From the NCBI GenBank assembly GCA_965237955.1, contig OZ250169.1:6144001-6208000 (forward strand): 64,000 nt of DNA, read 5' to 3'. This DNA is from Candidatus Marinacidobacterales bacterium. Its GTDB lineage: Bacteria > Acidobacteriota > Vicinamibacteria > Marinacidobacterales > SMYC01. The notes beneath the pieces were generated by a model. The model made no database searches. It saw nothing but the letters and a program-made list of their open reading frames with translations, and had not been told where the DNA came from. The position numbers and the translations under genes were made by a program. Shown here in pieces: positions 1 through 64,000 of the stretch (positions are counted from its first letter, which is position 1; each line of letters starts with the position of its first letter).

Positions 1-1036
1 ACAGGTTCTTGTAGGTCGGATGGGTCTCGACGATGATGGGAGCGCCGTCGGTCGCAGAGTTGTCGACGATTAGATTCACACGGTACGGCAGGAAGCGATC
101 TGCCTGAGCAGCGAGCAGAGCCGCGATTCCGGGCTGACCCGACTGGTCGGGTTTTTGAACGAATTGCTCGAGGTTCTCGAGAACGTCGTGGCGAACGTGC
201 TCGAGAAATTGGTGCACGCGCTCTCCGGAAAACCGCTCCTTGAGCTCGTCGACGCGAGGGTTGATCATTTCCGCGCCAAAACCGTAGACGAGCGCTTTCA
301 ATGCTTCCGAGATCTGACGGTCAGTGTCCCGCGCGTGCTTCAACACGTCCTCGAGCTCGTCGGCGAATCCGTCGCGAACTTTGTCGATGCGCTCGTACTC
401 GTCCCGCTCGATCTCTCCTTCGGCGAGCATTTGCTCGAGCTCTTCACCAGGACGCGGCTTTTTGTCGACGATGGGGGCGAGCTCGGTTTTCGTCATCGGG
501 CCGAAACGAATCTCGACGAGTACGAAGTTCTCCTTCTTGATGCGCTCCTCGAACTCTTTGATGACGGCGCGCCCCTTTTTGCCTTCTCGTTCGATGAGCT
601 GCGTTCGCCGTTGCTTGAACTCGTCGGACTCGAGGACGGCGGGCACGGTGCGCTCGAGATACTCGACGAGCGCATTCATTTGCTTCCGTAGCCGCGCGCC
701 TTCTCCAGGCGGCATGTAGAGCACCGTCGGGCAATCAGGGTCGTCGAAGTTGTGAACGTAGCAGATGTCTTGCGGGACGGTTTCTTTATCCGCGATCCTC
801 TCGAGGATACTCTTTACCGTCGTTTCCTTCCCGGTACCGGTGAGGCCTTGCACGAGAATGTTGTATCCGCGCGATGGCACGGAAAGACCGATGTGAATCG
901 CTTTGATCGCTCGGTCCTGTCCAATAATGTCGAATCCGGCGTCGAGCTCTGCCGTCGTCTCGAACGAGAACGATTCGGGCGGGCAACGGTAGCGCAGCTT
1001 GTCGGAAGAAAGCGGTTCTAATTTGGAACTCGGCAC
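1..1036 (-). CDS. Lon-like (LonB/YcbZ-type) AAA ATP-dependent protease, N-terminal part; runs off the left edge
   Basis: Not in the ORF track; translated by hand from GTG at 1036 (RBS AGGAG upstream): IIGQDRAIKAI, Walker A-like GLTGTGKET, DICYVHNFDDP, and PIIVETHPTYKNL at the window edge, all in one open frame. Confidence 0.85.
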   Translation of the reverse strand, partial: MPSSKLEPLSSDKLRYRCPPESFSFETTAELDAGFDIIGQDRAIKAIHIGLSVPSRGYNILVQGLTGTGKETTVKSILERIADKETVPQDICYVHNFDDPDCPTVLYMPPGEGARLRKQMNALVEYLERTVPAVLESDEFKQRRTQLIEREGKKGRAVIKEFEERIKKENFVLVEIRFGPMTKTELAPIVDKKPRPGEELEQMLAEGEIERDEYERIDKVRDGFADELEDVLKHARDTDRQISEALKALVYGFGAEMINPRVDELKERFSGERVHQFLEHVRHDVLENLEQFVQKPDQSGQPGIAALLAAQADRFLPYRVNLIVDNSATDGAPIIVETHPTYKNL

Positions 1037-1111
1037 GTTGTCTCCTGAGCCTTTGGTCGCACGGCCACCGGAACGGGCGGAAGGCACGAGAATGATCTAG
1101 CATTCGTAGGC

Positions 1112-2425
1112 ATGGTTTCAAGGGCGTCACCGGCGAGGAGGGCAGTGTTCGAGGTTCTCACCGGTGTGGCGAACCGACGCGGCGAGCCGGCGACTCTCCT
1201 CCACCACGCCCGCCACGATTCCCTCTCGAGCGTCGACCGGGATCTGATGACCGAGATCACCTACGGTGTCCTTCGATGGCGTAACCGGCTGGACTTCGTG
1301 CTCGCCGCTCACAGCAATCGCCCTCTCGAGAAGATCGACGACGTTCCGCTCACCGCGCTCCGCATGGGACTCTACCAGCTTCGTTTCTTGAACCGGGTGC
1401 CAGGACGCGCCGCGGTGGACGAGTCCGTGCGGCTCGCGCACACCTTCGGGGCTTCCTGGGCGGCGTCCTTCGTCAACGCGGTACTCCGGAAAGCGTTAAG
1501 CCAGCCGGACGAGCCGCGGCCTCCACGCAAACGAGACGACCCGCTCGGCTACCTGACCACGACGCTCTCACACCCAAAGTGGCTCGCGCGACGATACCTC
1601 GACCGCCTCGGGATCGAAGATGCAGAAGCCCGTTGTCGATGTCAGAACGAACCGCCCCCCGTGCACGTTCGCGTGTCACCGCCGCTTTTGGTCGAGGATG
1701 CGCGCGCATCGCTCGAAGCAGACGGCGTGATGAGCGAGTCGGTCTCGCTCGCGCCAAAAGCGCTGCGCGTTTCTGGCGGCGAGCTCCGAGAGAGCTCGCT
1801 CTACCGAGGGGGTCAACTCTGCATTCAGGATGCCGGGGCACAGCTGGTGTCGACGCTCCTCGACGTCTCATCGGGCGACGTCGTTCTCGACGTGTGCGCC
1901 GCACCCGGCGGCAAAGCGACGGCTTTGGCGGAGCAGACGTCCGACGGCTATGTGCTGGCACTCGACCGCCGTCACCGCCGCCAAGCTTTGACGCGCGCGC
2001 TCGCCATGCGCCTCGGCACAAAAAACGTGCTGCCGGTAACCGCCGATGGAACCCGGCTGCCGGTTGCGCGAAGTTTCGAACGAATCCTCGTCGACGTGCC
2101 GTGCACGAACCTGGGGACGTTGCGGCGCAATCCAGATATCAAATGGCGGGTCAAGGAGGACGATTTGACGCGCCACCGAGCTTTGCAACGCGAGCTGTTG
2201 ACCGCGGCCGCCGAGAAGCTCGCGCCCGGTGGTCGACTCGTGTACGCAACGTGCTCATCCGAGCCCGAGGAGAACCAGGACGTAGTGGACGCGTTCTTAG
2301 CGGATGAGCCCGGGTTTCGTCTCGTGCCCCCGCCGGTTCTCGCGACCAGCGAAGGCTTTTTCGAAACGCGGCCGGAGCGCGATGATACCGATGCTCACTT
2401 TGCGGCAATCTTGACCCGGGCGTGA
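1112..2425 (+). CDS. rsmB: 16S rRNA m5C967 methyltransferase RsmB (Sun/Fmu)
   Basis: NusB-like N-terminus, DVCAAPGGKA, ILVDVPC..LGTLRRNPDIKW, VYATCS..PEEN motifs. Confidence 0.93.
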   Translation: MVSRASPARRAVFEVLTGVANRRGEPATLLHHARHDSLSSVDRDLMTEITYGVLRWRNRLDFVLAAHSNRPLEKIDDVPLTALRMGLYQLRFLNRVPGRAAVDESVRLAHTFGASWAASFVNAVLRKALSQPDEPRPPRKRDDPLGYLTTTLSHPKWLARRYLDRLGIEDAEARCRCQNEPPPVHVRVSPPLLVEDARASLEADGVMSESVSLAPKALRVSGGELRESSLYRGGQLCIQDAGAQLVSTLLDVSSGDVVLDVCAAPGGKATALAEQTSDGYVLALDRRHRRQALTRALAMRLGTKNVLPVTADGTRLPVARSFERILVDVPCTNLGTLRRNPDIKWRVKEDDLTRHRALQRELLTAAAEKLAPGGRLVYATCSSEPEENQDVVDAFLADEPGFRLVPPPVLATSEGFFETRPERDDTDAHFAAILTRA

Positions 2426-2450
2426 GGCGGGATCGTCAGGAGATCTCTTG

Positions 2451-2564
2451 CCCTTGCCCCTGCCCATCCCCGCCTCGAACCGGCACGCGAGCTGTCGTTT
2501 TGGCACCGTTTCCGCTTTGGACAGCGATGGCGCAGGTCGGAACGGGGACGGGCAGGGGCAAGGG
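2451..2564. repeat. Intergenic inverted repeat built from CCC(T/C)TG-like hexamers (REP/MITE-like)
   Basis: CCCTTGCCCCTGCCCATCCCCG (2451-2472) vs CGGGGACGGGCAGGGGCAAGGG (2543-2564): 21/22 complementary, about 70 nt spacer. Confidence 0.75.
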
Positions 2565-2590
2565 ATGGACGCCTGAGATAACATAGTGGC

Positions 2591-3436
2591 GTGAGCGGCG
2601 AGAACGAGGCGGGAGAGCGAGTCCTGGAGCGACCAGCCTCGAAAACAGCGCCAAAACAAGGGCGGGGTCGGGCTGCGGGGTCGACGGCGAAAAGCAAGAG
2701 GAAGCGGGTGCGCACCTTTTTCGTGCGCGTGGTCGAGGTTTTAGCGATTGCTGGAGCCCTTCTAGCCACGGCGGTTCTCGCCGCGGCGATCTCGTTCTCG
2801 CTCGCCGTGCGCAGCAACGAGGTCACCGTTCCCGACCTGACCGGCAACAGCCTCGAAGGCGCCCGGGAGACGTTGAGCCTCACCGAGCTTCAACTGGTGC
2901 TCTCGGGCAATCGATTCCACGAGTCGATACCGCCCGATTTCATCGCCATCCAGACACCCGCGCCTGGAGCGACGCTCAAGAAGGGCCGCTCGATTCGCGT
3001 GTGGGTCAGCCTCGGTCGGAAGCGCCGCACGGTTCCGCGGATCGAAGGCGAGACGCTGCAATCCGCCCAGCTGATATTGGAGCAGTCCGGTTTCAGTCTC
3101 GGCCGTGTGGTCGAGATCCACAGCGACATCTACGCACCCGACACCGTCGTCGCCCAAGTCCCCCAAGCCTACGAAGAGGTGGGCGATGAAAGCGTCGTCT
3201 CGGTACTCTTGTCGCGCGGCTATCTCGATAGTGCGTTCGTGATGCCCGATTTCATCGGCCGGGACTACGTCGACCTCCTCCAGCACCTGAGCCGTGGTCC
3301 GCTGAAGGTATCTCGAGTCCGAAACGTCGACTATCCTGGTGTCCCCAAGAACATCGTTGTCCGGCAAACGCCACCGGCGGGCACGAAAGTGTACCGTCGC
3401 GACCGTATTATTCTATATTTGAGCAAAGGCCCCTAA
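2591..3436 (+). CDS. Membrane-anchored triple-PASTA domain protein
   Basis: One TM helix, then three repeats VPDLTG/VPRIEG/MPDFIG ... QTP.PG ... LS.G; located between rsmB and rpe. Confidence 0.88.
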   Translation: MSGENEAGERVLERPASKTAPKQGRGRAAGSTAKSKRKRVRTFFVRVVEVLAIAGALLATAVLAAAISFSLAVRSNEVTVPDLTGNSLEGARETLSLTELQLVLSGNRFHESIPPDFIAIQTPAPGATLKKGRSIRVWVSLGRKRRTVPRIEGETLQSAQLILEQSGFSLGRVVEIHSDIYAPDTVVAQVPQAYEEVGDESVVSVLLSRGYLDSAFVMPDFIGRDYVDLLQHLSRGPLKVSRVRNVDYPGVPKNIVVRQTPPAGTKVYRRDRIILYLSKGP

Positions 3437-3448
3437 GAGAAAGTCCCC

Positions 3449-4102
3449 ATGCGTATCGCTCCTTCGATCCTGTCCGCGGATTTTTCGAAGCTCGCCTCGG
3501 AAATCGAGCGCGTGGAGGCAGCGGGCGCGGGCCAACTCCACTTGGACGTCATGGACGGACACTACGTGCCGAACCTGACGTTCGGTCCGATGATCGTCGA
3601 GGCGGTGCGGCGTACGACGACGCTCCCGCTCGACGTGCACTTGATGATCGAGCACGCCGACCGCTTTGTGGAGTCGTACGTGGACGCTGGTGCCGACATG
3701 GTCGCCGTCCACCCGGAAACGCTCTACCACCCGCACTTGACGCTCACCTCGATTCGAAAGCGCGGCAAGAAAGCCGGTATCGCGCTGAACCCGGGGACAT
3801 CCCTATCCGCAATCGAAGATCTCCTGCCGATCGTCGACTACGCCATCATCATGTCGGTGAACCCGGGCTGGGGCGGCCAGAAATTTATCGAAGGCAGCTT
3901 CGAACGCGCACGACGGTTGCGGCAACTCGCGGTCGACGCCGGGACGTCGCTCAGCATAGAGATCGACGGCGGCATGAATGCAGAGCGAGTTCCGCAAGCG
4001 GCTGCTGCCGGCATCGACGTCGTCATCGCCGGCTCCGCGGTGTTCAAGGCGGACGATCCGGCCGCCGTCATTTCCGACATGCTCCAAGCCGCATCCGTCT
4101 GA
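3449..4102 (+). CDS. rpe: Ribulose-phosphate 3-epimerase
   Basis: IAPSILSADF, HLDVMDGHYVPNLTFG, DVHLMI, MSVNPG.GGQ, IEIDGG. Confidence 0.97.
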   Translation: MRIAPSILSADFSKLASEIERVEAAGAGQLHLDVMDGHYVPNLTFGPMIVEAVRRTTTLPLDVHLMIEHADRFVESYVDAGADMVAVHPETLYHPHLTLTSIRKRGKKAGIALNPGTSLSAIEDLLPIVDYAIIMSVNPGWGGQKFIEGSFERARRLRQLAVDAGTSLSIEIDGGMNAERVPQAAAAGIDVVIAGSAVFKADDPAAVISDMLQAASV

Positions 4103-4110
4103 ACACGACC

Positions 4111-4257
4111 TTGCACGAGACCAGCTGCCGAGTCCGTGTGCGCTACGCTGAAACCGGCGCCATGGGTGTCGTCTACTACTCGACGCTTCATGTCGCGACC
4201 AACGAGAACGGAAAACCTTGCCGCCTTCCCACAAAGCTGACGGAGCTCTTCGAATGA
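4111..4257 (+). pseudogene. YbgC/4HBT-type acyl-CoA thioesterase remnant with large in-frame internal deletion
   Basis: 48-codon ORF (TTG start): HETSCRVRVRYAETGAMGVVYYS|TLHVATNENGKPCRLPTKLTELFE. These are the N- and C-terminal motifs of the hot-dog thioesterase family joined directly; the stop overlaps the next ATG (ATGA). Confidence 0.75.
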
Positions 4258-5189
4258 GATCGCTGGTCACCGGCGTAGCCGGCTTCATTGGCTCTACGCT
4301 CGCGGAGACGCTCGTCGAGCGCGGCGACAGCGTCATCGGTATCGATTCTTTTCTCGACTACTACGATCGCGCCATCAAGGAGCGAAACCTGGAGACGCTT
4401 TTGACGGGCGACAACTTCGAGCTCGTCGAGGGAGCACTCCAGGACGTCGACATTCACGAGATTCTCGGGCGGTGCGACCGCGTGTTCCATCTCGCCGCAC
4501 AGGCGGGGGTACGTGCAAGCTGGGGCACCGAGTTCTCGATCTACACGACGAACAACATTCTTGCGACCCAACGGCTCCTGGAAGCGGCGGTCAAGACCGA
4601 CATCCGAGCGTTCGTGTTCGCGTCGTCATCGTCGGTCTACGGCGACAAGGCGGAGCTTCCCATGCGCGAGGACGTACCACTCCACCCGGTGTCCCCGTAC
4701 GGCGTGAGTAAGCTCGCCGCCGAAAAACTCGTTGAGCTCTACCACGTGAACCACGAGCTGCACACCGCCTCGCTTCGATACTTCACTGTGTACGGACCGC
4801 GTCAGAGACCCGACATGGCGTTCCACCGGCTCCTTTGGAGCGCCTCGACCGATGAGACGTTCCCCCTGTTCGGCGACGGTCGCCAGACCCGCGACTTCAC
4901 GTTCGTCACCGATGCGGTGGCCGCGACCATCGCCGCGGCCGAACGGAGCCGCGCCGGAGCGGTGTACAACATCGGTGGGGGCTCGCGCGTATCCATGCTC
5001 GACGTCATCGAGACGATCGAGTCGGTCACGGGTAAGACACTGCGCATCGATTCAAAGCCGTGGCAAAAAGGTGACATGCGCGATACCTACGCCGACACCA
5101 GCGCCGCCCGGAGCGATTTGGACTACCGCCCGCACACCGCGCTCCGCGACGGCTTGAGCCTCGAGTGGGAGTGGATCCAGAGCCTGTGA
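4254..5189 (+). CDS. NAD-dependent epimerase/dehydratase (UDP-glucuronate/UDP-glucose 4-epimerase-like)
   Basis: LVTGVAGFIGS, HLAAQAGVRAS, ASSSSVYG, YGVSK (YxxxK), TVYGPRQRPDMAF; true start likely ATG at 4254. Confidence 0.92.
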   Translation: MRSLVTGVAGFIGSTLAETLVERGDSVIGIDSFLDYYDRAIKERNLETLLTGDNFELVEGALQDVDIHEILGRCDRVFHLAAQAGVRASWGTEFSIYTTNNILATQRLLEAAVKTDIRAFVFASSSSVYGDKAELPMREDVPLHPVSPYGVSKLAAEKLVELYHVNHELHTASLRYFTVYGPRQRPDMAFHRLLWSASTDETFPLFGDGRQTRDFTFVTDAVAATIAAAERSRAGAVYNIGGGSRVSMLDVIETIESVTGKTLRIDSKPWQKGDMRDTYADTSAARSDLDYRPHTALRDGLSLEWEWIQSL

Positions 5190-5326
5190 CGGGCCCTTAC
5201 ACCGAGGAATCCGCGATTGGCGTTGCGACGCCTGGCCCGCTCGTCTATTCTGGTGTCCGACCTGGCGTCCGACCTGGTATCCGAAATGACGCGGGGTTAA
5301 CGGAACGTTCGAACGAAAAAAAACCG

Positions 5327-6130
5327 ATGAAGCCCAGAGTCATGCCGTTCGCCTTGTTGGCTGCATTGCTCGCCCTGAGCATCAGCTGCGGTGGCAAATC
5401 CAACGAGACGATCTCGGCCACCGCACAAGGTGACGAGCGACTCATGGCTCTTGGCCGGCAAGCGCTCGAGAACAAAAAGTGGGACGAAGCGCGCGGCTAC
5501 CTCCAACAACTCCTCGACGGCTATCCCCGCAGCCAACTCGCAGGCGATGCGCGCCTCGGAGTCGCAGACTCCTACTTCAACCAGAGCGGCAGGGGTAATC
5601 TCATCCTCGCGATCGCCGACTACCGGGATTTCCTGACGTTTTTCCCGAACCATCCGCGCGCCGACTACGCGCAGTATCAAATCGCTTCGGGACACTACCG
5701 CCAAGTGCAAAGCCCGGACCGCGACCAGGAACCGACCGAGCTCGCGGTGGAAGAGTTCGAGAAACTCATCGAGCTCTACCGGAACTCACGATACGCCGAG
5801 GAAGGGCGCGTGATTCTAGCGGAGTGCTACGAACTACTCGCTGAGTCCGAGTTCCGCATCGGCGTGTTCTACCTGAAGATCCGGAAACACTGCCGCGCGT
5901 CCATCCCGCGGTTGCAGGCGGTCATCGAGAAGTACCCGACGTTTACGAAAATGGACGAAGTCCACTTTCGGCTAGGCTCCGCCTACCAGTTCTGCCGCCA
6001 GCCGAACGAGGCCCTTCCTCATTTCCGTCAGGTCGTCGACAGTTTTCCTGATAGCGAATATCGCGAGGAGGCGCAGACCATCCTCGCGACGCTCGCCACC
6101 GAGCCGGCTCCCCCCGGCAAAGCGAAGTAA
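5327..6130 (+). CDS. bamD: Outer membrane protein assembly factor BamD (TPR lipoprotein)
   Basis: Lipobox LSISC; F...FP.HP..DYA.Y, PDRDQEPT, YRNSRYA motifs typical of BamD/ComL. Confidence 0.88.
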   Translation: MKPRVMPFALLAALLALSISCGGKSNETISATAQGDERLMALGRQALENKKWDEARGYLQQLLDGYPRSQLAGDARLGVADSYFNQSGRGNLILAIADYRDFLTFFPNHPRADYAQYQIASGHYRQVQSPDRDQEPTELAVEEFEKLIELYRNSRYAEEGRVILAECYELLAESEFRIGVFYLKIRKHCRASIPRLQAVIEKYPTFTKMDEVHFRLGSAYQFCRQPNEALPHFRQVVDSFPDSEYREEAQTILATLATEPAPPGKAK

Positions 6131-6268
6131 GGCCAAATAATCCTCGCGCCAACCCTCAAGTAGCACTTTAACCATTCTCGCAAAAACAGCTTGACACTTG
6201 CGAGATCGAGTTGCTGCAGTATTCATGCATCTTCGTTCCAATTCCATGTGGAGGTACGCCGTGATGAC

Positions 6269-7411
6269 GTGCGCATCTCGGCCGTCTATGGACGTCCGAT
6301 TCCCTTGACCGCCTTCGTGCTTAGCGCCGTTTTTCTTCTGCTAGTGGCCTTCCCGGCCGTTTCCCAGGAGACGGGCAGCGAGATCACGGTGCCCAGTCAC
6401 TGGTCTCGCTACCAAGCCCCGACGAGCTATCCCGAAGGCACCGAGATCCACATTATTGTGGAAGGTGACACGCTCTGGGATCTCGCCGGACGGTATTTCG
6501 AAAATCCTTTTCTGTGGCCCCAGCTTTGGGACGCCAACCGCTACGTCGAGAACCCCCACTTGATCTATCCCGGAGACCCTCTCAGCATTCCAGACCTCGA
6601 CGTCATCCGCCCCGAAGCAATCGCCGCGGGTGAGACCGGGCCGGGTGGCCCGGGAGGTGCTCCGGGCGGAGCTGGCACCGGTCCAGGCGGAGCGCCCGGC
6701 GCTGGACCAGGCGGCTTGCCGGGAACCGGAGCCCAGGGACCGGCCTTCTATCCCGCCTACGAAGAACAGACGATCGCGTGCGCCGGCTACATTGGGCCGC
6801 GAGAAAATGAGGACATGCGTATCGTGGGCAGCGAGGAAGGTGATGTCAAAGTCGCGCTCGCGAGCTCGGATATCGTCTACATCAACAAAGGGACCAACGA
6901 CGGTGTCAGCCCCGGCGACCGTTTCTTCGTCCAGAGGCGAGTTTCTTTCGGCTGGGGACTCAGCGGCGCGCACATCGTCCGCTCCGGCGGGGTCGTTGTC
7001 CTCGCCGCCCAAGAAAACAGCGCGATGGCGGAAGTCACCGCGTCGTGCACCGACATGTGGATCGGCGACTACCTGATACCGTTCGAGCCGATTCCCGTGC
7101 CTTTGCTCCCGAAGCAACCGATCGCCACCAGGTTGACGCCGGAGACCGGACAGATGCGGGGGGAGATCGTCGCTTCGCTCGACGAGATCGGGTCTCTCGC
7201 TGAAGGCTATCTCGTCAGCATCGACCTCGGTGAGGGAGACGGGGTGGTTCCCGGCAACATCTTTACGGTGTTCCGGTACATATACCCCGATGCGCCGCGA
7301 AGAGTTCTCGGCGAGCTCGCCATTCTCACCGTGCAGCGAGACAACGCAACGGCGCGCATCATGGCGAGCTACGACTTCATGGTCGTGGGGGATTTGATCG
7401 AGCTGAAATAA
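6269..7411 (+). CDS. Secreted LysM peptidoglycan-binding protein (TsaP/LysM-FlgT-C-like) with Gly/Pro linker
   Basis: Signal peptide, LysM HIIVEGDTLWDLAGRYFENPFLWPQLWDAN..VENPHLIYPG, GP-rich linker, two IDLG.GDGV.PG-like beta domains; start uncertain. Confidence 0.82.
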   Translation: MRISAVYGRPIPLTAFVLSAVFLLLVAFPAVSQETGSEITVPSHWSRYQAPTSYPEGTEIHIIVEGDTLWDLAGRYFENPFLWPQLWDANRYVENPHLIYPGDPLSIPDLDVIRPEAIAAGETGPGGPGGAPGGAGTGPGGAPGAGPGGLPGTGAQGPAFYPAYEEQTIACAGYIGPRENEDMRIVGSEEGDVKVALASSDIVYINKGTNDGVSPGDRFFVQRRVSFGWGLSGAHIVRSGGVVVLAAQENSAMAEVTASCTDMWIGDYLIPFEPIPVPLLPKQPIATRLTPETGQMRGEIVASLDEIGSLAEGYLVSIDLGEGDGVVPGNIFTVFRYIYPDAPRRVLGELAILTVQRDNATARIMASYDFMVVGDLIELK

Positions 7412-7429
7412 CTCGAAAGCTTGGGGCTC

Positions 7430-7783
7430 TCAGGGGCGCGCTAGCTTCGCCTCGCTCCAGGTGTCGCCTAGATGCACCGACGGACCGTCTTCGGTGACGA
7501 GAACGTCTCCGGGAACGAGCTCTCGCAGCAAACGATCGCCCAACTTGCGAAACTCGGGCGACGACAAACTGAGCCCTACCACTTCCCACGGCGGAAACGC
7601 GGTGAACCGCAGCTCAACGAGCGCCTTCCACTGCGTGCCCGGCCGCGCGTCGAACTCGAGAACATCGACCCATTGAGGGCGCTTCGCTCCGAGCAAGACG
7701 CCCTTCTCTCCGGCGAGCGCGCGCTGGGCGTCCGGGCCTACATAGACTCGAGGGACCGTTTCTACCAAGCGAAACCGCTTCAC
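7430..7783 (-). CDS. Hypothetical protein translationally coupled to pgsA
   Basis: GTG start overlaps the pgsA stop (GTGA); 117 aa, globular-looking. Confidence 0.6.
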   Translation of the reverse strand: MKRFRLVETVPRVYVGPDAQRALAGEKGVLLGAKRPQWVDVLEFDARPGTQWKALVELRFTAFPPWEVVGLSLSSPEFRKLGDRLLRELVPGDVLVTEDGPSVHLGDTWSEAKLARP

Positions 7784-8349
7784 GCCTGACTCTCTGCGGG
7801 AGCGTCCGCGCCCGAGACCTTCTTGTAGAACCGAAGGAAATAGTCGAGCCCCGATACGAGCGCGAGGAGCACGGTGACCCACAGCGCAACGGGTGCGACC
7901 GCGGCCACCGGCCCGAGGAACTTGTCACCGAGGATCAGTAGCAATATCGCAACCACTTGTGTCGCCATTTTGCCCTTTCCGAGCGGACTCGCCGGGATCG
8001 TAATCCCCTTCTCTATCGCCACCATCCTCAGGCCCATCACCGCGAACTCACGCCCGACGATGACGACAACCATCCAAGCCGGTGCCAGTCCCATCTGAAC
8101 GAGGCTGATGAACGCGGCGGAGATGAGCATCTTGTCAGCGACTGGATCCAACATGATGCCGAGCGTCGTAATCTGCTTGCGGCGGCGCGCCAAATACCCG
8201 TCGAGCCAGTCGGTGAGAGCCGCCACCGCGAAAATGGCGGCGCCAATGAGCTCCCAGCGCTCGGTACGCGTCAGCAAGACGACGACGAGAAGAGGCACGA
8301 GAAAGATGCGGCTCAACGTGAGGGTGTTCGGAAGATTGGGGCGCGTCAT
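7780..8349 (-). CDS. pgsA: CDP-diacylglycerol--glycerol-3-phosphate 3-phosphatidyltransferase
   Basis: NLPNTLTLSR, TDWLDGYLARR...T.LG..LDPVADK CDP-alcohol phosphotransferase motif. Confidence 0.95.
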   Translation of the reverse strand: MTRPNLPNTLTLSRIFLVPLLVVVLLTRTERWELIGAAIFAVAALTDWLDGYLARRRKQITTLGIMLDPVADKMLISAAFISLVQMGLAPAWMVVVIVGREFAVMGLRMVAIEKGITIPASPLGKGKMATQVVAILLLILGDKFLGPVAAVAPVALWVTVLLALVSGLDYFLRFYKKVSGADAPAESQA

Positions 8350-8488
8350 AAAAAGTCGAAAGTAGATGATAACCCACTTCGACGCCCATCTGCCCCCTAG
8401 CGGGTAGCCGCCGCGCGGACCAACGTATCGCACCCCGCACAAGTGTTTATGCTACGATCCGCCCACTTCGAAGGCGGAAACACACTCG

Positions 8489-9559
8489 ATGAACGCTGTC
8501 ATTCTTGCGGGAGGCAAAGGCATTCGGCTGCGGCCCCTGACGCTGAACACGCCTAAACCGATTGTACCGATCCTCACGCGGCCGTTCTTGTCGCTCCAAA
8601 TCGATTTGCTCAAGAAAACGGGAATCGAGAATATCGTGTTGTCGCTCTCCTATCAGCCACGAAGGATCGAAGAGCTCTTCAGCGACGGTAGTGGGCTCGG
8701 CGTCAAGATCCACTACACCATGGAGCCCGAGCCACTCGGTACAGCTGGCGCGGTCAAGAATGCGGAGTCGCTCCTGGGCGGGCGCACAATCGTGTTCAAC
8801 GGGGACGTCTTGAGCGACCTCGACCTCGGCGCGGTGCTACGCTTCCATGAAGAGAACGACGCGAAGTGCACCATCGTCCTCACGCCGGTGGAAAATCCCA
8901 GCGCCTACGGTTTGGTCGAGACGGAATCGAATGGGAGCGTGAAACGTTTTCTCGAGAAGCCGAGCTACGACGAGATCACGTGCGACACCATCAACGCAGG
9001 CGTGTACGTGCTCGAGCCGGAGCTCCTCGACTACATCCCCGAGGGGAAGAACTATTCGTTCGAACGCGGCTTTTTTCCGAGCCTGCTACGCGACAACGTG
9101 CCGTTCTACGCTTATGTTCACCGTGGCTATTGGATCGATATCGGTACGCCGGAGAAATACCTCAAAGTCCACCGGGACATCTTGTCGGGCGCACTGCCCT
9201 TCGAAGGATTCACCCCGAATGCCGGAGGCACCTATGTCGACCCCAAGGCGAGTGTCGAGAGCGGAGCCAAGATTCAAGGCCCGGGCTACATCGGCGATGG
9301 CGTCACCGTCAAGGCGGGCGCCAACCTCGAGCCCTACGCCGTCCTCGGCACGAACTGTCGCATCGAGGAAGGTGCCACCGTCGGCAACTCGGTGCTGTGG
9401 TCCGGCGTCCGCATCGGCGCCGAAGCGCGGGTTCGAGGCGCGCTCGTCGGACGAAACGCCCACATCGGCCGCCACTCCATCGTCGACGGAGGCGTCGTGC
9501 TCGGCGACAAATCCGTTTTAACCGACTACAGTCGCATTACACCCCTGGACGATGGATAG
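8489..9559 (+). CDS. NDP-sugar synthase (mannose-1-phosphate guanylyltransferase-like) with hexapeptide repeats
   Basis: AVILAGGKGIRLRPLT..TPKP, EPLGTAG, NGDVL, FLEKP, WIDIGTP, C-terminal left-handed beta-helix. Confidence 0.9.
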   Translation: MNAVILAGGKGIRLRPLTLNTPKPIVPILTRPFLSLQIDLLKKTGIENIVLSLSYQPRRIEELFSDGSGLGVKIHYTMEPEPLGTAGAVKNAESLLGGRTIVFNGDVLSDLDLGAVLRFHEENDAKCTIVLTPVENPSAYGLVETESNGSVKRFLEKPSYDEITCDTINAGVYVLEPELLDYIPEGKNYSFERGFFPSLLRDNVPFYAYVHRGYWIDIGTPEKYLKVHRDILSGALPFEGFTPNAGGTYVDPKASVESGAKIQGPGYIGDGVTVKAGANLEPYAVLGTNCRIEEGATVGNSVLWSGVRIGAEARVRGALVGRNAHIGRHSIVDGGVVLGDKSVLTDYSRITPLDDG

Positions 9560-9573
9560 TTTCGTCGCGCGGT

Positions 9574-9706
9574 CGCCATCGGCCATCGGCCATCCGCAGG
9601 TCGGCGTCGTACACCGACGACGCTGCCATGAACAAGGTCGTCGAGAGCCTGTTAGCGGACGGCTGGTCGCGGCTAGCTGATGGCTGACGGCTGGTGGCCG
9701 ATGGCG
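9574..9706. repeat. Heptamer-based (GCCATCR) inverted-repeat element
   Basis: CGCCATCGGCCATCGGCCATC on the left; GCTGATGGCTGACGGCTGGTGGCCGATGGCG on the right; internal hairpin GGCGTCGT/ACGACGCT. Confidence 0.7.
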
Positions 9707-9732
9707 GATTTAAGTTATAATCACATGCTCTC

Positions 9733-9808
9733 GCGGGCGTAGCTCAGTTGGTAGAGTACTAGCTTCCCAAGCTTGGTGTCGCGGGTTCGAATCCCGTCGC
9801 CCGCTCCA
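9733..9808 (+). tRNA. tRNA-Gly (anticodon CCC)
   Basis: GCGGGCG acceptor stem, D-arm AGCTCAGTTGGTAGAG, loop TTCCCAA, T-arm GGTTCGAATCCC, encoded CCA; 76 nt. Confidence 0.97.
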
Positions 9809-9857
9809 GAATTAGACCGTGGCCGGCACCACCTTGACAGCCGATTGAGGAGGATTT

Positions 9858-10358
9858 GTGGGATTGTTTAGTGGAAAGCCCGAGAACGAGCCGAGCCAGG
9901 CTGCGCCCAGCTCCTCGAAAGAGCGTGCTCCCACCCCGATCAAGCGTTCGACGACGGAAATACCGACGGTGATCGGCAAGGACGCCGTCGTCAAAGGTGA
10001 GCTGACGAGTCAGAACGACATGCTCATCGAGGGTCGCGTCGAAGGCAAGATCCGTGGAGCCCACCGGGTCGTCATCGGCGAGAGCGGAAACGTGCACGCG
10101 CAGGTGCACGCGCGCATCGTGTCCGTACACGGAGAAGTTCACGGCGACTGTGAGGCCTCGAAAAAAGTAGAGATCACGGCGACCGGAAAAGTCTTCGGCA
10201 ACATCTCTGCAGAAGCGATCGTCGTTGCCGAAGGCGCGACGTTCCGGGGCTCCAGCAGAATGACGAAACCCTCGCAGCCAAAGCCGGTCGAAGCCAAGGC
10301 AACGACCAAACCACCGCGGTCGACCGACCGGCCTCCCCCGACGCCTAGCGTCAGCTGA
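9858..10358 (+). CDS. Bactofilin (polymer-forming cytoskeletal protein, CcmA family)
   Basis: TVIGKDAVVKGEL..DMLIEGRVEGKI...VHGEVHGD...VFGNI...GATFRG beta-helix flanked by disordered tails. Confidence 0.92.
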   Translation: MGLFSGKPENEPSQAAPSSSKERAPTPIKRSTTEIPTVIGKDAVVKGELTSQNDMLIEGRVEGKIRGAHRVVIGESGNVHAQVHARIVSVHGEVHGDCEASKKVEITATGKVFGNISAEAIVVAEGATFRGSSRMTKPSQPKPVEAKATTKPPRSTDRPPPTPSVS

Positions 10359-10412
10359 CGCGCAAGCGGGTACCGTCAACCAGACGCAACGAGTTTGTCA
10401 GGAAGCGAAACG

Positions 10413-11525
10413 ATGAAGATTGGAACAGTCACCGAGATCCAAGACCACGAGTATCGCGTCGGCCTCGTTCCCGGCGGTGTCAAAGCGCTGACCGCTGCAG
10501 GACACGAAGTCGTCATCCAGAACAACGCCGGCGTCGGTAGCGGCATCAACAACGAAGAATACGAAGCGGCAGGCGCGACCATCCTCGACACCGCGGATGA
10601 GATCTTCGCCACCGCGGATATGGTCATCAAGGTCAAAGAGCCACTTGCCAGCGAAGTTGCCAAGCTGCGCGAAGACCAGATCCTGTTTACGTATCTTCAT
10701 CTTGCTCCGCTTCAAGAGCTCACCCAAAGGCTGCTCGATCGCGGTGTCGCCGGTGTCGCCTTCGAAACGATCACGGCGCCGGATCGTTCGCTTCCCCTGC
10801 TCACACCAATGAGCGAGGTCGCGGGGCGCATGGCCATTCAAGAAGGCGCGCACTATCTCGAAAAGGCCGAGGGAGGACTGGGTACGCTCCTCGGCGGCGT
10901 TCCCGGCGTTCCGCGCGGCAGGATTTCGATCATTGGCGGCGGTGTCGTCGGTTTAAACGCATGCAAGATGGCGGTGGGCCTAGGGGCGCAGGTGACGATT
11001 CTCGAGAAAAGCCACGCGCGCATGCAATACCTCGACGACATTTTCGAAGGCAGGATCACGACGCTGATGTCGAACCCATTGGCGATCCACGAAACCGTCA
11101 AAGAAGCCGACCTCGTCATCGGCGCGGTTCTGATCCCGGGCGCTGCAGCACCGCGCATCGTGACGCGACAGATGGTCAGCGACATGAAAAACGGCGCGGT
11201 CATCATCGACGTGGCCGTCGACCAAGGAGGCTGCATCGAGACGACACGACCGACGACGCACAGTGATCCGACCTTCGTCGTCGACGGAGTCGTGCATTAC
11301 TGTGTCGCGAACATGCCCGGCGCCGTTCCACGAACGTCGACGTTCGCGCTCACCAACGTCACGCTCCCCTATGCCCTCGACATCGCGGACAACGGACTCA
11401 AAGACGCGGCTCTATCCAACCCAGGTCTGAAGGCCGGAGTGAATACATACAAGGGTAAAGTCACGTGTGAGCCTGTGGCGAAATCTCAAAATCGCGAGTT
11501 CACACCCGTCGAAGAGCTACTCTGA
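10413..11525 (+). CDS. ald: Alanine dehydrogenase
   Basis: [60 protein letters not shown]. Confidence 0.97.
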
Positions 11526-11527
11526 GA

Positions 11528-12349
11528 TTGCCGTTCCGACTCATTATTGACGGCGGGGCCGATGGCGCCTGGAACATGGCGGTCGACGAGGCCCTGCTCG
11601 GATCCGCGATGAAGCCGGGTGCAATCCCGACGCTGCGGCTCTATCACTTCCACCGTCCAACGGTCACATACGGCTACGGTCAAGACGTGGCGCAAGCGGT
11701 GAACCAAGCCGCTTGCCGCGACAAAAACGTTGAATGTGTCCGGCGTATCACCGGCGGACGGGCACTCCTGCACCAGCACGAGCTCACCTACAGCATCGCT
11801 GCGCCACCTTTCGCGCGCTCGGTGAGATCAGCGTATCAGTCCGTGACCGGTGCAGTGCGAAGCGCCCTCCAACGGCTCGGGGTACCCGTCGACCCGCCCG
11901 GGGCACCTAGTGAGGACGACACGGCGCGCGCACCGGATCATCTACCTTGTTTGGCCGTTCCCACGGGCCACGAGATCACGGCTGGGGGCAGGAAAGTCGT
12001 CGCGAGCGCCATGCGGTTCCGCCGCCGTGGGTTTCTGCTCCACGGCTCTATTCTTTGGTCCATCGACCGGCCGCTTTCGAAACAGGTGACCCGACTCGGC
12101 GATCAGGACGCGTTTCCGGCGGTGGGCATCCGGGAGCTCGATGCCCCCGCGTTCGGGGAGGCCGAGCTCGTCGAGGCTCTATCTTCTGCGTTCGAAGAAC
12201 TTCTGGGTGCGCCCGCAATGCCGGGCGCGCTGAGCCCGGAGGAGTCGGAGCGCGTATCAGCCCTCACGGAGAAATACCGGTCGGAGGGCTGGGCCAGGAG
12301 CCGGCACGCTGGATCCCGTTTGGTTGACAACTCGGAAGCCGTTTGGTAA
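11528..12349 (+). CDS. Lipoate-protein ligase family protein (LipM/LplA-like)
   Basis: NMAVDEALL, PTLRLY, VRRITGGRALLH..ELTYS, GRKVVASA, LLHGSI. Confidence 0.88.
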   Translation: MPFRLIIDGGADGAWNMAVDEALLGSAMKPGAIPTLRLYHFHRPTVTYGYGQDVAQAVNQAACRDKNVECVRRITGGRALLHQHELTYSIAAPPFARSVRSAYQSVTGAVRSALQRLGVPVDPPGAPSEDDTARAPDHLPCLAVPTGHEITAGGRKVVASAMRFRRRGFLLHGSILWSIDRPLSKQVTRLGDQDAFPAVGIRELDAPAFGEAELVEALSSAFEELLGAPAMPGALSPEESERVSALTEKYRSEGWARSRHAGSRLVDNSEAVW

Positions 12350-12352
12350 AAA
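12324..12352 (+). promoter_or_regulatory. Putative sigma70 promoter of the hrcA-grpE-dnaK operon
   Basis: TTGACA (12324-12329) - 17 nt - TAAAAA (12347-12352). Confidence 0.55.
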
Positions 12353-12356
12353 TCAT

Positions 12357-12381
12357 TTAGCGCGATATTACTTGTCGCTAA
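12357..12381 (+). promoter_or_regulatory. Degenerate CIRCE-like inverted repeat (candidate HrcA operator)
   Basis: TTAGCG-N13-CGCTAA just downstream of the promoter; shares the outer TTAGC/GCTAA of CIRCE but is 25 rather than 27 nt. Confidence 0.45.
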
Positions 12382-12410
12382 CCTCCGTGACACACAAAGG
12401 ACAATGGACG

Positions 12411-13478
12411 ATGGATGCCTCCGCACTCGATGGCCGTAGCCGCGAGATCCTGCGTCAGGCCGTCCATATCTTCATTACCACTGGCGAGCCGGTCGGATCG
12501 AGAACACTCTCGAAAGTCAACGAGCGCGGGTTCTCGGCCGCAACGATCCGAAACGTCATGTCCGACCTCGAAGAGGCTGGTTTCCTCTACCAGCCGTACA
12601 CGTCAGCGGGTCGGGTCCCGACGGATCGCGGCTACCGGTTCTATGTGAGCACGTTGATGGAAGACTCGGTGTTGCAGCCGCCCGATTGGCAATGGATTCA
12701 CGATCAGATGTTGCCGAACGAAGCTGGTCTCGGCGGGCCCAGCGGTCTCGTTCAACGAACGACGCGCCTTTTGGCGACGATGACCGGGATGGTAGGATTT
12801 GTTACCGGCCCAGACAGCCAACACAGTGTGTTGCGCCATGTCGATTTCGTTCGGATGGCACCGCGACGCTTGCTCGTGGTGCTCGTCACTCAAGCCGGTC
12901 ACGTGACGAACCGCATCGTGGAGATCTCAGAAGAGCTCAGAGGCGAAGACCTCCTCCAATGTGCACGATATCTCGAAGAGCAATTTCGCGGGTACACCCT
13001 GTCCGAAGCACGGGAGATGCTGATGACGCGTCTCCAGGAGCTCGAAGCTGTCGTCAATGACCTGGTGCGCAATGCGCTCACCATCGCCGATGCCGCCTTC
13101 TCGGAGGAGCTGACTTCGGAAGTTCACGTCGAAGGAACTTCGAGCGTTTTGAGCGAGCCCGAGTTCGTGAAGAACATCGAACGTGCGCAGCAGCTCCTCG
13201 CGACACTCGAACAGCGACACAGATTGGTCGGGATTCTCAACGCCTGCCTCGAAGGACCCGAAGTGCGGATCGTTATCGGTTCGGAAGCGCAGGTGCCGGA
13301 TCTCGAAGGCATCTCTCTGATCGGCGCCCGATACAGCAACGGCAGCCGAGACCTGGGGTCGATTGGCATCATGGGCCCCACGCGCATGGAGTATGCCCGA
13401 CATATTTCCGTAGTTGACTACATAGCGAGCTCTTTGTCGGCCGCGATTGCACAGGTTGGGCAAGAGCAAACAAATTAA
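12411..13478 (+). CDS. hrcA: Heat-inducible transcription repressor HrcA
   Basis: GEPVGSRTL, SAATIRNVMSDLEE.G.L.QPYTSAGRVPTDRGYRFYV, GIMGPTRMEY. Confidence 0.96.
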   Translation: MDASALDGRSREILRQAVHIFITTGEPVGSRTLSKVNERGFSAATIRNVMSDLEEAGFLYQPYTSAGRVPTDRGYRFYVSTLMEDSVLQPPDWQWIHDQMLPNEAGLGGPSGLVQRTTRLLATMTGMVGFVTGPDSQHSVLRHVDFVRMAPRRLLVVLVTQAGHVTNRIVEISEELRGEDLLQCARYLEEQFRGYTLSEAREMLMTRLQELEAVVNDLVRNALTIADAAFSEELTSEVHVEGTSSVLSEPEFVKNIERAQQLLATLEQRHRLVGILNACLEGPEVRIVIGSEAQVPDLEGISLIGARYSNGSRDLGSIGIMGPTRMEYARHISVVDYIASSLSAAIAQVGQEQTN

Positions 13479-13568
13479 TTCAATCGAAGCACGCAACCGC
13501 GATCGATCTCCGCATCGATCACCGAAGGGAACGGACGCGGGTGCGTTCGTTTTGATACGTGAGTACTA

Positions 13569-14300
13569 ATGTCGAGAAAAAGACGCCACAAAAAACGCCG
13601 TACTGATGAAGCCGAAGCCGAAGTCGGAGTCGAGACCGAGACGGTCAAAGTCGCGGCACCAGTGGTAGAACCGATTGAAGATGATATCGAACGCGAACAC
13701 GAAGCGAGCTCCGACGCCTCTTCCGATCCACCGGAGGAGGCGGAGGAGCCCGGGCCCGAAGACGCCAGAGGCCGGGACGACGAAGAGCTCGAACGCCTCG
13801 CGGCCGAAGCCCGGGAAATGCGTTCGCTGGCGCAGCGCAAGCAGGCCGAGTTCGAAAACTACCGAAGACGTATCGAGCGCGAGCGCGCCGAAACCGTCAA
13901 ATACGCCGCGGCGGACGTCATAAAGGAGATACTACCGGTGCTGGACAATCTCGAGCGTGCCATGGAAGCAGCAAAGTCCGCTCCGACCGAGGGCGAAGGC
14001 CAGCTTCGCGAAGGCGTCGAGATCATCTGCAAGCAGTTTCGAGACACTCTGGACAAGCTGGGGCTGACCGAAGTGGACGCACAAGAGGCGCCTTTCGACC
14101 CGCACGTCCACGAGGCGGTGGCCCGCGTGGAAACGGACGAACATCCTGAAGGAACGGTGGTGAGAGTCCTCCAGAAGGGTTACTTCTTCAAGGACCGGCT
14201 GCTGAGGCCCTCGATGGTAAGCGTGTCACTACCCACCGGTGGCGGGTCATCGCAGCAAGACCACGAAAGCGAAGACGAAGCCGTTCGGCAGGGAGAGTGA
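13569..14300 (+). CDS. grpE: Nucleotide exchange factor GrpE
   Basis: AEFENYRRR, LPVLDNLERA, FDPHVHEAV, QKGY..KDRLLRPSMV. Confidence 0.96.
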   Translation: MSRKRRHKKRRTDEAEAEVGVETETVKVAAPVVEPIEDDIEREHEASSDASSDPPEEAEEPGPEDARGRDDEELERLAAEAREMRSLAQRKQAEFENYRRRIERERAETVKYAAADVIKEILPVLDNLERAMEAAKSAPTEGEGQLREGVEIICKQFRDTLDKLGLTEVDAQEAPFDPHVHEAVARVETDEHPEGTVVRVLQKGYFFKDRLLRPSMVSVSLPTGGGSSQQDHESEDEAVRQGE

Positions 14301-14338
14301 CACTAAGAAATGCCAAATGACGAGCAAGGAGCCATACA

Positions 14339-16138
14339 TTGAGTAAGGTCGTCGGTATCGATCTCGGAACCACGAACTCGTGCATCGTGGTGATGGAAGG
14401 TGGCACACCGCAGGTGATCCCGAACCAGGAAGGGGCGCGCACGACCCCGTCCATCGTGGCTTTCACCAACAAAGGCGAAAGGCTCGTCGGACAAATCGCC
14501 AAGCGCCAAGCGTTGACCAACCCCCAGAACACGGTGTACAGCGTCAAGCGTTTGATCGGGCGCCGCTTCAACTCGCCGCAGATCCAGTCCGCGGCCAAAG
14601 TACTCCCTTACGAGATCATCGAAGCGACGAACGGCGACGCTCACATTCAGATCGACGACAAGGTCTACAGCCCGCCCGAGATCGCTGCCGTCGTCCTGCA
14701 AAAGCTGAAGGCGGCCGCCGAGGACTATTTAGGCGAGCCCGTGGAAGAGGCGATCATCACCGTTCCGGCGTACTTCAACGACTCCCAGCGCCAAGCGACC
14801 AAGGACGCCGGACAAATCGCCGGCCTCGATGTACAGCGCATCTTGAACGAGCCCACGGCGGCTTCCCTCGCCTACGGGATGACGCACAACGCGTCCGGCA
14901 AAGTCGCGGTCTACGACCTCGGCGGCGGCACGTTCGATATCTCGATCCTCGAGCTGAGCGACGGCATCTATCAGGTGCTCGCCACCGGCGGTGACACCTA
15001 CCTCGGCGGTGAAGACTTCGACCAGCTGATCATCAACTGGCTCGTGGAAGAGTTCCAGAAAGATCACGGAATCGACCTCACCGGCGACCGCATGGCGCTC
15101 CAACGGCTCAAAGAGGCCGCGGAGAAAGCGAAGTGCGAGCTCTCCACTCAGGCCCAGGCCGAGGTCGTCCTGCCGTTCATCTCAGCGAACCAGAGCGGAC
15201 CCAAGCACCTCAACACCGTGCTCACCAAGACGAAGTTCGAGCAGATGATCGAGCCTCTGCTCGAGAGAACGCGCAAGCCGTGTGAAGACGCGCTCAAACA
15301 GGCCGGCATCTCCGCATCCGATCTCGACGACGTCATCCCTGTCGGCGGTCAGACACGAACGCCGAAGGTTTTCGAGGCGATCCAGCAGATCTTCGGCAGG
15401 GAGCCGAACCGCAGCGTCAACCCGGACGAAGTGGTCTCGATCGGCGCCGCGATTCAAACCGGTATCATGCAGGGCGAGGTTACCGACCTCGTGCTGCTCG
15501 ACGTCACCCCGCACACGCTCGGTATCGAGACCAAGGATGGAACGTTCACGCCGCTCATCGACAGGAATGCCAACATCCCGACGAAGAAGAGCCGAATATT
15601 CACCACCGTCACCGACAACCAGACCAAAGTGGAAGTGCACGTTCTCCAGGGTGAAGGCACGATGGCGCACGAGAACACGTCACTGGGTCGCTTCATGCTG
15701 ACCGACGTCGCGCCGGCACCGAAGGGCGTCCCTCAAGTCGAAGTCATCTTCGAGATCGACGTGAACGGCATCGTCCAAGTGACCGCGTTGGATCAGGCGA
15801 CTGGACGTCAGCAGAACATCACCGTGCGCGCGGCCAGCGGGCTCACCCAGTCCGAAGTCGAAAAGGCGAAAACCGAGTCCGACCAACAAGCCCAGCTCGA
15901 AGCGGGACTCAAAGAGCGCGACCGTATCGTCGGCCAGCTCCAGGGCCTCAACCAGAGCACGCGCAAGACCTTCGAGCTTCTGTCAGCGAAGCTCACCGAT
16001 CAGGAGCGTGACTCCGCCACGGAGGCGCTCACCCACGCTGAGAAAGCCAAGGAAGGCTCGATCGAAGATCTTCAATCTGCGCTCGCGCAGCTCGAGACGA
16101 CGGCCGAAGCTCTCGGCCAGGCTATGCTCCGCGGCTAA
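14339..16138 (+). CDS. dnaK: Molecular chaperone DnaK
   Basis: [44 protein letters not shown]; TTG start with AAGGAG RBS. Confidence 0.97.
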
Positions 16139-16210
16139 GAAAACCCGCGTTCCACCCGCGGTCCGGGGCGTAAGTATTTATAATGAATCGAATCGCCCGG
16201 GAGACTCGTA

Positions 16211-17338
16211 TTGACTAGTACTGCAAAACGCGATTACTACGAAGTGCTCGGCATCGACCGCCAGGCGAGCCAGCAAGAGGTGAAGAAGGCTTACCGCCGT
16301 CTCGCCGTCCAATACCACCCCGACAAGAATCCTGGCGACCCCGCAGCCGAAGACTCCTTCAAGGAAGCGGCCGAAGCCTACAGCATTCTCGGCGACGAGG
16401 ACAAACGTGCCGTCTACAATCGCTACGGGCACGAAGGGCTGCGCGGCGGACCGCAAGTCAACTCCGACATCTTTCGCGAGTTCAGCGACATTTTCGGTGG
16501 CGGCAGCATCTTCGAAGATCTGTTCGGTGATTTTTTCGGAGGCGGCCAAAGACGCCCGCAACGCGGAGCAGATCTTCGCTACGATCTCGAGATCACGTTC
16601 GAAGAAGCCGTCAGAGGCACCGAGACGCGCATTCTCGTCCCGCGCAACGAGCTGTGCGATACCTGTCAGGGCTCGGGCACCAAGCCGGGAACCCGGAAAC
16701 AACAGTGCGCAACGTGCGGCGGCCACGGGCAGGTCCGCTACCAGCAAGGCTTTCTCGTCGTCGCCCGGCCGTGCCCCGATTGCCGGGGAGCCGGTCAGTT
16801 CATTCCCAACCCTTGCGCCGAGTGCTCCGGCACAGGCCATGTCGTCCGAGAGCGCCAGCTAACCCTCAAGATCCCGGCCGGCGTCGATACCGGCTCGCGG
16901 ATTCGATCAATAGGCCACGGCGAAGCGGCTCCACGCGGTGGACATCCCGGTGATCTCTACGTCGTTCTCACCGTGAAGCCGCACAAGATCTTCCGCCGGG
17001 ACGGCGAAGATATTCTTCTCGAGCTTCCGCTCACGTACTCTCAGGCTGCGCTCGGCGCGGATGTCGACGTACCCACCATCCACGGCTCGGAACCTATAGC
17101 CATCCCCGCCGGCACACAAACCGGAACGAGGATCCGCATCCGCAACAAGGGCGTTCCGCGGCTCAACGGAGGGGGTAAGGGCGATCAAATCGTCTTCGTC
17201 ACCGTCGTGACGCCGCAAAAGCTCACAAAAGAACAGCGAAGCCTGCTGGAAAAGCTGGGAGACATCACTCCACCGCCGAAGGTCGGCGAGCGCGCCACCG
17301 GGAAGGAAAAAAGCTTCTTCGAGAAGCTCTTTGGCTAG
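16211..17338 (+). CDS. dnaJ: Molecular chaperone DnaJ
   Basis: J-domain HPD, G/F region, four CxxCxGxG repeats. Confidence 0.97.
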   Translation: MTSTAKRDYYEVLGIDRQASQQEVKKAYRRLAVQYHPDKNPGDPAAEDSFKEAAEAYSILGDEDKRAVYNRYGHEGLRGGPQVNSDIFREFSDIFGGGSIFEDLFGDFFGGGQRRPQRGADLRYDLEITFEEAVRGTETRILVPRNELCDTCQGSGTKPGTRKQQCATCGGHGQVRYQQGFLVVARPCPDCRGAGQFIPNPCAECSGTGHVVRERQLTLKIPAGVDTGSRIRSIGHGEAAPRGGHPGDLYVVLTVKPHKIFRRDGEDILLELPLTYSQAALGADVDVPTIHGSEPIAIPAGTQTGTRIRIRNKGVPRLNGGGKGDQIVFVTVVTPQKLTKEQRSLLEKLGDITPPPKVGERATGKEKSFFEKLFG

Positions 17339-17771
17339 TTATCCTCTTCTAGAGCTGACGGGCTCCGCGGAAGAGCTCGAGATCGCGACCGCGTTTGTTC
17401 ACGAGCACGGCCGTCTAGGAACCGAAGAACCTGACGATGCGTCCTCACTGCGCGTTTACTTTACGGAGTCCGTAAACATCCACGCTATCGTCGACGAGCT
17501 CGGGCGGAACCTGCCTTCGCTAATCTGCCGCGTCGCCACTCCGGTTCGGAGTCGCGACTGGCTCGCCGAGTGGAAGGCCGAGCTCGAAGGTTTCTCCATA
17601 GGCTCGCGATACTTCGTGCTCCCGACGTGGAAACCGAACGTCGAGACGACGCGAACGGTGTTGCGCATCGATCCCGAGCAAGCGTTCGGCACCGGGCCCA
17701 CGAGACCACACTACTCTCGGTCGAGCTCGTCGAAAAGTACGTTTCCGCTGGATGCAGTGTGATCGACGTTA
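17331..17771 (+). pseudogene. prmA: Ribosomal protein L11 methyltransferase PrmA, 5' part (frameshift near 17698, then interrupted by the IS)
   Basis: DWLAEWK, IDPEQAFGTG|HETT (frame change), VIDV immediately before the IS; position dnaJ-prmA-rsmE. Confidence 0.88.
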
Positions 17772-17837
17772 TGTTTCGGTTCAGCTGGAACATGACAGTC
17801 CTGAAGTTAAAATACGCACATGGAAAAAGGAGCTGTC

Positions 17838-18170
17838 ATGAGCAAAGGTCGTCGTCGTCACACTGCGGAGCAAAAGGCAGAGCTGTTGCGCCAGCACGTT
17901 GCCGAGAAAAAGCCGGTCTCGGAGGTATGCAACGAGGCAGAAATCCAGCCGAGCCTGTTCTACACATGGCAAAGGGAGCTATTGGCTGGAGCCCATACGG
18001 TGTTTTCGTTCCGTCGTGCGCCGAGCCGTGAGAAGGAGCTAGAGGAGAAGCTCTCCCGTCTCAAGGCGAAGGTGGCCCGTAAGGATCAGATCATCGCTGA
18101 GGTGACCGAAGAGTACGTGACACTCAAAAAAAACTTGGGGAAGCCTGAGTGGTGCCTGGATTCCCCATGA
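17838..18170 (+). CDS. IS3-family transposase OrfA (HTH)
   Basis: RRHTAEQKAELL...VSEVC...IQPSLFYTW HTH plus coiled coil; A8 tract at 18126-18133. Confidence 0.88.
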   Translation: MSKGRRRHTAEQKAELLRQHVAEKKPVSEVCNEAEIQPSLFYTWQRELLAGAHTVFSFRRAPSREKELEEKLSRLKAKVARKDQIIAEVTEEYVTLKKNLGKPEWCLDSP

Positions 18171-19110
18171 CCGTCGTGACGAGGTTGTCGACTTCGTGAA
18201 CACAATCGCCACCAAGACCCAGCTTCCGGTCCAGCAGATCGTTCAGTGGTGCGGGATCGCTCGGGGCAAGTTCTACGACTGGCGCAAGCGGTACGGGAAG
18301 GTGAATGAGCACAACGGCCTGGTGCCGCGGGATCACTGGATCGAAGAATGGGAGCGCCAGTCCGTGATCGACTACTTCGACTGCCACCCACTGGACGGGT
18401 ATCGCCGACTCACGTTCATGATGCTGGACGAAGACGTGGTGGCAGTTAGCCCCTCGACGACGTACCGGGTGTTGTCGAAGGCGGGTCGTCTGGACCGTTG
18501 GAACCCGAAGCCGTCGAAGAAGGGAACGGGCTTCGTTCAGCCGCTGCGAGCGCACCAGCACTGGCACACGGATATCTCGTACTTGAACCTGGGTGGGACG
18601 TTCTACTACCTCTGCTCGTTTCTGGATGGTGCGAGCCGCGCGGTGGTTCACTGGGAGATTCGTGAGTCGATGACGGAAGCGGATGTGGAGTGCATCTTGG
18701 AGCGAGCAAAGGAGCGGTACCCCGATGCGCGGCCTCGAATCATCTCGGACAACGGTCCGCAGTACATCGCGAAGGACTTCAAGGCATTCATCCGCATCTC
18801 AGGGATGACGCACGTGAGGACCGCGCCGTACTACCCGCAATCGAACGGGAAGATTGAGCGTTGGCACAAGACGATAAAATCGGACGCCCTGCGTCCTGCC
18901 AGCCCCACGAGCCTCGAAGAGGCTCGCCGCTTGATGGGACGATTCGTCGAATATTACAACGGGGTTCGCCTGCACAGCGCGATCGGCTACATTGCGCCGC
19001 TGGACTTCATGGATGGCAAGGCCACCCAGATCTGGTCGGAGCGAGACCGCAAACTCGAGCAGGCTCGGAAGCTGCGGCGTGAGCGCCGTGCGAACAAGGT
19101 GCCCGCATGA
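18133..19110 (+). CDS. IS3-family transposase OrfB (rve/DDE integrase core)
   Basis: GYRRL, WHTDISY, IISDNGPQY, YPQSNGKIERWHKTIK, YN..RLHSAIGY; frame open from the A tract. Confidence 0.93.
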   Translation, partial: TWGSLSGAWIPHDRRDEVVDFVNTIATKTQLPVQQIVQWCGIARGKFYDWRKRYGKVNEHNGLVPRDHWIEEWERQSVIDYFDCHPLDGYRRLTFMMLDEDVVAVSPSTTYRVLSKAGRLDRWNPKPSKKGTGFVQPLRAHQHWHTDISYLNLGGTFYYLCSFLDGASRAVVHWEIRESMTEADVECILERAKERYPDARPRIISDNGPQYIAKDFKAFIRISGMTHVRTAPYYPQSNGKIERWHKTIKSDALRPASPTSLEEARRLMGRFVEYYNGVRLHSAIGYIAPLDFMDGKATQIWSERDRKLEQARKLRRERRANKVPA

Positions 19111-19335
19111 ACACTCTGATCCCAGGAGCCCCACTCCGTTCCCTCTCGCCCACAAGCATTGAGTACCAGAGAGCGCAGGGGGCGTCAAGGGCGGCGAAGC
19201 CGGCGCGCGCAGCGCGCTTTACCCTTGACGCCCCCGAGCACTCTGGTACGATCCCTGGGGCGATAGGGGACATCCTGCCGCCGGGCGTTGCGTTAACGTC
19301 CAACCTCGCTGTCATCTTCACGCTGAACCAATACA

Positions 19336-19708
19336 GTTACCGGCACCGGATTCTCTCGATGGTGGCCGCTCACGAAGGTGCACGCTCCGTTCTGGCTATC
19401 GACGTCGACCCGGAAGCAGTCGAGTGCGCTCGCGCCAACCTCGCGCGGAATGGCCTGTCCGCGGAGTCCGCGTCGAGTGCGCTAGCTGGAAAGAGTTAGA
19501 ATCCGTCGACGCCGACGTTGTGGTGGCCAATCTCAATACGATGATCCTGAAACGTGCCGTTCACTCGATGTTTGGAACGATTCTTCTTTCCGGAATCTTT
19601 GTCGAAGAAGTCGACGAGCTCGAGCTCCCGAACGATTCCGAAGTCGTGGAACAACGGCGTGCCGGCGAGTGGGCGGCACTGGTGATCAAGAGAGCACGAC
19701 ATGGGTAG
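19336..19708 (+). pseudogene. prmA: PrmA 3' part (further frameshifts)
   Basis: TGTG|ILSMVAA..GARSVLAIDVDPEAVECARANL, then DVVVANL and LLSGI in another frame. Confidence 0.85.
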
Positions 19709-20405
19709 AGAGCGCCGCTTCTTCGTACCCGACCTCGGCGCATCGAGCATCGAGCTTACCGACGAAGAGGCGCATCACCTGACCCACGTCCTTCGCCTTG
19801 GCGAAGGTGATACCGTGGCGCTGTTCGATGGCAAGGGCCACGCCGCAAACGCGACTGTTGCTCGCATCGATGGCGGTGTCGTCGAGCTCGAAGTCCGCGA
19901 CCGCGTACTTGCGAACGAGTCGCCTCTCGCGCTCACGCTCGCCGTTGCCGTGCCCAAAGGCGATACGATGTCGCTCATCGTTCAAAAGCTCACCGAGCTC
20001 GGCGTCGCCACGATTCAGCCCCTTCTCAGCGACAATAGTGAGATGCCCGGCGACGCGGTGATGAAGCGCATCGAGCGCTGGCAGCGTGTTTCCCTCGAAG
20101 CCGCCAAGCAGTGCGGCCGAAGCCAACTACCGTGCATCGAGAACCCCAAACCCTTCGAAGCTCTCGCGCGTCCCGACACGATGGTTCTGACACCCGGCGC
20201 TCCCCCACTGGTATCGTCGGAGAAACTCTCCGCGAACCCAGTCGTGCTGGTTGGCCCCGAAGGTGGCTGGTCGGCACCCGAGCTCCATCTCGCCAACAAT
20301 CGTGAGCTGACCGTCTTCGGCCTAGGCCCGAGAACGATGAGAACTGAAACCGCCGCCATCGCCGCCGCCACATTGATGCAGTGGCTGGCCGGAGACCTTC
20401 GCTAG
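19701..20405 (+). CDS. rsmE: 16S rRNA m3U1498 methyltransferase RsmE
   Basis: HHLTHVLRL, QKLTELGV, EAAKQCGR, VGPEGGW, LGPRTMRTETAA. Confidence 0.95.
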   Translation: MGRERRFFVPDLGASSIELTDEEAHHLTHVLRLGEGDTVALFDGKGHAANATVARIDGGVVELEVRDRVLANESPLALTLAVAVPKGDTMSLIVQKLTELGVATIQPLLSDNSEMPGDAVMKRIERWQRVSLEAAKQCGRSQLPCIENPKPFEALARPDTMVLTPGAPPLVSSEKLSANPVVLVGPEGGWSAPELHLANNRELTVFGLGPRTMRTETAAIAAATLMQWLAGDLR

Positions 20406-20580
20406 CGCAACCCTCCACGAGAAACAAGTCCGAGTATTTTCGAGAAAAAGTGTAGTAGTAGGACTCGCCGTCGTCGGAGATCTGGATCGCGTAAATTTCG
20501 GAGAGACCCGTGGTATCGGAGGGAGTGATTACTTTCCAAAGCTCTCGGCGTCCCGTCTCGATCTCGACACGAAACGGAAT
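20402..20580 (-). pseudogene. C-terminal remnant of a beta-propeller protein of the type found on acidobacterial Ser/Thr kinases
   Basis: RVEIETGRRELWKVITPSDTTGL...ISDDGESYYYTFSRKYSDLFLVEG(L)R*, recognised from memory of kinase-TolB-like C-termini; no upstream body. Confidence 0.55.
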
Positions 20581-20820
20581 CCATGGCCCGGACGGCTGCC
20601 CTTCATCTCGCGGGACCCAAAATGGCGTCTCGAACCATCCGCCTTGCCACGTCTCCTGCTGTTGCTTGGGGAGAAGCCCTGGGAACGGATTCGATGGCGT
20701 CACCGGCAGATGCTATCAAGGCATGCCACCTTTTTCGATCTGGAAAAAGTAGCATCCACGTTTCACTTACTAATGTAGGCTCGGTATGCCCCGTGTGAAG
20801 CAAAGGATTCAACGACGGAC

Positions 20821-22713
20821 ATGATCGCCTCACTCCGAACAGATCGTCCCGACCCCGAGCTTCTCGGAGGAAAAGGAGCCCACCTCGCTCGTCTCTCGAG
20901 CGCCGGTTTTCCCGTGCCTTCGGGATTCGTGGTGATCACGGACGCGTACCGCGCGTTCGTCGAGAGCCATGAGCTGGACGACTGGCTCGAGAAGCTCTCT
21001 CGCGCCGAGAGCTCCGAGGTAATCGAAAGCGCCGTCAAGCAACGTTTTGCCGATGCGCGGATTCCCGAAACCGTTGCGCAGTTCATTCGAGACGCCTACG
21101 GCGAGATGGGCAGTCCCCCCGTAGCGGTCCGCTCGTCGGCCAACGCGGAGGATCTACCCGATCTTTCGTTCGCCGGCCAGTACGAATCTTTCTTGAACGT
21201 GTCGGGCGAGGACGACGTGCTCGAGCGTGTCATGACGTGTTTGGGCGAGCTTGTGGACGGCCCGGGCGATCGCCTATCGCCGCACCCACGGGCTTTCGAA
21301 CGCTTCGGTCTACATGGCTGTCGTCATCCAAAAGATGGTTCCGAGTGAAGTCGCGGGCGTCTTGTTCACGGCGAACCCCGTGAACGGTAAACGCACGGAA
21401 ATGGTCGTGGAAGCCGCGGCCGGATTGGGCGATGCTCTCGTTTCTGGAAGAGTGGCGCCCGAGCGCTACCTGCTCGAAGGTGCAACCGGCGCCGTCCTGG
21501 AGCGGCAGGGCGCCGCCGCCGTCGCACTCTCCGACGCCTCGGTTGAAGAGCTCGCTCACCTTGGACGCCGCGTCGCCGAGCTCTTCGACGTACCGCAAGA
21601 CATCGAGTGGGCATTTGCAGAAGGTCGCATTCATCTCGTGCAGTCCCGCTCCATCACCTCGCTCTATCCCCTCCTTGAAGGCCTCTCACCGGACGGAGCG
21701 CTGCACGTTCTTTTCTCGTTCGGAGCCGTGCAAGGGATGCTCGATCCCATCACGCCTCTCGGACGAGACACGTTGTACTCGGTGTTCGCCGGAGGCGCCC
21801 AATGTCTCGGGCTCGACGTGAATCGCGACAGCCAACGTGCTCTGTTCACGGCGGGCGAGCGCATCTTCGTCAACGTGACGCCTATCCTTCGAAGCCCGAT
21901 CGGCCGGCGCGTGTTCCGGAGGGCCTTCGCCATGATCGAGCCGAGCGTCACCGCCTCCGCCGCGAAGCTCGTGCGCGACCCGCGCCTCGGTTCTCACTTA
22001 CCTCGTTTCATCAGCGTGGCGCGGCTCCTGCGCGTTCTGGTACCGCTCGCCGTCCGTGTTCTCTTGGCGGTCGCTCGACCGGAAAGGAGGCGCCGGACCA
22101 TCACCCGAACATGCGAGAAAGCCCGAAGTTTTTCGTGATACGTCTTATGGGAGACGTGCGGGGGGCTTTGCTCGACTCCGGCAAGGAGCTCGTCGAGGCT
22201 TCAAGGCTCGACGCTCCAGAGGATGTGTTCTTTCTGAGATTCACGGAGCTTTCTTCTGACGCCGATTGGCACGATACCGTGCGCACGAGAGGACGCGCCT
22301 ACGAGCACGAGCAACATCGACGCCAGATCCCGCGGGTCCTGACGAGCGAGGGCGAAGCCTTCTACGAATCTGGACCCGCCGTGAGCGACGAGGACAACGT
22401 CCTGGTCGGAGCTCCCGTATCACCCGGCATCGCCGAAGGCCGGGTGCACGTCGTGCTGCGACCGGAAGGGGCGACGCTCGCGCCTGGCGACATACTCGTC
22501 TGCCCGGGGACGGATCCCGCCTGGACGCCGCTATTTCTTGTCGCCGGCGCTCTCGTGACCGAAGTCGGTGGCATGATGACGCACGGCTCCGTCGTCGCGC
22601 GAGAGTACGGCATCCCCGCCGTCGTCGGCGTCCACGAAGCCACGACGAGACTCGTATCCGGCCAGCGCGTGCGCGTCGACGGCACGTCGGGCCGCGTCGT
22701 GCTCCTCGACTAG
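20821..22713 (+). pseudogene. PEP-utilising enzyme / rifamycin phosphotransferase (Rph)-like gene with a frameshift and internal deletion
   Basis: GGKG..L, VAVRSSA..ED....SFAGQY, PQDIEWA, QSR.IT; RESPKF; C-terminal swivel domain TDPAWTPLF..GGMMTHGSVVAREYGIP. Frameshift near 21241; frame break with missing middle near 22110. Confidence 0.8.
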
Positions 22714-22793
22714 GACAGGATCAAGTCGGGCGCCGGGTGTGAGCTGATGCAGAACCCGATTGGAGAATCCACACCGAGACAACCCACGAGTCC

Positions 22794-23051
22794 ATGTCGA
22801 GTGCTCTTGATGAGTACCGTCCTATCCATCTTCGCGTCGCTTCGACGGCGGAAGACAAGATCCTCGCCCGTTGCTACGATTCTGGATTCGCCGAGGCAAA
22901 GGGAAACTACAACGGTATCTCCACCGCGAGCGACACCAAGGTCTACTACGTGCTGTCCACCGACTCGTTGGACACTGGCGCCCAAATGTTCGTCTTCGAT
23001 CCCCGCTCCGAAACAATCGAGCACGTCGGCGATCCTAGACCTAGAGAATGA
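22794..23051 (+). pseudogene. N-terminal fragment of a conserved hypothetical (beta-propeller-like) protein
   Basis: ARCYDSGF....NYNGISTASD.KVYYVLS....GAQMFVFDP....IEHVGD reads as real coding sequence but stops abruptly. Confidence 0.45.
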
Positions 23052-23280
23052 CCATCGCGGGCACGCGCCTCGTGGCAACCTCTGCGATCCGCGTGATGCC
23101 GCCAAAGATCACGCTCCCTGACAAACCCGCAAGGATGACACCCGCGATGAAGTCGAACCAAAAGTGGCAAAGTGGCGGCTGAGGTGGGCTCTTAGCTCGG
23201 CGATACCTACCGTGGTAATGGACGGATCATCGTCGGCGTCATCAGTGGTCACAATGTCAAAGCTACCATCCGGCGATGGG

Positions 23281-24370
23281 CTACGACCCCTGGGGCAGCC
23301 GCCGGCTCGCGAACAGGCCCACGAGCATGATCGTCGCGGTCCCGAACACGATGATCAGGTAGTTGTGGGATCGCGGCGATCAGCAGGCCTCGAAGACCCG
23401 ACGGGAGCTGAGTGGCGATGAAATACGGGAACACTCGGTCGGCCTGGTACTCGGAGCGGAGCAGCTCGGGCTGGACCGTGTAGAACACGAATAGCGTCGT
23501 GCCAATCAGGAAGAAGATCGCGGAGAGCGGCAGGTAGGAGAGCGCGCCGAGCCAGACGCTCTTGCGGGCTTCCGCGGTGGAGCTCGAAGCAATGTAGCGC
23601 TGGACGAAGTTCTGGTCGATGCAGAAGTTCTGGAGGTTGATCACGATCCCGAAGACAAGGACCACCCAGAAGGTCTGCTCGGCGAGGCTGGCGCCGAAGC
23701 TGCCGAGGCTGAACTTCCCCTGAGCGGCCGCGACGTCGAAGAGCTGGCCCGGCCCCTCGAGCAGCCCGAGGAGCATCAGCAGCAGGCAGGTCAGCGCCCC
23801 GACGCTGAGCACGATCGTCTGGATGGCGTCGTTCCAGATCACCGCGACGATCCCGCCTACGAAAGAGTAGAGCGTCACAGAGACTCCGGTCACCACGATG
23901 ATCCAGCGGATGTCCCAGCCGAGTAGCACCTCGATCGGCAGCGCCATCAGGTACGTTACGGTTCCGATGCGTGCGAGCTGGGTCAACAAGTAGCACGAGC
24001 TTGCGTAGAGGCGCGCCCAGGTGCCGAAGCGATGCTCCAAGTGGCTGTAGGCGGAGATTTCGGTGCTCTCCCGGTAGTACGGAACGACCCAGCGCACTGC
24101 GACCCACGCCGCAAGCGGGAGCGATAGGCTGAACACGAAGCCGTTCCAGTTCGAAGCGTAGGCGCTTCCGGGAAGCGCCAGGAAACTGATGCTGCTCACG
24201 TAGGTCGCGAGAATCGACATCCCCGTGACCCAGCCCGGCAGAGCGCGTCCCGCCGCCGTGAAGCCCTCGCGCGAGCGGGTGCGCGGGTAGAAGTAGAACC
24301 CGACACCCATGGCCAGGGCGAAGTAGACGCCCAGGACGAGCAGATCCGGACCGCTCAGGTGCTCGGACAT
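23281..24370 (-). pseudogene. Sodium:solute symporter (SSS) with out-of-frame internal deletion
   Basis: SILATYVSSISFLALPG, SAYSHLEHRFG, GGI.AVIWNDAIQ, IDQNFVQRY; breaks after GLLIAAI (near 23368) and resumes in another frame as the terminal helix HNYLIIVFGTATIMLVGLFASRRLPQGS*. Confidence 0.85.
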
Positions 24371-24466
24371 GCGCGGGTCTATTCCATTTCAAGTGTCCGG
24401 AAGGTCCGGATGGCAACGACGTGATTGGCGACAAACGGCAACATTAGTCTCATCTTCGTCGATGTC

Positions 24467-25050
24467 ATGAAATATAAAATGGGTGACTGTCACCTCGAGG
24501 CGAAAACCAAGTATCTCACCCTCGACTTGCCGGAGAGCAACGACATCCTCGACGATACCGAGGCGCTCCGGGAGCGAATGCAAAACGACGGCCATCTGCT
24601 GATTCGTGGATTGCACGATGCCGAGGAAGTTTTGCAAGCGCGACGCGACATTCTCCAGATCATGGCCGATGAACGCAAGCTCGATCCAAATGCACCGCTG
24701 ATCGAGGGCGTCACCAATCTCGATCGCGAAGAAGTCGCCAGCTCGTCGGTCCGTGGTCGCGAGCATCTCAAAACCGACTCGCTGAAGCGCGTCGTCTGCG
24801 GCAAGCGCATTATGAAGTTTTTCGATCGGTTCCTCGGCGGCGAATCGCTCAGCTACAATTTTCAGTGGCTGCGCACGGCAGGCCCCGGCGCTGGTACGAC
24901 GACCCACTACGACGTCGTTTACACATGGGCAGCTGTACGCAGAACCTGTACACATGCTGGACGCCGATCGGCACCGTCACTCCCGAGATGGGACCGCTGG
25001 TCCTCTGCCTCGGCTCGAACCAATGGCGGGAAGTGATCGACACCTCCTAT
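24467..25050 (+). pseudogene. PhyH-family Fe(II)/2-oxoglutarate dioxygenase, frameshifted and 3'-truncated
   Basis: DGHLLIRGL, WLR..GPG.GT..HYDVVY|MG...NLYTCWTPIG.V..EMGPLV (HxD motif); no distal His-containing C-terminus before the convergent kinase. Confidence 0.75.
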
Positions 25051-25057
25051 GAATGTA

Positions 25058-25996
25058 CTACTGTTTTTCGTTGCAGAAAGGACAGGTTGCGGACCGGGCG
25101 TGGAGCGGCTTGCGGCAGTTCCAACAAAAACCCGCGGACGATTTCTCCCTCGCTCTCAATCGAAGCCGGATGTCGTCGCGCCGAGCCGAACGGTGGTCGA
25201 TCTCGCTCGCCGTGCCGAGATCATCCAAGAGCTCGCCCGCGCGCTGGTAACGAGCCGAAATCTCGGGCGACAACGCTTTGATAATGATCTCTTCGACTTC
25301 GACGGGTATGGCCTTGTTGCGCTCTCGTGGGCGCACGAGTCGGCCCGATCGCGCCATTTTCTCGAGTTGACGGGGGTTGGCACTGAAATACGGGAGAACG
25401 CCGGTCATCATTTCGTACATGACGACGCCGATGGAATAGACGTCGGAGGCGAACATCGCGCGGCCTTGAAACTGCTCGGGCGCCATGTACGGTGGACTAC
25501 CAATAATCGTCGAGGCTTGGTCTGCGACTTCGAGAAATCTCGACGTGCCGAAATCCGTGATTTTGATTCGGCCTCGAGGCGTGACCAGCATGTTCCCGGG
25601 TCGCAGGTCACGATGCAGCACGCTCTGTTCGTGAGCATACTCGACACCCGTCGCGATCTGCCGCGAAAAATTGATGGCGGTCTCGAGCTCTAGCCTCTTC
25701 CCATGTTGGATCATCGCTTCGAGGCTCTCGCCTTCGACGAACTCCATGACGATGAAGAAGTAATCGTCCGCCTTCTCGGCGGTGACGATGCTGACGATGT
25801 TCTCGTGGTCGAGCGCCGCCAGCAAACGGGGCTCGTGCAGGAGCTCGTCGAACTCCCCGTTTTGCTTGTGAGGAACTTTGATGGCGACCTTCTTGTCAAT
25901 CCAGGTGTCGCGGACCAGATAGACCGTGCCGAATCCCCCGCTCCCGAGGGTCTTTTGGATTTCGTATTTGCCGAGCGTCTGGCCTAGCAGGAACAT
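25058..25996 (-). CDS. Cytoplasmic Hanks-type protein kinase with C-terminal zinc ribbon
   Basis: GSGGFG, VAIK, HRDLRPGN, DFG, GSPPYMAPE, SDVYSIG; CWNC..CPFC tail; no TM. Confidence 0.93.
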   Translation of the reverse strand: MFLLGQTLGKYEIQKTLGSGGFGTVYLVRDTWIDKKVAIKVPHKQNGEFDELLHEPRLLAALDHENIVSIVTAEKADDYFFIVMEFVEGESLEAMIQHGKRLELETAINFSRQIATGVEYAHEQSVLHRDLRPGNMLVTPRGRIKITDFGTSRFLEVADQASTIIGSPPYMAPEQFQGRAMFASDVYSIGVVMYEMMTGVLPYFSANPRQLEKMARSGRLVRPRERNKAIPVEVEEIIIKALSPEISARYQRAGELLDDLGTASEIDHRSARRDDIRLRLRAREKSSAGFCWNCRKPLHARSATCPFCNEKQ

Positions 25997-26039
25997 GTTG
26001 GACGGGTTGAGAGTATATCATTAGCTATCAGCCTATGTG

Positions 26040-26068
26040 TTGACAACACAAGGGTTTTTGCCTACCAT
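26040..26068 (+). promoter_or_regulatory. Putative sigma70 promoter for pilT-recX-alaS
   Basis: TTGACA (26040-26045) - 17 nt - TACCAT (26063-26068). Confidence 0.6.
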
Positions 26069-26203
26069 TATTCGTTGGGACCTTTTCAGCGCAAAGTGCG
26101 AACCAATCAAAGGATGCGTGGCACGGATGCGCCACTAGCCTGGTCGTAGCGATTCGATCTTTCACGCCGGCCTGAATCGTTCCGGGTCGGAAGGAACAAA
26201 CAT

Positions 26204-27367
26204 ATGCACATCAACGACTTGTTAAAAGTCGCCTCGGAGCGGAAAGCCTCCGATTTGCATTTGGAAGTGGGTAGCCACCCGGTCATTCGTATGGCGGGCG
26301 AGCTGGTACCGCTCGTGGAAATGAAACGGCTCATGCAGGAGGACACCATCGCGATGGCGTTCTCGAGCATGAGTAACCGCCAGAAGCAAAAGTTCAAGGA
26401 TAACCTCAAGATCGATATCGCCTACAGTGTCCCCGGTCTCGGACGTTTCCGTGCGAACGTATTCCAGCAGCGCGGCACGGTCGGGTTGGTCCTTCGTGTC
26501 ATTCCGGTGAAAATCCTCACCATCCGCGAGCTCGGTCTGCCTCTCGTGCTCGAGAAGATCGCCCAGGAAACCCGCGGGCTCCTCCTATGCACGGGAACCA
26601 CGGGTTCGGGTAAGTCCACGACCCTCGCCGCGATGATCGACTACATCAACTCGCATCGCTGCGAGCACATCATGACCATCGAGGATCCGATCGAGTTCCT
26701 CCACCGCGACAAGAAGTCCATCGTCAACCAGCGCGAGGTCGAGGTCGACACCAAGACTTTCGCCGGCGCCCTACGTAGCGCACTCCGCCAGGATCCGGAT
26801 GTCATCCTCGTCGGTGAGATGCGGGACTACGAAACGATCGAGACTGCCATCACCGCTGCGGAAACGGGCCATTTGGTGCTCTCGACACTTCACACGTTGG
26901 ACGCGACCGAGACCATCAACCGTATCATTGCGGTCTTCCCTCCTCACCAGCAGAAGCAGATTCGTCTCCAGCTCTCCGGTGTTTTGAAGGCCGTGGTCTC
27001 GATGCGCCTGATCCCGCGTGCGGACGGCCATGGCCGTGTGCCGGCTGTCGAAGTGATGATTGCGACACCGTTCATCCGCGACTGCATCATCAACAAAGAC
27101 AAGACCAAGCTGATCCACGAAGCCATCGCCGCCGGCGTGTCGCAATACGGGATGCAGACCTTCGACCAGTCCATCTTCAACCTCTACAAGAAGGACCTCA
27201 TCACCTACGACGAGGCCTTGCGACGAGCCAGCAACCCGGACGAGTTCAAGCTCAAGATCCAGGGAATTCAATCCACGAGCGACCTCGCTCAGGAGGAGAT
27301 GGAGAAGAGCATGACCGACTTCATGGACGACCGCCCTGGTGGAGGAAGCGAGTTCGAGCTCAGCTAA
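26204..27367 (+). CDS. pilT: Type IV pilus retraction ATPase PilT/PilU family
   Basis: ASDLHL, GRFRANVF.QRG, GTTGSGKSTT, TIEDPIE, ALRQDPDVILVGEMRD, ETGHLV.STLHT, GMQTFDQ. Confidence 0.93.
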   Translation: MHINDLLKVASERKASDLHLEVGSHPVIRMAGELVPLVEMKRLMQEDTIAMAFSSMSNRQKQKFKDNLKIDIAYSVPGLGRFRANVFQQRGTVGLVLRVIPVKILTIRELGLPLVLEKIAQETRGLLLCTGTTGSGKSTTLAAMIDYINSHRCEHIMTIEDPIEFLHRDKKSIVNQREVEVDTKTFAGALRSALRQDPDVILVGEMRDYETIETAITAAETGHLVLSTLHTLDATETINRIIAVFPPHQQKQIRLQLSGVLKAVVSMRLIPRADGHGRVPAVEVMIATPFIRDCIINKDKTKLIHEAIAAGVSQYGMQTFDQSIFNLYKKDLITYDEALRRASNPDEFKLKIQGIQSTSDLAQEEMEKSMTDFMDDRPGGGSEFELS

Positions 27368-27884
27368 CGGCCTCCCGCCGGATCGTCCCCCGCGAAATCA
27401 CGCCAAGCCACGAGATTTCGCACTAGCGGTATTGGCGCGCCGCGCTCATAGCGAGGGTGAGCTTGCCCAGAAGATGACTCGCGCCGGCTACCAAGCCGAC
27501 GAGATCGAACAAACTCTGCAATATCTTCGAGATCGGCGCTACGTAGACGACGCCTCCTTCGCTCGTGACTTCGCCCGGGGGCGCGCCGAGCGCCGGCGTT
27601 GGGGTCCCGCACGCATCGAACAACGGCTTCGTCTCCTCCGACTTTCCGAAAAACACATCGAAGCGGCGCTTTCGGAGACCTTCCCTGATGGCGAGCGCGA
27701 TAACGCCGAGCGTGCTCTCGAGCGGTTCCTCGAGACCGACCGGCGCCCCCTTACTCGTTTATCGGGCGACAAGCGTAAAGCTCGCGCCTACCGCCACCTT
27801 CTCTCGCGCGGTTTCTCGCCCGAAACCGTTCATGAATTGGTAACCGGGCGAGATTTCGACGATACTGAAGAGTTAGAATCGTAG
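27339..27884 (+). CDS. recX: Regulatory protein RecX
   Basis: LARRAHSEGEL, YVDD.SFA, WGP.RI, YRHLLSRGF; upstream of alaS. Confidence 0.88.
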   Translation: MEEASSSSANGLPPDRPPRNHAKPRDFALAVLARRAHSEGELAQKMTRAGYQADEIEQTLQYLRDRRYVDDASFARDFARGRAERRRWGPARIEQRLRLLRLSEKHIEAALSETFPDGERDNAERALERFLETDRRPLTRLSGDKRKARAYRHLLSRGFSPETVHELVTGRDFDDTEELES

Positions 27885-27894
27885 AAACCAAGTC

Positions 27895-30576
27895 GTGATG
27901 AAGGTTAGAGAGATACGGAAGCGCTTTCTCGACTACTTTGCTCAAAACGAGCACAGGGTCGTTCAGAGCTCCTCTCTCGTTCCCCTAGACGATCCCACGC
28001 TCTTGTTCGTGAACGCGGGGATGAACCAGTTCAAGGACGTCTTCCTCGGACTCGAAACCCGCGACTATCGCCGGGCGGCGACCGTTCAGAAGTGTGTCCG
28101 CGCCGGTGGCAAGCACAACGACCTCGAAAACGTCGGCGTGACCGCGCGTCACCACACGTTCTTCGAGATGCTCGGGAACTTCTCGTTCGGCGATTATTTC
28201 AAGAAAGAAGCCATCGATTTCGCGTGGAAGTTTCTCGTCGATGAGCTCGGGCTCGACCCCGAGCGACTCGCGGTCACGATTTTCGAAGGTGATGACGACG
28301 TCGAGCGCGACGGCGAAGCTCACGAATTTTGGAGCAAATACCTCCCTCCAGAAAAAATCCGGGAGCTCGGGAAAAAAGACAACTTCTGGTCCATGGGCGA
28401 CACCGGGCCGTGCGGTCCATGCTCCGAAGTGCACTTCTATCAAGGTGACGATTTCCCGTGTGACCAGCCCGAGTGTCTCGGCGTCGCTTGCGAGTGCGAT
28501 CGCTGGCTCGAGATCTGGAACCTCGTGTTCATGCAGTTCGACCGGAGCGAGGACGGAACGCTCACTCGCCTTCCCGCGCCGAGCGTGGATACCGGGATGG
28601 GGCTCGAGCGAATCGCGGCCGTCGTTCAAGGCGTCCTGAGTAACTACGATACCGACCTGTTCACGACGCTTGTGGACGCGATATGCACCCGCACCAAGAA
28701 GACGTACCGTGGCTCGAGCTCGGACGACGACGTCTCGCTGCGCGTCATTGCCGACCACGTCCGTGCCACGACGTTTCTGATCTCCGATGGTGTCATGCCC
28801 GCCAACGAGGGGCGCGGCTACGTGCTGCGCAAAATCATGCGTCGAGCCATGCGCCACGGAAAGAAACTGGGCGTCGACGAGCCGTTTCTCCACGAGCTGA
28901 CGGAGACGGTCATCGAGGAAATGCAAGACGCATATCCCGATCTGTTGCTCGGGCGCGAGTTGGTTCGCCGCGTCGTCCGCTCCGAAGAAGAGCGCTTCCG
29001 CACCACCCTCGCCACCGGCATCGCCGCTCTCGAAGAAAAACTCGCTCTGCCCGGCGTGATCGAAAAGAAAGTGCTACCGGGCGCCGACGCGTTCAAGCTT
29101 TACGACACCTTCGGCGTGCCGCTCGATCTCCTCGAAGATATCGCCGACGAATCGGGCGTCGCCATTGACCAGGACGGGTTCGAGAAGGAAATGGAAGGCC
29201 AGCGCAAGAAAGCGCGGGAGTCGTGGAAGAAGACGGCTGCGGTTCCGGATCGAACCATTTATGGTGAGCTCCGAGGACGCTTCGAGACCCGTTTCGATGG
29301 CTACGCCCACACCAAAGAAGCGGGCCGCGTGTTGGCGATGACTCGAGACGGCGTCGAAGTTTCGGAGCTTTCCCAAGGTGACGAGGGCGAAGTGTTTCTC
29401 GACACCACGCCGTTTTATCCCGAGGGTGGTGGCCAAGTTGGCGATCGAGGTGTCCTGGCCGGCCCGGACGGCGTGGCTGACGTTCTCGATACACAATCCG
29501 CCGTTGCCGGTCTCATCGCTCACCGGGTCAAAATAGCCAAGGGAACGTTGGGTCGCGACCAGCACATCACCGCAACGGTGGATCATGCACGCCGTACCGG
29601 CGCCGCTTCGCACCACACGATGACTCACATGCTCCACGCGGCTTTACGGGAAACGCTCGGCCCGCACGTCAAACAGGCCGGCTCGCTCGTGGCGCCGAAC
29701 CGGCTCCGATTCGACTTCTCCCACTTCGCGCCGCTTACACCCGGCGAGCTCGAGCAAATCGAAGGTCGCGTGAACGAGAAAATCCAAACCGACCTCGAGG
29801 TGACGTCGGAGACGCTTCCGATCGACGAAGCCCTCGCTCGCGGCGCGATCGCCTTCTTCGGCGAGAAGTACGGCGACAAAGTACGCATCGTCGAGATTCC
29901 GGAGTTCAGCCTCGAGCTTTGCGGTGGCACGCACCTCGGTCGCACCGGTGAAGCTGGACCGTTCGTGATCACGAGCGAATCATCGGTTGCTTCCGGAATC
30001 CGGCGCATCGAAGCGTTGACCGGGCTCGCTGCGGTGGCGCACTTTCGCTCGCGGCTGTCCCTCATCGAAGACGCGAGCAAGGTGTTACGTACTCGCCCGG
30101 AAGAGCTCGCGCGCGCGGCGGAGCGGCTTCGCGACGACTTGAAACAAAGAGAGCGCGAGATCGAACGCCTGAAGCTGAAGCTCGCCACGGGTACGAGCGG
30201 TCAGTCGGAGTCCGCGGAGACGACCGTAGGCGACGTGGTGATCTGGACCCCGGCGCCTCTCGAAGGCTACGGCAAGAAAGAGCATCGTCAATTCGTGGAT
30301 GCGTTCAAGGACAAAAACGCCGCAACTCCGTGGGTCGCGATCTCCGCCGCGGTGAGCGACGGTAAAGTCTCGCTCATCGTCGAAGTCTCCCCGGATCTCA
30401 CCGAGCAGATCCGCGCCGATCAGCTCATCAAGAACCTCGCCACCATCATTGAGGGACACGGGGGCGGCAAGGCCGAGCGGGCCGAGGCGGGCGGACGGTT
30501 CCCGGAACGACTTCCCGAGCTTCTAGAACGTGCGCGTGAACGGGTACGCCTCGCACTGGAGGGCCAGCGTGTCTAA
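27895..30576 (+). CDS. alaS: Alanine--tRNA ligase
   Basis: DPTLLFVNAGMNQFK, HHTFFEMLGNFSFGDYFK, DTGMGLER, HHTMTHMLH, ELCGGTH, GGG C-terminus. Confidence 0.98.
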   Translation: MMKVREIRKRFLDYFAQNEHRVVQSSSLVPLDDPTLLFVNAGMNQFKDVFLGLETRDYRRAATVQKCVRAGGKHNDLENVGVTARHHTFFEMLGNFSFGDYFKKEAIDFAWKFLVDELGLDPERLAVTIFEGDDDVERDGEAHEFWSKYLPPEKIRELGKKDNFWSMGDTGPCGPCSEVHFYQGDDFPCDQPECLGVACECDRWLEIWNLVFMQFDRSEDGTLTRLPAPSVDTGMGLERIAAVVQGVLSNYDTDLFTTLVDAICTRTKKTYRGSSSDDDVSLRVIADHVRATTFLISDGVMPANEGRGYVLRKIMRRAMRHGKKLGVDEPFLHELTETVIEEMQDAYPDLLLGRELVRRVVRSEEERFRTTLATGIAALEEKLALPGVIEKKVLPGADAFKLYDTFGVPLDLLEDIADESGVAIDQDGFEKEMEGQRKKARESWKKTAAVPDRTIYGELRGRFETRFDGYAHTKEAGRVLAMTRDGVEVSELSQGDEGEVFLDTTPFYPEGGGQVGDRGVLAGPDGVADVLDTQSAVAGLIAHRVKIAKGTLGRDQHITATVDHARRTGAASHHTMTHMLHAALRETLGPHVKQAGSLVAPNRLRFDFSHFAPLTPGELEQIEGRVNEKIQTDLEVTSETLPIDEALARGAIAFFGEKYGDKVRIVEIPEFSLELCGGTHLGRTGEAGPFVITSESSVASGIRRIEALTGLAAVAHFRSRLSLIEDASKVLRTRPEELARAAERLRDDLKQREREIERLKLKLATGTSGQSESAETTVGDVVIWTPAPLEGYGKKEHRQFVDAFKDKNAATPWVAISAAVSDGKVSLIVEVSPDLTEQIRADQLIKNLATIIEGHGGGKAERAEAGGRFPERLPELLERARERVRLALEGQRV

Positions 30577-31462
30577 ATCCCCGTACATCCTGATCGGGCT
30601 TATCGGGCTTATCGTAGTCTCTACTTTTGCGGCCGCCGTCGCCGAGGCGCAGGTCTACGGTTATACGGACGAGAACGGCATCCTCATCCTTTCGAACGTT
30701 CCCACGGACGACAAAATGCGGCTCATCGCCGATGGCACCGCCGAGGAGGCGGGCAGGACATGGCGCTACTCGGGTCAATACGAGGCCATGATCATGAAAG
30801 CTTCCCGTTTGTTCGGCGTCGATTCTGCGCTCGTTCGGGCCGTCATCGCCGTCGAGTCGGCATTCAATCGCTACGCGCGCTCGCACAAAGGTGCCCGAGG
30901 TCTGATGCAGCTCATGCCAGCGACCGGGCGTCGATACGGGGTCGTGAACGCCTACGATCCGTGGCAAAACATCCGTGGCGGTACGGCGCACTTGAAGGAG
31001 CTTATCGACGAGTTCGACGACCTCAACCTCGCGCTCGCCGCCTACAACGCCGGCGCGACCCCCGTCCACCGCTACAACGGCATCCCACCGTACAAAGAAA
31101 CGCGCAACTACGTCCGCAGGGTGATGGCGATTTACCGTGCCGGCAGCAGAATCCAGATTGTCAAGGGTGGCAAAACGTATAGCATCGGCCAACCCGGCGG
31201 GAAAACTCGGGTGACGCAATTTCACGGCGGTGGAGCTCCTACCGCAAACCCCGGCGCCGCTCCGTCGACGCTCGCGGAGCTCGCCCGCCGCAACCGCCAG
31301 CGCTCCGCAACCTTCCAGAGTCCGCAGACAGCGGCACAAGTGCTTCAACAACAACAGGATACAGGCAGGCTGCTCTACTATCGCTACGTCGATCCCGAGG
31401 GGGTCGTGCGCATCACGCGCACACGACCCACCACTTATCCTTACGACGTTTTGGACCCATAA
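30569..31462 (+). CDS. Secreted lytic transglycosylase (SLT domain) with DUF4124-like terminal domains
   Basis: Signal peptide; VYGYTDENG; AVIAVES.FN..A.S.KGA.GLMQLMP, LAAYNAG, ET..YV; C-terminal YRYVDPEG. Confidence 0.9.
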   Translation: MSKSPYILIGLIGLIVVSTFAAAVAEAQVYGYTDENGILILSNVPTDDKMRLIADGTAEEAGRTWRYSGQYEAMIMKASRLFGVDSALVRAVIAVESAFNRYARSHKGARGLMQLMPATGRRYGVVNAYDPWQNIRGGTAHLKELIDEFDDLNLALAAYNAGATPVHRYNGIPPYKETRNYVRRVMAIYRAGSRIQIVKGGKTYSIGQPGGKTRVTQFHGGGAPTANPGAAPSTLAELARRNRQRSATFQSPQTAAQVLQQQQDTGRLLYYRYVDPEGVVRITRTRPTTYPYDVLDP

Positions 31463-31570
31463 TCAGGCGAGTTTCCGCGCGCGGGAACGGGCAAACTCTT
31501 CCCGATTTGGGACAGTATTGATTGCCTCGGTCGGTTCCCAACGCCAGGTCGAACGGATCACAAAGAGTCT

Positions 31571-33298
31571 ATGGCCAACCAATCGTCGACGCCCTTCGAT
31601 CAAGGTCTCTTTCTCGTTCATTTGAATCGAGGACGAGAGCACTTCGACAAGCGGAGCTTCGTCGACGCCGCCGAGGAGCTCGAAGAGGCCCGGCGTCTCA
31701 GGCCCGACGACGATTCCGTCCTGAACCTGCTCGGGCTCGCGTACTTCAAACAAGAGAAGTACAAGGACGCCGACTCGGTTTATCGCAAGCTCATCGAGCT
31801 CAACCCCGAGTCCTATACCCTGCACTTCAATCTCGGGCTCGTGTGTTTCAAGACCGGCGACCTCGACAACGCAGAAGCGATTTTCCTACGCGTGCTCGAG
31901 CTCAAGCCCGACAACCAGAAGACCCACTTCTATCTCGGCAACATCTACGAGAAGAAGAAGCAGTTCTATAACGCCATCTTTCAATATCGCAAAGCCGGCG
32001 CCAACATCATGGTGAAGCGGGTTCAGCAAAAAATCGATCAGGACCGCCCGACGGAGCAACCGGCGGATGCAGACTTCACCGTACCGACGCCGAGTCCGGA
32101 AGACACCTCACCCAATGTGACCGCAGCCAAGGACGCCGGCGAGCTTGAGCCCATGGGGCCGGACACTCTCGAGAAGGTCAATGTCGATCACATCGACCGC
32201 CGGCGCTTTCTGAGCGCGCTTCAACGCGATCTCTTCAGCGACAACCCTCTCCGGCCGCCGAGCGAAGTCGCATCGGTAACCGTGGGCGAGGAGACGTCAC
32301 CCGATATCGAGCCGCCTCAGCCGAAAGCGCCCGACACCCAAGAAGAGATTTTGTCGGTCGAGGAACAATCGGTCATCGCCGACGCGATCGAAGACAAGGC
32401 TTCCACAAGCGACGAGACCATACCGCCGACAGCCGTTCCCGAGAAAACGTCGGGGAGCCGACTGCGGCTGACGGAGCCCATCGTTCCCGATCTATCGCTT
32501 TCCGATATGGCGAAGGACAAAGTGCCGGCGAGCGCGAGTGAGAAGCTCTTTTCCGACCGTCGCCACGGTGAGCGACGCGGCCCGCCCAGCGTCGACATTC
32601 CACCGGCAGAGGCGCTCCGTGCAGGCGAATCGGACAAGTATGGACAACCCAAGCTACTGACCTGGGGAGGACAGGAGCAACGCGGCGCCGAGTCGAGTGT
32701 GTACGCACGCATGCGAAGGCGCGACGATATCTTTCGCTACCTCGAGAACAACCTCATGGAGGTCAACTTCTCGGGCAAGGTGTTCATCAAACAGGGGACA
32801 ATCTACAGCTACAGCGGCAACCTCACGTTCTGGGTCAAACCGCAACGTGAAGAGTCAGTGCCGCCGCTCGTGATCGTAAGCGGTACCGGGAAGCTCCTAC
32901 TCACCGATCGGCAACGCGACATCAGCGTGATGCAAATCGAAGACGAGGAGATCTTCGTTGAACCGTCCCACTTGCTTGCATGTCAAGAAACCTTGACGCC
33001 TCGCTACGCTGTCATCGAAAAAGACGACGGTACGCCGGGCCTACACGTTCTGATGATCAAGGGAGCAGGTGTCCTCGCGCTCTCGGTGGCAACGAGCCCG
33101 TTGCTCCTCACCGTACAAAAACCCTATCCCGTGAACGTCTCGAGCTCGAGCCTTATCTCGTGGACGGGCGAACTCGCGCCCACGATCGTCGAGGACGAAG
33201 CGCTGGCGGAGATCATGCTTCCAGGGTCCGCGGAGGGTGTCAACTTGCGACTGGAAGGCGAGGGACGGTTGATAATGGAGAAATCGTCGCCGCGCTAG
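31571..33298 (+). CDS. TPR repeat + acidic linker + AIM24-like domain protein
   Basis: N-terminal TPRs (LNLLGLAYF, HFNLGLV, HFYLGNIY); Pro/Glu-rich linker; C-terminal beta-rich AIM24-like region (IYSYSGNL, VSGTGKLLL, LLACQETL, LISWTG, LEGEGRL). Confidence 0.7.
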   Translation: MANQSSTPFDQGLFLVHLNRGREHFDKRSFVDAAEELEEARRLRPDDDSVLNLLGLAYFKQEKYKDADSVYRKLIELNPESYTLHFNLGLVCFKTGDLDNAEAIFLRVLELKPDNQKTHFYLGNIYEKKKQFYNAIFQYRKAGANIMVKRVQQKIDQDRPTEQPADADFTVPTPSPEDTSPNVTAAKDAGELEPMGPDTLEKVNVDHIDRRRFLSALQRDLFSDNPLRPPSEVASVTVGEETSPDIEPPQPKAPDTQEEILSVEEQSVIADAIEDKASTSDETIPPTAVPEKTSGSRLRLTEPIVPDLSLSDMAKDKVPASASEKLFSDRRHGERRGPPSVDIPPAEALRAGESDKYGQPKLLTWGGQEQRGAESSVYARMRRRDDIFRYLENNLMEVNFSGKVFIKQGTIYSYSGNLTFWVKPQREESVPPLVIVSGTGKLLLTDRQRDISVMQIEDEEIFVEPSHLLACQETLTPRYAVIEKDDGTPGLHVLMIKGAGVLALSVATSPLLLTVQKPYPVNVSSSSLISWTGELAPTIVEDEALAEIMLPGSAEGVNLRLEGEGRLIMEKSSPR

Positions 33299-33323
33299 AC
33301 CGCTACCTCAACCCCAAAAAACA

Positions 33324-33411
33324 AACGCAAAGGCGCAAGGACGCAAGGGCGCAAAGAACCCGAGTCGAGCGAGATGAATCGGCCCCCTTTGCGTCTTTGC
33401 GCCTTTGCGTT
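33324..33411. repeat. Octamer-based (RCGCAAAG) inverted-repeat element between convergent genes
   Basis: AACGCAAAGGCGCAAGGACGCAAGG vs CTTTGCGTCTTTGCGCCTTTGCGTT, 23/25 complementary. Confidence 0.8.
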
Positions 33412-33424
33412 AAATTACTTCCAG

Positions 33425-34642
33425 TCACTTGATTCCCGTTCTCTCGAAGACGACTTCCCTCCCGCCCGCCTTGATCGTGTAACCGGAGGCACCGAACCGT
33501 GCGTCCATGTGGGCTGCGAGCGCGGCTTCGAACTCGCGCGCGTCCTTGGACGTGTCCCACACGCTTCGCCAAATGAGCGAGTAGCCATCGCCGTGCTCGA
33601 GAACAGCGTAGCTGTCGCCGCCCCAACCGGCCGCGGCGGTGTTCGCCGTCGCGCTCGACGCTCCGTCACCGAGAAGCACGCGGATCAAGAGCTCGCCGAG
33701 GCGGCCTTCGAAATCGACGGTGCGGCCCCGTGCTTCCGGAAGCGTCACCTCGACCGGCTCGTCCGAGCCATCGAGATACTTCTCCGGGTGGAGCACCTGT
33801 TCCATCGAACGCGGGGGCGTTTGAAGCGAATCATTCAGAAGCGCGAAGCCACCTAGCTCGTGGACGGCCACCGCGAAATTGAGTCCTTGAAAATAGGGGG
33901 CCAAAAGCTGCTCCTGGACGATGGGCGGAGCACCCTGCAATGCGGGGAAGGCGAACATCTCCGCAACCTCTGAGCCCGACATGCCCTGGAACGCCTGGCC
34001 GAACTCGGGAGCGAGTGACACCATGTATTGCTTCATCACGAGAAACGCGTCACCTTCGATGAGAGAAAGGGCCGCGAGGTGACGGTCATCGAAATAGCTT
34101 TCGACCTGAAACTTGTCCCGAATCACCACGTGCTGATCCTGTACAGCGTGCCGGAGCTCGTGCGAAAGGACGATCTGGTTCATCAAGCCGAGAGTACGGC
34201 CCGAGGAGATCGCGTAGAGTCTTTTGACGCCGGGTCGCTCATCGTAGAAGCCGGCGATGTTCTCGTTGAGCACGCGTTCTCGAATCTCTCTGAGATCCTG
34301 GTGCTCGTCGAGAAAGCCGAAAACTCTGAGCGCACGTTCTTCTCGCTCCGCGAACTCCACCGGGTAATCTTCTTCAAACCAATCGCGAATGTATCGAGCG
34401 AGCTCTCCTCTCGACATGAAATCGATAGGTACTTTGGTGCGAAACGACAGCCCGCCAATCTCTTCGACACGCCGCGCGAGCTCGTCGGCCTCGACGGGAG
34501 GAAGCCCGAGCATCACCGCGAGCTGGTCCAGCTGATTCGCAATCTGGGCGTCGTCGACTTGGATCGCGTACGCGTGTTTCGATGACGCAACGAGCGTTAG
34601 CGCCGCCGCGGCGGCGAGAAGCGAGTGAGCGATCTGTTTCAT
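33425..34642 (-). CDS. Secreted putative zinc metallopeptidase (HExxH)
   Basis: Signal peptide; IAGFYD, LSHELRHAVQDQH, LSLIEGDA, PY..G..F, PP.S.EQVLHPEKY, GWGGD. Confidence 0.7.
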   Translation of the reverse strand: MKQIAHSLLAAAAALTLVASSKHAYAIQVDDAQIANQLDQLAVMLGLPPVEADELARRVEEIGGLSFRTKVPIDFMSRGELARYIRDWFEEDYPVEFAEREERALRVFGFLDEHQDLREIRERVLNENIAGFYDERPGVKRLYAISSGRTLGLMNQIVLSHELRHAVQDQHVVIRDKFQVESYFDDRHLAALSLIEGDAFLVMKQYMVSLAPEFGQAFQGMSGSEVAEMFAFPALQGAPPIVQEQLLAPYFQGLNFAVAVHELGGFALLNDSLQTPPRSMEQVLHPEKYLDGSDEPVEVTLPEARGRTVDFEGRLGELLIRVLLGDGASSATANTAAAGWGGDSYAVLEHGDGYSLIWRSVWDTSKDAREFEAALAAHMDARFGASGYTIKAGGREVVFERTGIK

Positions 34643-34701
34643 GCTGGTTTGACCTTCCACAAAAAGGATACCGCCCCGACGGACGATCTCCAAAGAGGGT
34701 A

Positions 34702-35286
34702 CTACGCGGCTTGTGGTTGCTCGAGAATGGCTTGGAAGCGGCAGTTGTCGTCGCCCTGCCCGCGGCAACTTCGCTCGGTGACGGAGCAGCAGCGAATCTC
34801 GGCTTTGTCGAGCAAGCCCGCGAACAGAGCGGAGTAGAAATGACACCGCTTTTGGCCGCCATCCTCGGCGGGGGTATGGCAGAACAGCGAGTTGTCGACG
34901 GTGACGAGGAGGTTCTCGCCTTCGCGCTTGACCGATAGTTGGGCGTCTTTGTGGATGCTGCGAAGCCCGCTGTGAAGGAGATGTTTGACGAGGCGCTCGC
35001 GCCCGAAACGCGGCAAGCTGCCCAGGAGCCGTCTTTTGATCGGCGAGAAGTCGCCAAAGGCATGCTCGGACGCGTTCCGGCCAGCGGTATCGATCACTTT
35101 CTCGTAGAGGGTCGGGTTTCTACGCAGGTAGCCCACCGCCCCGATCACGGTGGCGATGTGAAAGTGGGTCTGTCGCGCAGACGGGTCGAAGCACTGGCTG
35201 AAGACTTCGAGCTCTTCCGGCGCGTGCCCTTCGAGCGCTTTTTGGAGGCTGGTCACGAAAAGCCGTTCGACCTGGACTTCAATCAT
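34702..35286 (-). CDS. V4R-domain (BchJ-like) protein
   Basis: C-terminal CHFY...FAGLL....VTERSCRGQGDDNCRF V4R signature. Confidence 0.65.
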   Translation of the reverse strand: MIEVQVERLFVTSLQKALEGHAPEELEVFSQCFDPSARQTHFHIATVIGAVGYLRRNPTLYEKVIDTAGRNASEHAFGDFSPIKRRLLGSLPRFGRERLVKHLLHSGLRSIHKDAQLSVKREGENLLVTVDNSLFCHTPAEDGGQKRCHFYSALFAGLLDKAEIRCCSVTERSCRGQGDDNCRFQAILEQPQAA

Positions 35287-35447
35287 CGCGGTGAGGGCCG
35301 TGAGACCCGTGAGAGAAGCCTCGGAGTGCCAGAGGGCCGACGGGGTATTGCCCGGTCTTTGTGCGCGCCGGTATCATAAGCTAAGCTCGGATATTCTCGC
35401 GAGTATACCACTCGCCTAGTTGCGCCCAAAACCGATGCCCGAAACTG

Positions 35448-36053
35448 ATGATTGACATTGAAGGAGCCATCCTCGCCGGCGGCCAAAGTTCCCGGATGGG
35501 CCGGGACAAATCGGCGCTCGTTCTCGGCGGAGTGTCGGTGCTCGAGCGCGTCGGGGGCTCGATGGCCCCGCTCGTCGGCCGCATCCGCGTCATCGGCGAC
35601 CGGGTCACCGAGCCCAGGGGCTACGCGGTGCAACCCGATCTCAGGCCGGGACTCGGCCCGTTGTCGGGCATTCACGCCGCGCTCGCGACCGCCGAATCTT
35701 CGACGGTGCTCGTGGTCGCGTGCGACCTTCCGTTCGTCACTACGGAGCTCCTCGCCGGCATCATCGCGCTGTTGGAATACGGAACCGATGCCGTCGTGCC
35801 CCGAGTGTCCGGACGCGCGGTACCGGTGTGCGCTCTCTACCGCAGAGCTTGCCTCGAGCGTCTTCAAGCATGCCTCGATAATAGGGAGCTGAAAGCCCAG
35901 CAGTTCGTGGCGAGCCTCGCGACAACCTACGTGGACGAGGACGTCCTCGAGCGTATCAACTCCCCGAGGTCCCACAGGATCTGCTTGAAGAACATCAACA
36001 CCCCGGAGGATTTCGAACAAGCGCAAGCGATCGCTGCCGAAGAGCTCAAGTAG
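35448..36053 (+). CDS. mobA: Molybdenum cofactor guanylyltransferase MobA
   Basis: ILAGGQSSRMGRDK, GPLSGI, VACDLPF, NINTPED. Confidence 0.93.
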   Translation: MIDIEGAILAGGQSSRMGRDKSALVLGGVSVLERVGGSMAPLVGRIRVIGDRVTEPRGYAVQPDLRPGLGPLSGIHAALATAESSTVLVVACDLPFVTTELLAGIIALLEYGTDAVVPRVSGRAVPVCALYRRACLERLQACLDNRELKAQQFVASLATTYVDEDVLERINSPRSHRICLKNINTPEDFEQAQAIAAEELK

Positions 36054-36369
36054 CGTCGAGCACCGTTCCTTCGCTCGACGCCACGTAGCACGCGGCAGTG
36101 GCGTCACCGGTAACGTCGACGACGGTACGCCCCATATCGAGGATGCGCTCGACTCCGAGGACGAGTGCCAGCCCCTCGCCGGGGATGCCGAAGTGCAACA
36201 GCACGAGCACGATGATGGGGAGCGAACCGCTCGGAACACCTGCCGCCGCCACCGCCGTCAGCACCGAGAACGCGACGACCGAGAGCTGGTCGGCAACACC
36301 CATCGCCACGCCGAACACTTGGGCAAGAAAGAGCACGACCACGGTGACGAACAGCGCGGTGCCGTTCAT
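36046..36369 (-). pseudogene. C-terminal remnant of a dicarboxylate/amino acid:cation symporter (GltP/DAACS)
   Basis: MNGTALF (NMDGT-like), AAGVPSGSL, LALVLGVERILDMGRT..VTGDA; the upstream bulk of the gene is absent and the break abuts a repeat element. Confidence 0.82.
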
Positions 36370-36384
36370 GTCGGGGGCTTCTTC

Positions 36385-36558
36385 TCACCGAGGCGCAGAG
36401 CACGCAAAGGCAACGCAGAGAAAAGCAAAAAACGGAAAGTCGCGACGGCGAGAGAAGCGATCAGGTTGCAGGCGCTTCATATTCACGCCGTCGCAACCTC
36501 GCGACCCTACGTTTCTTCCCTCTGCGTTTCCTCTGCGTCCTTTGCGCCTCTGCGGTGA
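36385..36558. repeat. Octamer-based (RCGCAGAG/RCGCAAAG) inverted-repeat element, same family as 33324-33411
   Basis: TCACCGAGGCGCAGAGCACGCAAAGGCAACGCAGAG vs CTCTGCGTTTCCTCTGCGTCCTTTGCGCCTCTGCGGTGA. Confidence 0.8.
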
Positions 36559-36567
36559 TTTGTTTCT

Positions 36568-37089
36568 TTAAGGGAATTCTCGTTGACGCCGATCGTTCCC
36601 ACGTCCGCGGACTTGGCGCATCATTTCCCCGAGCCTCCTCTGAAGCTCGACCTCGAGGATGCGGTAGCGCGCTCGCTGGCGGATGTCGAGGTTGGCGTCG
36701 ATGGCCGCGTAGCGACTCCTCTCGTTGGCCGCAAAGTCGTCGCGTAGCGTGTCGAGCTCGCTCAAGAGCGGTTGCAGCTCGCTCTCCCCCGCTTGCTCAC
36801 GCTGTAGCGTCTGCCGCATCTGCCTCAGAACTTGCATGCGGTCGCGGCGATAACCGCGCCTCGTGTCCGATAGCTTCTTCTGCGCGACCACCATGGCGCC
36901 GAACTGCTCGTCGGTCAGGTCAAGCGAATCCTGAAGCTTGCTTAGGATGTAAGCCTCCATCATGCCTTCGACTTCCTGGCGATTCGGCTGAGGATTCCGC
37001 TCCCGATTCTGCTCGGTCGATCCCGTCGCCATAGCGAAGACGGGCAACAGCACAAACGCTAGCAGTAGTTTCTTGCTCAATATCTTCAT
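36568..37089 (-). CDS. Spy/CpxP-like periplasmic helical protein
   Basis: Signal peptide, LDLTDEQ motif, helical hairpin, LDIRQRARY; ATGA-coupled to the anti-sigma gene. Confidence 0.7.
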   Translation of the reverse strand: MKILSKKLLLAFVLLPVFAMATGSTEQNRERNPQPNRQEVEGMMEAYILSKLQDSLDLTDEQFGAMVVAQKKLSDTRRGYRRDRMQVLRQMRQTLQREQAGESELQPLLSELDTLRDDFAANERSRYAAIDANLDIRQRARYRILEVELQRRLGEMMRQVRGRGNDRRQREFP

Positions 37090-37619
37090 AGGCTGGACCT
37101 CATTGCTTCCGTCAGCCGCTCGACGAATCGCTGCCGCTCGCCCGGAGTCAGGCCGCCCGGAAACACGAAAGCGTCGAGCGTGAGCTCTTCGAAGGACGGA
37201 GAAGCGACCTCGTCTAACTCTTCGTCCATCGCGCCCGACAGCGCAAGCAAGAACTGGAACTCTTCGTCCTGTTCCAACGGTGGCAGCAGATCTTCCACCT
37301 CTGGCACTTCTACTGATGCAGGCGCGGTTCCGCTCCGGTCGAGGTTCATCCAATACACCGCGCTCACCGCGATGACGACCGCCGCCGCCGTCGCCAACCA
37401 CCGCGAGAAGTTCCGTTGCACCGGTGGCCGCGCGAGAGGCGCTGCGGTCACGACATCTTCATGGAGTATCGCCAACGTTTGCTCGAGCTCTTCGAGCTCC
37501 TGTCGACACTCGGAGCAGTTCTCGAGATGCTGGCGCCAGGGCGCATCGACGGGCGAGCCCTCGAGCACGTCAACGAAAACTTCCGGCGTGAGATGGTCTT
37601 GCTGGCGTTCGCTGGTCAT
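37086..37619 (-). CDS. Zinc-binding (zf-HC2) transmembrane anti-sigma factor
   Basis: HLENCSEC (HxxxCxxC) followed by one TM helix; coupled to the ECF sigma. Confidence 0.85.
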   Translation of the reverse strand: MTSERQQDHLTPEVFVDVLEGSPVDAPWRQHLENCSECRQELEELEQTLAILHEDVVTAAPLARPPVQRNFSRWLATAAAVVIAVSAVYWMNLDRSGTAPASVEVPEVEDLLPPLEQDEEFQFLLALSGAMDEELDEVASPSFEELTLDAFVFPGGLTPGERQRFVERLTEAMRSSL

Positions 37620-38185
37620 GATGGCGTTCCGTCGAATAGCTTACTCGACTCTGCCTCCAGATACTTTCGCAGATTCTTCAAAGCGAAGAAGAAGTTCGCC
37701 TTGGCGGTCCCAACGGGACAGTCCATGATATCCCCAATTTCCTTGTGGGTAAGCTCCTGATAGACGCGGAGCACAAGCGTCATTCGTTGTCGTTCGGGAA
37801 GCCGGGCGACGGCGGTGCGCACCGCCGCCGACACTTCTTTTCGACCGAGCCGCTCCATCGGGGACGGTCCCGGGTCCACGAGATCCGCCGGGAGCTCCTC
37901 CACCCGCCGCTTCCGCGACGACACCCAGTTCAGACATACGTTCACCGCGATCCGGTAGACCCAGGTCGAAAGGCTCGCCTCGCCCCGAAATCCCGAGAGC
38001 CCCCGGTACGCTCGAAGGAAGACTTCCTGAGCCAGGTCTTCCGCGTCGGCGCGATTCCCGGTATAGCGGTAGCAGAGCCCGTAGACGCGCCCGCGATGCG
38101 TTCGCACGAGGTCGTCGAACGTTTGCGTTTCGTCAGTCTCGTCCGGCGGCGCCACCACAAATTCCAGCTTCTCAGCTGCGCTCAC
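37616..38185 (-). CDS. ECF RNA polymerase sigma-70 factor
   Basis: DAEDLAQEVFLRAY, FRGEASLSTWVYRIAVN, LPERQR, EIGDIMDCPVGTAK. Confidence 0.95.
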   Translation of the reverse strand: MSAAEKLEFVVAPPDETDETQTFDDLVRTHRGRVYGLCYRYTGNRADAEDLAQEVFLRAYRGLSGFRGEASLSTWVYRIAVNVCLNWVSSRKRRVEELPADLVDPGPSPMERLGRKEVSAAVRTAVARLPERQRMTLVLRVYQELTHKEIGDIMDCPVGTAKANFFFALKNLRKYLEAESSKLFDGTPS

Positions 38186-38227
38186 CGATGTCGAATCCTA
38201 CTCAGCCCCATGTGTCCTCCCGATATC

Positions 38228-38256
38228 TTGGACATGCCGCCACCCTTGAAGGTTTA
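38228..38256 (-). promoter_or_regulatory. Candidate ECF autoregulatory promoter
   Basis: Minus strand TAAACC-N17-GTCCAA upstream of the sigma gene, resembling the AAC/GTC ECF consensus. Confidence 0.4.
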
Positions 38257-38289
38257 ATAGCGTCCGCAATAAAGTAGTTTCTGAGCCGG

Positions 38290-38319
38290 TTGACACAAAA
38301 CCCGCCAAAGTGCTACCCT
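38290..38319 (+). promoter_or_regulatory. Putative sigma70 promoter for the actin-like operon
   Basis: TTGACA (38290-38295) - 18 nt - TACCCT (38314-38319), preceded by TG (extended -10). Confidence 0.5.
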
Positions 38320-38454
38320 TTTGGTGCTTTTACCTGTAGATTTGTAAGTTCCCTGCTGACTTCGACCTGGTAGAACTGTCGGGCTTGGTCCCGCGCGGGG
38401 GAGAGTTCTCTCCCCCACTCCGACGAAATCTTACAGGAAATAGGAATCGCTATA

Positions 38455-39528
38455 ATGGCTGTCCGAAAGTCTCTCAAAAAGCCCGCGCCAAGAACCAAGA
38501 CGCGCGCCAAAGCTCCGGCACGCAAGAGACCGACCCAATCGAACGGCAAGCCCATCGGTTTGGATCTCGGCACGAGTACCGTCGTCGCCGCGCGGCAAAA
38601 CGGCCGCGGCGTTCGCGCGAACACCGAGCTCAACGCGTTCATCGAGCTGCCAAAGTCCCGCTTTACCGAGCAGATCCTCGACCAAAACAAGATCGACTTC
38701 GTACGCGACAACCGTCACCTCATCGTGTTCGGAAACGGCGCGTTCAAGTTCGCGAACATGTTCAACGCCGAGACCCGGCGGCCGATGCGCCACGGGCTCG
38801 TCAATGCCGGTGAGCCCCACGCGCAAAAACTTCTCGAGGCCATCGTCGAAAAACTCGTCGGCAAGCCGCAGTCGAAGGGCGAGCTTCTTTGCTTCAGCGT
38901 TCCCGGTCCGCCTCTGGGCTCGCCGTCGAGCCTCGTGTACCACGAAGCTTTGATGAAGCAGATGCTCGACAACATGGGCTTCGAAGCCAAGTCGATCAAC
39001 GAAGGGCTCGCGGTCGTGTTCTCCGAGCTCGAGAAGGAGAACTTTTCGGGCATCGGGATAAGCTTCGGAGGCGGGCTCACGAACGTGTGTCTCGCCTATC
39101 TTTCGGTTCCAGTGTTTACCTTTGCCGTGGACAAAGGCGGTGATGACGTCGACGAAGCGGTCGGCGAAGTGACCGGCGAGACGGCGACGCGCGTCAAAGC
39201 AATCAAAGAAGAGGGGCTCGACTTGAGCCGCAAGGCTCGCAGCAAAGTCGCCGGCGCACTCCAGATATACTACGACGATCTGATCGCGACCGTCGTCGAA
39301 GGTATCGGGGAGGCGTTTTCGCGCTCCGACCGCATTCCCAAGCTCGACAAACCGCTTCCGGTCGTCCTCGGTGGCGGCACGGCTCTACCGAAGGGTTTCG
39401 TCACCCGGTTCTCGAAAGCTCTCGAAGAAGAGAACCTGCCCATCGAGCTGGACGCCGTGCGCAGGGCCAACGAGCCTCTCACCGCGACGGCACGCGGAGC
39501 GCTTTTGGCCGCGTTGTACGAGAACTGA
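38455..39528 (+). CDS. Actin-fold (ASKHA) ATPase, volactin-like, paralog 1 with basic N-terminal tail
   Basis: Phosphate-1 GLDLGTS, ETRRPM.HG, connect-1 INEG, phosphate-2 GISFGGGLTNV, KGGD..D, adenosine VVLGGGT, connect-2 ATARGAL. Confidence 0.85.
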   Translation: MAVRKSLKKPAPRTKTRAKAPARKRPTQSNGKPIGLDLGTSTVVAARQNGRGVRANTELNAFIELPKSRFTEQILDQNKIDFVRDNRHLIVFGNGAFKFANMFNAETRRPMRHGLVNAGEPHAQKLLEAIVEKLVGKPQSKGELLCFSVPGPPLGSPSSLVYHEALMKQMLDNMGFEAKSINEGLAVVFSELEKENFSGIGISFGGGLTNVCLAYLSVPVFTFAVDKGGDDVDEAVGEVTGETATRVKAIKEEGLDLSRKARSKVAGALQIYYDDLIATVVEGIGEAFSRSDRIPKLDKPLPVVLGGGTALPKGFVTRFSKALEEENLPIELDAVRRANEPLTATARGALLAALYEN

Positions 39529-39547
39529 TTCGAAGAAGGAGACCCCC

Positions 39548-40558
39548 ATGGAAAACATGGTAGCGAGCGGCGAAGGCCGTATCGGGCTAGACGTCGGCAC
39601 GAGCAAGATCATGTCGATACGCCAAAGCGGCAACCAGCTAAAGGCATCCGCCGAGATCAACGCGTTTCTGCCGCTCCCCTATTCCCGCATCACCGAGAAC
39701 ATCCTTCTGCAAAACAAAGTCCACTACTACCAGAACAACGGGCAATTCTTCGTCTACGGCAACAACGCCGAAAAGTTCGCAGGGCTCTTCAACGCGGAGA
39801 CACGGCGACCCATGAGTGGCGGCCTCATCAACCCGGACGAGCCCGCCGCGCTCACGCTCATCAAGGTCATCATCCAGGGATTGGTGAAAAAGCCAAAGGC
39901 GAAAGACGATCTCGTGTGCTACTCGGTTCCAGGCGCTCCAGCGGACGCACCGAACAATCTGATCTACCACGAGCAGCTTCTGAAGGGCTATCTGAGCGAG
40001 CTCGGGTACCAATCGAAGAGCGTGAACGAAGGCCAGGCCATTATTTTCTCCGAGCTCGAAAAGGAGAATTTCACCGGTATCGGGATTTCCGTGGGCGGCG
40101 GAATGTGCAATGCATGCCTCGCGTACCTTTCGGTCCCGGTGGTGTCGTTCTCGACGTCCAAGGCGGGAGACTTCATCGACAAGAGCGTGGGATCGGTAAC
40201 CGGTGAGTCCGCGACCCGGGTGAAGATGATCAAGGAGCAGTCGCTCGACCTCGCACACTCTCCTAAAGACAAGGTAGAAGAAGCGCTCCATATCTACTAC
40301 GATGAGGTCATCGCCACGCTCATCAGCACTCTCAACGAAGCGGTGAGCAAGACTTCGACGGAGTCGCACCAATTGGACAAACCCCTGCCCGTCGTTCTCG
40401 CCGGCGGCACGGCACAGCCGAAGGGCTTTCGTGATCGCTTCGAGAAAGCTCTTTACGAGTCGAGTTGCCCGGTGCCCATCTCCGAGGTGAGGCTCTCACC
40501 GAACCCGACACAGGCCACCGCGCGCGGCGCATTCATCGCGGCGGTGTACGACAGCTAA
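39548..40558 (+). CDS. Actin-fold (ASKHA) ATPase, volactin-like, paralog 2
   Basis: GLDVGTS, ETRRPM.GG, VNEG, GISVGGGMCNA, KAGDFID, VVLAGGT, ATARGAF; AAGGAG RBS; co-linear with paralog 1. Confidence 0.85.
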   Translation: MENMVASGEGRIGLDVGTSKIMSIRQSGNQLKASAEINAFLPLPYSRITENILLQNKVHYYQNNGQFFVYGNNAEKFAGLFNAETRRPMSGGLINPDEPAALTLIKVIIQGLVKKPKAKDDLVCYSVPGAPADAPNNLIYHEQLLKGYLSELGYQSKSVNEGQAIIFSELEKENFTGIGISVGGGMCNACLAYLSVPVVSFSTSKAGDFIDKSVGSVTGESATRVKMIKEQSLDLAHSPKDKVEEALHIYYDEVIATLISTLNEAVSKTSTESHQLDKPLPVVLAGGTAQPKGFRDRFEKALYESSCPVPISEVRLSPNPTQATARGAFIAAVYDS

Positions 40559-40596
40559 CCCGTCTCGGCAGGAGCCAATAGCGTCCCGTCGCCGAC

Positions 40597-41907
40597 ATGC
40601 TGACGTCTCGTCCACCAACTGCCCCTCCCTCGCTTCCTCATAAACGACTTCGCGCGAGCCTCGACTTTCTTTCGTCGAGAATTCCCGATCCGGTCAACAA
40701 GCTCTGGTTCATCAACCGCACGCTCGAGGTCTTCGACGAGAAACCGCAGGGGGTCAAGAGGCTCCCGATCGTGCGCGGTATCGTGTTCCATTACGTCGCG
40801 CTCGAATCACTCGGCGAGCTCGTTTGGAGCCCGAAGCCAACGACGGTCGCTCTTCCCCGAGGACCGCTTTTGGCGCTCTATCGACTTCGTCACGTGCTCC
40901 TCGTGGTGACGTTTCTCGCCGTCGGCTTCGGAGGCTACCGCATCGGGCTCGTCGGCTATGAAGCCGCACAATCAGGCGCCGACTGGCTGTTTGCTCAGCT
41001 GGTACCGGTGCCCGCGGCCGCATCCACGACGGCGCTCGAAAGCTATCCCGACAGGCTTACGGTGCCGCCCACAAACGTGTGGCTGGTCTCGAACGTAGGT
41101 GAGGTCGAGCTCTGGAGTAACGGCCTGCGCGTCGATACCAGCTTCGAGACACCGGGCAACCCGCGGAGCTTTTTCGCGTTTCCGAAAGACGGCTCGCCGC
41201 CGGTCCCTCTCGGAGGCGCACCCATCGGAATCGTGTACCACGCGAGCCAAAGCGACATGGCGCCGTTCGCGCAACAGTTCAATCGCAACATCCTGACGAC
41301 GACGCGCGATCTCGTCGGGTGGCTCAGCCGTCGTGAAATCTACAACTACATGATCGACCGCTTCGGCCAGGTCTACCGCATCGTCTCCGACAAAGGGGTC
41401 GCGGTCCATGCCGGGGTCTCGATCTGGTCGGACGACGATTACTACCATCTGAACTTGAACGAGAGCTTCATCGGCGTCGCGTTCGAAAGCCAATGGAGCT
41501 CTGGTCGGGACATCATTACGCCCGCACAGGTCCAGGCTGCGCTCAACCTCACCGACGTCCTGCGAGCGCGCTATCGGATCGCGGACGCCAACTGTGTCCC
41601 TCACGGCCTCGTCTCGGTGAACGCCGCGAAAAAGCTCGTCGGCTACCACGCCGACTGGGCGAAGAACTTCCCCTTCGGCGCTCTCGGGTTGGACGACAAG
41701 TATGAGCTCGCTCCGGCGAGCATGACCGCGTTCGGGTTCAGCTACGACGAGGATCTCGTGAGCCGCCTCGGTGGCGAGCTTTGGCCCGGCGTTGGCTTCG
41801 CCGAGCAAGAGGTGCGGACCCGCGCCCGAGAAGAGGGCGTCACGCCCGAACTCTTTCGGGCACGGATGCACCAGCGTTATCTTCAGAACGTCGCCCTCGC
41901 GAAGTAG
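40597..41907 (+). CDS. Single-pass membrane N-acetylmuramoyl-L-alanine amidase (Amidase_2/PGRP fold)
   Basis: About 100-aa N-terminal region, TM VLLVVTFLAVGFGGY, then GIVYHAS, YNYMIDRFGQVYRIV, AVHAG, N..FIGVAFE, TPAQ, VPHG, HAD. Confidence 0.8.
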   Translation: MLTSRPPTAPPSLPHKRLRASLDFLSSRIPDPVNKLWFINRTLEVFDEKPQGVKRLPIVRGIVFHYVALESLGELVWSPKPTTVALPRGPLLALYRLRHVLLVVTFLAVGFGGYRIGLVGYEAAQSGADWLFAQLVPVPAAASTTALESYPDRLTVPPTNVWLVSNVGEVELWSNGLRVDTSFETPGNPRSFFAFPKDGSPPVPLGGAPIGIVYHASQSDMAPFAQQFNRNILTTTRDLVGWLSRREIYNYMIDRFGQVYRIVSDKGVAVHAGVSIWSDDDYYHLNLNESFIGVAFESQWSSGRDIITPAQVQAALNLTDVLRARYRIADANCVPHGLVSVNAAKKLVGYHADWAKNFPFGALGLDDKYELAPASMTAFGFSYDEDLVSRLGGELWPGVGFAEQEVRTRAREEGVTPELFRARMHQRYLQNVALAK

Positions 41908-41960
41908 CCCCGGCCGCAGTCCGAACCCGTGCCCGTACCGCCTCCTGTCAACGAAACCGC

Positions 41961-42113
41961 TTACTGGAGAAACAAGACAGCAGTAACAGGACCCAATTTC
42001 AGTGCGAGCGGGAAATGGATTTCCATAGCCATTTGCGCCCACATCTGACTCAATACGAAAAGGCCGAGAGTCAATGCCACGATTCTACTGAAACGTTCAC
42101 GACTAACAAGCAC
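41961..42113 (-). CDS. Candidate 50-aa hydrophobic small protein
   Basis: GAGGAG 8 nt upstream of GTG; MLVSRERFSRIVALTLGLFVLSQMWAQMAMEIHFPLALKLGPVTAVLFLQ. Confidence 0.4.
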   Translation of the reverse strand: MLVSRERFSRIVALTLGLFVLSQMWAQMAMEIHFPLALKLGPVTAVLFLQ

Positions 42114-42366
42114 CGATATGACTCCTCGCAGATGTATAAATGTTACACGGACTCCCCGTCTCAAAATAAAAGACGAATTGAACGAAGGGGGATCCGCTTG
42201 CCGAATACTAGGAGTTCCAACGATTCGTGTCTAGAGTAAGAATTTCCCTAGATGGAAATTCCCTACACAACGACTCGATCGGGTTGTATTCGGGGCTTTT
42301 TGCCTCCAGTCGAGGACAGCCGTCCGCCTCATGCGCGCCCCCGAAGCGTTGGCTTCCGCCCACGCG

Positions 42367-42711
42367 CTACTCTCTAGTAGTGTCGCCACCGGAGGGCAAG
42401 ATGGTCGGAAACTGCCGCACGTTCCCGGAGTCGCCGCCTTTCGGAGTCGAGATCCGCCCGACGCCCTCTTTCTCGACCTCGTCGATGCGCACGATCGCGT
42501 GAAGTGGGACGTGCGTGCGTTTGACGCCGTCGAACTCCCGCTCCAGCCGTTCCTGCGACGGATCGATCACGACCTTGGTACCCTGCCCAAAGGCCAGCTC
42601 TTCGACTTCGACGAAACCGAACAGCCCACCCTGGGAGACCTTGCGGGCGTAAATCTCATAGATCTCGCCCTGATTGAAAAAGATAACCTTATATATGTAG
42701 TCGTCCGCCAT
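42367..42711 (-). CDS. DUF1820-family protein
   Basis: IYKVIFFNQG.IYEIYA..V.Q..LFGFVEVEEL.FG...VVIDPS.ERL..EF.GVKRT.VP.HAIVRIDEVEKEG. Confidence 0.85.
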   Translation of the reverse strand: MADDYIYKVIFFNQGEIYEIYARKVSQGGLFGFVEVEELAFGQGTKVVIDPSQERLEREFDGVKRTHVPLHAIVRIDEVEKEGVGRISTPKGGDSGNVRQFPTILPSGGDTTRE

Positions 42712-42785
42712 GCTGCGCGATTCTACCAGTTGTTCTATGCTTCTGGGGCACTACAAACTATCCTAACAAGCTCTTCTTCCTTATA

Positions 42786-42864
42786 CCCCTCTCCCGCCCG
42801 CGGGAGAGGGTCCCGAGCGACCCGCCGAAGCTACCGGCGAAGGCGGTACGGGGGAGAGGGAGAG
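42786..42864. repeat. REP-like palindromes (CCCTCTCCC..GGGAGAGGG with an adjacent CCGCCGAAGC..GCGAAGGCGG motif)
   Basis: CCCTCTCCCGC CC GCGGGAGAGGG hairpin, then CCGCCGAAGCTACCGGCGAAGGCGG, then GGGGAGAGGGAGAG. Confidence 0.6.
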
Positions 42865-42893
42865 TCGGAGCGACTCGCTTCGCGAGTCGGTCT

Positions 42894-43208
42894 TCAAGTA
42901 TTTTCGTCGATCCAACCGAGATAGGCGGCGCTTCCCTGCTCGATGGGGAGGACGATCAGCTCGGGAACGTCGTACGTGTGCAGCTCATCGAGTGCGGATG
43001 CGAGAGCATGATAGCGATCCGCGCGGGTTTTCATCAGGAGCACGCATTCGGCATCGTCTTCGATGGTGCCCTTCCAGCGGTACAGGCTTCTGACGCGCGG
43101 CACGATGTTTACGCACGCGACGATACGTCTCTCGAGGAGTGCTCTCGCGAGAACGACCGCGCTCTCTTCATCCCCGGTCGTGGTCACGGCCATGATGTGC
43201 TCCGCCAT
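42894..43208 (-). CDS. cutA: Divalent-cation tolerance protein CutA
   Basis: VACVNIVP.V.S.Y.WKG.IE, LMKT, LH.YDVPELI, YL.WI. Confidence 0.93.
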   Translation of the reverse strand: MAEHIMAVTTTGDEESAVVLARALLERRIVACVNIVPRVRSLYRWKGTIEDDAECVLLMKTRADRYHALASALDELHTYDVPELIVLPIEQGSAAYLGWIDENT

Positions 43209-43273
43209 CTCACCCTCCTTCAACATCTTCACATCTTCAAAAGCGATGTTACCTGCTATAATTCGTCGACAAC

Positions 43274-43639
43274 ATGACAATCAAGAGACCGCCAAGAAAG
43301 GACGGCGCTGCTTGCGACTCGGCAAGGTCGAGACGTCTCCGCGAGTCGAAGGTCAAAAAGAAAGCGCTCGGCCTCGCCGCGTTTCTCATCGTCGCGCTCT
43401 CGATCCTGAACGCTTTTTTTGGCGATCGCGGCGTCCTCGGTCTCTTGGAGGGGCGTAACAACTATCGCGCTCTCGAGAGAGAAGTCGAGGCCCTTCAAGC
43501 GAACAATCAACGCCTCGCAAACGAAATCCACGCACTTCGTACCGACCCGCTCGTCATCGAGCGCCGCGCGCGGGAAGTCCTGGGAATGGCCCGCCCTGGA
43601 GAAATCGCGCTACAGATACGCACTCCGGACGAAAACTAG
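43274..43639 (+). CDS. ftsB: Septum formation initiator FtsB/DivIC
   Basis: TM, FGDRG, leucine zipper, IERRAREVLGMARPGE. Confidence 0.88.
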   Translation: MTIKRPPRKDGAACDSARSRRLRESKVKKKALGLAAFLIVALSILNAFFGDRGVLGLLEGRNNYRALEREVEALQANNQRLANEIHALRTDPLVIERRAREVLGMARPGEIALQIRTPDEN

Positions 43640-43642
43640 GCA

Positions 43643-44503
43643 CTAGTCACTATCACGATTCCGGAATCCACCTGCCGCCGCGGCGAGCTCTCCGCCCCAC
43701 AGGAGGATCGACGCGGATAGGTTGATCCACAACAGGAACACGATGAGGGTCGCGAGCGCACCGTACGTCCGGGTGTAGCTCGCGAGGTGGCTGATGTAGT
43801 AGGTGAAGCCGACCTTCAAAATATTCCACAGCGTTCCGGCGACCACACCGCCTATTAGAGCCACCCGCCACGGAATGGACTTCGCTGGCACCAGCCAGTA
43901 GACGACAAAAAACGCGAACACCGTGAGCGACCACGGGATAACCGTACGACTGAGGAACGTGTCCAACACCTGGTAGAGCGGCAGTGTTTTCAGCGGAGCG
44001 AGCGCGGTGGTATCGATGAAACGGTCGACGGTGCCCATCACACCCTCCATCACCACCGTCGCAACCAGTACCACGCTCATCAAACCGACGAGAGCGACCG
44101 CGAACAACTTGCGCAGGGCGAACGGCCGTCGCTTGTCGACACGGAAGACATGGTCGAGTCCGGATTCGACCTTCGAGAACACCTTGCTCGCGGTCCAGAG
44201 AACAAGAACCAGATAGCCGACGCCCGACCAAACGTGACTCTGGAGCGATCGCACCTGGGTCATGAGCTGGGGTGGCATCCGGTAGAGCAGATTCTGAAAG
44301 AAGAGCTCGGTCCCTTTCTCGGCGGCGTCCGTACCGAGGGCCAAAGCCCCAATCGTTACCAGGAAGACCGCGAGCGGCAAGAAAGATAGTAGTCCGAAGT
44401 AGGCGATAACAGTCGCCCGATCGAAACACCTGTCGAGGTGGAAGTGCACCGTCGCGCGGAAGACGGGCTCGACGACCGCCCAAAGGCGTTTGACGATAGG
44501 CAT
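43643..44503 (-). CDS. YihY/virulence factor BrkB family membrane protein
   Basis: IAYFGLLSFLP, multiple TMs, YGALATLIVFLLWINLSA.ILL.GGE. Confidence 0.9.
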   Translation of the reverse strand: MPIVKRLWAVVEPVFRATVHFHLDRCFDRATVIAYFGLLSFLPLAVFLVTIGALALGTDAAEKGTELFFQNLLYRMPPQLMTQVRSLQSHVWSGVGYLVLVLWTASKVFSKVESGLDHVFRVDKRRPFALRKLFAVALVGLMSVVLVATVVMEGVMGTVDRFIDTTALAPLKTLPLYQVLDTFLSRTVIPWSLTVFAFFVVYWLVPAKSIPWRVALIGGVVAGTLWNILKVGFTYYISHLASYTRTYGALATLIVFLLWINLSASILLWGGELAAAAGGFRNRDSD

Positions 44504-44585
44504 CGCCGCTATTCAATCAGCAAAGGGCGCCTTGGGACAAGCCTGGGGACAAGGAAGACGCGACAGGGTAGACTCCACATCGACC

Positions 44586-45419
44586 ATGCGCTCGAAACCT
44601 CCGTCATCACTGGACTATGATGGGCACCTCCACGAGCTCGCGCTCAACAATTGGCGGCGCGCCCTCCGCGAGCGCGACGTGTCGCGTGCGGAGATCAATG
44701 CGCGCACGCTCACGCGCTCGCACGACAAATTCTGGCGCTTTGTCGGCGGGGTGCACCTCGCGCTCGCGCACCTGTGCGGGGGACGCGCCTCGGCCGCGCT
44801 CGACGCGTTCGCGGGCGCGGCGCGCGCCTACCCGGAAGCACGCGAGCTCGTTTCCGTCGCCAAAACCCAGTCCGCTCATGTGCATCTGGAGACCAACTCG
44901 CCGCAACAAGCGTTAGAGGCCCTGGAAGACGTTGTGACCACGCCGGCGACCCAGTACTGGCGCGCGCTCGCGTACGCTCGCCTTTCCGCGACCGAGGTCG
45001 CGCGAACGCTCGTCGGCGGGCTCGATGACGATCTGTTGCGTGCGCACGTTCTCGTCGAGCTCGGCGATGACGTCGAGCTTCTTCGAAGCGCGGTCGAGCT
45101 CATGCCGGACGACGCGCTCGCATCTCCACGGCCGGCGGTTCCTATCCTCTATGCACTCGCGACTCGCCTACTCGAGAGGAACCAACATGCGGAAGCGGCC
45201 GCGACATTCGCACAAATCGCGGCTCGCTCCGACGCACTTCTTCAATGGCCGCTTCCGTACGCGCGAGCGCTCTATCGTGTCGGCGAGCAAGCCGCGCGCG
45301 ATCACGGTGGTGATTTTGAGCGAGCCCGCGAGGCGTATTCGCGGTTCTTGCACTTGTGGCGAGACGGGGAGATCGATCGTGAGGCGGTCGCCGAAGCGTC
45401 TCAGTTCGTCAAGTTGTAG
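44586..45419 (+). CDS. Hypothetical TPR-like helical protein
   Basis: Ala/Leu-rich helical repeats, AR.AY.RFL.LW.DG C-terminus; start uncertain, could be a fragment. Confidence 0.55.
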   Translation: MRSKPPSSLDYDGHLHELALNNWRRALRERDVSRAEINARTLTRSHDKFWRFVGGVHLALAHLCGGRASAALDAFAGAARAYPEARELVSVAKTQSAHVHLETNSPQQALEALEDVVTTPATQYWRALAYARLSATEVARTLVGGLDDDLLRAHVLVELGDDVELLRSAVELMPDDALASPRPAVPILYALATRLLERNQHAEAAATFAQIAARSDALLQWPLPYARALYRVGEQAARDHGGDFERAREAYSRFLHLWRDGEIDREAVAEASQFVKL

Positions 45420-46111
45420 GCGAACCGGACGACCTCACCGCGGCGCACGACCACGACGCGAAGCTCGGCGGCGGCGGCAAAGCGCGCCAGCAGTCTCCAC
45501 AGCGAGTCGAGACCGCGCAGGGGTTGCTCGTTGATGCTTCGCAGCACGTCTCCCGGAAGAAGGCCCGATTCCGACAAAACGGTCCCGTCGGGAAGACGAA
45601 GGAGCTCGAGCCCCTGCACCTCGCCTTCGACCACCCGGGGCGTGACCTCGGTGTCGCTCAAGATGACGGCGATTTCTTTTTCGAGCCTTTGATTCGCTTC
45701 CGATCGCGAGAACGAACGCCGCACCCACAAGAGCTCAGGCTCGGCGCGCTCAGGCTCAGGCTCCGACGCCAGCGCGGTGGGCGCCGCGCTTCCCGCAATC
45801 GCGATCCGAACCCCGCCGTAGGGCCCCTCGAGAAACGCCGAGTTTCGAGTGACCTCGACGAGAACGTAGCCGGTGTACTCGTGACCGACGCGGAGGGCGC
45901 GGGCCCTCCTGCCTCCGGCACGGCGGACGAGCGCGATGGAGTCGGCGGGGTTCGCCGCAACGATCACGCCGTCGAGGACGAGCTCGACTCGCTCGTCTTC
46001 TGCCTGAGGCGCCTGCGACGCCTGCGACGCCTGCAACGCCTGCAACGAATGACCCGATGCGAGCGCAGCGGTCAACCCGCATGCGATCAAGATGTTAACG
46101 ACAACCTTCAT
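45401..46111 (-). CDS. GspC/PilP-like HR domain + PDZ protein (type II secretion protein C-like)
   Basis: LVLDGVIV....SIALV......LRVG..Y.GY.L.EV (HR domain); GLLPGDVLRSINEQPL, VVVRRGE (PDZ). Confidence 0.7.
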   Translation of the reverse strand: MKVVVNILIACGLTAALASGHSLQALQASQASQAPQAEDERVELVLDGVIVAANPADSIALVRRAGGRRARALRVGHEYTGYVLVEVTRNSAFLEGPYGGVRIAIAGSAAPTALASEPEPERAEPELLWVRRSFSRSEANQRLEKEIAVILSDTEVTPRVVEGEVQGLELLRLPDGTVLSESGLLPGDVLRSINEQPLRGLDSLWRLLARFAAAAELRVVVVRRGEVVRFAYNLTN

Positions 46112-46209
46112 CGACAAGTCCCTTTGGTAGAATAGCCGTCGCGATGTCCCGCGGTCAAGCCGTGCTATATTGCGGAGGTCCGGGTTGTCAGGTTTCTCGT
46201 GCGTAACTA

Positions 46210-48274
46210 ATGGCTTCCGAGCGTTTGGTGCCGACGGCAAAACATCCGACCGAGCGCCCCGGTTGGAAACACTTCCTCTTTCGAACACGTCTCGGACAGC
46301 TCCTCGTAGCCCTTTGCGGCATTCGTATCCTCGGTGCGCTCGGACTGGTTCCACCCGCACTCACAACCGCGTCGACGGTCGCGTTGTGGCTCTACGTCGC
46401 CGCCCTGCTCTTCTGGGCCGTCGGAGGGATTCGCCGCAAGCTGCTGTGGCGGATTCGGCGAAAGCTGTTCATCTCGTATCTCCTCATCGGCCTCGTCCCC
46501 ACGGTTCTCATCCTGTCCTTTTTCGCGCTGACCGGATATTTCACGCTCGGCCAAGTGAGCTCCTACATGTTGAACCGAGCGGTCGACAGAGCCGAGACCA
46601 AAGCGGCGAACAGCGCGAACTTGCTTCTCTCGGCGCTCCCGGGACACCTTCGCAGTGGTTCGCGGCCATCGGATGAACGGATTCGAAGCGTGCTCGACGA
46701 GTACGTCGCAAACCTCGGCGAGAGCCTGCCCGACGCGGGCGCAATCTATCTCGAGCATCGGCGCGGAAGGATACAACGCGTGGTGGCCAGCGACAGCCTG
46801 ACGACGTTGCCGAGCGTCGGCACCAATCTTCCCGAGTGGATTGTCACTGGTCATCAGGGCGGCATCAAGCTGGGTGTATCGAACTACACCGCGGGTGCCT
46901 CGGCCCCAACAGACACTTCGACAGGCGCGACCGTCCTGGTCCTTGCGCCCCTCGCCGGCGTGATCGAGAGCGCTGCTTCAGACCTGGGTTTTCACATCGA
47001 CCAGATCTTGGCAAGCGTGACCGACGAGGGCTCGACCGAGAGTGTCTTCGTGCGCCAAGCGGAGTTGACGAGCACGGAGGCGGAGTCCGGGATCGAACCC
47101 GAGTCCATGGCATCGTTCACCATACCGTGGTGGACGTTATTCGAACCCGGCGCTTCGACGATCCGCCCTCCGAAGAGTCCGACTTGATTTTCGTCCAGTT
47201 CGGCTTCCCCGTGATCAACTTCTACCGAAGCATAGCGTCCGGCGCGCTTGAGCTCGGCCCCAATGGTCCCGACTTGGGCCAGCTGCTCGTGACCGCGATG
47301 GTCTTTCTCGCCGTCCTGTTCCTCATCATCCAAGTGTCCGCGATCTTCGTCGGGCTAGTCCTCGCGCGATCCATCACCGGTTCCGTTCATGCGTTGAGCG
47401 AAGGAACCGAACATGTGCGTCAAGGCGACTTCAGCTACAAAGTGCAGGTGCGCTCGCGCGATCAGCTGGGCGAGCTGGCAGATTCGTTCAATCTCATGAC
47501 CGCGAGTATCCAAGACCTTCTTCGAGAGTCCGCAGAGAAGCAACGGCTCGAAGAAGAGCTTCGCATCGCGCGCGCGATATTCAAATGAAGTTGCTTCCGA
47601 AGGACCATGTCAACGTCCCGGGGCTATCCATAGCTCCGTTCACGGAAGTCGGGGGCGATTACTACGATTTCATCCCGCTCGACGACGATCGGTTGGCACT
47701 GCTCATCGCCGACGTTTCCGGCAAGGGAACTTCGGCAGCGCTCTATATGGCTGAGCTCAAAGGCCTCGTGCTTTCTTTGAGCCAGATCTCCCCGCGGAAG
47801 CTCCTCGTCGAAGCGAACAAGATCCTCGCCGCCACTCTCGACAGCCGCAGTTTCATCACCATGGTGTACGCCGTCATCGACATGAGCGAGCGGCGAATCA
47901 CGTACGCACGCGCGGGGCACAACCCCATCTTCCACCTGTCGCCGAACGGCGGCGGCGATAGAACTAACGTCCTCGCTCCCGAGGGGATGGGCCTCGCCCT
48001 CGACCGCAGCGCGCGCTTCGAGCGCGTGCTTCGCGAAGACTCACTCGATCTCACCTCGGGTGACGTGTTTCTTTTCTTCACCGACGGAATCTCCGAAGCG
48101 ATGAACACACGGGACGAGCTCTTTGGTGAGGAGCGGATCCGCTCGATCATGGAAGAGAACGCAGACCTCCAAATGGACGAGCTTCGTGAAAAAATCGTCG
48201 ACGAGGTGTTCGATTTCGCCGGCGGGGCGGTTCAGCACGACGACATGACGATGGTCCTCGTCAAAGTGTTGTAG
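46210..48274 (+). pseudogene. Membrane HAMP + SpoIIE/RsbU PP2C phosphatase, frameshifted near 47150 and 47575
   Basis: LLWRIRRKL TM region; HAMP ARSITG.V..L..G..V.QGDF...RDQLGELA.SFN.M; EEELRIAR|IQMKLLP, EVGGDYYD, IADVSGKG, FTDGISEA, DDMT. Confidence 0.85.
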
Positions 48275-48384
48275 TACTATAGGTTACAGTGGTCTCGTCG
48301 CGGTCGGCCGCCGCGATTGTCGCCACGATTGTCGATGACGTCGTAAACAACCTTGCTCCCGCACCAGGAGAACGCGAGTATTTC

Positions 48385-49098
48385 GTGACAAGTCAATCCA
48401 CCACAGAACTCTCCGATCTTGAAGAACGCCTCGGGTACCGCTTCACCCAAGAGGATTTGCTGCGCCAAGCGCTGACCCACAAGTCCTTCGCCCACGAATC
48501 CGGAAACGGAGCTCACAACGAATCGATGGAGTTCCTGGGTGACGCCGTGCTCGGCTTCCTCATCACCGATTTCATCTACAAGGACTTTCCAGCGTTGACA
48601 GAGGGCCGCAAATCTAAAATCAAGGCCTACCTCGTGAGCGCCACCACGCTCTCGAGCCTCGCCCTCGCACTCGAGATCCCTCAATTCTTGAGACTGGGAA
48701 AAGGCGAGGAAAAAACAGGAGGCCGCCAGAAGAACGCGTTGTCGGCGAACGCGCTCGAGGCCGTCGTCGCCGCGATCTACCTCGACGCCGGCATCGATGC
48801 GGTCCGAGCTTTCCTCCAACCGCTCTACTCCCCTCTCATCGAAGAAGTTCGTGAGGGCCGCGCGGTCGTCGAAGATCCCAAGACAACGCTACAAGAGTTC
48901 CTCCAAGCAAGAAACCTGGAACCCGCCCACTATCACGTGACCGCCGAAAGCGGCCCCGAGCATCGCAAGACCTTCCAAGTCGAGCTCAAAGTAGGACGCC
49001 GCAAGCTAGGCGAAGCCAGTGGGACGACAAAGAAGAAGGCGGAGCTATTGGCCGCGCAAGCCGCTTTGGCGAAGTTGCTGGAAGAAAAGGCTGAGTAG
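48385..49098 (+). CDS. rnc: Ribonuclease III
   Basis: ALTHKS, NESMEFLGDAVL, ANALEAVVAAIYLD, DPKT.LQE, GPEH dsRBD. Confidence 0.96.
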   Translation: MTSQSTTELSDLEERLGYRFTQEDLLRQALTHKSFAHESGNGAHNESMEFLGDAVLGFLITDFIYKDFPALTEGRKSKIKAYLVSATTLSSLALALEIPQFLRLGKGEEKTGGRQKNALSANALEAVVAAIYLDAGIDAVRAFLQPLYSPLIEEVREGRAVVEDPKTTLQEFLQARNLEPAHYHVTAESGPEHRKTFQVELKVGRRKLGEASGTTKKKAELLAAQAALAKLLEEKAE

Positions 49099-49100
49099 TT

Positions 49101-49279
49101 TCAGCATTCAGCATCCAGCATTCAGTTCACTTCAGGCCCTGCCGCTATCCGCGACTTTGGCGTCGACGATCTCCTAGCCGGTCAGACGCGTCGCCTACAA
49201 GGCACAGAGGCTATCGACGACGATCGTCGACTTACCGGCACGGCGCGATGTGAACTGAATGCTGGACGCTGGATGCTGA
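49101..49279. repeat. Heptamer-based (CAGCATY) inverted-repeat element between convergent genes
   Basis: TCAGCATTCAGCATCCAGCATTCAGTTCAC (49101-49130) vs GTGAACTGAATGCTGGACGCTGGATGCTGA (49250-49279): 28/30; internal IR GTCGACGATC/GATCGTCGAC. Confidence 0.82.
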
Positions 49280-49867
49280 TTATTCCCGATCAGTGACAAT
49301 AAGCATCATCACATGCTCGCCGATGCGGAACTCATTGTGGTTCTCGAGCTCGGTCGCGTCGATCTGCTGGCCGTCGACGAACGTGCCGTTGGTGCTCTTC
49401 AGGTCGGACACGACGACGCGCGAGCCGAGAATCTCGAGAGACGCGTGTTGGCGTGACGCCTCGGGGTCGTCGAGAATGACGTCGCAGTCAGCGCGCCCGA
49501 TGATGGTGCGCACCTTGTTGATCTTGAAAATCTGCCCGCTCGCTTTCCCTTGCAGCACCGCAAGCGAGTACTTCTTGTCGTCGGGCAGACCCATCACTTC
49601 GGCCGCGGCCGGGCCGGTGATTGTCGCCTCACCCGCGGCCTCGTCCGATCGAAGGCGTTTCACCCGCGCCGTGGTGTCCTGCGATGTTTCGTCGGAGGAT
49701 CCCGGGCTCCCGGGGGCAGGCGCGCTCGCCGCCGTTGCCTCGGCAACGCCGATGTCGATCGTCGCCCCGCACTTTTTGCACTTCGCCTGAACGTGCGACT
49801 TGCCGCCGAGCTGCGCTTCGTCGAATTTGTATTTGGTCTGACAGTTAGGGCAAGCGACTCGAATCAT
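49280..49867 (-). CDS. MJ0042-type zinc-ribbon + FHA domain protein
   Basis: CPNC.TKY...CKKC; FHA IGR...SRQHA...DLKSTNGTF. Confidence 0.9.
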   Translation of the reverse strand: MIRVACPNCQTKYKFDEAQLGGKSHVQAKCKKCGATIDIGVAEATAASAPAPGSPGSSDETSQDTTARVKRLRSDEAAGEATITGPAAAEVMGLPDDKKYSLAVLQGKASGQIFKINKVRTIIGRADCDVILDDPEASRQHASLEILGSRVVVSDLKSTNGTFVDGQQIDATELENHNEFRIGEHVMMLIVTDRE

Positions 49868-49953
49868 GATTCTTAGAGATAGCCTATGTCGGGAATTCCT
49901 TGTGTCAGTTTAACCTCATATGTGAGGCCGGGTTCAAGTGGGTCCAAGCGCGC

Positions 49954-51501
49954 TCAGCTGTAACGTCTCCGGATAAAGTGCTCCCAATCGCGGATGAGCC
50001 TACTGGTGTCGGACCCGAGGACGCGATTCAGCGACTCGTCGATATCGTTACCGTCGCCGAGCGCTGACAGCAAATCCCGAATCCCGCCCATGCCGCGCTT
50101 TTGGATCATGTAGTCCACCATCGATGCCGCCGCCGGATAGAAGAGTCGTACGTCGCACCGGGCGGTCGGCAGGCACTGATTGAAACTCTGTCCGCTGTTG
50201 ATCACCCGCGCGAGTAGCTTTCCGTTCTCCTCGGTTCTCGTGCCTTCCACGTATTCGGCAAGACCCTCGTGGAGCCACCTCGGAGCGCTCTTCCCCGCCC
50301 TGGCGTGGATGAACGCGTGTGCGAGCTCATGGTGAAGCGTCGTCTTGATGTGCTCGTCGAGGCGCTCGAGGCCACGCACCGGCACACGGATCTTCCCGTC
50401 GAAGAGTCCGAGAGACCAATGCGGCCCCCCCATGTCACGGTAGTCGCGTCGCGAATAGAGGATGACCACGACGCGCTCCGACGGCTCGAACCCGAACAGG
50501 GAGACGAGTGACGCGTAGCTTCGGTCCATGGTGTCGATGACCATACGGCCGGTGTCCTCCATGGTGCCGCCTTCGTAGCGCACGATGCAGTGAGCGAGGC
50601 GCTGGCTTTCGAACCCGTCCGCCGTTTGCGCCTCCGCGAGCGCTTTTTGGAGCGATGCGCGGATTCCGGGGTCATCGCGGATGGTCAGCGCTTTTTGGAA
50701 AGCCTCGACCGCCTTGCGCATTTCTTCTCGAAAATAGTGGGTCTTGCCGATGATGTGGTACATCTCCGCGGGATTGGCCTCGGAGCCGTACGCGATTGCG
50801 GTCTCCGCCCACCTCATCGCAGGCTCCCACTCTTCTTGGGCCCCATAGATCACGGCTCGAAACGACGCGAGGTCGCCCGCCGGCGCCGCCCAATCCTCGC
50901 ACTCGTCGAGGTAGCGAAGCGCCTCCCGGTATCTCCGTTGCCGGATCTCTTTCCCCGCCGCAAGCAAGTGAGCCGCGATGACGTACTCACGGAGCCAATC
51001 GACCCCTGGATGATCGCGAGCCACTTCCTTGGCACGCTCCAGCAGAGCCGGCGTCACCGCGGACTCGGTCAAATCGGGAAGCTCGGGGATGTCGTCCGCC
51101 GGGTCGGGCTTTCGGACAACGGCATTGTTCGCGGAATCGCCCGGTTCGCGGAGCCCTCCGAGCCCTCTGAGGACGAACGGCTCAGGTTGTCGCACGGTGA
51201 GCTCGACGACCGGCGGAGGCTCTTCGCTCGAAGATGACTGGGCGGGCCCGGGCTCTGGGTCGGGTTGTTGCTGCTGCCACAGCTTCAACCCGTAGTAGCC
51301 CCCAGCGCACATCAACGTACTCAAGAAAACGATGTTGAACAGCGACGAGCCGAACGAAGGTTCGGGATTTCCCTGCGGCCTCGGAGCGGATCGGGGCGGT
51401 TCGGGGCTGGACGGCCGTTCACGCCCGAGCTTTCCGAACACGACGCCACATCGAGGACAAGACGCTTCCGTTGTTTCAAATTCGCACTTTGGGCACTTCA
51501 C
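49954..51501 (-). CDS. Zinc-ribbon/TM/TPR protein with peptidase MA-like (gluzincin) domain
   Basis: CPKC..CPRCG, TM, TPRs, LHHELAHAF...APRWLHEGLAEY. Confidence 0.82.
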   Translation of the reverse strand: MKCPKCEFETTEASCPRCGVVFGKLGRERPSSPEPPRSAPRPQGNPEPSFGSSLFNIVFLSTLMCAGGYYGLKLWQQQQPDPEPGPAQSSSSEEPPPVVELTVRQPEPFVLRGLGGLREPGDSANNAVVRKPDPADDIPELPDLTESAVTPALLERAKEVARDHPGVDWLREYVIAAHLLAAGKEIRQRRYREALRYLDECEDWAAPAGDLASFRAVIYGAQEEWEPAMRWAETAIAYGSEANPAEMYHIIGKTHYFREEMRKAVEAFQKALTIRDDPGIRASLQKALAEAQTADGFESQRLAHCIVRYEGGTMEDTGRMVIDTMDRSYASLVSLFGFEPSERVVVILYSRRDYRDMGGPHWSLGLFDGKIRVPVRGLERLDEHIKTTLHHELAHAFIHARAGKSAPRWLHEGLAEYVEGTRTEENGKLLARVINSGQSFNQCLPTARCDVRLFYPAAASMVDYMIQKRGMGGIRDLLSALGDGNDIDESLNRVLGSDTSRLIRDWEHFIRRRYS

Positions 51502-51540
51502 CAGGGCCTCACTTACATCAGGTATGGTTTTGATGGCGAT

Positions 51541-52740
51541 TTATCTGGCTTTGGCGAAGTTCGATTTCGCGCGAACGGTTTCGACAGCGTTGGCTAGCGC
51601 TTCGGAAAAAGCTCCTATGTCTCGCTCTTGGGTGTAGCGGCCGAGACTGACACGCACCGATCCTCGAACGGCTTCTGCATCGAGCCCCATCCCGGTGAGC
51701 ACGTGCGACCCGGTACCGCCGGTGTCGCACGCGGCGCCCGCCGATACCGCGAACCCGGCGGCGTCGAGTGCCATGACCAGGGCGCGACCGTCGACGCTCT
51801 CGAAGCGAAAGTTCACAGTGTTGGGAGTGCGCTCTGCTCCGAGACCGTTGACTTGGGTTCCGTGGATTCGCTCGAGAACGTTGGATTGCAGTTCATCGCG
51901 AAGCCGCGTGAGTTTTTTCGACTCGGACTCGAGCCGGATCTGCACTTGCCGACATGCCTCCGCGAGCCCGACGATGCCGGGAAGATTTTCGGTGCCCGCC
52001 CGGCGCGCTCTCTCTTGGCCCCCACCGAGAAACATCGCATCGCAGACAACGCCGTCCCGAACGTAGAGCGCACCCACGCCGTTCGGACCGTAGAATTTGT
52101 GCGCCGACAGCGACAGCAGGTCGACTCCGAGTGTTCCGACGTCGACGGGGATCTTGCCGCACGCTTGAACGGCATCGGTATGGAACCAAGCGCCGACGTC
52201 GTGGGCGGCGCTCGCAAGCTCACGAATCGGCTGCAACACCCCCGTCTCGTTGTTCGCATACATGATCGAGACGAGCAACGTGTCAGGACGAAGTGCTTTG
52301 ACCAAACGCTCGGGCACGAGCCGGCCGCGATCGTTCACGTCGACGATCGTGACCTCCCACCCGTTTTGCTCGAGATGACGCAGCACCTGGAACACGGCGT
52401 GGTGCTCGATGTTGGAGGCGACGAGGTGTCTTCGCTCGCCGGTCTTAGCCGCCGTGGTGGTCCCCACAATCGCAAGGTTGTCAGCTTCGGTACCGCCTGC
52501 AGTGAAAACGATTTCGTCGGCGCCCGCACCGATGAGCTCGGCAACCGCTCGTCTCGAGCGTGAGAGCGCGTCTTTGGCCCGTCGGCCCAGCCGGTGAATG
52601 CTCGACGGATTTCCGAAGTCCTCGCCAAACAACGGCAACATCGCCTCGAGCACCTCCGGCGCGAGCGGCGTAGTGGCGTTGTTGTCCAAATACACGTTGA
52701 CGTCTTTGTTTGAGTTGTCTGAGTTGTCCGAGTTATACAC
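51541..52740 (-). CDS. iscS: Cysteine desulfurase (IscS/NifS family)
   Basis: YLDNNATTP, GNPSS.H, FT.GGTEADN, NNETG, HTDAVQ, SAHKFYGP, R.GTEN, catalytic SAGAAC. Confidence 0.92.
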   Translation of the reverse strand: MYNSDNSDNSNKDVNVYLDNNATTPLAPEVLEAMLPLFGEDFGNPSSIHRLGRRAKDALSRSRRAVAELIGAGADEIVFTAGGTEADNLAIVGTTTAAKTGERRHLVASNIEHHAVFQVLRHLEQNGWEVTIVDVNDRGRLVPERLVKALRPDTLLVSIMYANNETGVLQPIRELASAAHDVGAWFHTDAVQACGKIPVDVGTLGVDLLSLSAHKFYGPNGVGALYVRDGVVCDAMFLGGGQERARRAGTENLPGIVGLAEACRQVQIRLESESKKLTRLRDELQSNVLERIHGTQVNGLGAERTPNTVNFRFESVDGRALVMALDAAGFAVSAGAACDTGGTGSHVLTGMGLDAEAVRGSVRVSLGRYTQERDIGAFSEALANAVETVRAKSNFAKAR

Positions 52741-52814
52741 TGCCCCTAACCCTATGTCTTTTCAGCATAAATTTGCCGGAGGGACCAGAGACACAGTCAT
52801 TTTCATGTGCTAGC

Positions 52815-53636
52815 ATGTTTGTAATGGACGAACCCCTCGACGCCGTCACCACGTCGCAAGACCCACCCAAGCTCCAACATATCCAGTTTCGGGTCGATCA
52901 CGACGTAGCCCGTATCGCTCTCAACCGCCCGGAGGCGGCGAACGCCCTGAGCTTCGCCGCGCTGAACGAGGTCGACCATGCGCTCGGCACACTCGAGCTC
53001 AACGAGGCAGTCAAGGTCGTTGTCATCTCGGGGAGCGACAAGGCATTCTCGAGCGGGCTCGACATCGCCGAGCACACCGACGAGAACGTCTACCAGCTCC
53101 TCGAAGCGTTCCATCAGATCATACGCACTCTGATGGAGCTGGAAGCGGTCAGCATCTCCGTCGTCAAAGGGATGGCCCTGGGCGCAGGGTGCGAGCTCGC
53201 CGCGATCTGTGATTTCTGCTTCGCGGCCGAGGGGTCGAAGCTGGGCCAGCCGGAGCTCAAGGCGGGCCTGTTCCCTTCCGTCGCACCGGTCATCTACCCG
53301 CGGCTCGTTGGACTGCATCGGACCTACGAGATGATCCTCACCGGCCGCATTTACGAGGCTCGTGAGGCAGAAGGCATCGGCCTCATCACCCGGGCCGTCG
53401 CCCCGGACGAGCTCGACGCGGAAGTGGAAAAATGGGTCCAGTTCCTCCAAACGTTCTCTACGCCGGTGCTCCGCCTCGCGAGACGAGCCATCTCGGACGC
53501 TGTGAACTTACCCTTCGACGAAGGGCTACGACACGTCGAAGAGGTCTATCTCAACCAGCTCGTCTCCACCGAGGACGCCAAAGAAGGCGTACGCGCCCTC
53601 CGCGAACGCCGCCAGCCCGTGTGGAAGCATAAGTAA
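52815..53636 (+). CDS. Enoyl-CoA hydratase/isomerase family protein
   Basis: LNRPE..NAL, FSSGLDI, GMALGAGCEL, GQPE..GLFP, EDAKEG. Confidence 0.92.
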   Translation: MFVMDEPLDAVTTSQDPPKLQHIQFRVDHDVARIALNRPEAANALSFAALNEVDHALGTLELNEAVKVVVISGSDKAFSSGLDIAEHTDENVYQLLEAFHQIIRTLMELEAVSISVVKGMALGAGCELAAICDFCFAAEGSKLGQPELKAGLFPSVAPVIYPRLVGLHRTYEMILTGRIYEAREAEGIGLITRAVAPDELDAEVEKWVQFLQTFSTPVLRLARRAISDAVNLPFDEGLRHVEEVYLNQLVSTEDAKEGVRALRERRQPVWKHK

Positions 53637-53640
53637 TTCA

Positions 53641-53668
53641 ATCGGCCATCAGCCATCGGCCATCAGCA
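53641..53668. repeat. Isolated GCCATCR heptamer tract (one arm of the 9574 family)
   Basis: ATCGGCCATCAGCCATCGGCCATCAGCA. Confidence 0.65.
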
Positions 53669-53746
53669 TATGTTCTAACGGGCGACCACCACCGCTGATA
53701 TACTTCCGCTCCTGTTTACGCCCACCGATGAGGAGAACGTGTAACG

Positions 53747-54952
53747 ATGCTCGATTTTGACCTCAATGAGGACCATCTTGCCGTGGAGCGGATGGTGCGC
53801 GAGTTCGCGGCCAACGAAGTGGCACCTCACATCCAGGAGAACGACTCCAAAAAATATTTCGACCGCTCGGTCCTGGGGAAGATGGCCAAGCTCAACATCC
53901 TGGGCATCTGTATTCCGGAGGAGTACGGGGGGGCAGGACTGGATTACGTCTCTCTCGGGCTCGCTTGTGAAGAGCTCGAGTACGTGGACACTTCCCTCCG
54001 CGTCATCATGTCGGTCCACGTCGGGCTCAACTGCCTGACGCTCCTGGCGTGGGCGAACGACGAACAGAAGCAACGATACCTGGTGCCGCAGGCCAAAGGC
54101 GAAAAAATCTCGACCTACGGCCTCACTGAGCCGAACGCCGGAAGCGACGCCGTCGGCATCCAGACGACGGCGGTTAAGAAGGGCGACACCTACGTTCTGA
54201 ACGGCGAGAAGCAGTGGATCTCTCTTGCCGAGGTCGCGGACAACTTCCTCGTCATCGCTTGGACCGACCAGGAAAAGAAGAAAAATCGCGACCACAGCGG
54301 GCTATCGGCGTTCATCGTCGAGCGCTCCTACAAAGGCTTCGAAAGCGGCGCCATGACCCACAAGTGGGGCATCAAGGCAGGCAACACCGGCTGGTTCAAA
54401 CTCTCCGACGTGGAAGTTCCCGAGGAGAATCTCTTGGGAAACGAAGACGAAGGCTTCAAGATCGCGATGTTCGCGCTCGACCAGGGACGCTACACCGTGG
54501 CCGCCGGCGCCACCGGGCTCATCCGCGCCTGTCTCGACGAGAGCGTGAAGTGGGCTCGGGAGCGCCACACCTTCGGCCAGCCGATCGGCCAGCACCAGCT
54601 GGTGAAGCAAATGATCGCGAACATGGCCCGAGACTACGAATGCGCGCGTCTACTGTGGCTCAAGGCAGGCGTTCTCAAGAACCAGGGCCGCCGCAACACC
54701 AAAGAGACGTCCCTCGCCAAATGGGTGTCGACGGTCACCTCCGAGCGAGCAGGCTCGGACGCGGTTCAAATCCTCGGCTCCTACGGGTATTCCGACGAGT
54801 ATCCCGTGGGACGGTTCTGGCGAAATTCCAAGGGCGCCGTGATCTACGAAGGGACGCGCGAGATTCACACCCTGATGCAAGCGGATTATGCGCTCGGATA
54901 CCGCGTGGACAAACCGACGCGAATCTCGCTGCCGAAGTACGAGAAAAGCTGA
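53747..54952 (+). CDS. Acyl-CoA dehydrogenase
   Basis: PEEYGGAG, GLTEPNAGSD, LNGEKQWIS, TFGQPIG, QILGSYGY, IYEGT. Confidence 0.95.
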   Translation: MLDFDLNEDHLAVERMVREFAANEVAPHIQENDSKKYFDRSVLGKMAKLNILGICIPEEYGGAGLDYVSLGLACEELEYVDTSLRVIMSVHVGLNCLTLLAWANDEQKQRYLVPQAKGEKISTYGLTEPNAGSDAVGIQTTAVKKGDTYVLNGEKQWISLAEVADNFLVIAWTDQEKKKNRDHSGLSAFIVERSYKGFESGAMTHKWGIKAGNTGWFKLSDVEVPEENLLGNEDEGFKIAMFALDQGRYTVAAGATGLIRACLDESVKWARERHTFGQPIGQHQLVKQMIANMARDYECARLLWLKAGVLKNQGRRNTKETSLAKWVSTVTSERAGSDAVQILGSYGYSDEYPVGRFWRNSKGAVIYEGTREIHTLMQADYALGYRVDKPTRISLPKYEKS

Positions 54953-55151
54953 GCGGCGGTACAATCTTACTAGGCCCTGGATCACAGTTGATGCCGGCTT
55001 TGGAACTCGACTAAGATAGTTACGAACATACCAGCCAAGCATTCTTTAGAGCACTCCGTATTCACTGAAACCACTAACAACTCAAATTCACGATGTTGCA
55101 TCCGAACGTGGTCGTACCACCGGACGGCCAAAGATGGGAGGAGAAGGAGCT

Positions 55152-55568
55152 GTGAAGGTCGATCTGGAAGCGTTGGTCGTTGCTTTCAGCGATGACTTCG
55201 TACAACGGAGTTATTACCTCGACGGGGACTCGGGACGCGTTTTCAACGTCCTCGAGGATCACGACGACCCCGAAACGCGGGAGCTCGTTTGGGCGCTCGA
55301 GTCCGACACCCGCGGGCGCTACATTCAGGTCCCGAAGCCTAGCCTGGAGGAGACGCTGAAAGAGCAGGACGCTTTTGTCGAATCCCTCGAAGGCGACATG
55401 AGGGAGAAGTTGGACAAAGTCATCGAAGATGATCACGACGGAGCGAAGTTCGCCGACTACGTGGAGCGCAATCGCGGCGCTCGCGACGCGTGGCGCGACT
55501 GCCGAATGGTTCGCTCGCGTGAGCAAGCCAACGAGTGGATAAAAACGCTGAATCTTCCTACCGGTTGA
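55152..55568 (+). CDS. UPF0158-family protein
   Basis: VDLEAL..AF......YYLD..SG.V, RYI.VP, W...R...A.EW; AAGGAG RBS before GTG. Confidence 0.7.
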   Translation: MKVDLEALVVAFSDDFVQRSYYLDGDSGRVFNVLEDHDDPETRELVWALESDTRGRYIQVPKPSLEETLKEQDAFVESLEGDMREKLDKVIEDDHDGAKFADYVERNRGARDAWRDCRMVRSREQANEWIKTLNLPTG

Positions 55569-56450
55569 AGACGAGGTCACCGACAAGAGTCGGGGTTGCC
55601 GGCTGGTCCTATCCCGACTGGGAAGGCATCGTCTATCCCAAAACGCCTCGTTTCGACGGGCTCGCCTACCTGACGCGATACTTCGACACCATCGAGATCA
55701 ACAGCCCTTTCTATCGAATCCCGACCGCGAAGACGACGAGCTCGTGGGCGCGACGCGCGTGTGTGAACCCGAATTTCGGTTCACGCTGAAGCTCTTCCAG
55801 GGATTCACCCACGAGCGCAACGCGAGCACCGAAGACGAGCGCGCTTTCAAAGACGCGCTCGTCCCCCTCATCGACGCCGGGGTGCTGGGCGGAGTCCTGC
55901 TCCAGTTCCCATGGTCCTTCAAGAACGGGCCCGAAAACCGCTCGTACTTGAGCGAGCTCTTCGAGCGCTTCGACGGGTATCCGCTCGTCCTCGAGGTGCG
56001 CCACGCATCATGGAACGACAGAGAGCTCTACGAGCTCCTCGAGCGCCGAGCGGTCGGATTCTGCAATATCGATCAACCGCTCATCGGCCGCTCCATCGCG
56101 CCGACCGACAAAGCGACGGGCCCAATCGGCTACGTGCGGCTCCACGGCCGCAACTACCGGGACTGGTTCCGCGAAAACGCCGGTCGCGATGCGCGCGCTA
56201 CGACTACCTCTATAGCGACGACGAGCTCGACCCGTGGATGGACAAGATCTCGGAAGTGAGCGAGAACGCATCGGAAACGTACGTGATCACCAACAACCAC
56301 TTCCGCGGCCAGGCGGTCGTGAACGCGCTACAAATTCGCTCGCGCCTCAAGAGACGAGCCGTCAAAGCGCCCGCGTCGCTCGTCGAGCACTACCCGGTCT
56401 TGGCGCACATCACCGAGAGCGAAGGCCCAGCGCAGCGTCGGCTGTTCTAG
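55565..56450 (+). pseudogene. DUF72 (YecE-like) protein split by two frameshifts (near 55765 and 56195)
   Basis: GVAGWSYPDW, EINSPFYRIP | F.FTLKL, LLQFPWSF, EVRH.SW, YVRLHGRN | RYDYLYS..EL, ITNNHFRGQA. Confidence 0.85.
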
Positions 56451-56617
56451 ACTCGCGTCCGACGTGCTATCTGCTTCGCTGATTCTGACCCGAATGTCCT
56501 CCGCATCAACGTTGGGAAAACCCTACGTTCTGCTGTCGGGGTTTTCACCCGCCTCACGTCACTTGTTCTGGATCACACTTCCGATACTCTGACCTTCATT
56601 GGGGACGGGGGTCTGTC

Positions 56618-57463
56618 ATGGTCGAGTCAACACCATCCGGCGCAAACGTGATTGCCATTGCGAACTGCAAAGGCGGTGTCGCGAAAACGACAACAACCGT
56701 GAACTTGGGGGCGGCGCTGGCAAGCCGGGGGCGGCGTGTTCTTCTGATCGATCTCGACGCTCAGCAGGATCTCTGCGCCGCCCTGCGAGCACGCATACCA
56801 CGACCCGGGCTAGCCGACGTCCTCCTCAGCACCGCGTTCTTCGATACCGGGAATCTGGCCGACGCATTTGTGACCGTTCACGGTATGACGGTCGCGGGCG
56901 GATATGGGATCGCTCATGCGGAGCGCGAGCTCGCCACGAATGGTAGCTGGGAAAACGCGCTCAAGCGTGCGCTAGCGCCCCACTTGCCGCGTTTCGACTA
57001 CGTGTTGCTGGACTGCGCTCCGTCGAGCAACTGCCTCACGCCCAGCGCGCTCGTCGCCGCCCACGACGTGGTCGTCCCAATTCAGACCGAGTTCCTGGCG
57101 GCGAATCAACTGTCCAGCATCATGTCGGCGGTCGATGACGTGCGCTCGCGGCTCAACTCGTCGCTGAAAATTCGTGGATTCCTGCCCACGATGTACGACG
57201 GACGAAGCAATCACGCGCTGGGCGTCATGGAGCACATCGCGCTCCAAGCACACATGTGGGGCGTCCGCGCATTCAAGCCCATCCCACGAGCGGTACGTTT
57301 GGCAGAAGCGAGCGAAGCGGGACGGCCGATTTGCCAGTACTCGGAAGACTCACCAGCTGCCGAAGCGTACGACGGGTTGGCCGAGGAGATCGACCATCGG
57401 TATCAAGTGAGAGCGTCGATGTTTGCTTCGACGGGTGCGCGGGCGATCGGCACCTACGCGTAG
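56618..57463 (+). CDS. ParA/Soj-family ATPase (no adjacent parB)
   Basis: Deviant Walker A KGGVAKTT, LLIDLDAQ, LLDCAPS, PIQTEF, LPTMYD, IPRAVRLAEA. Confidence 0.92.
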   Translation: MVESTPSGANVIAIANCKGGVAKTTTTVNLGAALASRGRRVLLIDLDAQQDLCAALRARIPRPGLADVLLSTAFFDTGNLADAFVTVHGMTVAGGYGIAHAERELATNGSWENALKRALAPHLPRFDYVLLDCAPSSNCLTPSALVAAHDVVVPIQTEFLAANQLSSIMSAVDDVRSRLNSSLKIRGFLPTMYDGRSNHALGVMEHIALQAHMWGVRAFKPIPRAVRLAEASEAGRPICQYSEDSPAAEAYDGLAEEIDHRYQVRASMFASTGARAIGTYA

Positions 57464-57567
57464 GACAGCAACCCTCGTCTTTCTCACCGGTCCTCGTCTA
57501 GGCTCGTGCCAATGCGGGGAGATCGCCTTCGTGAGTTTCAGAACTGGAATTTGGCTTCGGATGGGCG

Positions 57568-57636
57568 CCCCCTCACCCGGCGAGAGTTGCCAGAGCTCGC
57601 CTCCGTGAAGCTCTCTCCCCCTCTCGGGGAGGAGGT
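57568..57636. repeat. REP-like element (CCCCTCACCC...CTCTCCCC..GGGGAGGAG), similar to 42786
   Basis: CCCCTCACCCGG...CTCTCTCCCCCTCTCGGGGAGGAGG between convergent genes. Confidence 0.45.
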
Positions 57637-58030
57637 TAAAGTCCTGGGGGGGCGGCTATGTTTAGGACGTCTTTGATCACGCATGCAGCGGTCGCGAGTG
57701 GGCCGCCTTTGCTGCTTCTTGCGCTTATCGTGCCCATGACGTCGGTCTCGAAGACGCAACCTTTCTCGCCCGGGCCGAGCTCGTAGAGGGGGTCGTCCGG
57801 CGTGAGGGCTTCGGGCGCGGTCTTCAGTCGAATCGTGCCATCGGCATCGCGCTCGCCGGTGGCGATGGCGGATGCGTTGTCTTCGTGACCGCGCGTCGTC
57901 GAGCTCTTTCTTGCCGATCGCGGCGACGCCGGTCGTCTCGACGGCGTCGAGACTGAGCTCAACCGCACTCCGCTGAGCACCATCTCGATCGTATCGGAAG
58001 ACGGCCCTTGCGACCGGTGGCCCGTTCGGA
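57636..58030 (-). pseudogene. Homoserine dehydrogenase-like C-terminal remnant, frameshifted and cut at the IS200 element
   Basis: LSLDAVETTGVAAI..KELDDAR..QRI | IATG...APEAL..DDPLY.L...EKGCVFETDVMGTI....GGPLATAA.VIKDVLNI. Confidence 0.6.
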
Positions 58031-58039
58031 CTGAGCGCG

Positions 58040-58605
58040 TGCGCTCCATCGCCTAAAGGCGATGGGTTCACGTCGCCGACTAAAGTCGGCTTGTCCTTGC
58101 CTCGTTTCACTACTCGCTAACCTTGAAAGAATCGTCGTCCTGGGGCACGGCACCTTGCAACTCTATATACTTCGCTATCACGTCATCCGTCACGTTGCCC
58201 GTCGTCACCACGAAGTAACCCCGTGCCCATAGGTGCCGACCCCAGAACTCCTTCCGCATCGTCCGAAAGTCTCGCATCAGACGATTCGACGTCTTACCCT
58301 TGATCAACTGCATCACTCGACTCGGCGACAAATTCGGCGGCACGCTCAGTAACAGATGCAACTGCTCAGGCCGCACATGACCCTTCAGTATTTCTATCTG
58401 GTTCCGAGCACAGATCTCCCGAATGAGATCCCGGAGACGAACCGCTACATCCCCTCTCAAGGCCGGCTTGCGGTACTTCGTGATAAATACGAAGTGATAG
58501 TTTAACTGGTACGTCGTGTGCGATGATTTACGATATCCTTTCACCTGGGGATCGTACCCCAAGCCTCCTAAAGGCTTCGCCTAAAGGCGAGGGATTTCAA
58601 CCATC
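58040..58605 (-). mobile_element. IS200/IS605-family element (tnpA only); boundaries approximate
   Basis: Subterminal hairpins with identical TAAA loops: CCATCGCC-TAAA-GGCGATGG (58046-58065), GCCGAC-TAAA-GTCGGC (58075-58090), TCGCC-TAAA-GGCGA (58577-58590); no tnpB. Confidence 0.85.
58110..58544 (-). CDS. tnpA: IS200-family Y1 (HUH) transposase TnpA
   Basis: YHFVFITKYRK, EQLHLL (HUH position), KGKTS, LWARGYFV.T.G, YIELQ (YxxxQ). Confidence 0.92.
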   Translation of the reverse strand: MKGYRKSSHTTYQLNYHFVFITKYRKPALRGDVAVRLRDLIREICARNQIEILKGHVRPEQLHLLLSVPPNLSPSRVMQLIKGKTSNRLMRDFRTMRKEFWGRHLWARGYFVVTTGNVTDDVIAKYIELQGAVPQDDDSFKVSE

Positions 58606-58696
58606 CCCGAGTGAGACATTAATAATGATGAGAGACAAGGCATTTAATACGGTAAAGTATGTTTCAATTGTTCGTACTATTGAATTCGAATGAAGG

Positions 58697-58935
58697 GTGA
58701 CGAACGCGCCGCGGCGTCACGCTTCGAGGGTCGCGGAGGTGCTAGTGCTGCGTACGACTGAATGGCTAGGGTTGCTCTTATTCATCTCGGTGTCGCTATG
58801 CGCGCCTCCGCTCGAGGGCCAGTCAGAGACCAACGAGCCACCCCTACTGAGTTTGTCCGAAACGATCGAGCTGGCGTTCGAGAACAGCGAGCTCATGATC
58901 GAGGTCCGGGACAGCCTTCAGCAGGCGAAGCTCTA
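58697..58935 (+). pseudogene. N-terminal remnant of a TolC-like outer-membrane efflux protein
   Basis: Signal peptide then LSLSETIELAFENS.L...R..L.QA, the typical OEP start; truncated. Confidence 0.5.
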
Positions 58936-60149
58936 CGCGTTGCCGGCCGCGATCTCGGCGAGCTTCTCACAATCTGTACCGAGTCGTTAGCTCGCTACAA
59001 GCTGCGCACCACGTTGAGCGCACTGGGAGTCGTCTTGGGGGTCGCGGGCGTCATCGCAGTGATGTCGGTGAGCCAAGGGGCCAGGGACGAGATTCTCCGA
59101 CAAGTCGAGTTTCTGGGACTGGACAATATCGTGGTGCGGGACAACCTGCAGTCCCGGGGTCAACGGCTCACGCTACGCGACGCGGAAACACTGTGGCAAA
59201 TCACTCCTCTCTTGAAGAGCGCGACACCGCTCGTCGAAGGCTACGTATCGCTTTTCGGGTCTGCTGCCAGTCGTCCGGCCCGACTGATCGGAGTCAACGC
59301 GGACTACAAACACATACTCCGCCTCTCGGTGACGAAAGGACGATTTCTGTCGAAATTGGACGATCGGGCTCTTGCGCGCGTTTGCGTTTTGGGGCGGCGC
59401 ATCGCGAGCGATCTCTTCGGCTTTCGGGAGCCGGTCGGTGAGAGCGTCCGAGTGGCCGGTAAGTGGTATCGAGTGGTCGGTGTCCTGGGAGAACGCTCGA
59501 TGGCGGGCGCGGGCTCCGACTCGCGACTCGGGACTTGAATGAAGCGGTGTTGGTGCCGTTGTCTACGCTCTTGGCTCAACCCCTGCATGCCGACCCTTCG
59601 ACGCCGGTTCAAGAGATCTGGCTGCACCTGAGCCGGGGTGATCGCGTGATACCCGTGGGCAGAGTGGTGGAAGAAACTCTCGCTCGACTTCACGGCGGGC
59701 GAGGCGACTTCGAGGTCGTCGTGCCTCGCGCCCTGATGAACCAACGTCTCCGCACCCAACGCACGTTCAGCGTCGTTGTCGGTAGCATGGCATCACTCAC
59801 TCTTCTCGTGGGAGGTATCGGCATCATGAACATCATGCTCGCCTCGGTACTGGAACGAACCGGCGAGATCGGGCTGCGGCGAACGGTGGGCGCAACCAAG
59901 CGCGACATCACGATGCAATTCCTGGTCGAAGCGCTTCTGTTGACGTCCACCGGCGGCGCCTTCGGGATCGTTCTCGGAATCGCCATCTCTCTGGGCATTT
60001 CCGCGTACGCGGGTTGGGCCATTCGCATCTCACCAGTAGCCGTTCTACTCGCGTTTTTCATCTCTTTCGTTACCGGAATTGCGTTTGGCATCTACCCCGC
60101 CGTCCAGGCCGCGCGTTTGGAGCCCATAGACGCGATGAGATACGAGTAA
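58936..60149 (+). pseudogene. MacB/FtsX-type ABC transporter permease (start missing, frameshift near 59530)
   Basis: KLRT.LS.LGVV.GV..VI, GRFL, VCVLG, VVGVL | LLVGGIGIMNIMLASV.ERT.EIGLR..VGA, QFL.EA, FG.YPA..AA.LEPIDAMRYE. Confidence 0.85.
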
Positions 60150-60360
60150 GCAGTCGCTCCGAATATTTGTCGGATGGCGCCGGCGCGTTGAAGTTGGATT
60201 GCATCCTGACGTTTGTTGTGATACAAGCTGTTCGGAAATTTCATTCCGAAAGATTTCGCGAGATAATGTTAGAGGTGTCATCGTGTCTCGACGTCAGTGT
60301 AGTGTGCTGTGCGTTGTTGCCGCTGGTTGCTGTTCTAAGCTTTCTTTGAGGAGAACGAAG

Positions 60361-61382
60361 ATGATGGTACAAGGCACAATGGGCGTTGCATCGAAGATCG
60401 TCACGACTCCGCTTCTTGTTGCGCTGCTCATGCTCGGCGGTCCCGGGTTAGGGCTCGGAGCAACGACCGCGAACGAGGGCGAAGGGGCGAGCGCTGCGCT
60501 TTCGGTAGTGAGCGATCCTGTCGGCGCGGCAGTTTATATCGACGGTGTTAGCCGCGGTGTTACTCCATTGGAGATCGACGCACTCGATGTGGGGGAGCAT
60601 CGTGTCACGCTCCTCAAAGACAATTACCTCGAGAACAGCCGGATCGTCACCTTGAAGCCTGGGCAGAAGGAATCCGTGAGCGTCGAGCTCACGGATTCCA
60701 CCGGAGCGCGTTATTCCTCCATGCAGATAGGTGCCTCGTCGTCGAGTGGCGGTGGCAGCAAGCTTCCGCTAATTCTCGGTATCGCAGGTGGAGGCGCTGC
60801 GGCCGCGTTCTTCCTGTTGCGACCCACCAACGATCCGCCGGTTGCGGGCAGTATCACGGTGAGCCCGAACATACGGGGCATCGCTGGTGTCACTAGCTTC
60901 AGCTTTACCTCGGGGGCGAGCGATCCGGACGACGACCCATTGACGTTCACCTTGGATTTTGGAGACGGCGGGAGCGGATCGGGGCAGACCACGTCCCGTG
61001 TTTACCAAAGCGCCGGCAACTTCTCGGTGACGGTTACCGTCAGCGACGGCAAGGAGAGGCGACAGCGTCGTCGTCGGTCAATGTCGGGGATATCACCGGT
61101 AATTGGCGCGGCTCCCAGAACTTCAGCGGGGGGCAGGCCCTTCCTTTCACCATGCGCCTGACGCAGTCGGGCAGAAACGTGAGCGGGACGTTCAACGACG
61201 AGTTAGGCTCTGGACCCGTCAGTGGTACGCTCAGTGAGCCTAGACGAGTGCAGTTCACGGTGCGACAGGCGAACTTTCAACCGTTCACCATGTCGGGGAC
61301 GGTGAATAACGACCTGAATCGGATTACCGGCAATACGACGGGCAGCGGATTCACGGGCCAGTCCTTCTCCATGACACGCTGA
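60361..61382 (+). CDS. PEGA + PKD domain protein (frameshift near 61050)
   Basis: PEGA SDP.GA.VYIDG..RG.TPL; Gly/Ala hydrophobic segment; PKD SDPD.DPLTF..DFGDG...Y..AG.F.VT.TVSDG; C-terminal beta domain continues in another frame. Confidence 0.75.
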
Positions 61383-61506
61383 GCTGATCCGTCTCGGAAG
61401 GTCGGGCTAACGAAGGCGCTGCGGCACGGATCGTGAGAGACACGCGGGGTCGGTAGGACGTACCCCGGGTCCCGTTCACGCAAACATTGAAGTCGTGGTC
61501 AGGTCC

Positions 61507-62622
61507 CTAGTGGTGCATTCCCTCGTATACTCGCTCGGCACTCTTGGTCAGTGAGACCGGCAAGGTGACGACCGACCCACAGGTAATGCTCGGTTCGCGT
61601 TGCCACGTCGTGTAGCCTTCCAAGCGTACCTCGACTCGACGCATCCCCTCATTGACGGTCAGCTTTGCCGGCGTGCTTCCCATGAGCACGCCATCCACCC
61701 AGACTTCGGCACCAGACGGCTCGGAGCGAACGTAGACCGTACCCGTGCAAGGGGGAGGCGGCGGCGGTGGCGGACCGTTGATCGTTGCCACGGCCTGGGT
61801 GAGGCTCGACTCGAAATCATCGAGGGCGCGTACCACCGAAAATATGTCCGTGGAGTGTGGCCGCGCGACGTAGAAGCCGAAATCGACGGGTTGGCAGCTG
61901 GCAAAGACTTGAGTCCCTTCTTCCCGGGATTCGATCTCGACAGAGCGCCAGCCTTTCCGATCGACGATTCGATACTCCGCGATTTGCGAGCGGCTGATGA
62001 GCCAGCCGTCGTTTTCCATCTCGGGCGGCCACAGCACGCTGTACGAGATTTGATCTCGGTAAACGTTGAGCCAACCATACGAGTAAGTGCCTTCCTTCTC
62101 CCCGCGTACGACCAAGTATAGGATGGCCTCTTCGTTTTCGTCCAATCGGGGCTCAGGTATGGACTCCGTTCCGTCCATGAGCCAGCGCTGGAGCGACTGA
62201 ACGGTCTCCTCGAAATTCTCGAACGCCGCCGCAACCACGAATACCTTCGGGCTCGCGGTGTCTACTCGGTCGTTCGAAGCGAGGTGGTAAAAGCGTGTCT
62301 CTTTCCAGTTTGCCAGCCGTAGCTCGAGATATCGCAAGTCGTTTTGCTCGCCTGGACGTGCGTGCTCGATAGATGTCACCGGGGCTTCGAACGAATGATC
62401 CTTCTTGTCCGAATCTTCCGAAAACCAGATTCGGGAGGGCGAAATGCGCATGGTTCCGTAACCGTACCGATTCTTTCCTTCATGGTGCGCCACGGCGACC
62501 CTGATGACCCGCTCACCGGAAGCAGTGGTCTCCACGACTTGAGCCCGGCTCGTCGCGGTAGAACCGATTCCCAAAAACATCACTATCACGCACATTCTTT
62601 TAGCAAACATGGCAGCAGTCAC
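61507..62622 (-). CDS. Secreted protein with two repeated beta domains and a C-terminal PEGA domain
   Basis: Signal peptide; two YG.(M/L).(I/V)....I.(F/Y)S repeats; poly-Pro; VRSEPSGAEVWVDG..MGSTP PEGA. Confidence 0.7.
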   Translation of the reverse strand: MTAAMFAKRMCVIVMFLGIGSTATSRAQVVETTASGERVIRVAVAHHEGKNRYGYGTMRISPSRIWFSEDSDKKDHSFEAPVTSIEHARPGEQNDLRYLELRLANWKETRFYHLASNDRVDTASPKVFVVAAAFENFEETVQSLQRWLMDGTESIPEPRLDENEEAILYLVVRGEKEGTYSYGWLNVYRDQISYSVLWPPEMENDGWLISRSQIAEYRIVDRKGWRSVEIESREEGTQVFASCQPVDFGFYVARPHSTDIFSVVRALDDFESSLTQAVATINGPPPPPPPPCTGTVYVRSEPSGAEVWVDGVLMGSTPAKLTVNEGMRRVEVRLEGYTTWQREPSITCGSVVTLPVSLTKSAERVYEGMHH

Positions 62623-62638
62623 CTCTTCACACAGGCGC

Positions 62639-63698
62639 TCATCGCGGGTGATCGTTTCTTTCTTCGTCGACGAATTTCGCGAGTCGGGGAGAAACGAGGC
62701 GAGGATCGACCTTTAGGTTCGGATCGAGCTCGAGAGCGCGACTGACGCGAGAACGTGCCTGGTCAATGAGCTCGGCCTTGGACTCTCCACGCAGAATGTA
62801 TTGGGAGTAGTAATAGAGGCCAAGATAGAGATGCGCGTTGGGTCGATCCTCTAGCCCGGAGATCGCATCCTCCAGAATCTCGATCGCAGCTTCGTAATTT
62901 CCGTCGAGTCGCGCCTCGACCGACTGACGGGCCTTTCGAAGCGCAGCCGCTCGCAGTTCTTTTTCTATTAAGGGGAGAAACTCCCTACCGACGCAGGGCT
63001 CGGCGAGTTCGAGGAAAATCTCTGCGGCCCGCCGAATAGAGCGTCCCCTGATCGCCTCCAGGACGTCGAGGAGCCGTTCGGCGGTCTGAAGCGCCAGACG
63101 CGCCGACGAATGGTCGGGGTCGAGCTCGGTGGCCTCGCGGAAACTCGTCATCGCTTCTTCGGGCGCGAGGGGCTCGAACTCGGCGCAGCCGTTCGCGTAG
63201 GCGCTTTCCGCAGCAATCGAGCGCTCTGCTATTTCCACGTGCACTTGCTCAGTGGTGGTCGTCGCGGTCGAGGTCGTTGTCCTCGGCACCGTCGTTGTCG
63301 GTCGTAGCGGAATAGAAGAGGTGGCCCTCGGCGGCATCGGCGCTACCTGCGGGATACCCGCGCATGGTGGTGGTTCGTCGAGTGAGCTGTCGGTCACGGG
63401 CCTCCAGCAAGTCACGACGACCGCCCAGATCTTCAGCAAAAAAAGACGATTCAAATGCTTGCTTTACCGCATCATCTCGGCCAGAGCAGCGGTGAGCCTT
63501 GCCCAGATGGTACAGTGGGTACGTTCCTTGCGTCGGATTCGTGCTGGCTTGCTCGAAAGCTGTGACAGCATCGCCATAGCGTCCGTCGCCGAGCGCCCTT
63601 AGCCCGACCTCATAGTTAGAGACCGTCTGCGCCCCCGTCACCGCCGCGGTCGACGCCACCAGCAACCAGGTGGCCCTAGAACTCCAGCGCCAGGTCAT
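62639..63698 (-). CDS. Secreted TPR protein with Thr-rich linker (frameshift near 63385)
   Basis: Signal peptide and TPR in 63249-63698; Thr/Pro linker and TPRs ending AL.LDP.L..D...VSPR in 62639-63454. Confidence 0.6.
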
Positions 63699-64000
63699 CT
63701 AGCTCCAATCCGGGCAGCGTCATCTTGAGCTCCAAGCTCTCGTCAGCCCGTACTTGAAACGGAAGAGTGAGCGCCTCAGGAAAATGAGGATTCACGAATT
63801 TGATCTCGTACTCGCCGGGCTGCAACTCCAAGATACAAGGTGTCGTCGTGGAGATGAGTTGCACATTTTGTCCCGTATCCAGGTTCCGGAGATACGCGAT
63901 CTCCGGCCCATGGAGCGATGTCGATGGCGACGGCCACTGAGCCCTCACCGCACGGTAGCAACCATCCTATTGCCGCGGCGACGATCAGGAATCCAACGAC
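63676..64000 (-). CDS. C-terminal TM + PEGA-like domain of a protein starting beyond the window (frameshift near 63907)
   Basis: VVGFLIVAAAIGWLL TM, IDIAPW|AEI...TPC.L.L.PGEY.I.F.NP.F PEGA-like. Confidence 0.55.

What the first reader, a model, noticed from the sequence alone, without database searches (positions are those of the whole stretch)
38455..40558. Tandem pair of volactin-like actins in a bacterium
Seen: two adjacent, co-linear paralogs 19 nt apart, each with all five actin-fold motifs (DxGTS, NEG, GIS.GGG, GGT, TARGA). Phosphate-2 has Ser where MreB/FtsA/DnaK have Asp. Established: volactin is an actin homolog involved in disk-shape morphogenesis in Haloferax. Inference: the blocks GLD(V/L)GT, FAN.FN.ETRRPM..G, INEG..V.FSEL...NF.G.GIS.G.G..N.CLAY..VPV and AL.IYY match my recollection of volactin much better than MreB, FtsA, ParM or MamK. 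Two diverged, intact copies suggest a hetero-filament or a filament plus nucleator (analogous to actin/Arp). I know of no characterised bacterial volactin pair.
Basis: partly seen in the sequence, partly recalled or inferred. Interest (0 to 1): 0.88.

Follow-up and report, generated by a model that had tools for sequence, protein, structure and literature searches.

The report
Twin actins beside a wall amidase
Two old, diverged copies of a volactin/Mad28-type bacterial actin sit in front of a predicted membrane-anchored cell-wall amidase; they likely build one filament in which the copy with a positively charged tail would grip DNA or membrane, which would give these uncultured Acidobacteriota an undescribed way to position wall remodelling.

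Summary
Observation confirmed. Both ORFs are full-length Pfam Volactin members (287 and 275 bits, cut-off 35), 55% identical and 19 nt apart, with predicted actin folds closest to MamK. They are not MreB, MamK, FtsA or salactin. The family does have a characterised bacterial member: Mad28 of magnetotactic bacteria belongs to it and has the same phosphate-2 Ser.

The pair comes from one old duplication. It is present in 19 of 55 genomes of the order, and both copies are under purifying selection (dN/dS 0.04–0.11).

It is adjacent in 65 of 70 related loci and tracks the actin across the phylum sample.

Copy A alone has a disordered basic tail (33 of 33 complete homologues), a His/Asp pair and a weaker ribosome site. 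Related single-copy genes are HU–actin fusions with a strong internal start, giving the same tailed-plus-bare design.

Best model (inferred): a co-polymer of bulk B and tethering A, docked on the amidase. Binding was not tested. This scan had already noted the actin–amidase link and Mad28 pairs on other DNA.

The parts
38455..39528 (+). Actin A, Volactin/Mad28 family (PF25216), 357 aa; all five actin motifs intact
   Evidence: A clade 100/100 in the careful tree
38455..38553 (+). Basic low-complexity N-terminal tail of A (residues 1-33, 12 K/R, no D/E), predicted disordered; candidate DNA or anionic-surface tether
   Evidence: pLDDT 52-58 and no secondary structure; net +3 to +12 in 33 of 33 complete A homologues, -3 to +1 in 45 B homologues; pI 12
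38791..38793 (+). His113 of A (RPMRHG), A-specific
   Evidence: His with Asp231 in 40 of 40 scoreable A-type proteins
39145..39147 (+). Asp231 of A (GGDDVD), replacing an aromatic residue conserved in the family
   Evidence: Asp in 40 of 40 A and 0 of 47 B; Asp/Glu in 3 of 271 other members
39536..39541 (+). Strong Shine-Dalgarno site (AAGGAG) of B
   Evidence: predicted pairing stronger than at A's start in 12 of 13 genomes
39548..40558 (+). Actin B, Volactin/Mad28 family, 336 aa, short neutral N-terminus; all motifs intact
   Evidence: B clade 100/100
40597..41907 (+). Predicted membrane-anchored Amidase_2 (N-acetylmuramoyl-L-alanine amidase-like) partner, 436 aa
   Evidence: PF01510 53.8 bits, cut-off 26; H215, Y249, H336, D353 invariant in 79 of 79 aligned sequences; adjacent in 65 of 70 loci
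40681..40716 (+). Conserved, predicted cytoplasmic IxDPVxKLx(F/Y) helix motif of the amidase; candidate docking site for the actin
   Evidence: P32 in 75 of 79 and L36 in 74 of 79; alignment A2, whose rows were picked with this motif
40894..40953 (+). Predicted single transmembrane segment of the amidase (about residues 100-119)
   Evidence: highest 19-residue Kyte-Doolittle mean 1.88, preceded by basic residues

Best explanation
A and B are two conserved Volactin/Mad28-family actins that likely co-assemble into one ATP-dependent filament, with bare B predicted to be the bulk subunit and A a likely scarcer subunit whose disordered basic tail would bind a polyanion (most likely the chromosome), and the filament likely docks on the neighbouring membrane-anchored amidase to position local peptidoglycan remodelling. 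Shown: family, fold, one old duplication, purifying selection on both copies, A-only tail, A-only His113/Asp231, unequal ribosome sites, tight linkage to the amidase. From known family members: polymerisation (Mad28 in vitro and in vivo; volactin in vivo). Inferred and untested: co-assembly (about 0.55), B in excess over A, DNA as the tail's ligand (about 0.45), direct actin-amidase binding (about 0.6), amidase activity. The system is accessory: the genome has a canonical mreB elsewhere, and the locus is missing or decayed in many relatives.
For: Family and fold. Mad28, a family member, forms filaments with ATP-gamma-S and cross-interacts with another actin, MamK (PMC10653835). A and B are sister clades (97/92), each 100/100, with matching f1/f2 splits apart from one B row, L018. 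Order A-B-amidase in 19 of 55 genomes of the order. dN/dS 0.043-0.082 (A) and 0.039-0.110 (B) in 9 genome pairs. Amidase in 9 of 301 phylum genomes, all among the 10 with a full-length actin; adjacent in 65 of 70 loci, in two gene orders (50 and 15). Parallel design in single-copy relatives: 15 HU-actin fusions all keep GG-x(1-3)-M before the actin core. In 6 of 6 such genomic loci the inner start has a strong site (-9.3 to -9.5 kcal/mol) and the HU start a weak one (-0.1 to -3.7); B is likewise stronger than A in 12 of 13 genomes. Fused double-domain family members exist (P0131, P0152). RNA-library contigs span the A-B and B-amidase junctions (weak).
Against: No interaction of any kind was measured or modelled. 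Most relatives manage with one bare copy and no basic tail (Bryobacteraceae, Terriglobia), and two loci in the Blastocatellia branch lack HU (L165, L166), so a DNA tether is not needed for the module. Polybasic tails also bind anionic lipids, and Mad28's N-terminal region, which holds a predicted amphipathic helix, is needed for its filaments (PMC12713370). Shine-Dalgarno strength is a rough guide to protein level, and first genes of operons often have weaker sites. The His/Asp pair and the tail each reflect one ancestral event, so their counts are not independent. The amidase has Ala/Ser/Cys where AmiD has the first Glu of its GIELE motif, so it may be a binder rather than a cutter. The careful tree does not resolve the amidase-linked actins as one clade (the quick tree gave SH-aLRT 95).
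Confidence: 0.38

Rival explanations
1. Membrane-tether version: A and B co-assemble, but A's basic tail binds anionic phospholipids rather than DNA, holding the filament at the membrane to steer the amidase for cell shape, as Mad28 follows membrane curvature.
For: Mad28 localises by curvature and its N-terminal region is needed for filaments (PMC12713370). Volactin filaments anchor at the membrane by their tips and affect shape (PMC10869688). Class A PBP genes lie near 3 of 10 Desulfobacterota family loci.
Against: A's tail is predicted coil and has no aromatic residues; its hydrophobic moment (0.52) is below that of two of three Mad28-clade N-termini tested (0.79, 0.76, 0.54). The amidase already offers a membrane anchor. 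A related branch of amidase-linked actins carries a true DNA-binding fold (HU) at the same position.
Confidence: 0.24
2. Two separate homopolymers: after duplication A and B split the ancestral jobs and form independent filaments with different partners, only one of them working with the amidase.
For: Both keep full nucleotide motifs and equal constraint. About 30 positions are fixed differently between the clades. Single-copy relatives show that one subunit type is enough.
Against: No intact genome with only one of the two copies was found in the order; the losses seen leave only fragments. Positions typical of amidase-linked single actins are kept by both copies. The nested HU/bare arrangement would make two isoforms with identical polymer surfaces.
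Confidence: 0.22
3. Filament plus nucleator or cap: A does not enter the filament body but seeds or caps B filaments where its tail is bound.
For: Weaker start site for A. A-only His113/Asp231, which by alignment lie near the nucleotide cleft (the match to actin's His73/Asp184 region is recalled, not tested). Fused family members with one degenerate domain.
Against: A is not degenerate: all motifs intact, dN/dS like B, mean identity to single-copy relatives the same as B (46% vs 47%).
Confidence: 0.1
4. Non-polymerising A-B ATPase switch that regulates the amidase across the membrane.
For: Very tight amidase linkage. In 2 Mad28-clade loci the gene order is amidase, small ORF, MinD/ParA-like ORF, actin (L199, L203), which looks like a signalling module.
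Against: Closest solved folds are filament formers (MamK, BeeR, MreB); both studied family members polymerise.
Confidence: 0.06

Closest known systems
Mad28 of deep-branching magnetotactic bacteria (PMC10653835, PMC12713370, bioRxiv 10.1101/2025.02.24.639979)
   Same: Same Pfam family; 46.6% (A) and 44.8% (B) identity to a Mad28-position protein; same SxGxG phosphate-2 and xExx connect-1 signature; multiple divergent copies reported.
   Different: No magnetosome context: no MamK over cut-off in this genome and no mad genes next door. Separate branch in both trees. No amphipathic N-terminal extension. Partner gene is an amidase.
Volactin VolA (HVO_2015) of Haloferax volcanii (PMC10869688)
   Same: Same Pfam family (H. 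volcanii control genome scores over cut-off); haloarchaeal members are 37% identical to B and 39-43% to A over the full length.
   Different: Archaeal, single bare copy in the three loci seen, reported near-essential, no amidase neighbour; separate branch. HVO_2015 itself was not retrieved.
MamK (PDB 5ljv) and BeeR (8r2n)
   Same: Closest solved folds, Z 29.4 and 28.4; catalytic Glu position aligned.
   Different: 18-19% identity; Asp rather than Ser in phosphate-2; far below the MamK cut-off.
Cytoskeleton-plus-autolysin systems: MreBH with LytE in Bacillus subtilis (recalled), MreB with RodZ (PDB 2wus), bactofilin with LmdC
   Same: Works like: a cytoplasmic polymer positioning a wall enzyme or binding a bitopic membrane protein.
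   Different: Different actin family and enzyme class; here the hydrolase itself carries the conserved cytoplasmic motif, and the actin is a conserved pair.
Two-subunit prokaryotic filaments such as BtubA/BtubB (recalled) and MamK with Mad28 cross-interaction (PMC10653835)
   Same: Two related subunits encoded or acting together.
   Different: BtubAB are tubulins; MamK and Mad28 are about 16% identical and from different families, whereas A and B are 55% identical sisters.

Membership tests
Volactin family (PF25216) | Full-length profile score over the curated cut-off | tested here: met
   287.2 and 274.8 bits vs 35; positions 3-321 of 321
Volactin family (PF25216) | Groups with haloarchaeal members apart from MreB and MamK | tested here: met
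   branch separating the family from MreB/MamK 98/98, SH-aLRT 100
Volactin family (PF25216) | Actin fold with intact nucleotide motifs | tested here: met
Volactin (functional, as in H. volcanii) | Dynamic, tip-anchored filaments that affect cell shape | not testable with these tools
   needs live imaging and mutants
Mad28 (magnetosome protein) | Ser in phosphate-2 (SxGxG) and xExx in connect-1 | tested here: met
   signature from PMC10653835; GISFGGG / GISVGGG and NEG
Mad28 (magnetosome protein) | Encoded in a magnetosome gene cluster of a mamK-bearing genome | tested here: not met
   best MamK score in the genome 69.7 bits vs 400; neighbours are the amidase and unrelated genes
Mad28 (magnetosome protein) | Falls inside the Mad28 branch; helical N-terminal extension | tested here: not met
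   separate branches; A tail predicted coil, B has none
MreB | Family score, Asp in phosphate-2 | tested here: not met
   19.6 / 16.7 vs 27; Ser instead of Asp; canonical mreB elsewhere, 486.7 bits
MamK | NF040964 over cut-off | tested here: not met
   27.3 / 34.4 vs 400
Salactin | PF25229 / NF053533 over cut-off | tested here: not met
   16.1 / 20.8 vs 27.1; 20.7 / 26.1 vs 400
FtsA, ParM, EutJ, PilM, sugar kinases | Profile match | tested here: not met
   no such family listed at E up to 1 in Pfam or NCBIfam except BcrAD_BadFG at E 0.08 for B; FtsA and EutJ chains rank below MamK and MreB in profile and fold searches
Filament plus Arp-like nucleator | One copy with a degenerate nucleotide site or relaxed constraint | tested here: not met
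   motifs intact in both; dN/dS alike
Hetero-filament | A and B co-assemble | not tested
   no complex model was obtained; needs biochemistry
Amidase_2 zinc amidase (partner) | His, His, Asp zinc-ligand pattern | tested here: met
   H215, H336, D353 invariant in 79 of 79; their role as zinc ligands is assigned from recalled AmpD/T7 motifs
Amidase_2 zinc amidase (partner) | Catalytic Glu of AmpD/AmiD type, or Tyr of T7 lysozyme/PGRP type | tested here: inconclusive
   position 295 is Ser 30, Ala 28, Cys 21; Y249 and E297 are invariant; catalytic roles recalled

The most novel reading that the evidence does not exclude
A widespread, undescribed bacterial actin system couples the nucleoid to wall cleavage. 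Volactin/Mad28-type filaments dock on a membrane amidase and grip DNA through a minority subunit, which evolved twice: by duplication plus a histone-like basic tail here, and by an HU fusion with a nested second start in Blastocatellia. Magnetosome Mad28 and archaeal volactin would be offshoots of this family.
Probability: 0.25. Interest if true: 0.85.

Novelty: new variant of a known kind. Interest (0 to 1): 0.58.

Why it matters
It ties two separately studied actins, archaeal volactin and magnetosome Mad28, into one family and shows a large non-magnetotactic bacterial branch linked to a wall amidase. The pair is a natural experiment in how one actin splits into two subunits, a step central to actin/Arp evolution, and it can be tested with three small soluble proteins. 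The HU fusion with an inner start gives a second, independent test of the tethered-plus-bare idea. The score is held down because paired paralogs and the amidase link were already noted by this scan, the locus is dispensable, and no binding is shown.

Tried and rejected
Complex prediction (B with amidase residues 9-98) was not available, so there is no verdict either way. A-B was not modelled.

Idea that B has a special NEGQ motif: rejected; Gln occurs in only 18 of 49 B-type proteins.

Which copy kept the amidase-linked surface: undecided; both keep the typical positions.

Atlas search with the amidase N-terminus gave no usable hit. The promoter/terminator scan gave nothing above chance.

The BW-1 Mad28 protein itself was not retrieved: no fetched protein starts exactly as the published primer predicts, so the identification rests on clade, C-terminus, signature and gene context. 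HVO_2015 was not retrieved either; the three haloarchaeal proteins are family members whose orthology to it was not tested.

RNA evidence is contigs only, with no silent control stretch, so it cannot show level, strand or a single transcript; uncovered parts show nothing. RNA runs held small shares of the words, so I name no habitat.

The His113-Asp231 distance could not be measured because no model coordinates were returned. Virus contig collections were not scanned.

Rows left out of analyses: near-duplicate and many Bryobacteraceae rows were thinned from the trees (106 rows, 50); dN/dS used only 14 genomes with both copies intact; frameshifted loci were not used.

Pseudogene or assembly-artefact readings are rejected. 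A magnetosome role is rejected.

Full report
Observation. The window holds two co-linear ORFs, A (38455-39528, 357 aa) and B (39548-40558, 336 aa), 19 nt apart, followed after 38 nt by a 436-aa ORF (40597-41907). They are 55% identical over 325 residues. Both match Pfam Volactin over the whole profile (287.2 and 274.8 bits, cut-off 35); MreB, Salactin and MamK profiles stay under their cut-offs. AlphaFold gives confident models (pLDDT 93.6 for B, 91.5 for A). B's closest solved folds are MamK (Z 29.4, rmsd 2.7 A, 294 aligned), BeeR (28.4) and MreB (about 26). The genome has only these two family members and a canonical mreB elsewhere. The nearest named relatives are labelled Vicinamibacteria and Candidatus Marinacidobacterales, Acidobacteriota.

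The family includes Mad28. Earlier scan notes gave this lead, and I tested it. A Desulfobacterota genome with a true MamK (482 bits, cut-off 400) carries a family gene behind a run of coiled-coil genes and a HEAT-repeat gene, which fits the Mad20-26 features described for RS-1. That protein is 46.6% identical to A and 44.8% to B, and all 120 listed relatives carry PF25216. The published BW-1 mad28 primers encode the ends MADEKEL and AMTEAE; 18 of 121 proteins of this clade end in AMTEAE, some start MADEKE or MADEKD, and none matches the start exactly. Awal et al. give SxGxG as the Mad28 phosphate-2 signature and report filaments with ATP-gamma-S and multiple divergent copies (PMC10653835). Haloarchaeal members are 37% identical to B. 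In both trees the family is apart from MreB and MamK; Mad28, haloarchaeal proteins and the window's pair lie on separate branches.

The pair is old and maintained. Of 55 genomes in the order, 21 score over the cut-off and 19 have two adjacent copies; none of 28 genomes in family f3 has a match. Five of the 19 show frameshifts or stops, likely assembly errors (inferred). In a phylum sample of 301 genomes, 10 have a full-length member and only this genome has two. A and B each form a 100/100 clade and are sisters (97/92), so one duplication predates families f1 and f2. dN/dS is 0.043-0.082 for A and 0.039-0.110 for B in 9 non-independent genome pairs drawn from 14 intact loci. Four relatives keep only fragments (G005, G012, G018, G033), so the locus is dispensable. 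Pairing is not unique to this order: 4 of 71 Mad28-clade metagenome loci hold two copies 46-56% identical (two of the four are near-identical), and two proteins fuse a degenerate and an intact domain.

The third gene. The downstream ORF is an Amidase_2 protein with a predicted single membrane segment. It is the only broadly conserved neighbour. It is adjacent in 65 of 70 genome loci found with B, 50 upstream and 15 downstream; three misses are at contig edges and two are real within the stretch held. In the phylum sample it occurs in 9 of 301 genomes, all among the 10 with the actin; in the order in 20 of 55, namely the 19 with the pair plus one remnant. It also lies within about 4.5 kb of 4 of 71 Mad28-clade loci. 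H215, Y249, H336 and D353 are invariant in 79 aligned sequences, and a short N-terminal motif (P32 in 75, L36 in 74) is kept ahead of the membrane segment. The position of AmiD's first GIELE Glu is Ala, Ser or Cys, so activity is unproven. Kin are not independent, but the link survives a change of gene order and spans phyla.

How A differs from B. All 33 complete A homologues have a 19-37 residue tail of net charge +3 to +12; 45 B homologues range from -3 to +1; two A rows were truncated and not counted. The tail is predicted disordered. A has His113 with Asp231 in 40 of 40 scoreable cases; no B (0 of 47) and only 3 of 271 other members have an acid there, one of them also with the His. By alignment these lie beside the nucleotide cleft; the likeness to actin's His73 region is recalled, and PMC11889246 supports only that His73 affects phosphate release in actin. 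B's ribosome site is predicted stronger than A's in 12 of 13 genomes scored (of 15 given). Neither copy is degenerate.

A parallel case. Fourteen of the 120 listed homologues and one representative are HU-actin fusions; all 15 keep GG-x(1-3)-M just before the actin core. In six genomic loci (four titled Blastocatellia, two unnamed) this is GGAGG plus ATG, with a strong predicted site, while the HU start is weak. One gene would thus give a scarce DNA-binding form and an abundant bare form. The window's pair reaches the same design with two genes. Two loci of that branch lack the HU part, and most other relatives have a single bare copy.

Mechanism. I commit to a co-polymer of bulk B and tethering A, docked on the amidase's cytoplasmic motif, with DNA as the likeliest ligand of the tail (0.38 overall). 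Rivals are a membrane-binding tail (0.24), two separate filaments (0.22), a cap or nucleator (0.10) and a non-polymerising switch (0.06). Polymerisation is carried over from Mad28 and volactin; co-assembly, stoichiometry, tail ligand, docking and enzyme activity are inferred. RNA-library contigs with 0-2 differences span the A-B junction (one run) and the B-amidase junction (two runs of other studies), a weak hint of expression only.

Literature seen. PMC10869688: passages, supplement passages and part 4 of supplement 2. PMC10653835: passages, supplement rows and part 3. PMC12713370: parts 1-2 of 7, passages and supplement passages. bioRxiv 10.1101/2025.02.24.639979, PMC10746226 and PMC11889246: passages only. 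Searches: volactin (17 papers, 14 listed), Mad28 (45, 39 listed), actin-like + amidase + Acidobacteri + cytoskelet (1 review, listing only), Marinacidobacterales (0), mad28 copy names, archaeal actin terms. No listed paper appears in both the volactin and Mad28 listings, and none by title or abstract start describes this pair or the amidase link. The library lacks most subscription papers. The alignment figures in these supplements are pictures, and the preprint's supplements are closed; they could hold non-magnetotactic homologues. MreBH-LytE, BtubAB and the catalytic roles of amidase residues are recalled.

Verdict. Real, conserved and correctly assigned to the volactin family. It is a new variant of a known kind: a two-subunit, amidase-linked branch of the Volactin/Mad28 actins. 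The scan had noted the amidase link and tandem Mad28 pairs on other DNA. New here are the dated duplication, the A-only tail and His/Asp pair, and the nested HU parallel. Interest 0.58.

Noticed in passing
L029, L031, L032, L033, L161, L162; proteins P0062, P0083, P0103, P0122: HU-actin fusion genes with a conserved internal GGAGG + ATG, predicted to give a long DNA-binding and a short bare isoform; worth a study of its own.
   Followed up: partly
L097:4929-5969, L098:4995-6011 (LR745208.1, LR756511.1): Two huge uncultured phages (485 and 595 kb) encode full-length family members, 31-32% identical to B; one Atlas cluster of the family is mostly Uroviricota where taxa are known.
   Followed up: no
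P0131, P0152: Proteins with two fused Volactin domains; the first looks degenerate (Asn for the phosphate-1 Asp in P0131).
   Followed up: partly
P0175, P0179, P0138, P0141, P0144, P0148, P0180, P0195: Family members fused to ParB-HTH (weak), ParA-like/Wzz, zinc-ribbon or receiver domains, and two carrying inteins.
   Followed up: no
L199:1232-5031, L203:2067-6179, L193: Amidase homologue upstream of a small ORF, a MinD/ParA-like ORF (label from its GKT motif, no family scan) and a Mad28-clade actin.
   Followed up: partly
L151, L153, L155: Class A PBP (transglycosylase-transpeptidase) genes lie near 3 of 10 Desulfobacterota family loci.
   Followed up: no
L148 (G722), L149, L150, L153: Proteins over 60% identical to the Mad28-position protein beside an HrpA-like helicase, without mad genes nearby; G722 has no MamK over cut-off: likely non-magnetosome Mad28 relatives.
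   Followed up: partly
L096 (Halogeometricum plasmid pHBOR01): The haloarchaeal family gene lies within 6 kb of rdfA and an archaeal SMC-related gene, known shape determinants.
   Followed up: no
window 36568-38185 (-): Divergent ECF-sigma-like, anti-sigma-like and Spy/CpxP-like genes (labels by eye, no scan), partly or fully syntenic with the pair in L022-L025 and L027 but not in L026 or L028.
   Followed up: no
window 36046-36570 and about 33300-33430: A C-terminal fragment of a transporter-like gene ends at a palindromic REP-like element (CGCAGAG...CTCTGCG); a similar element seems to lie near 33400. Seen by eye only.
   Followed up: no
L171, L172, L173, L174 (G018, G012, G005, G033): Deletion remnants of the three-gene locus in four relatives, three of them in one genus.
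   Followed up: partly
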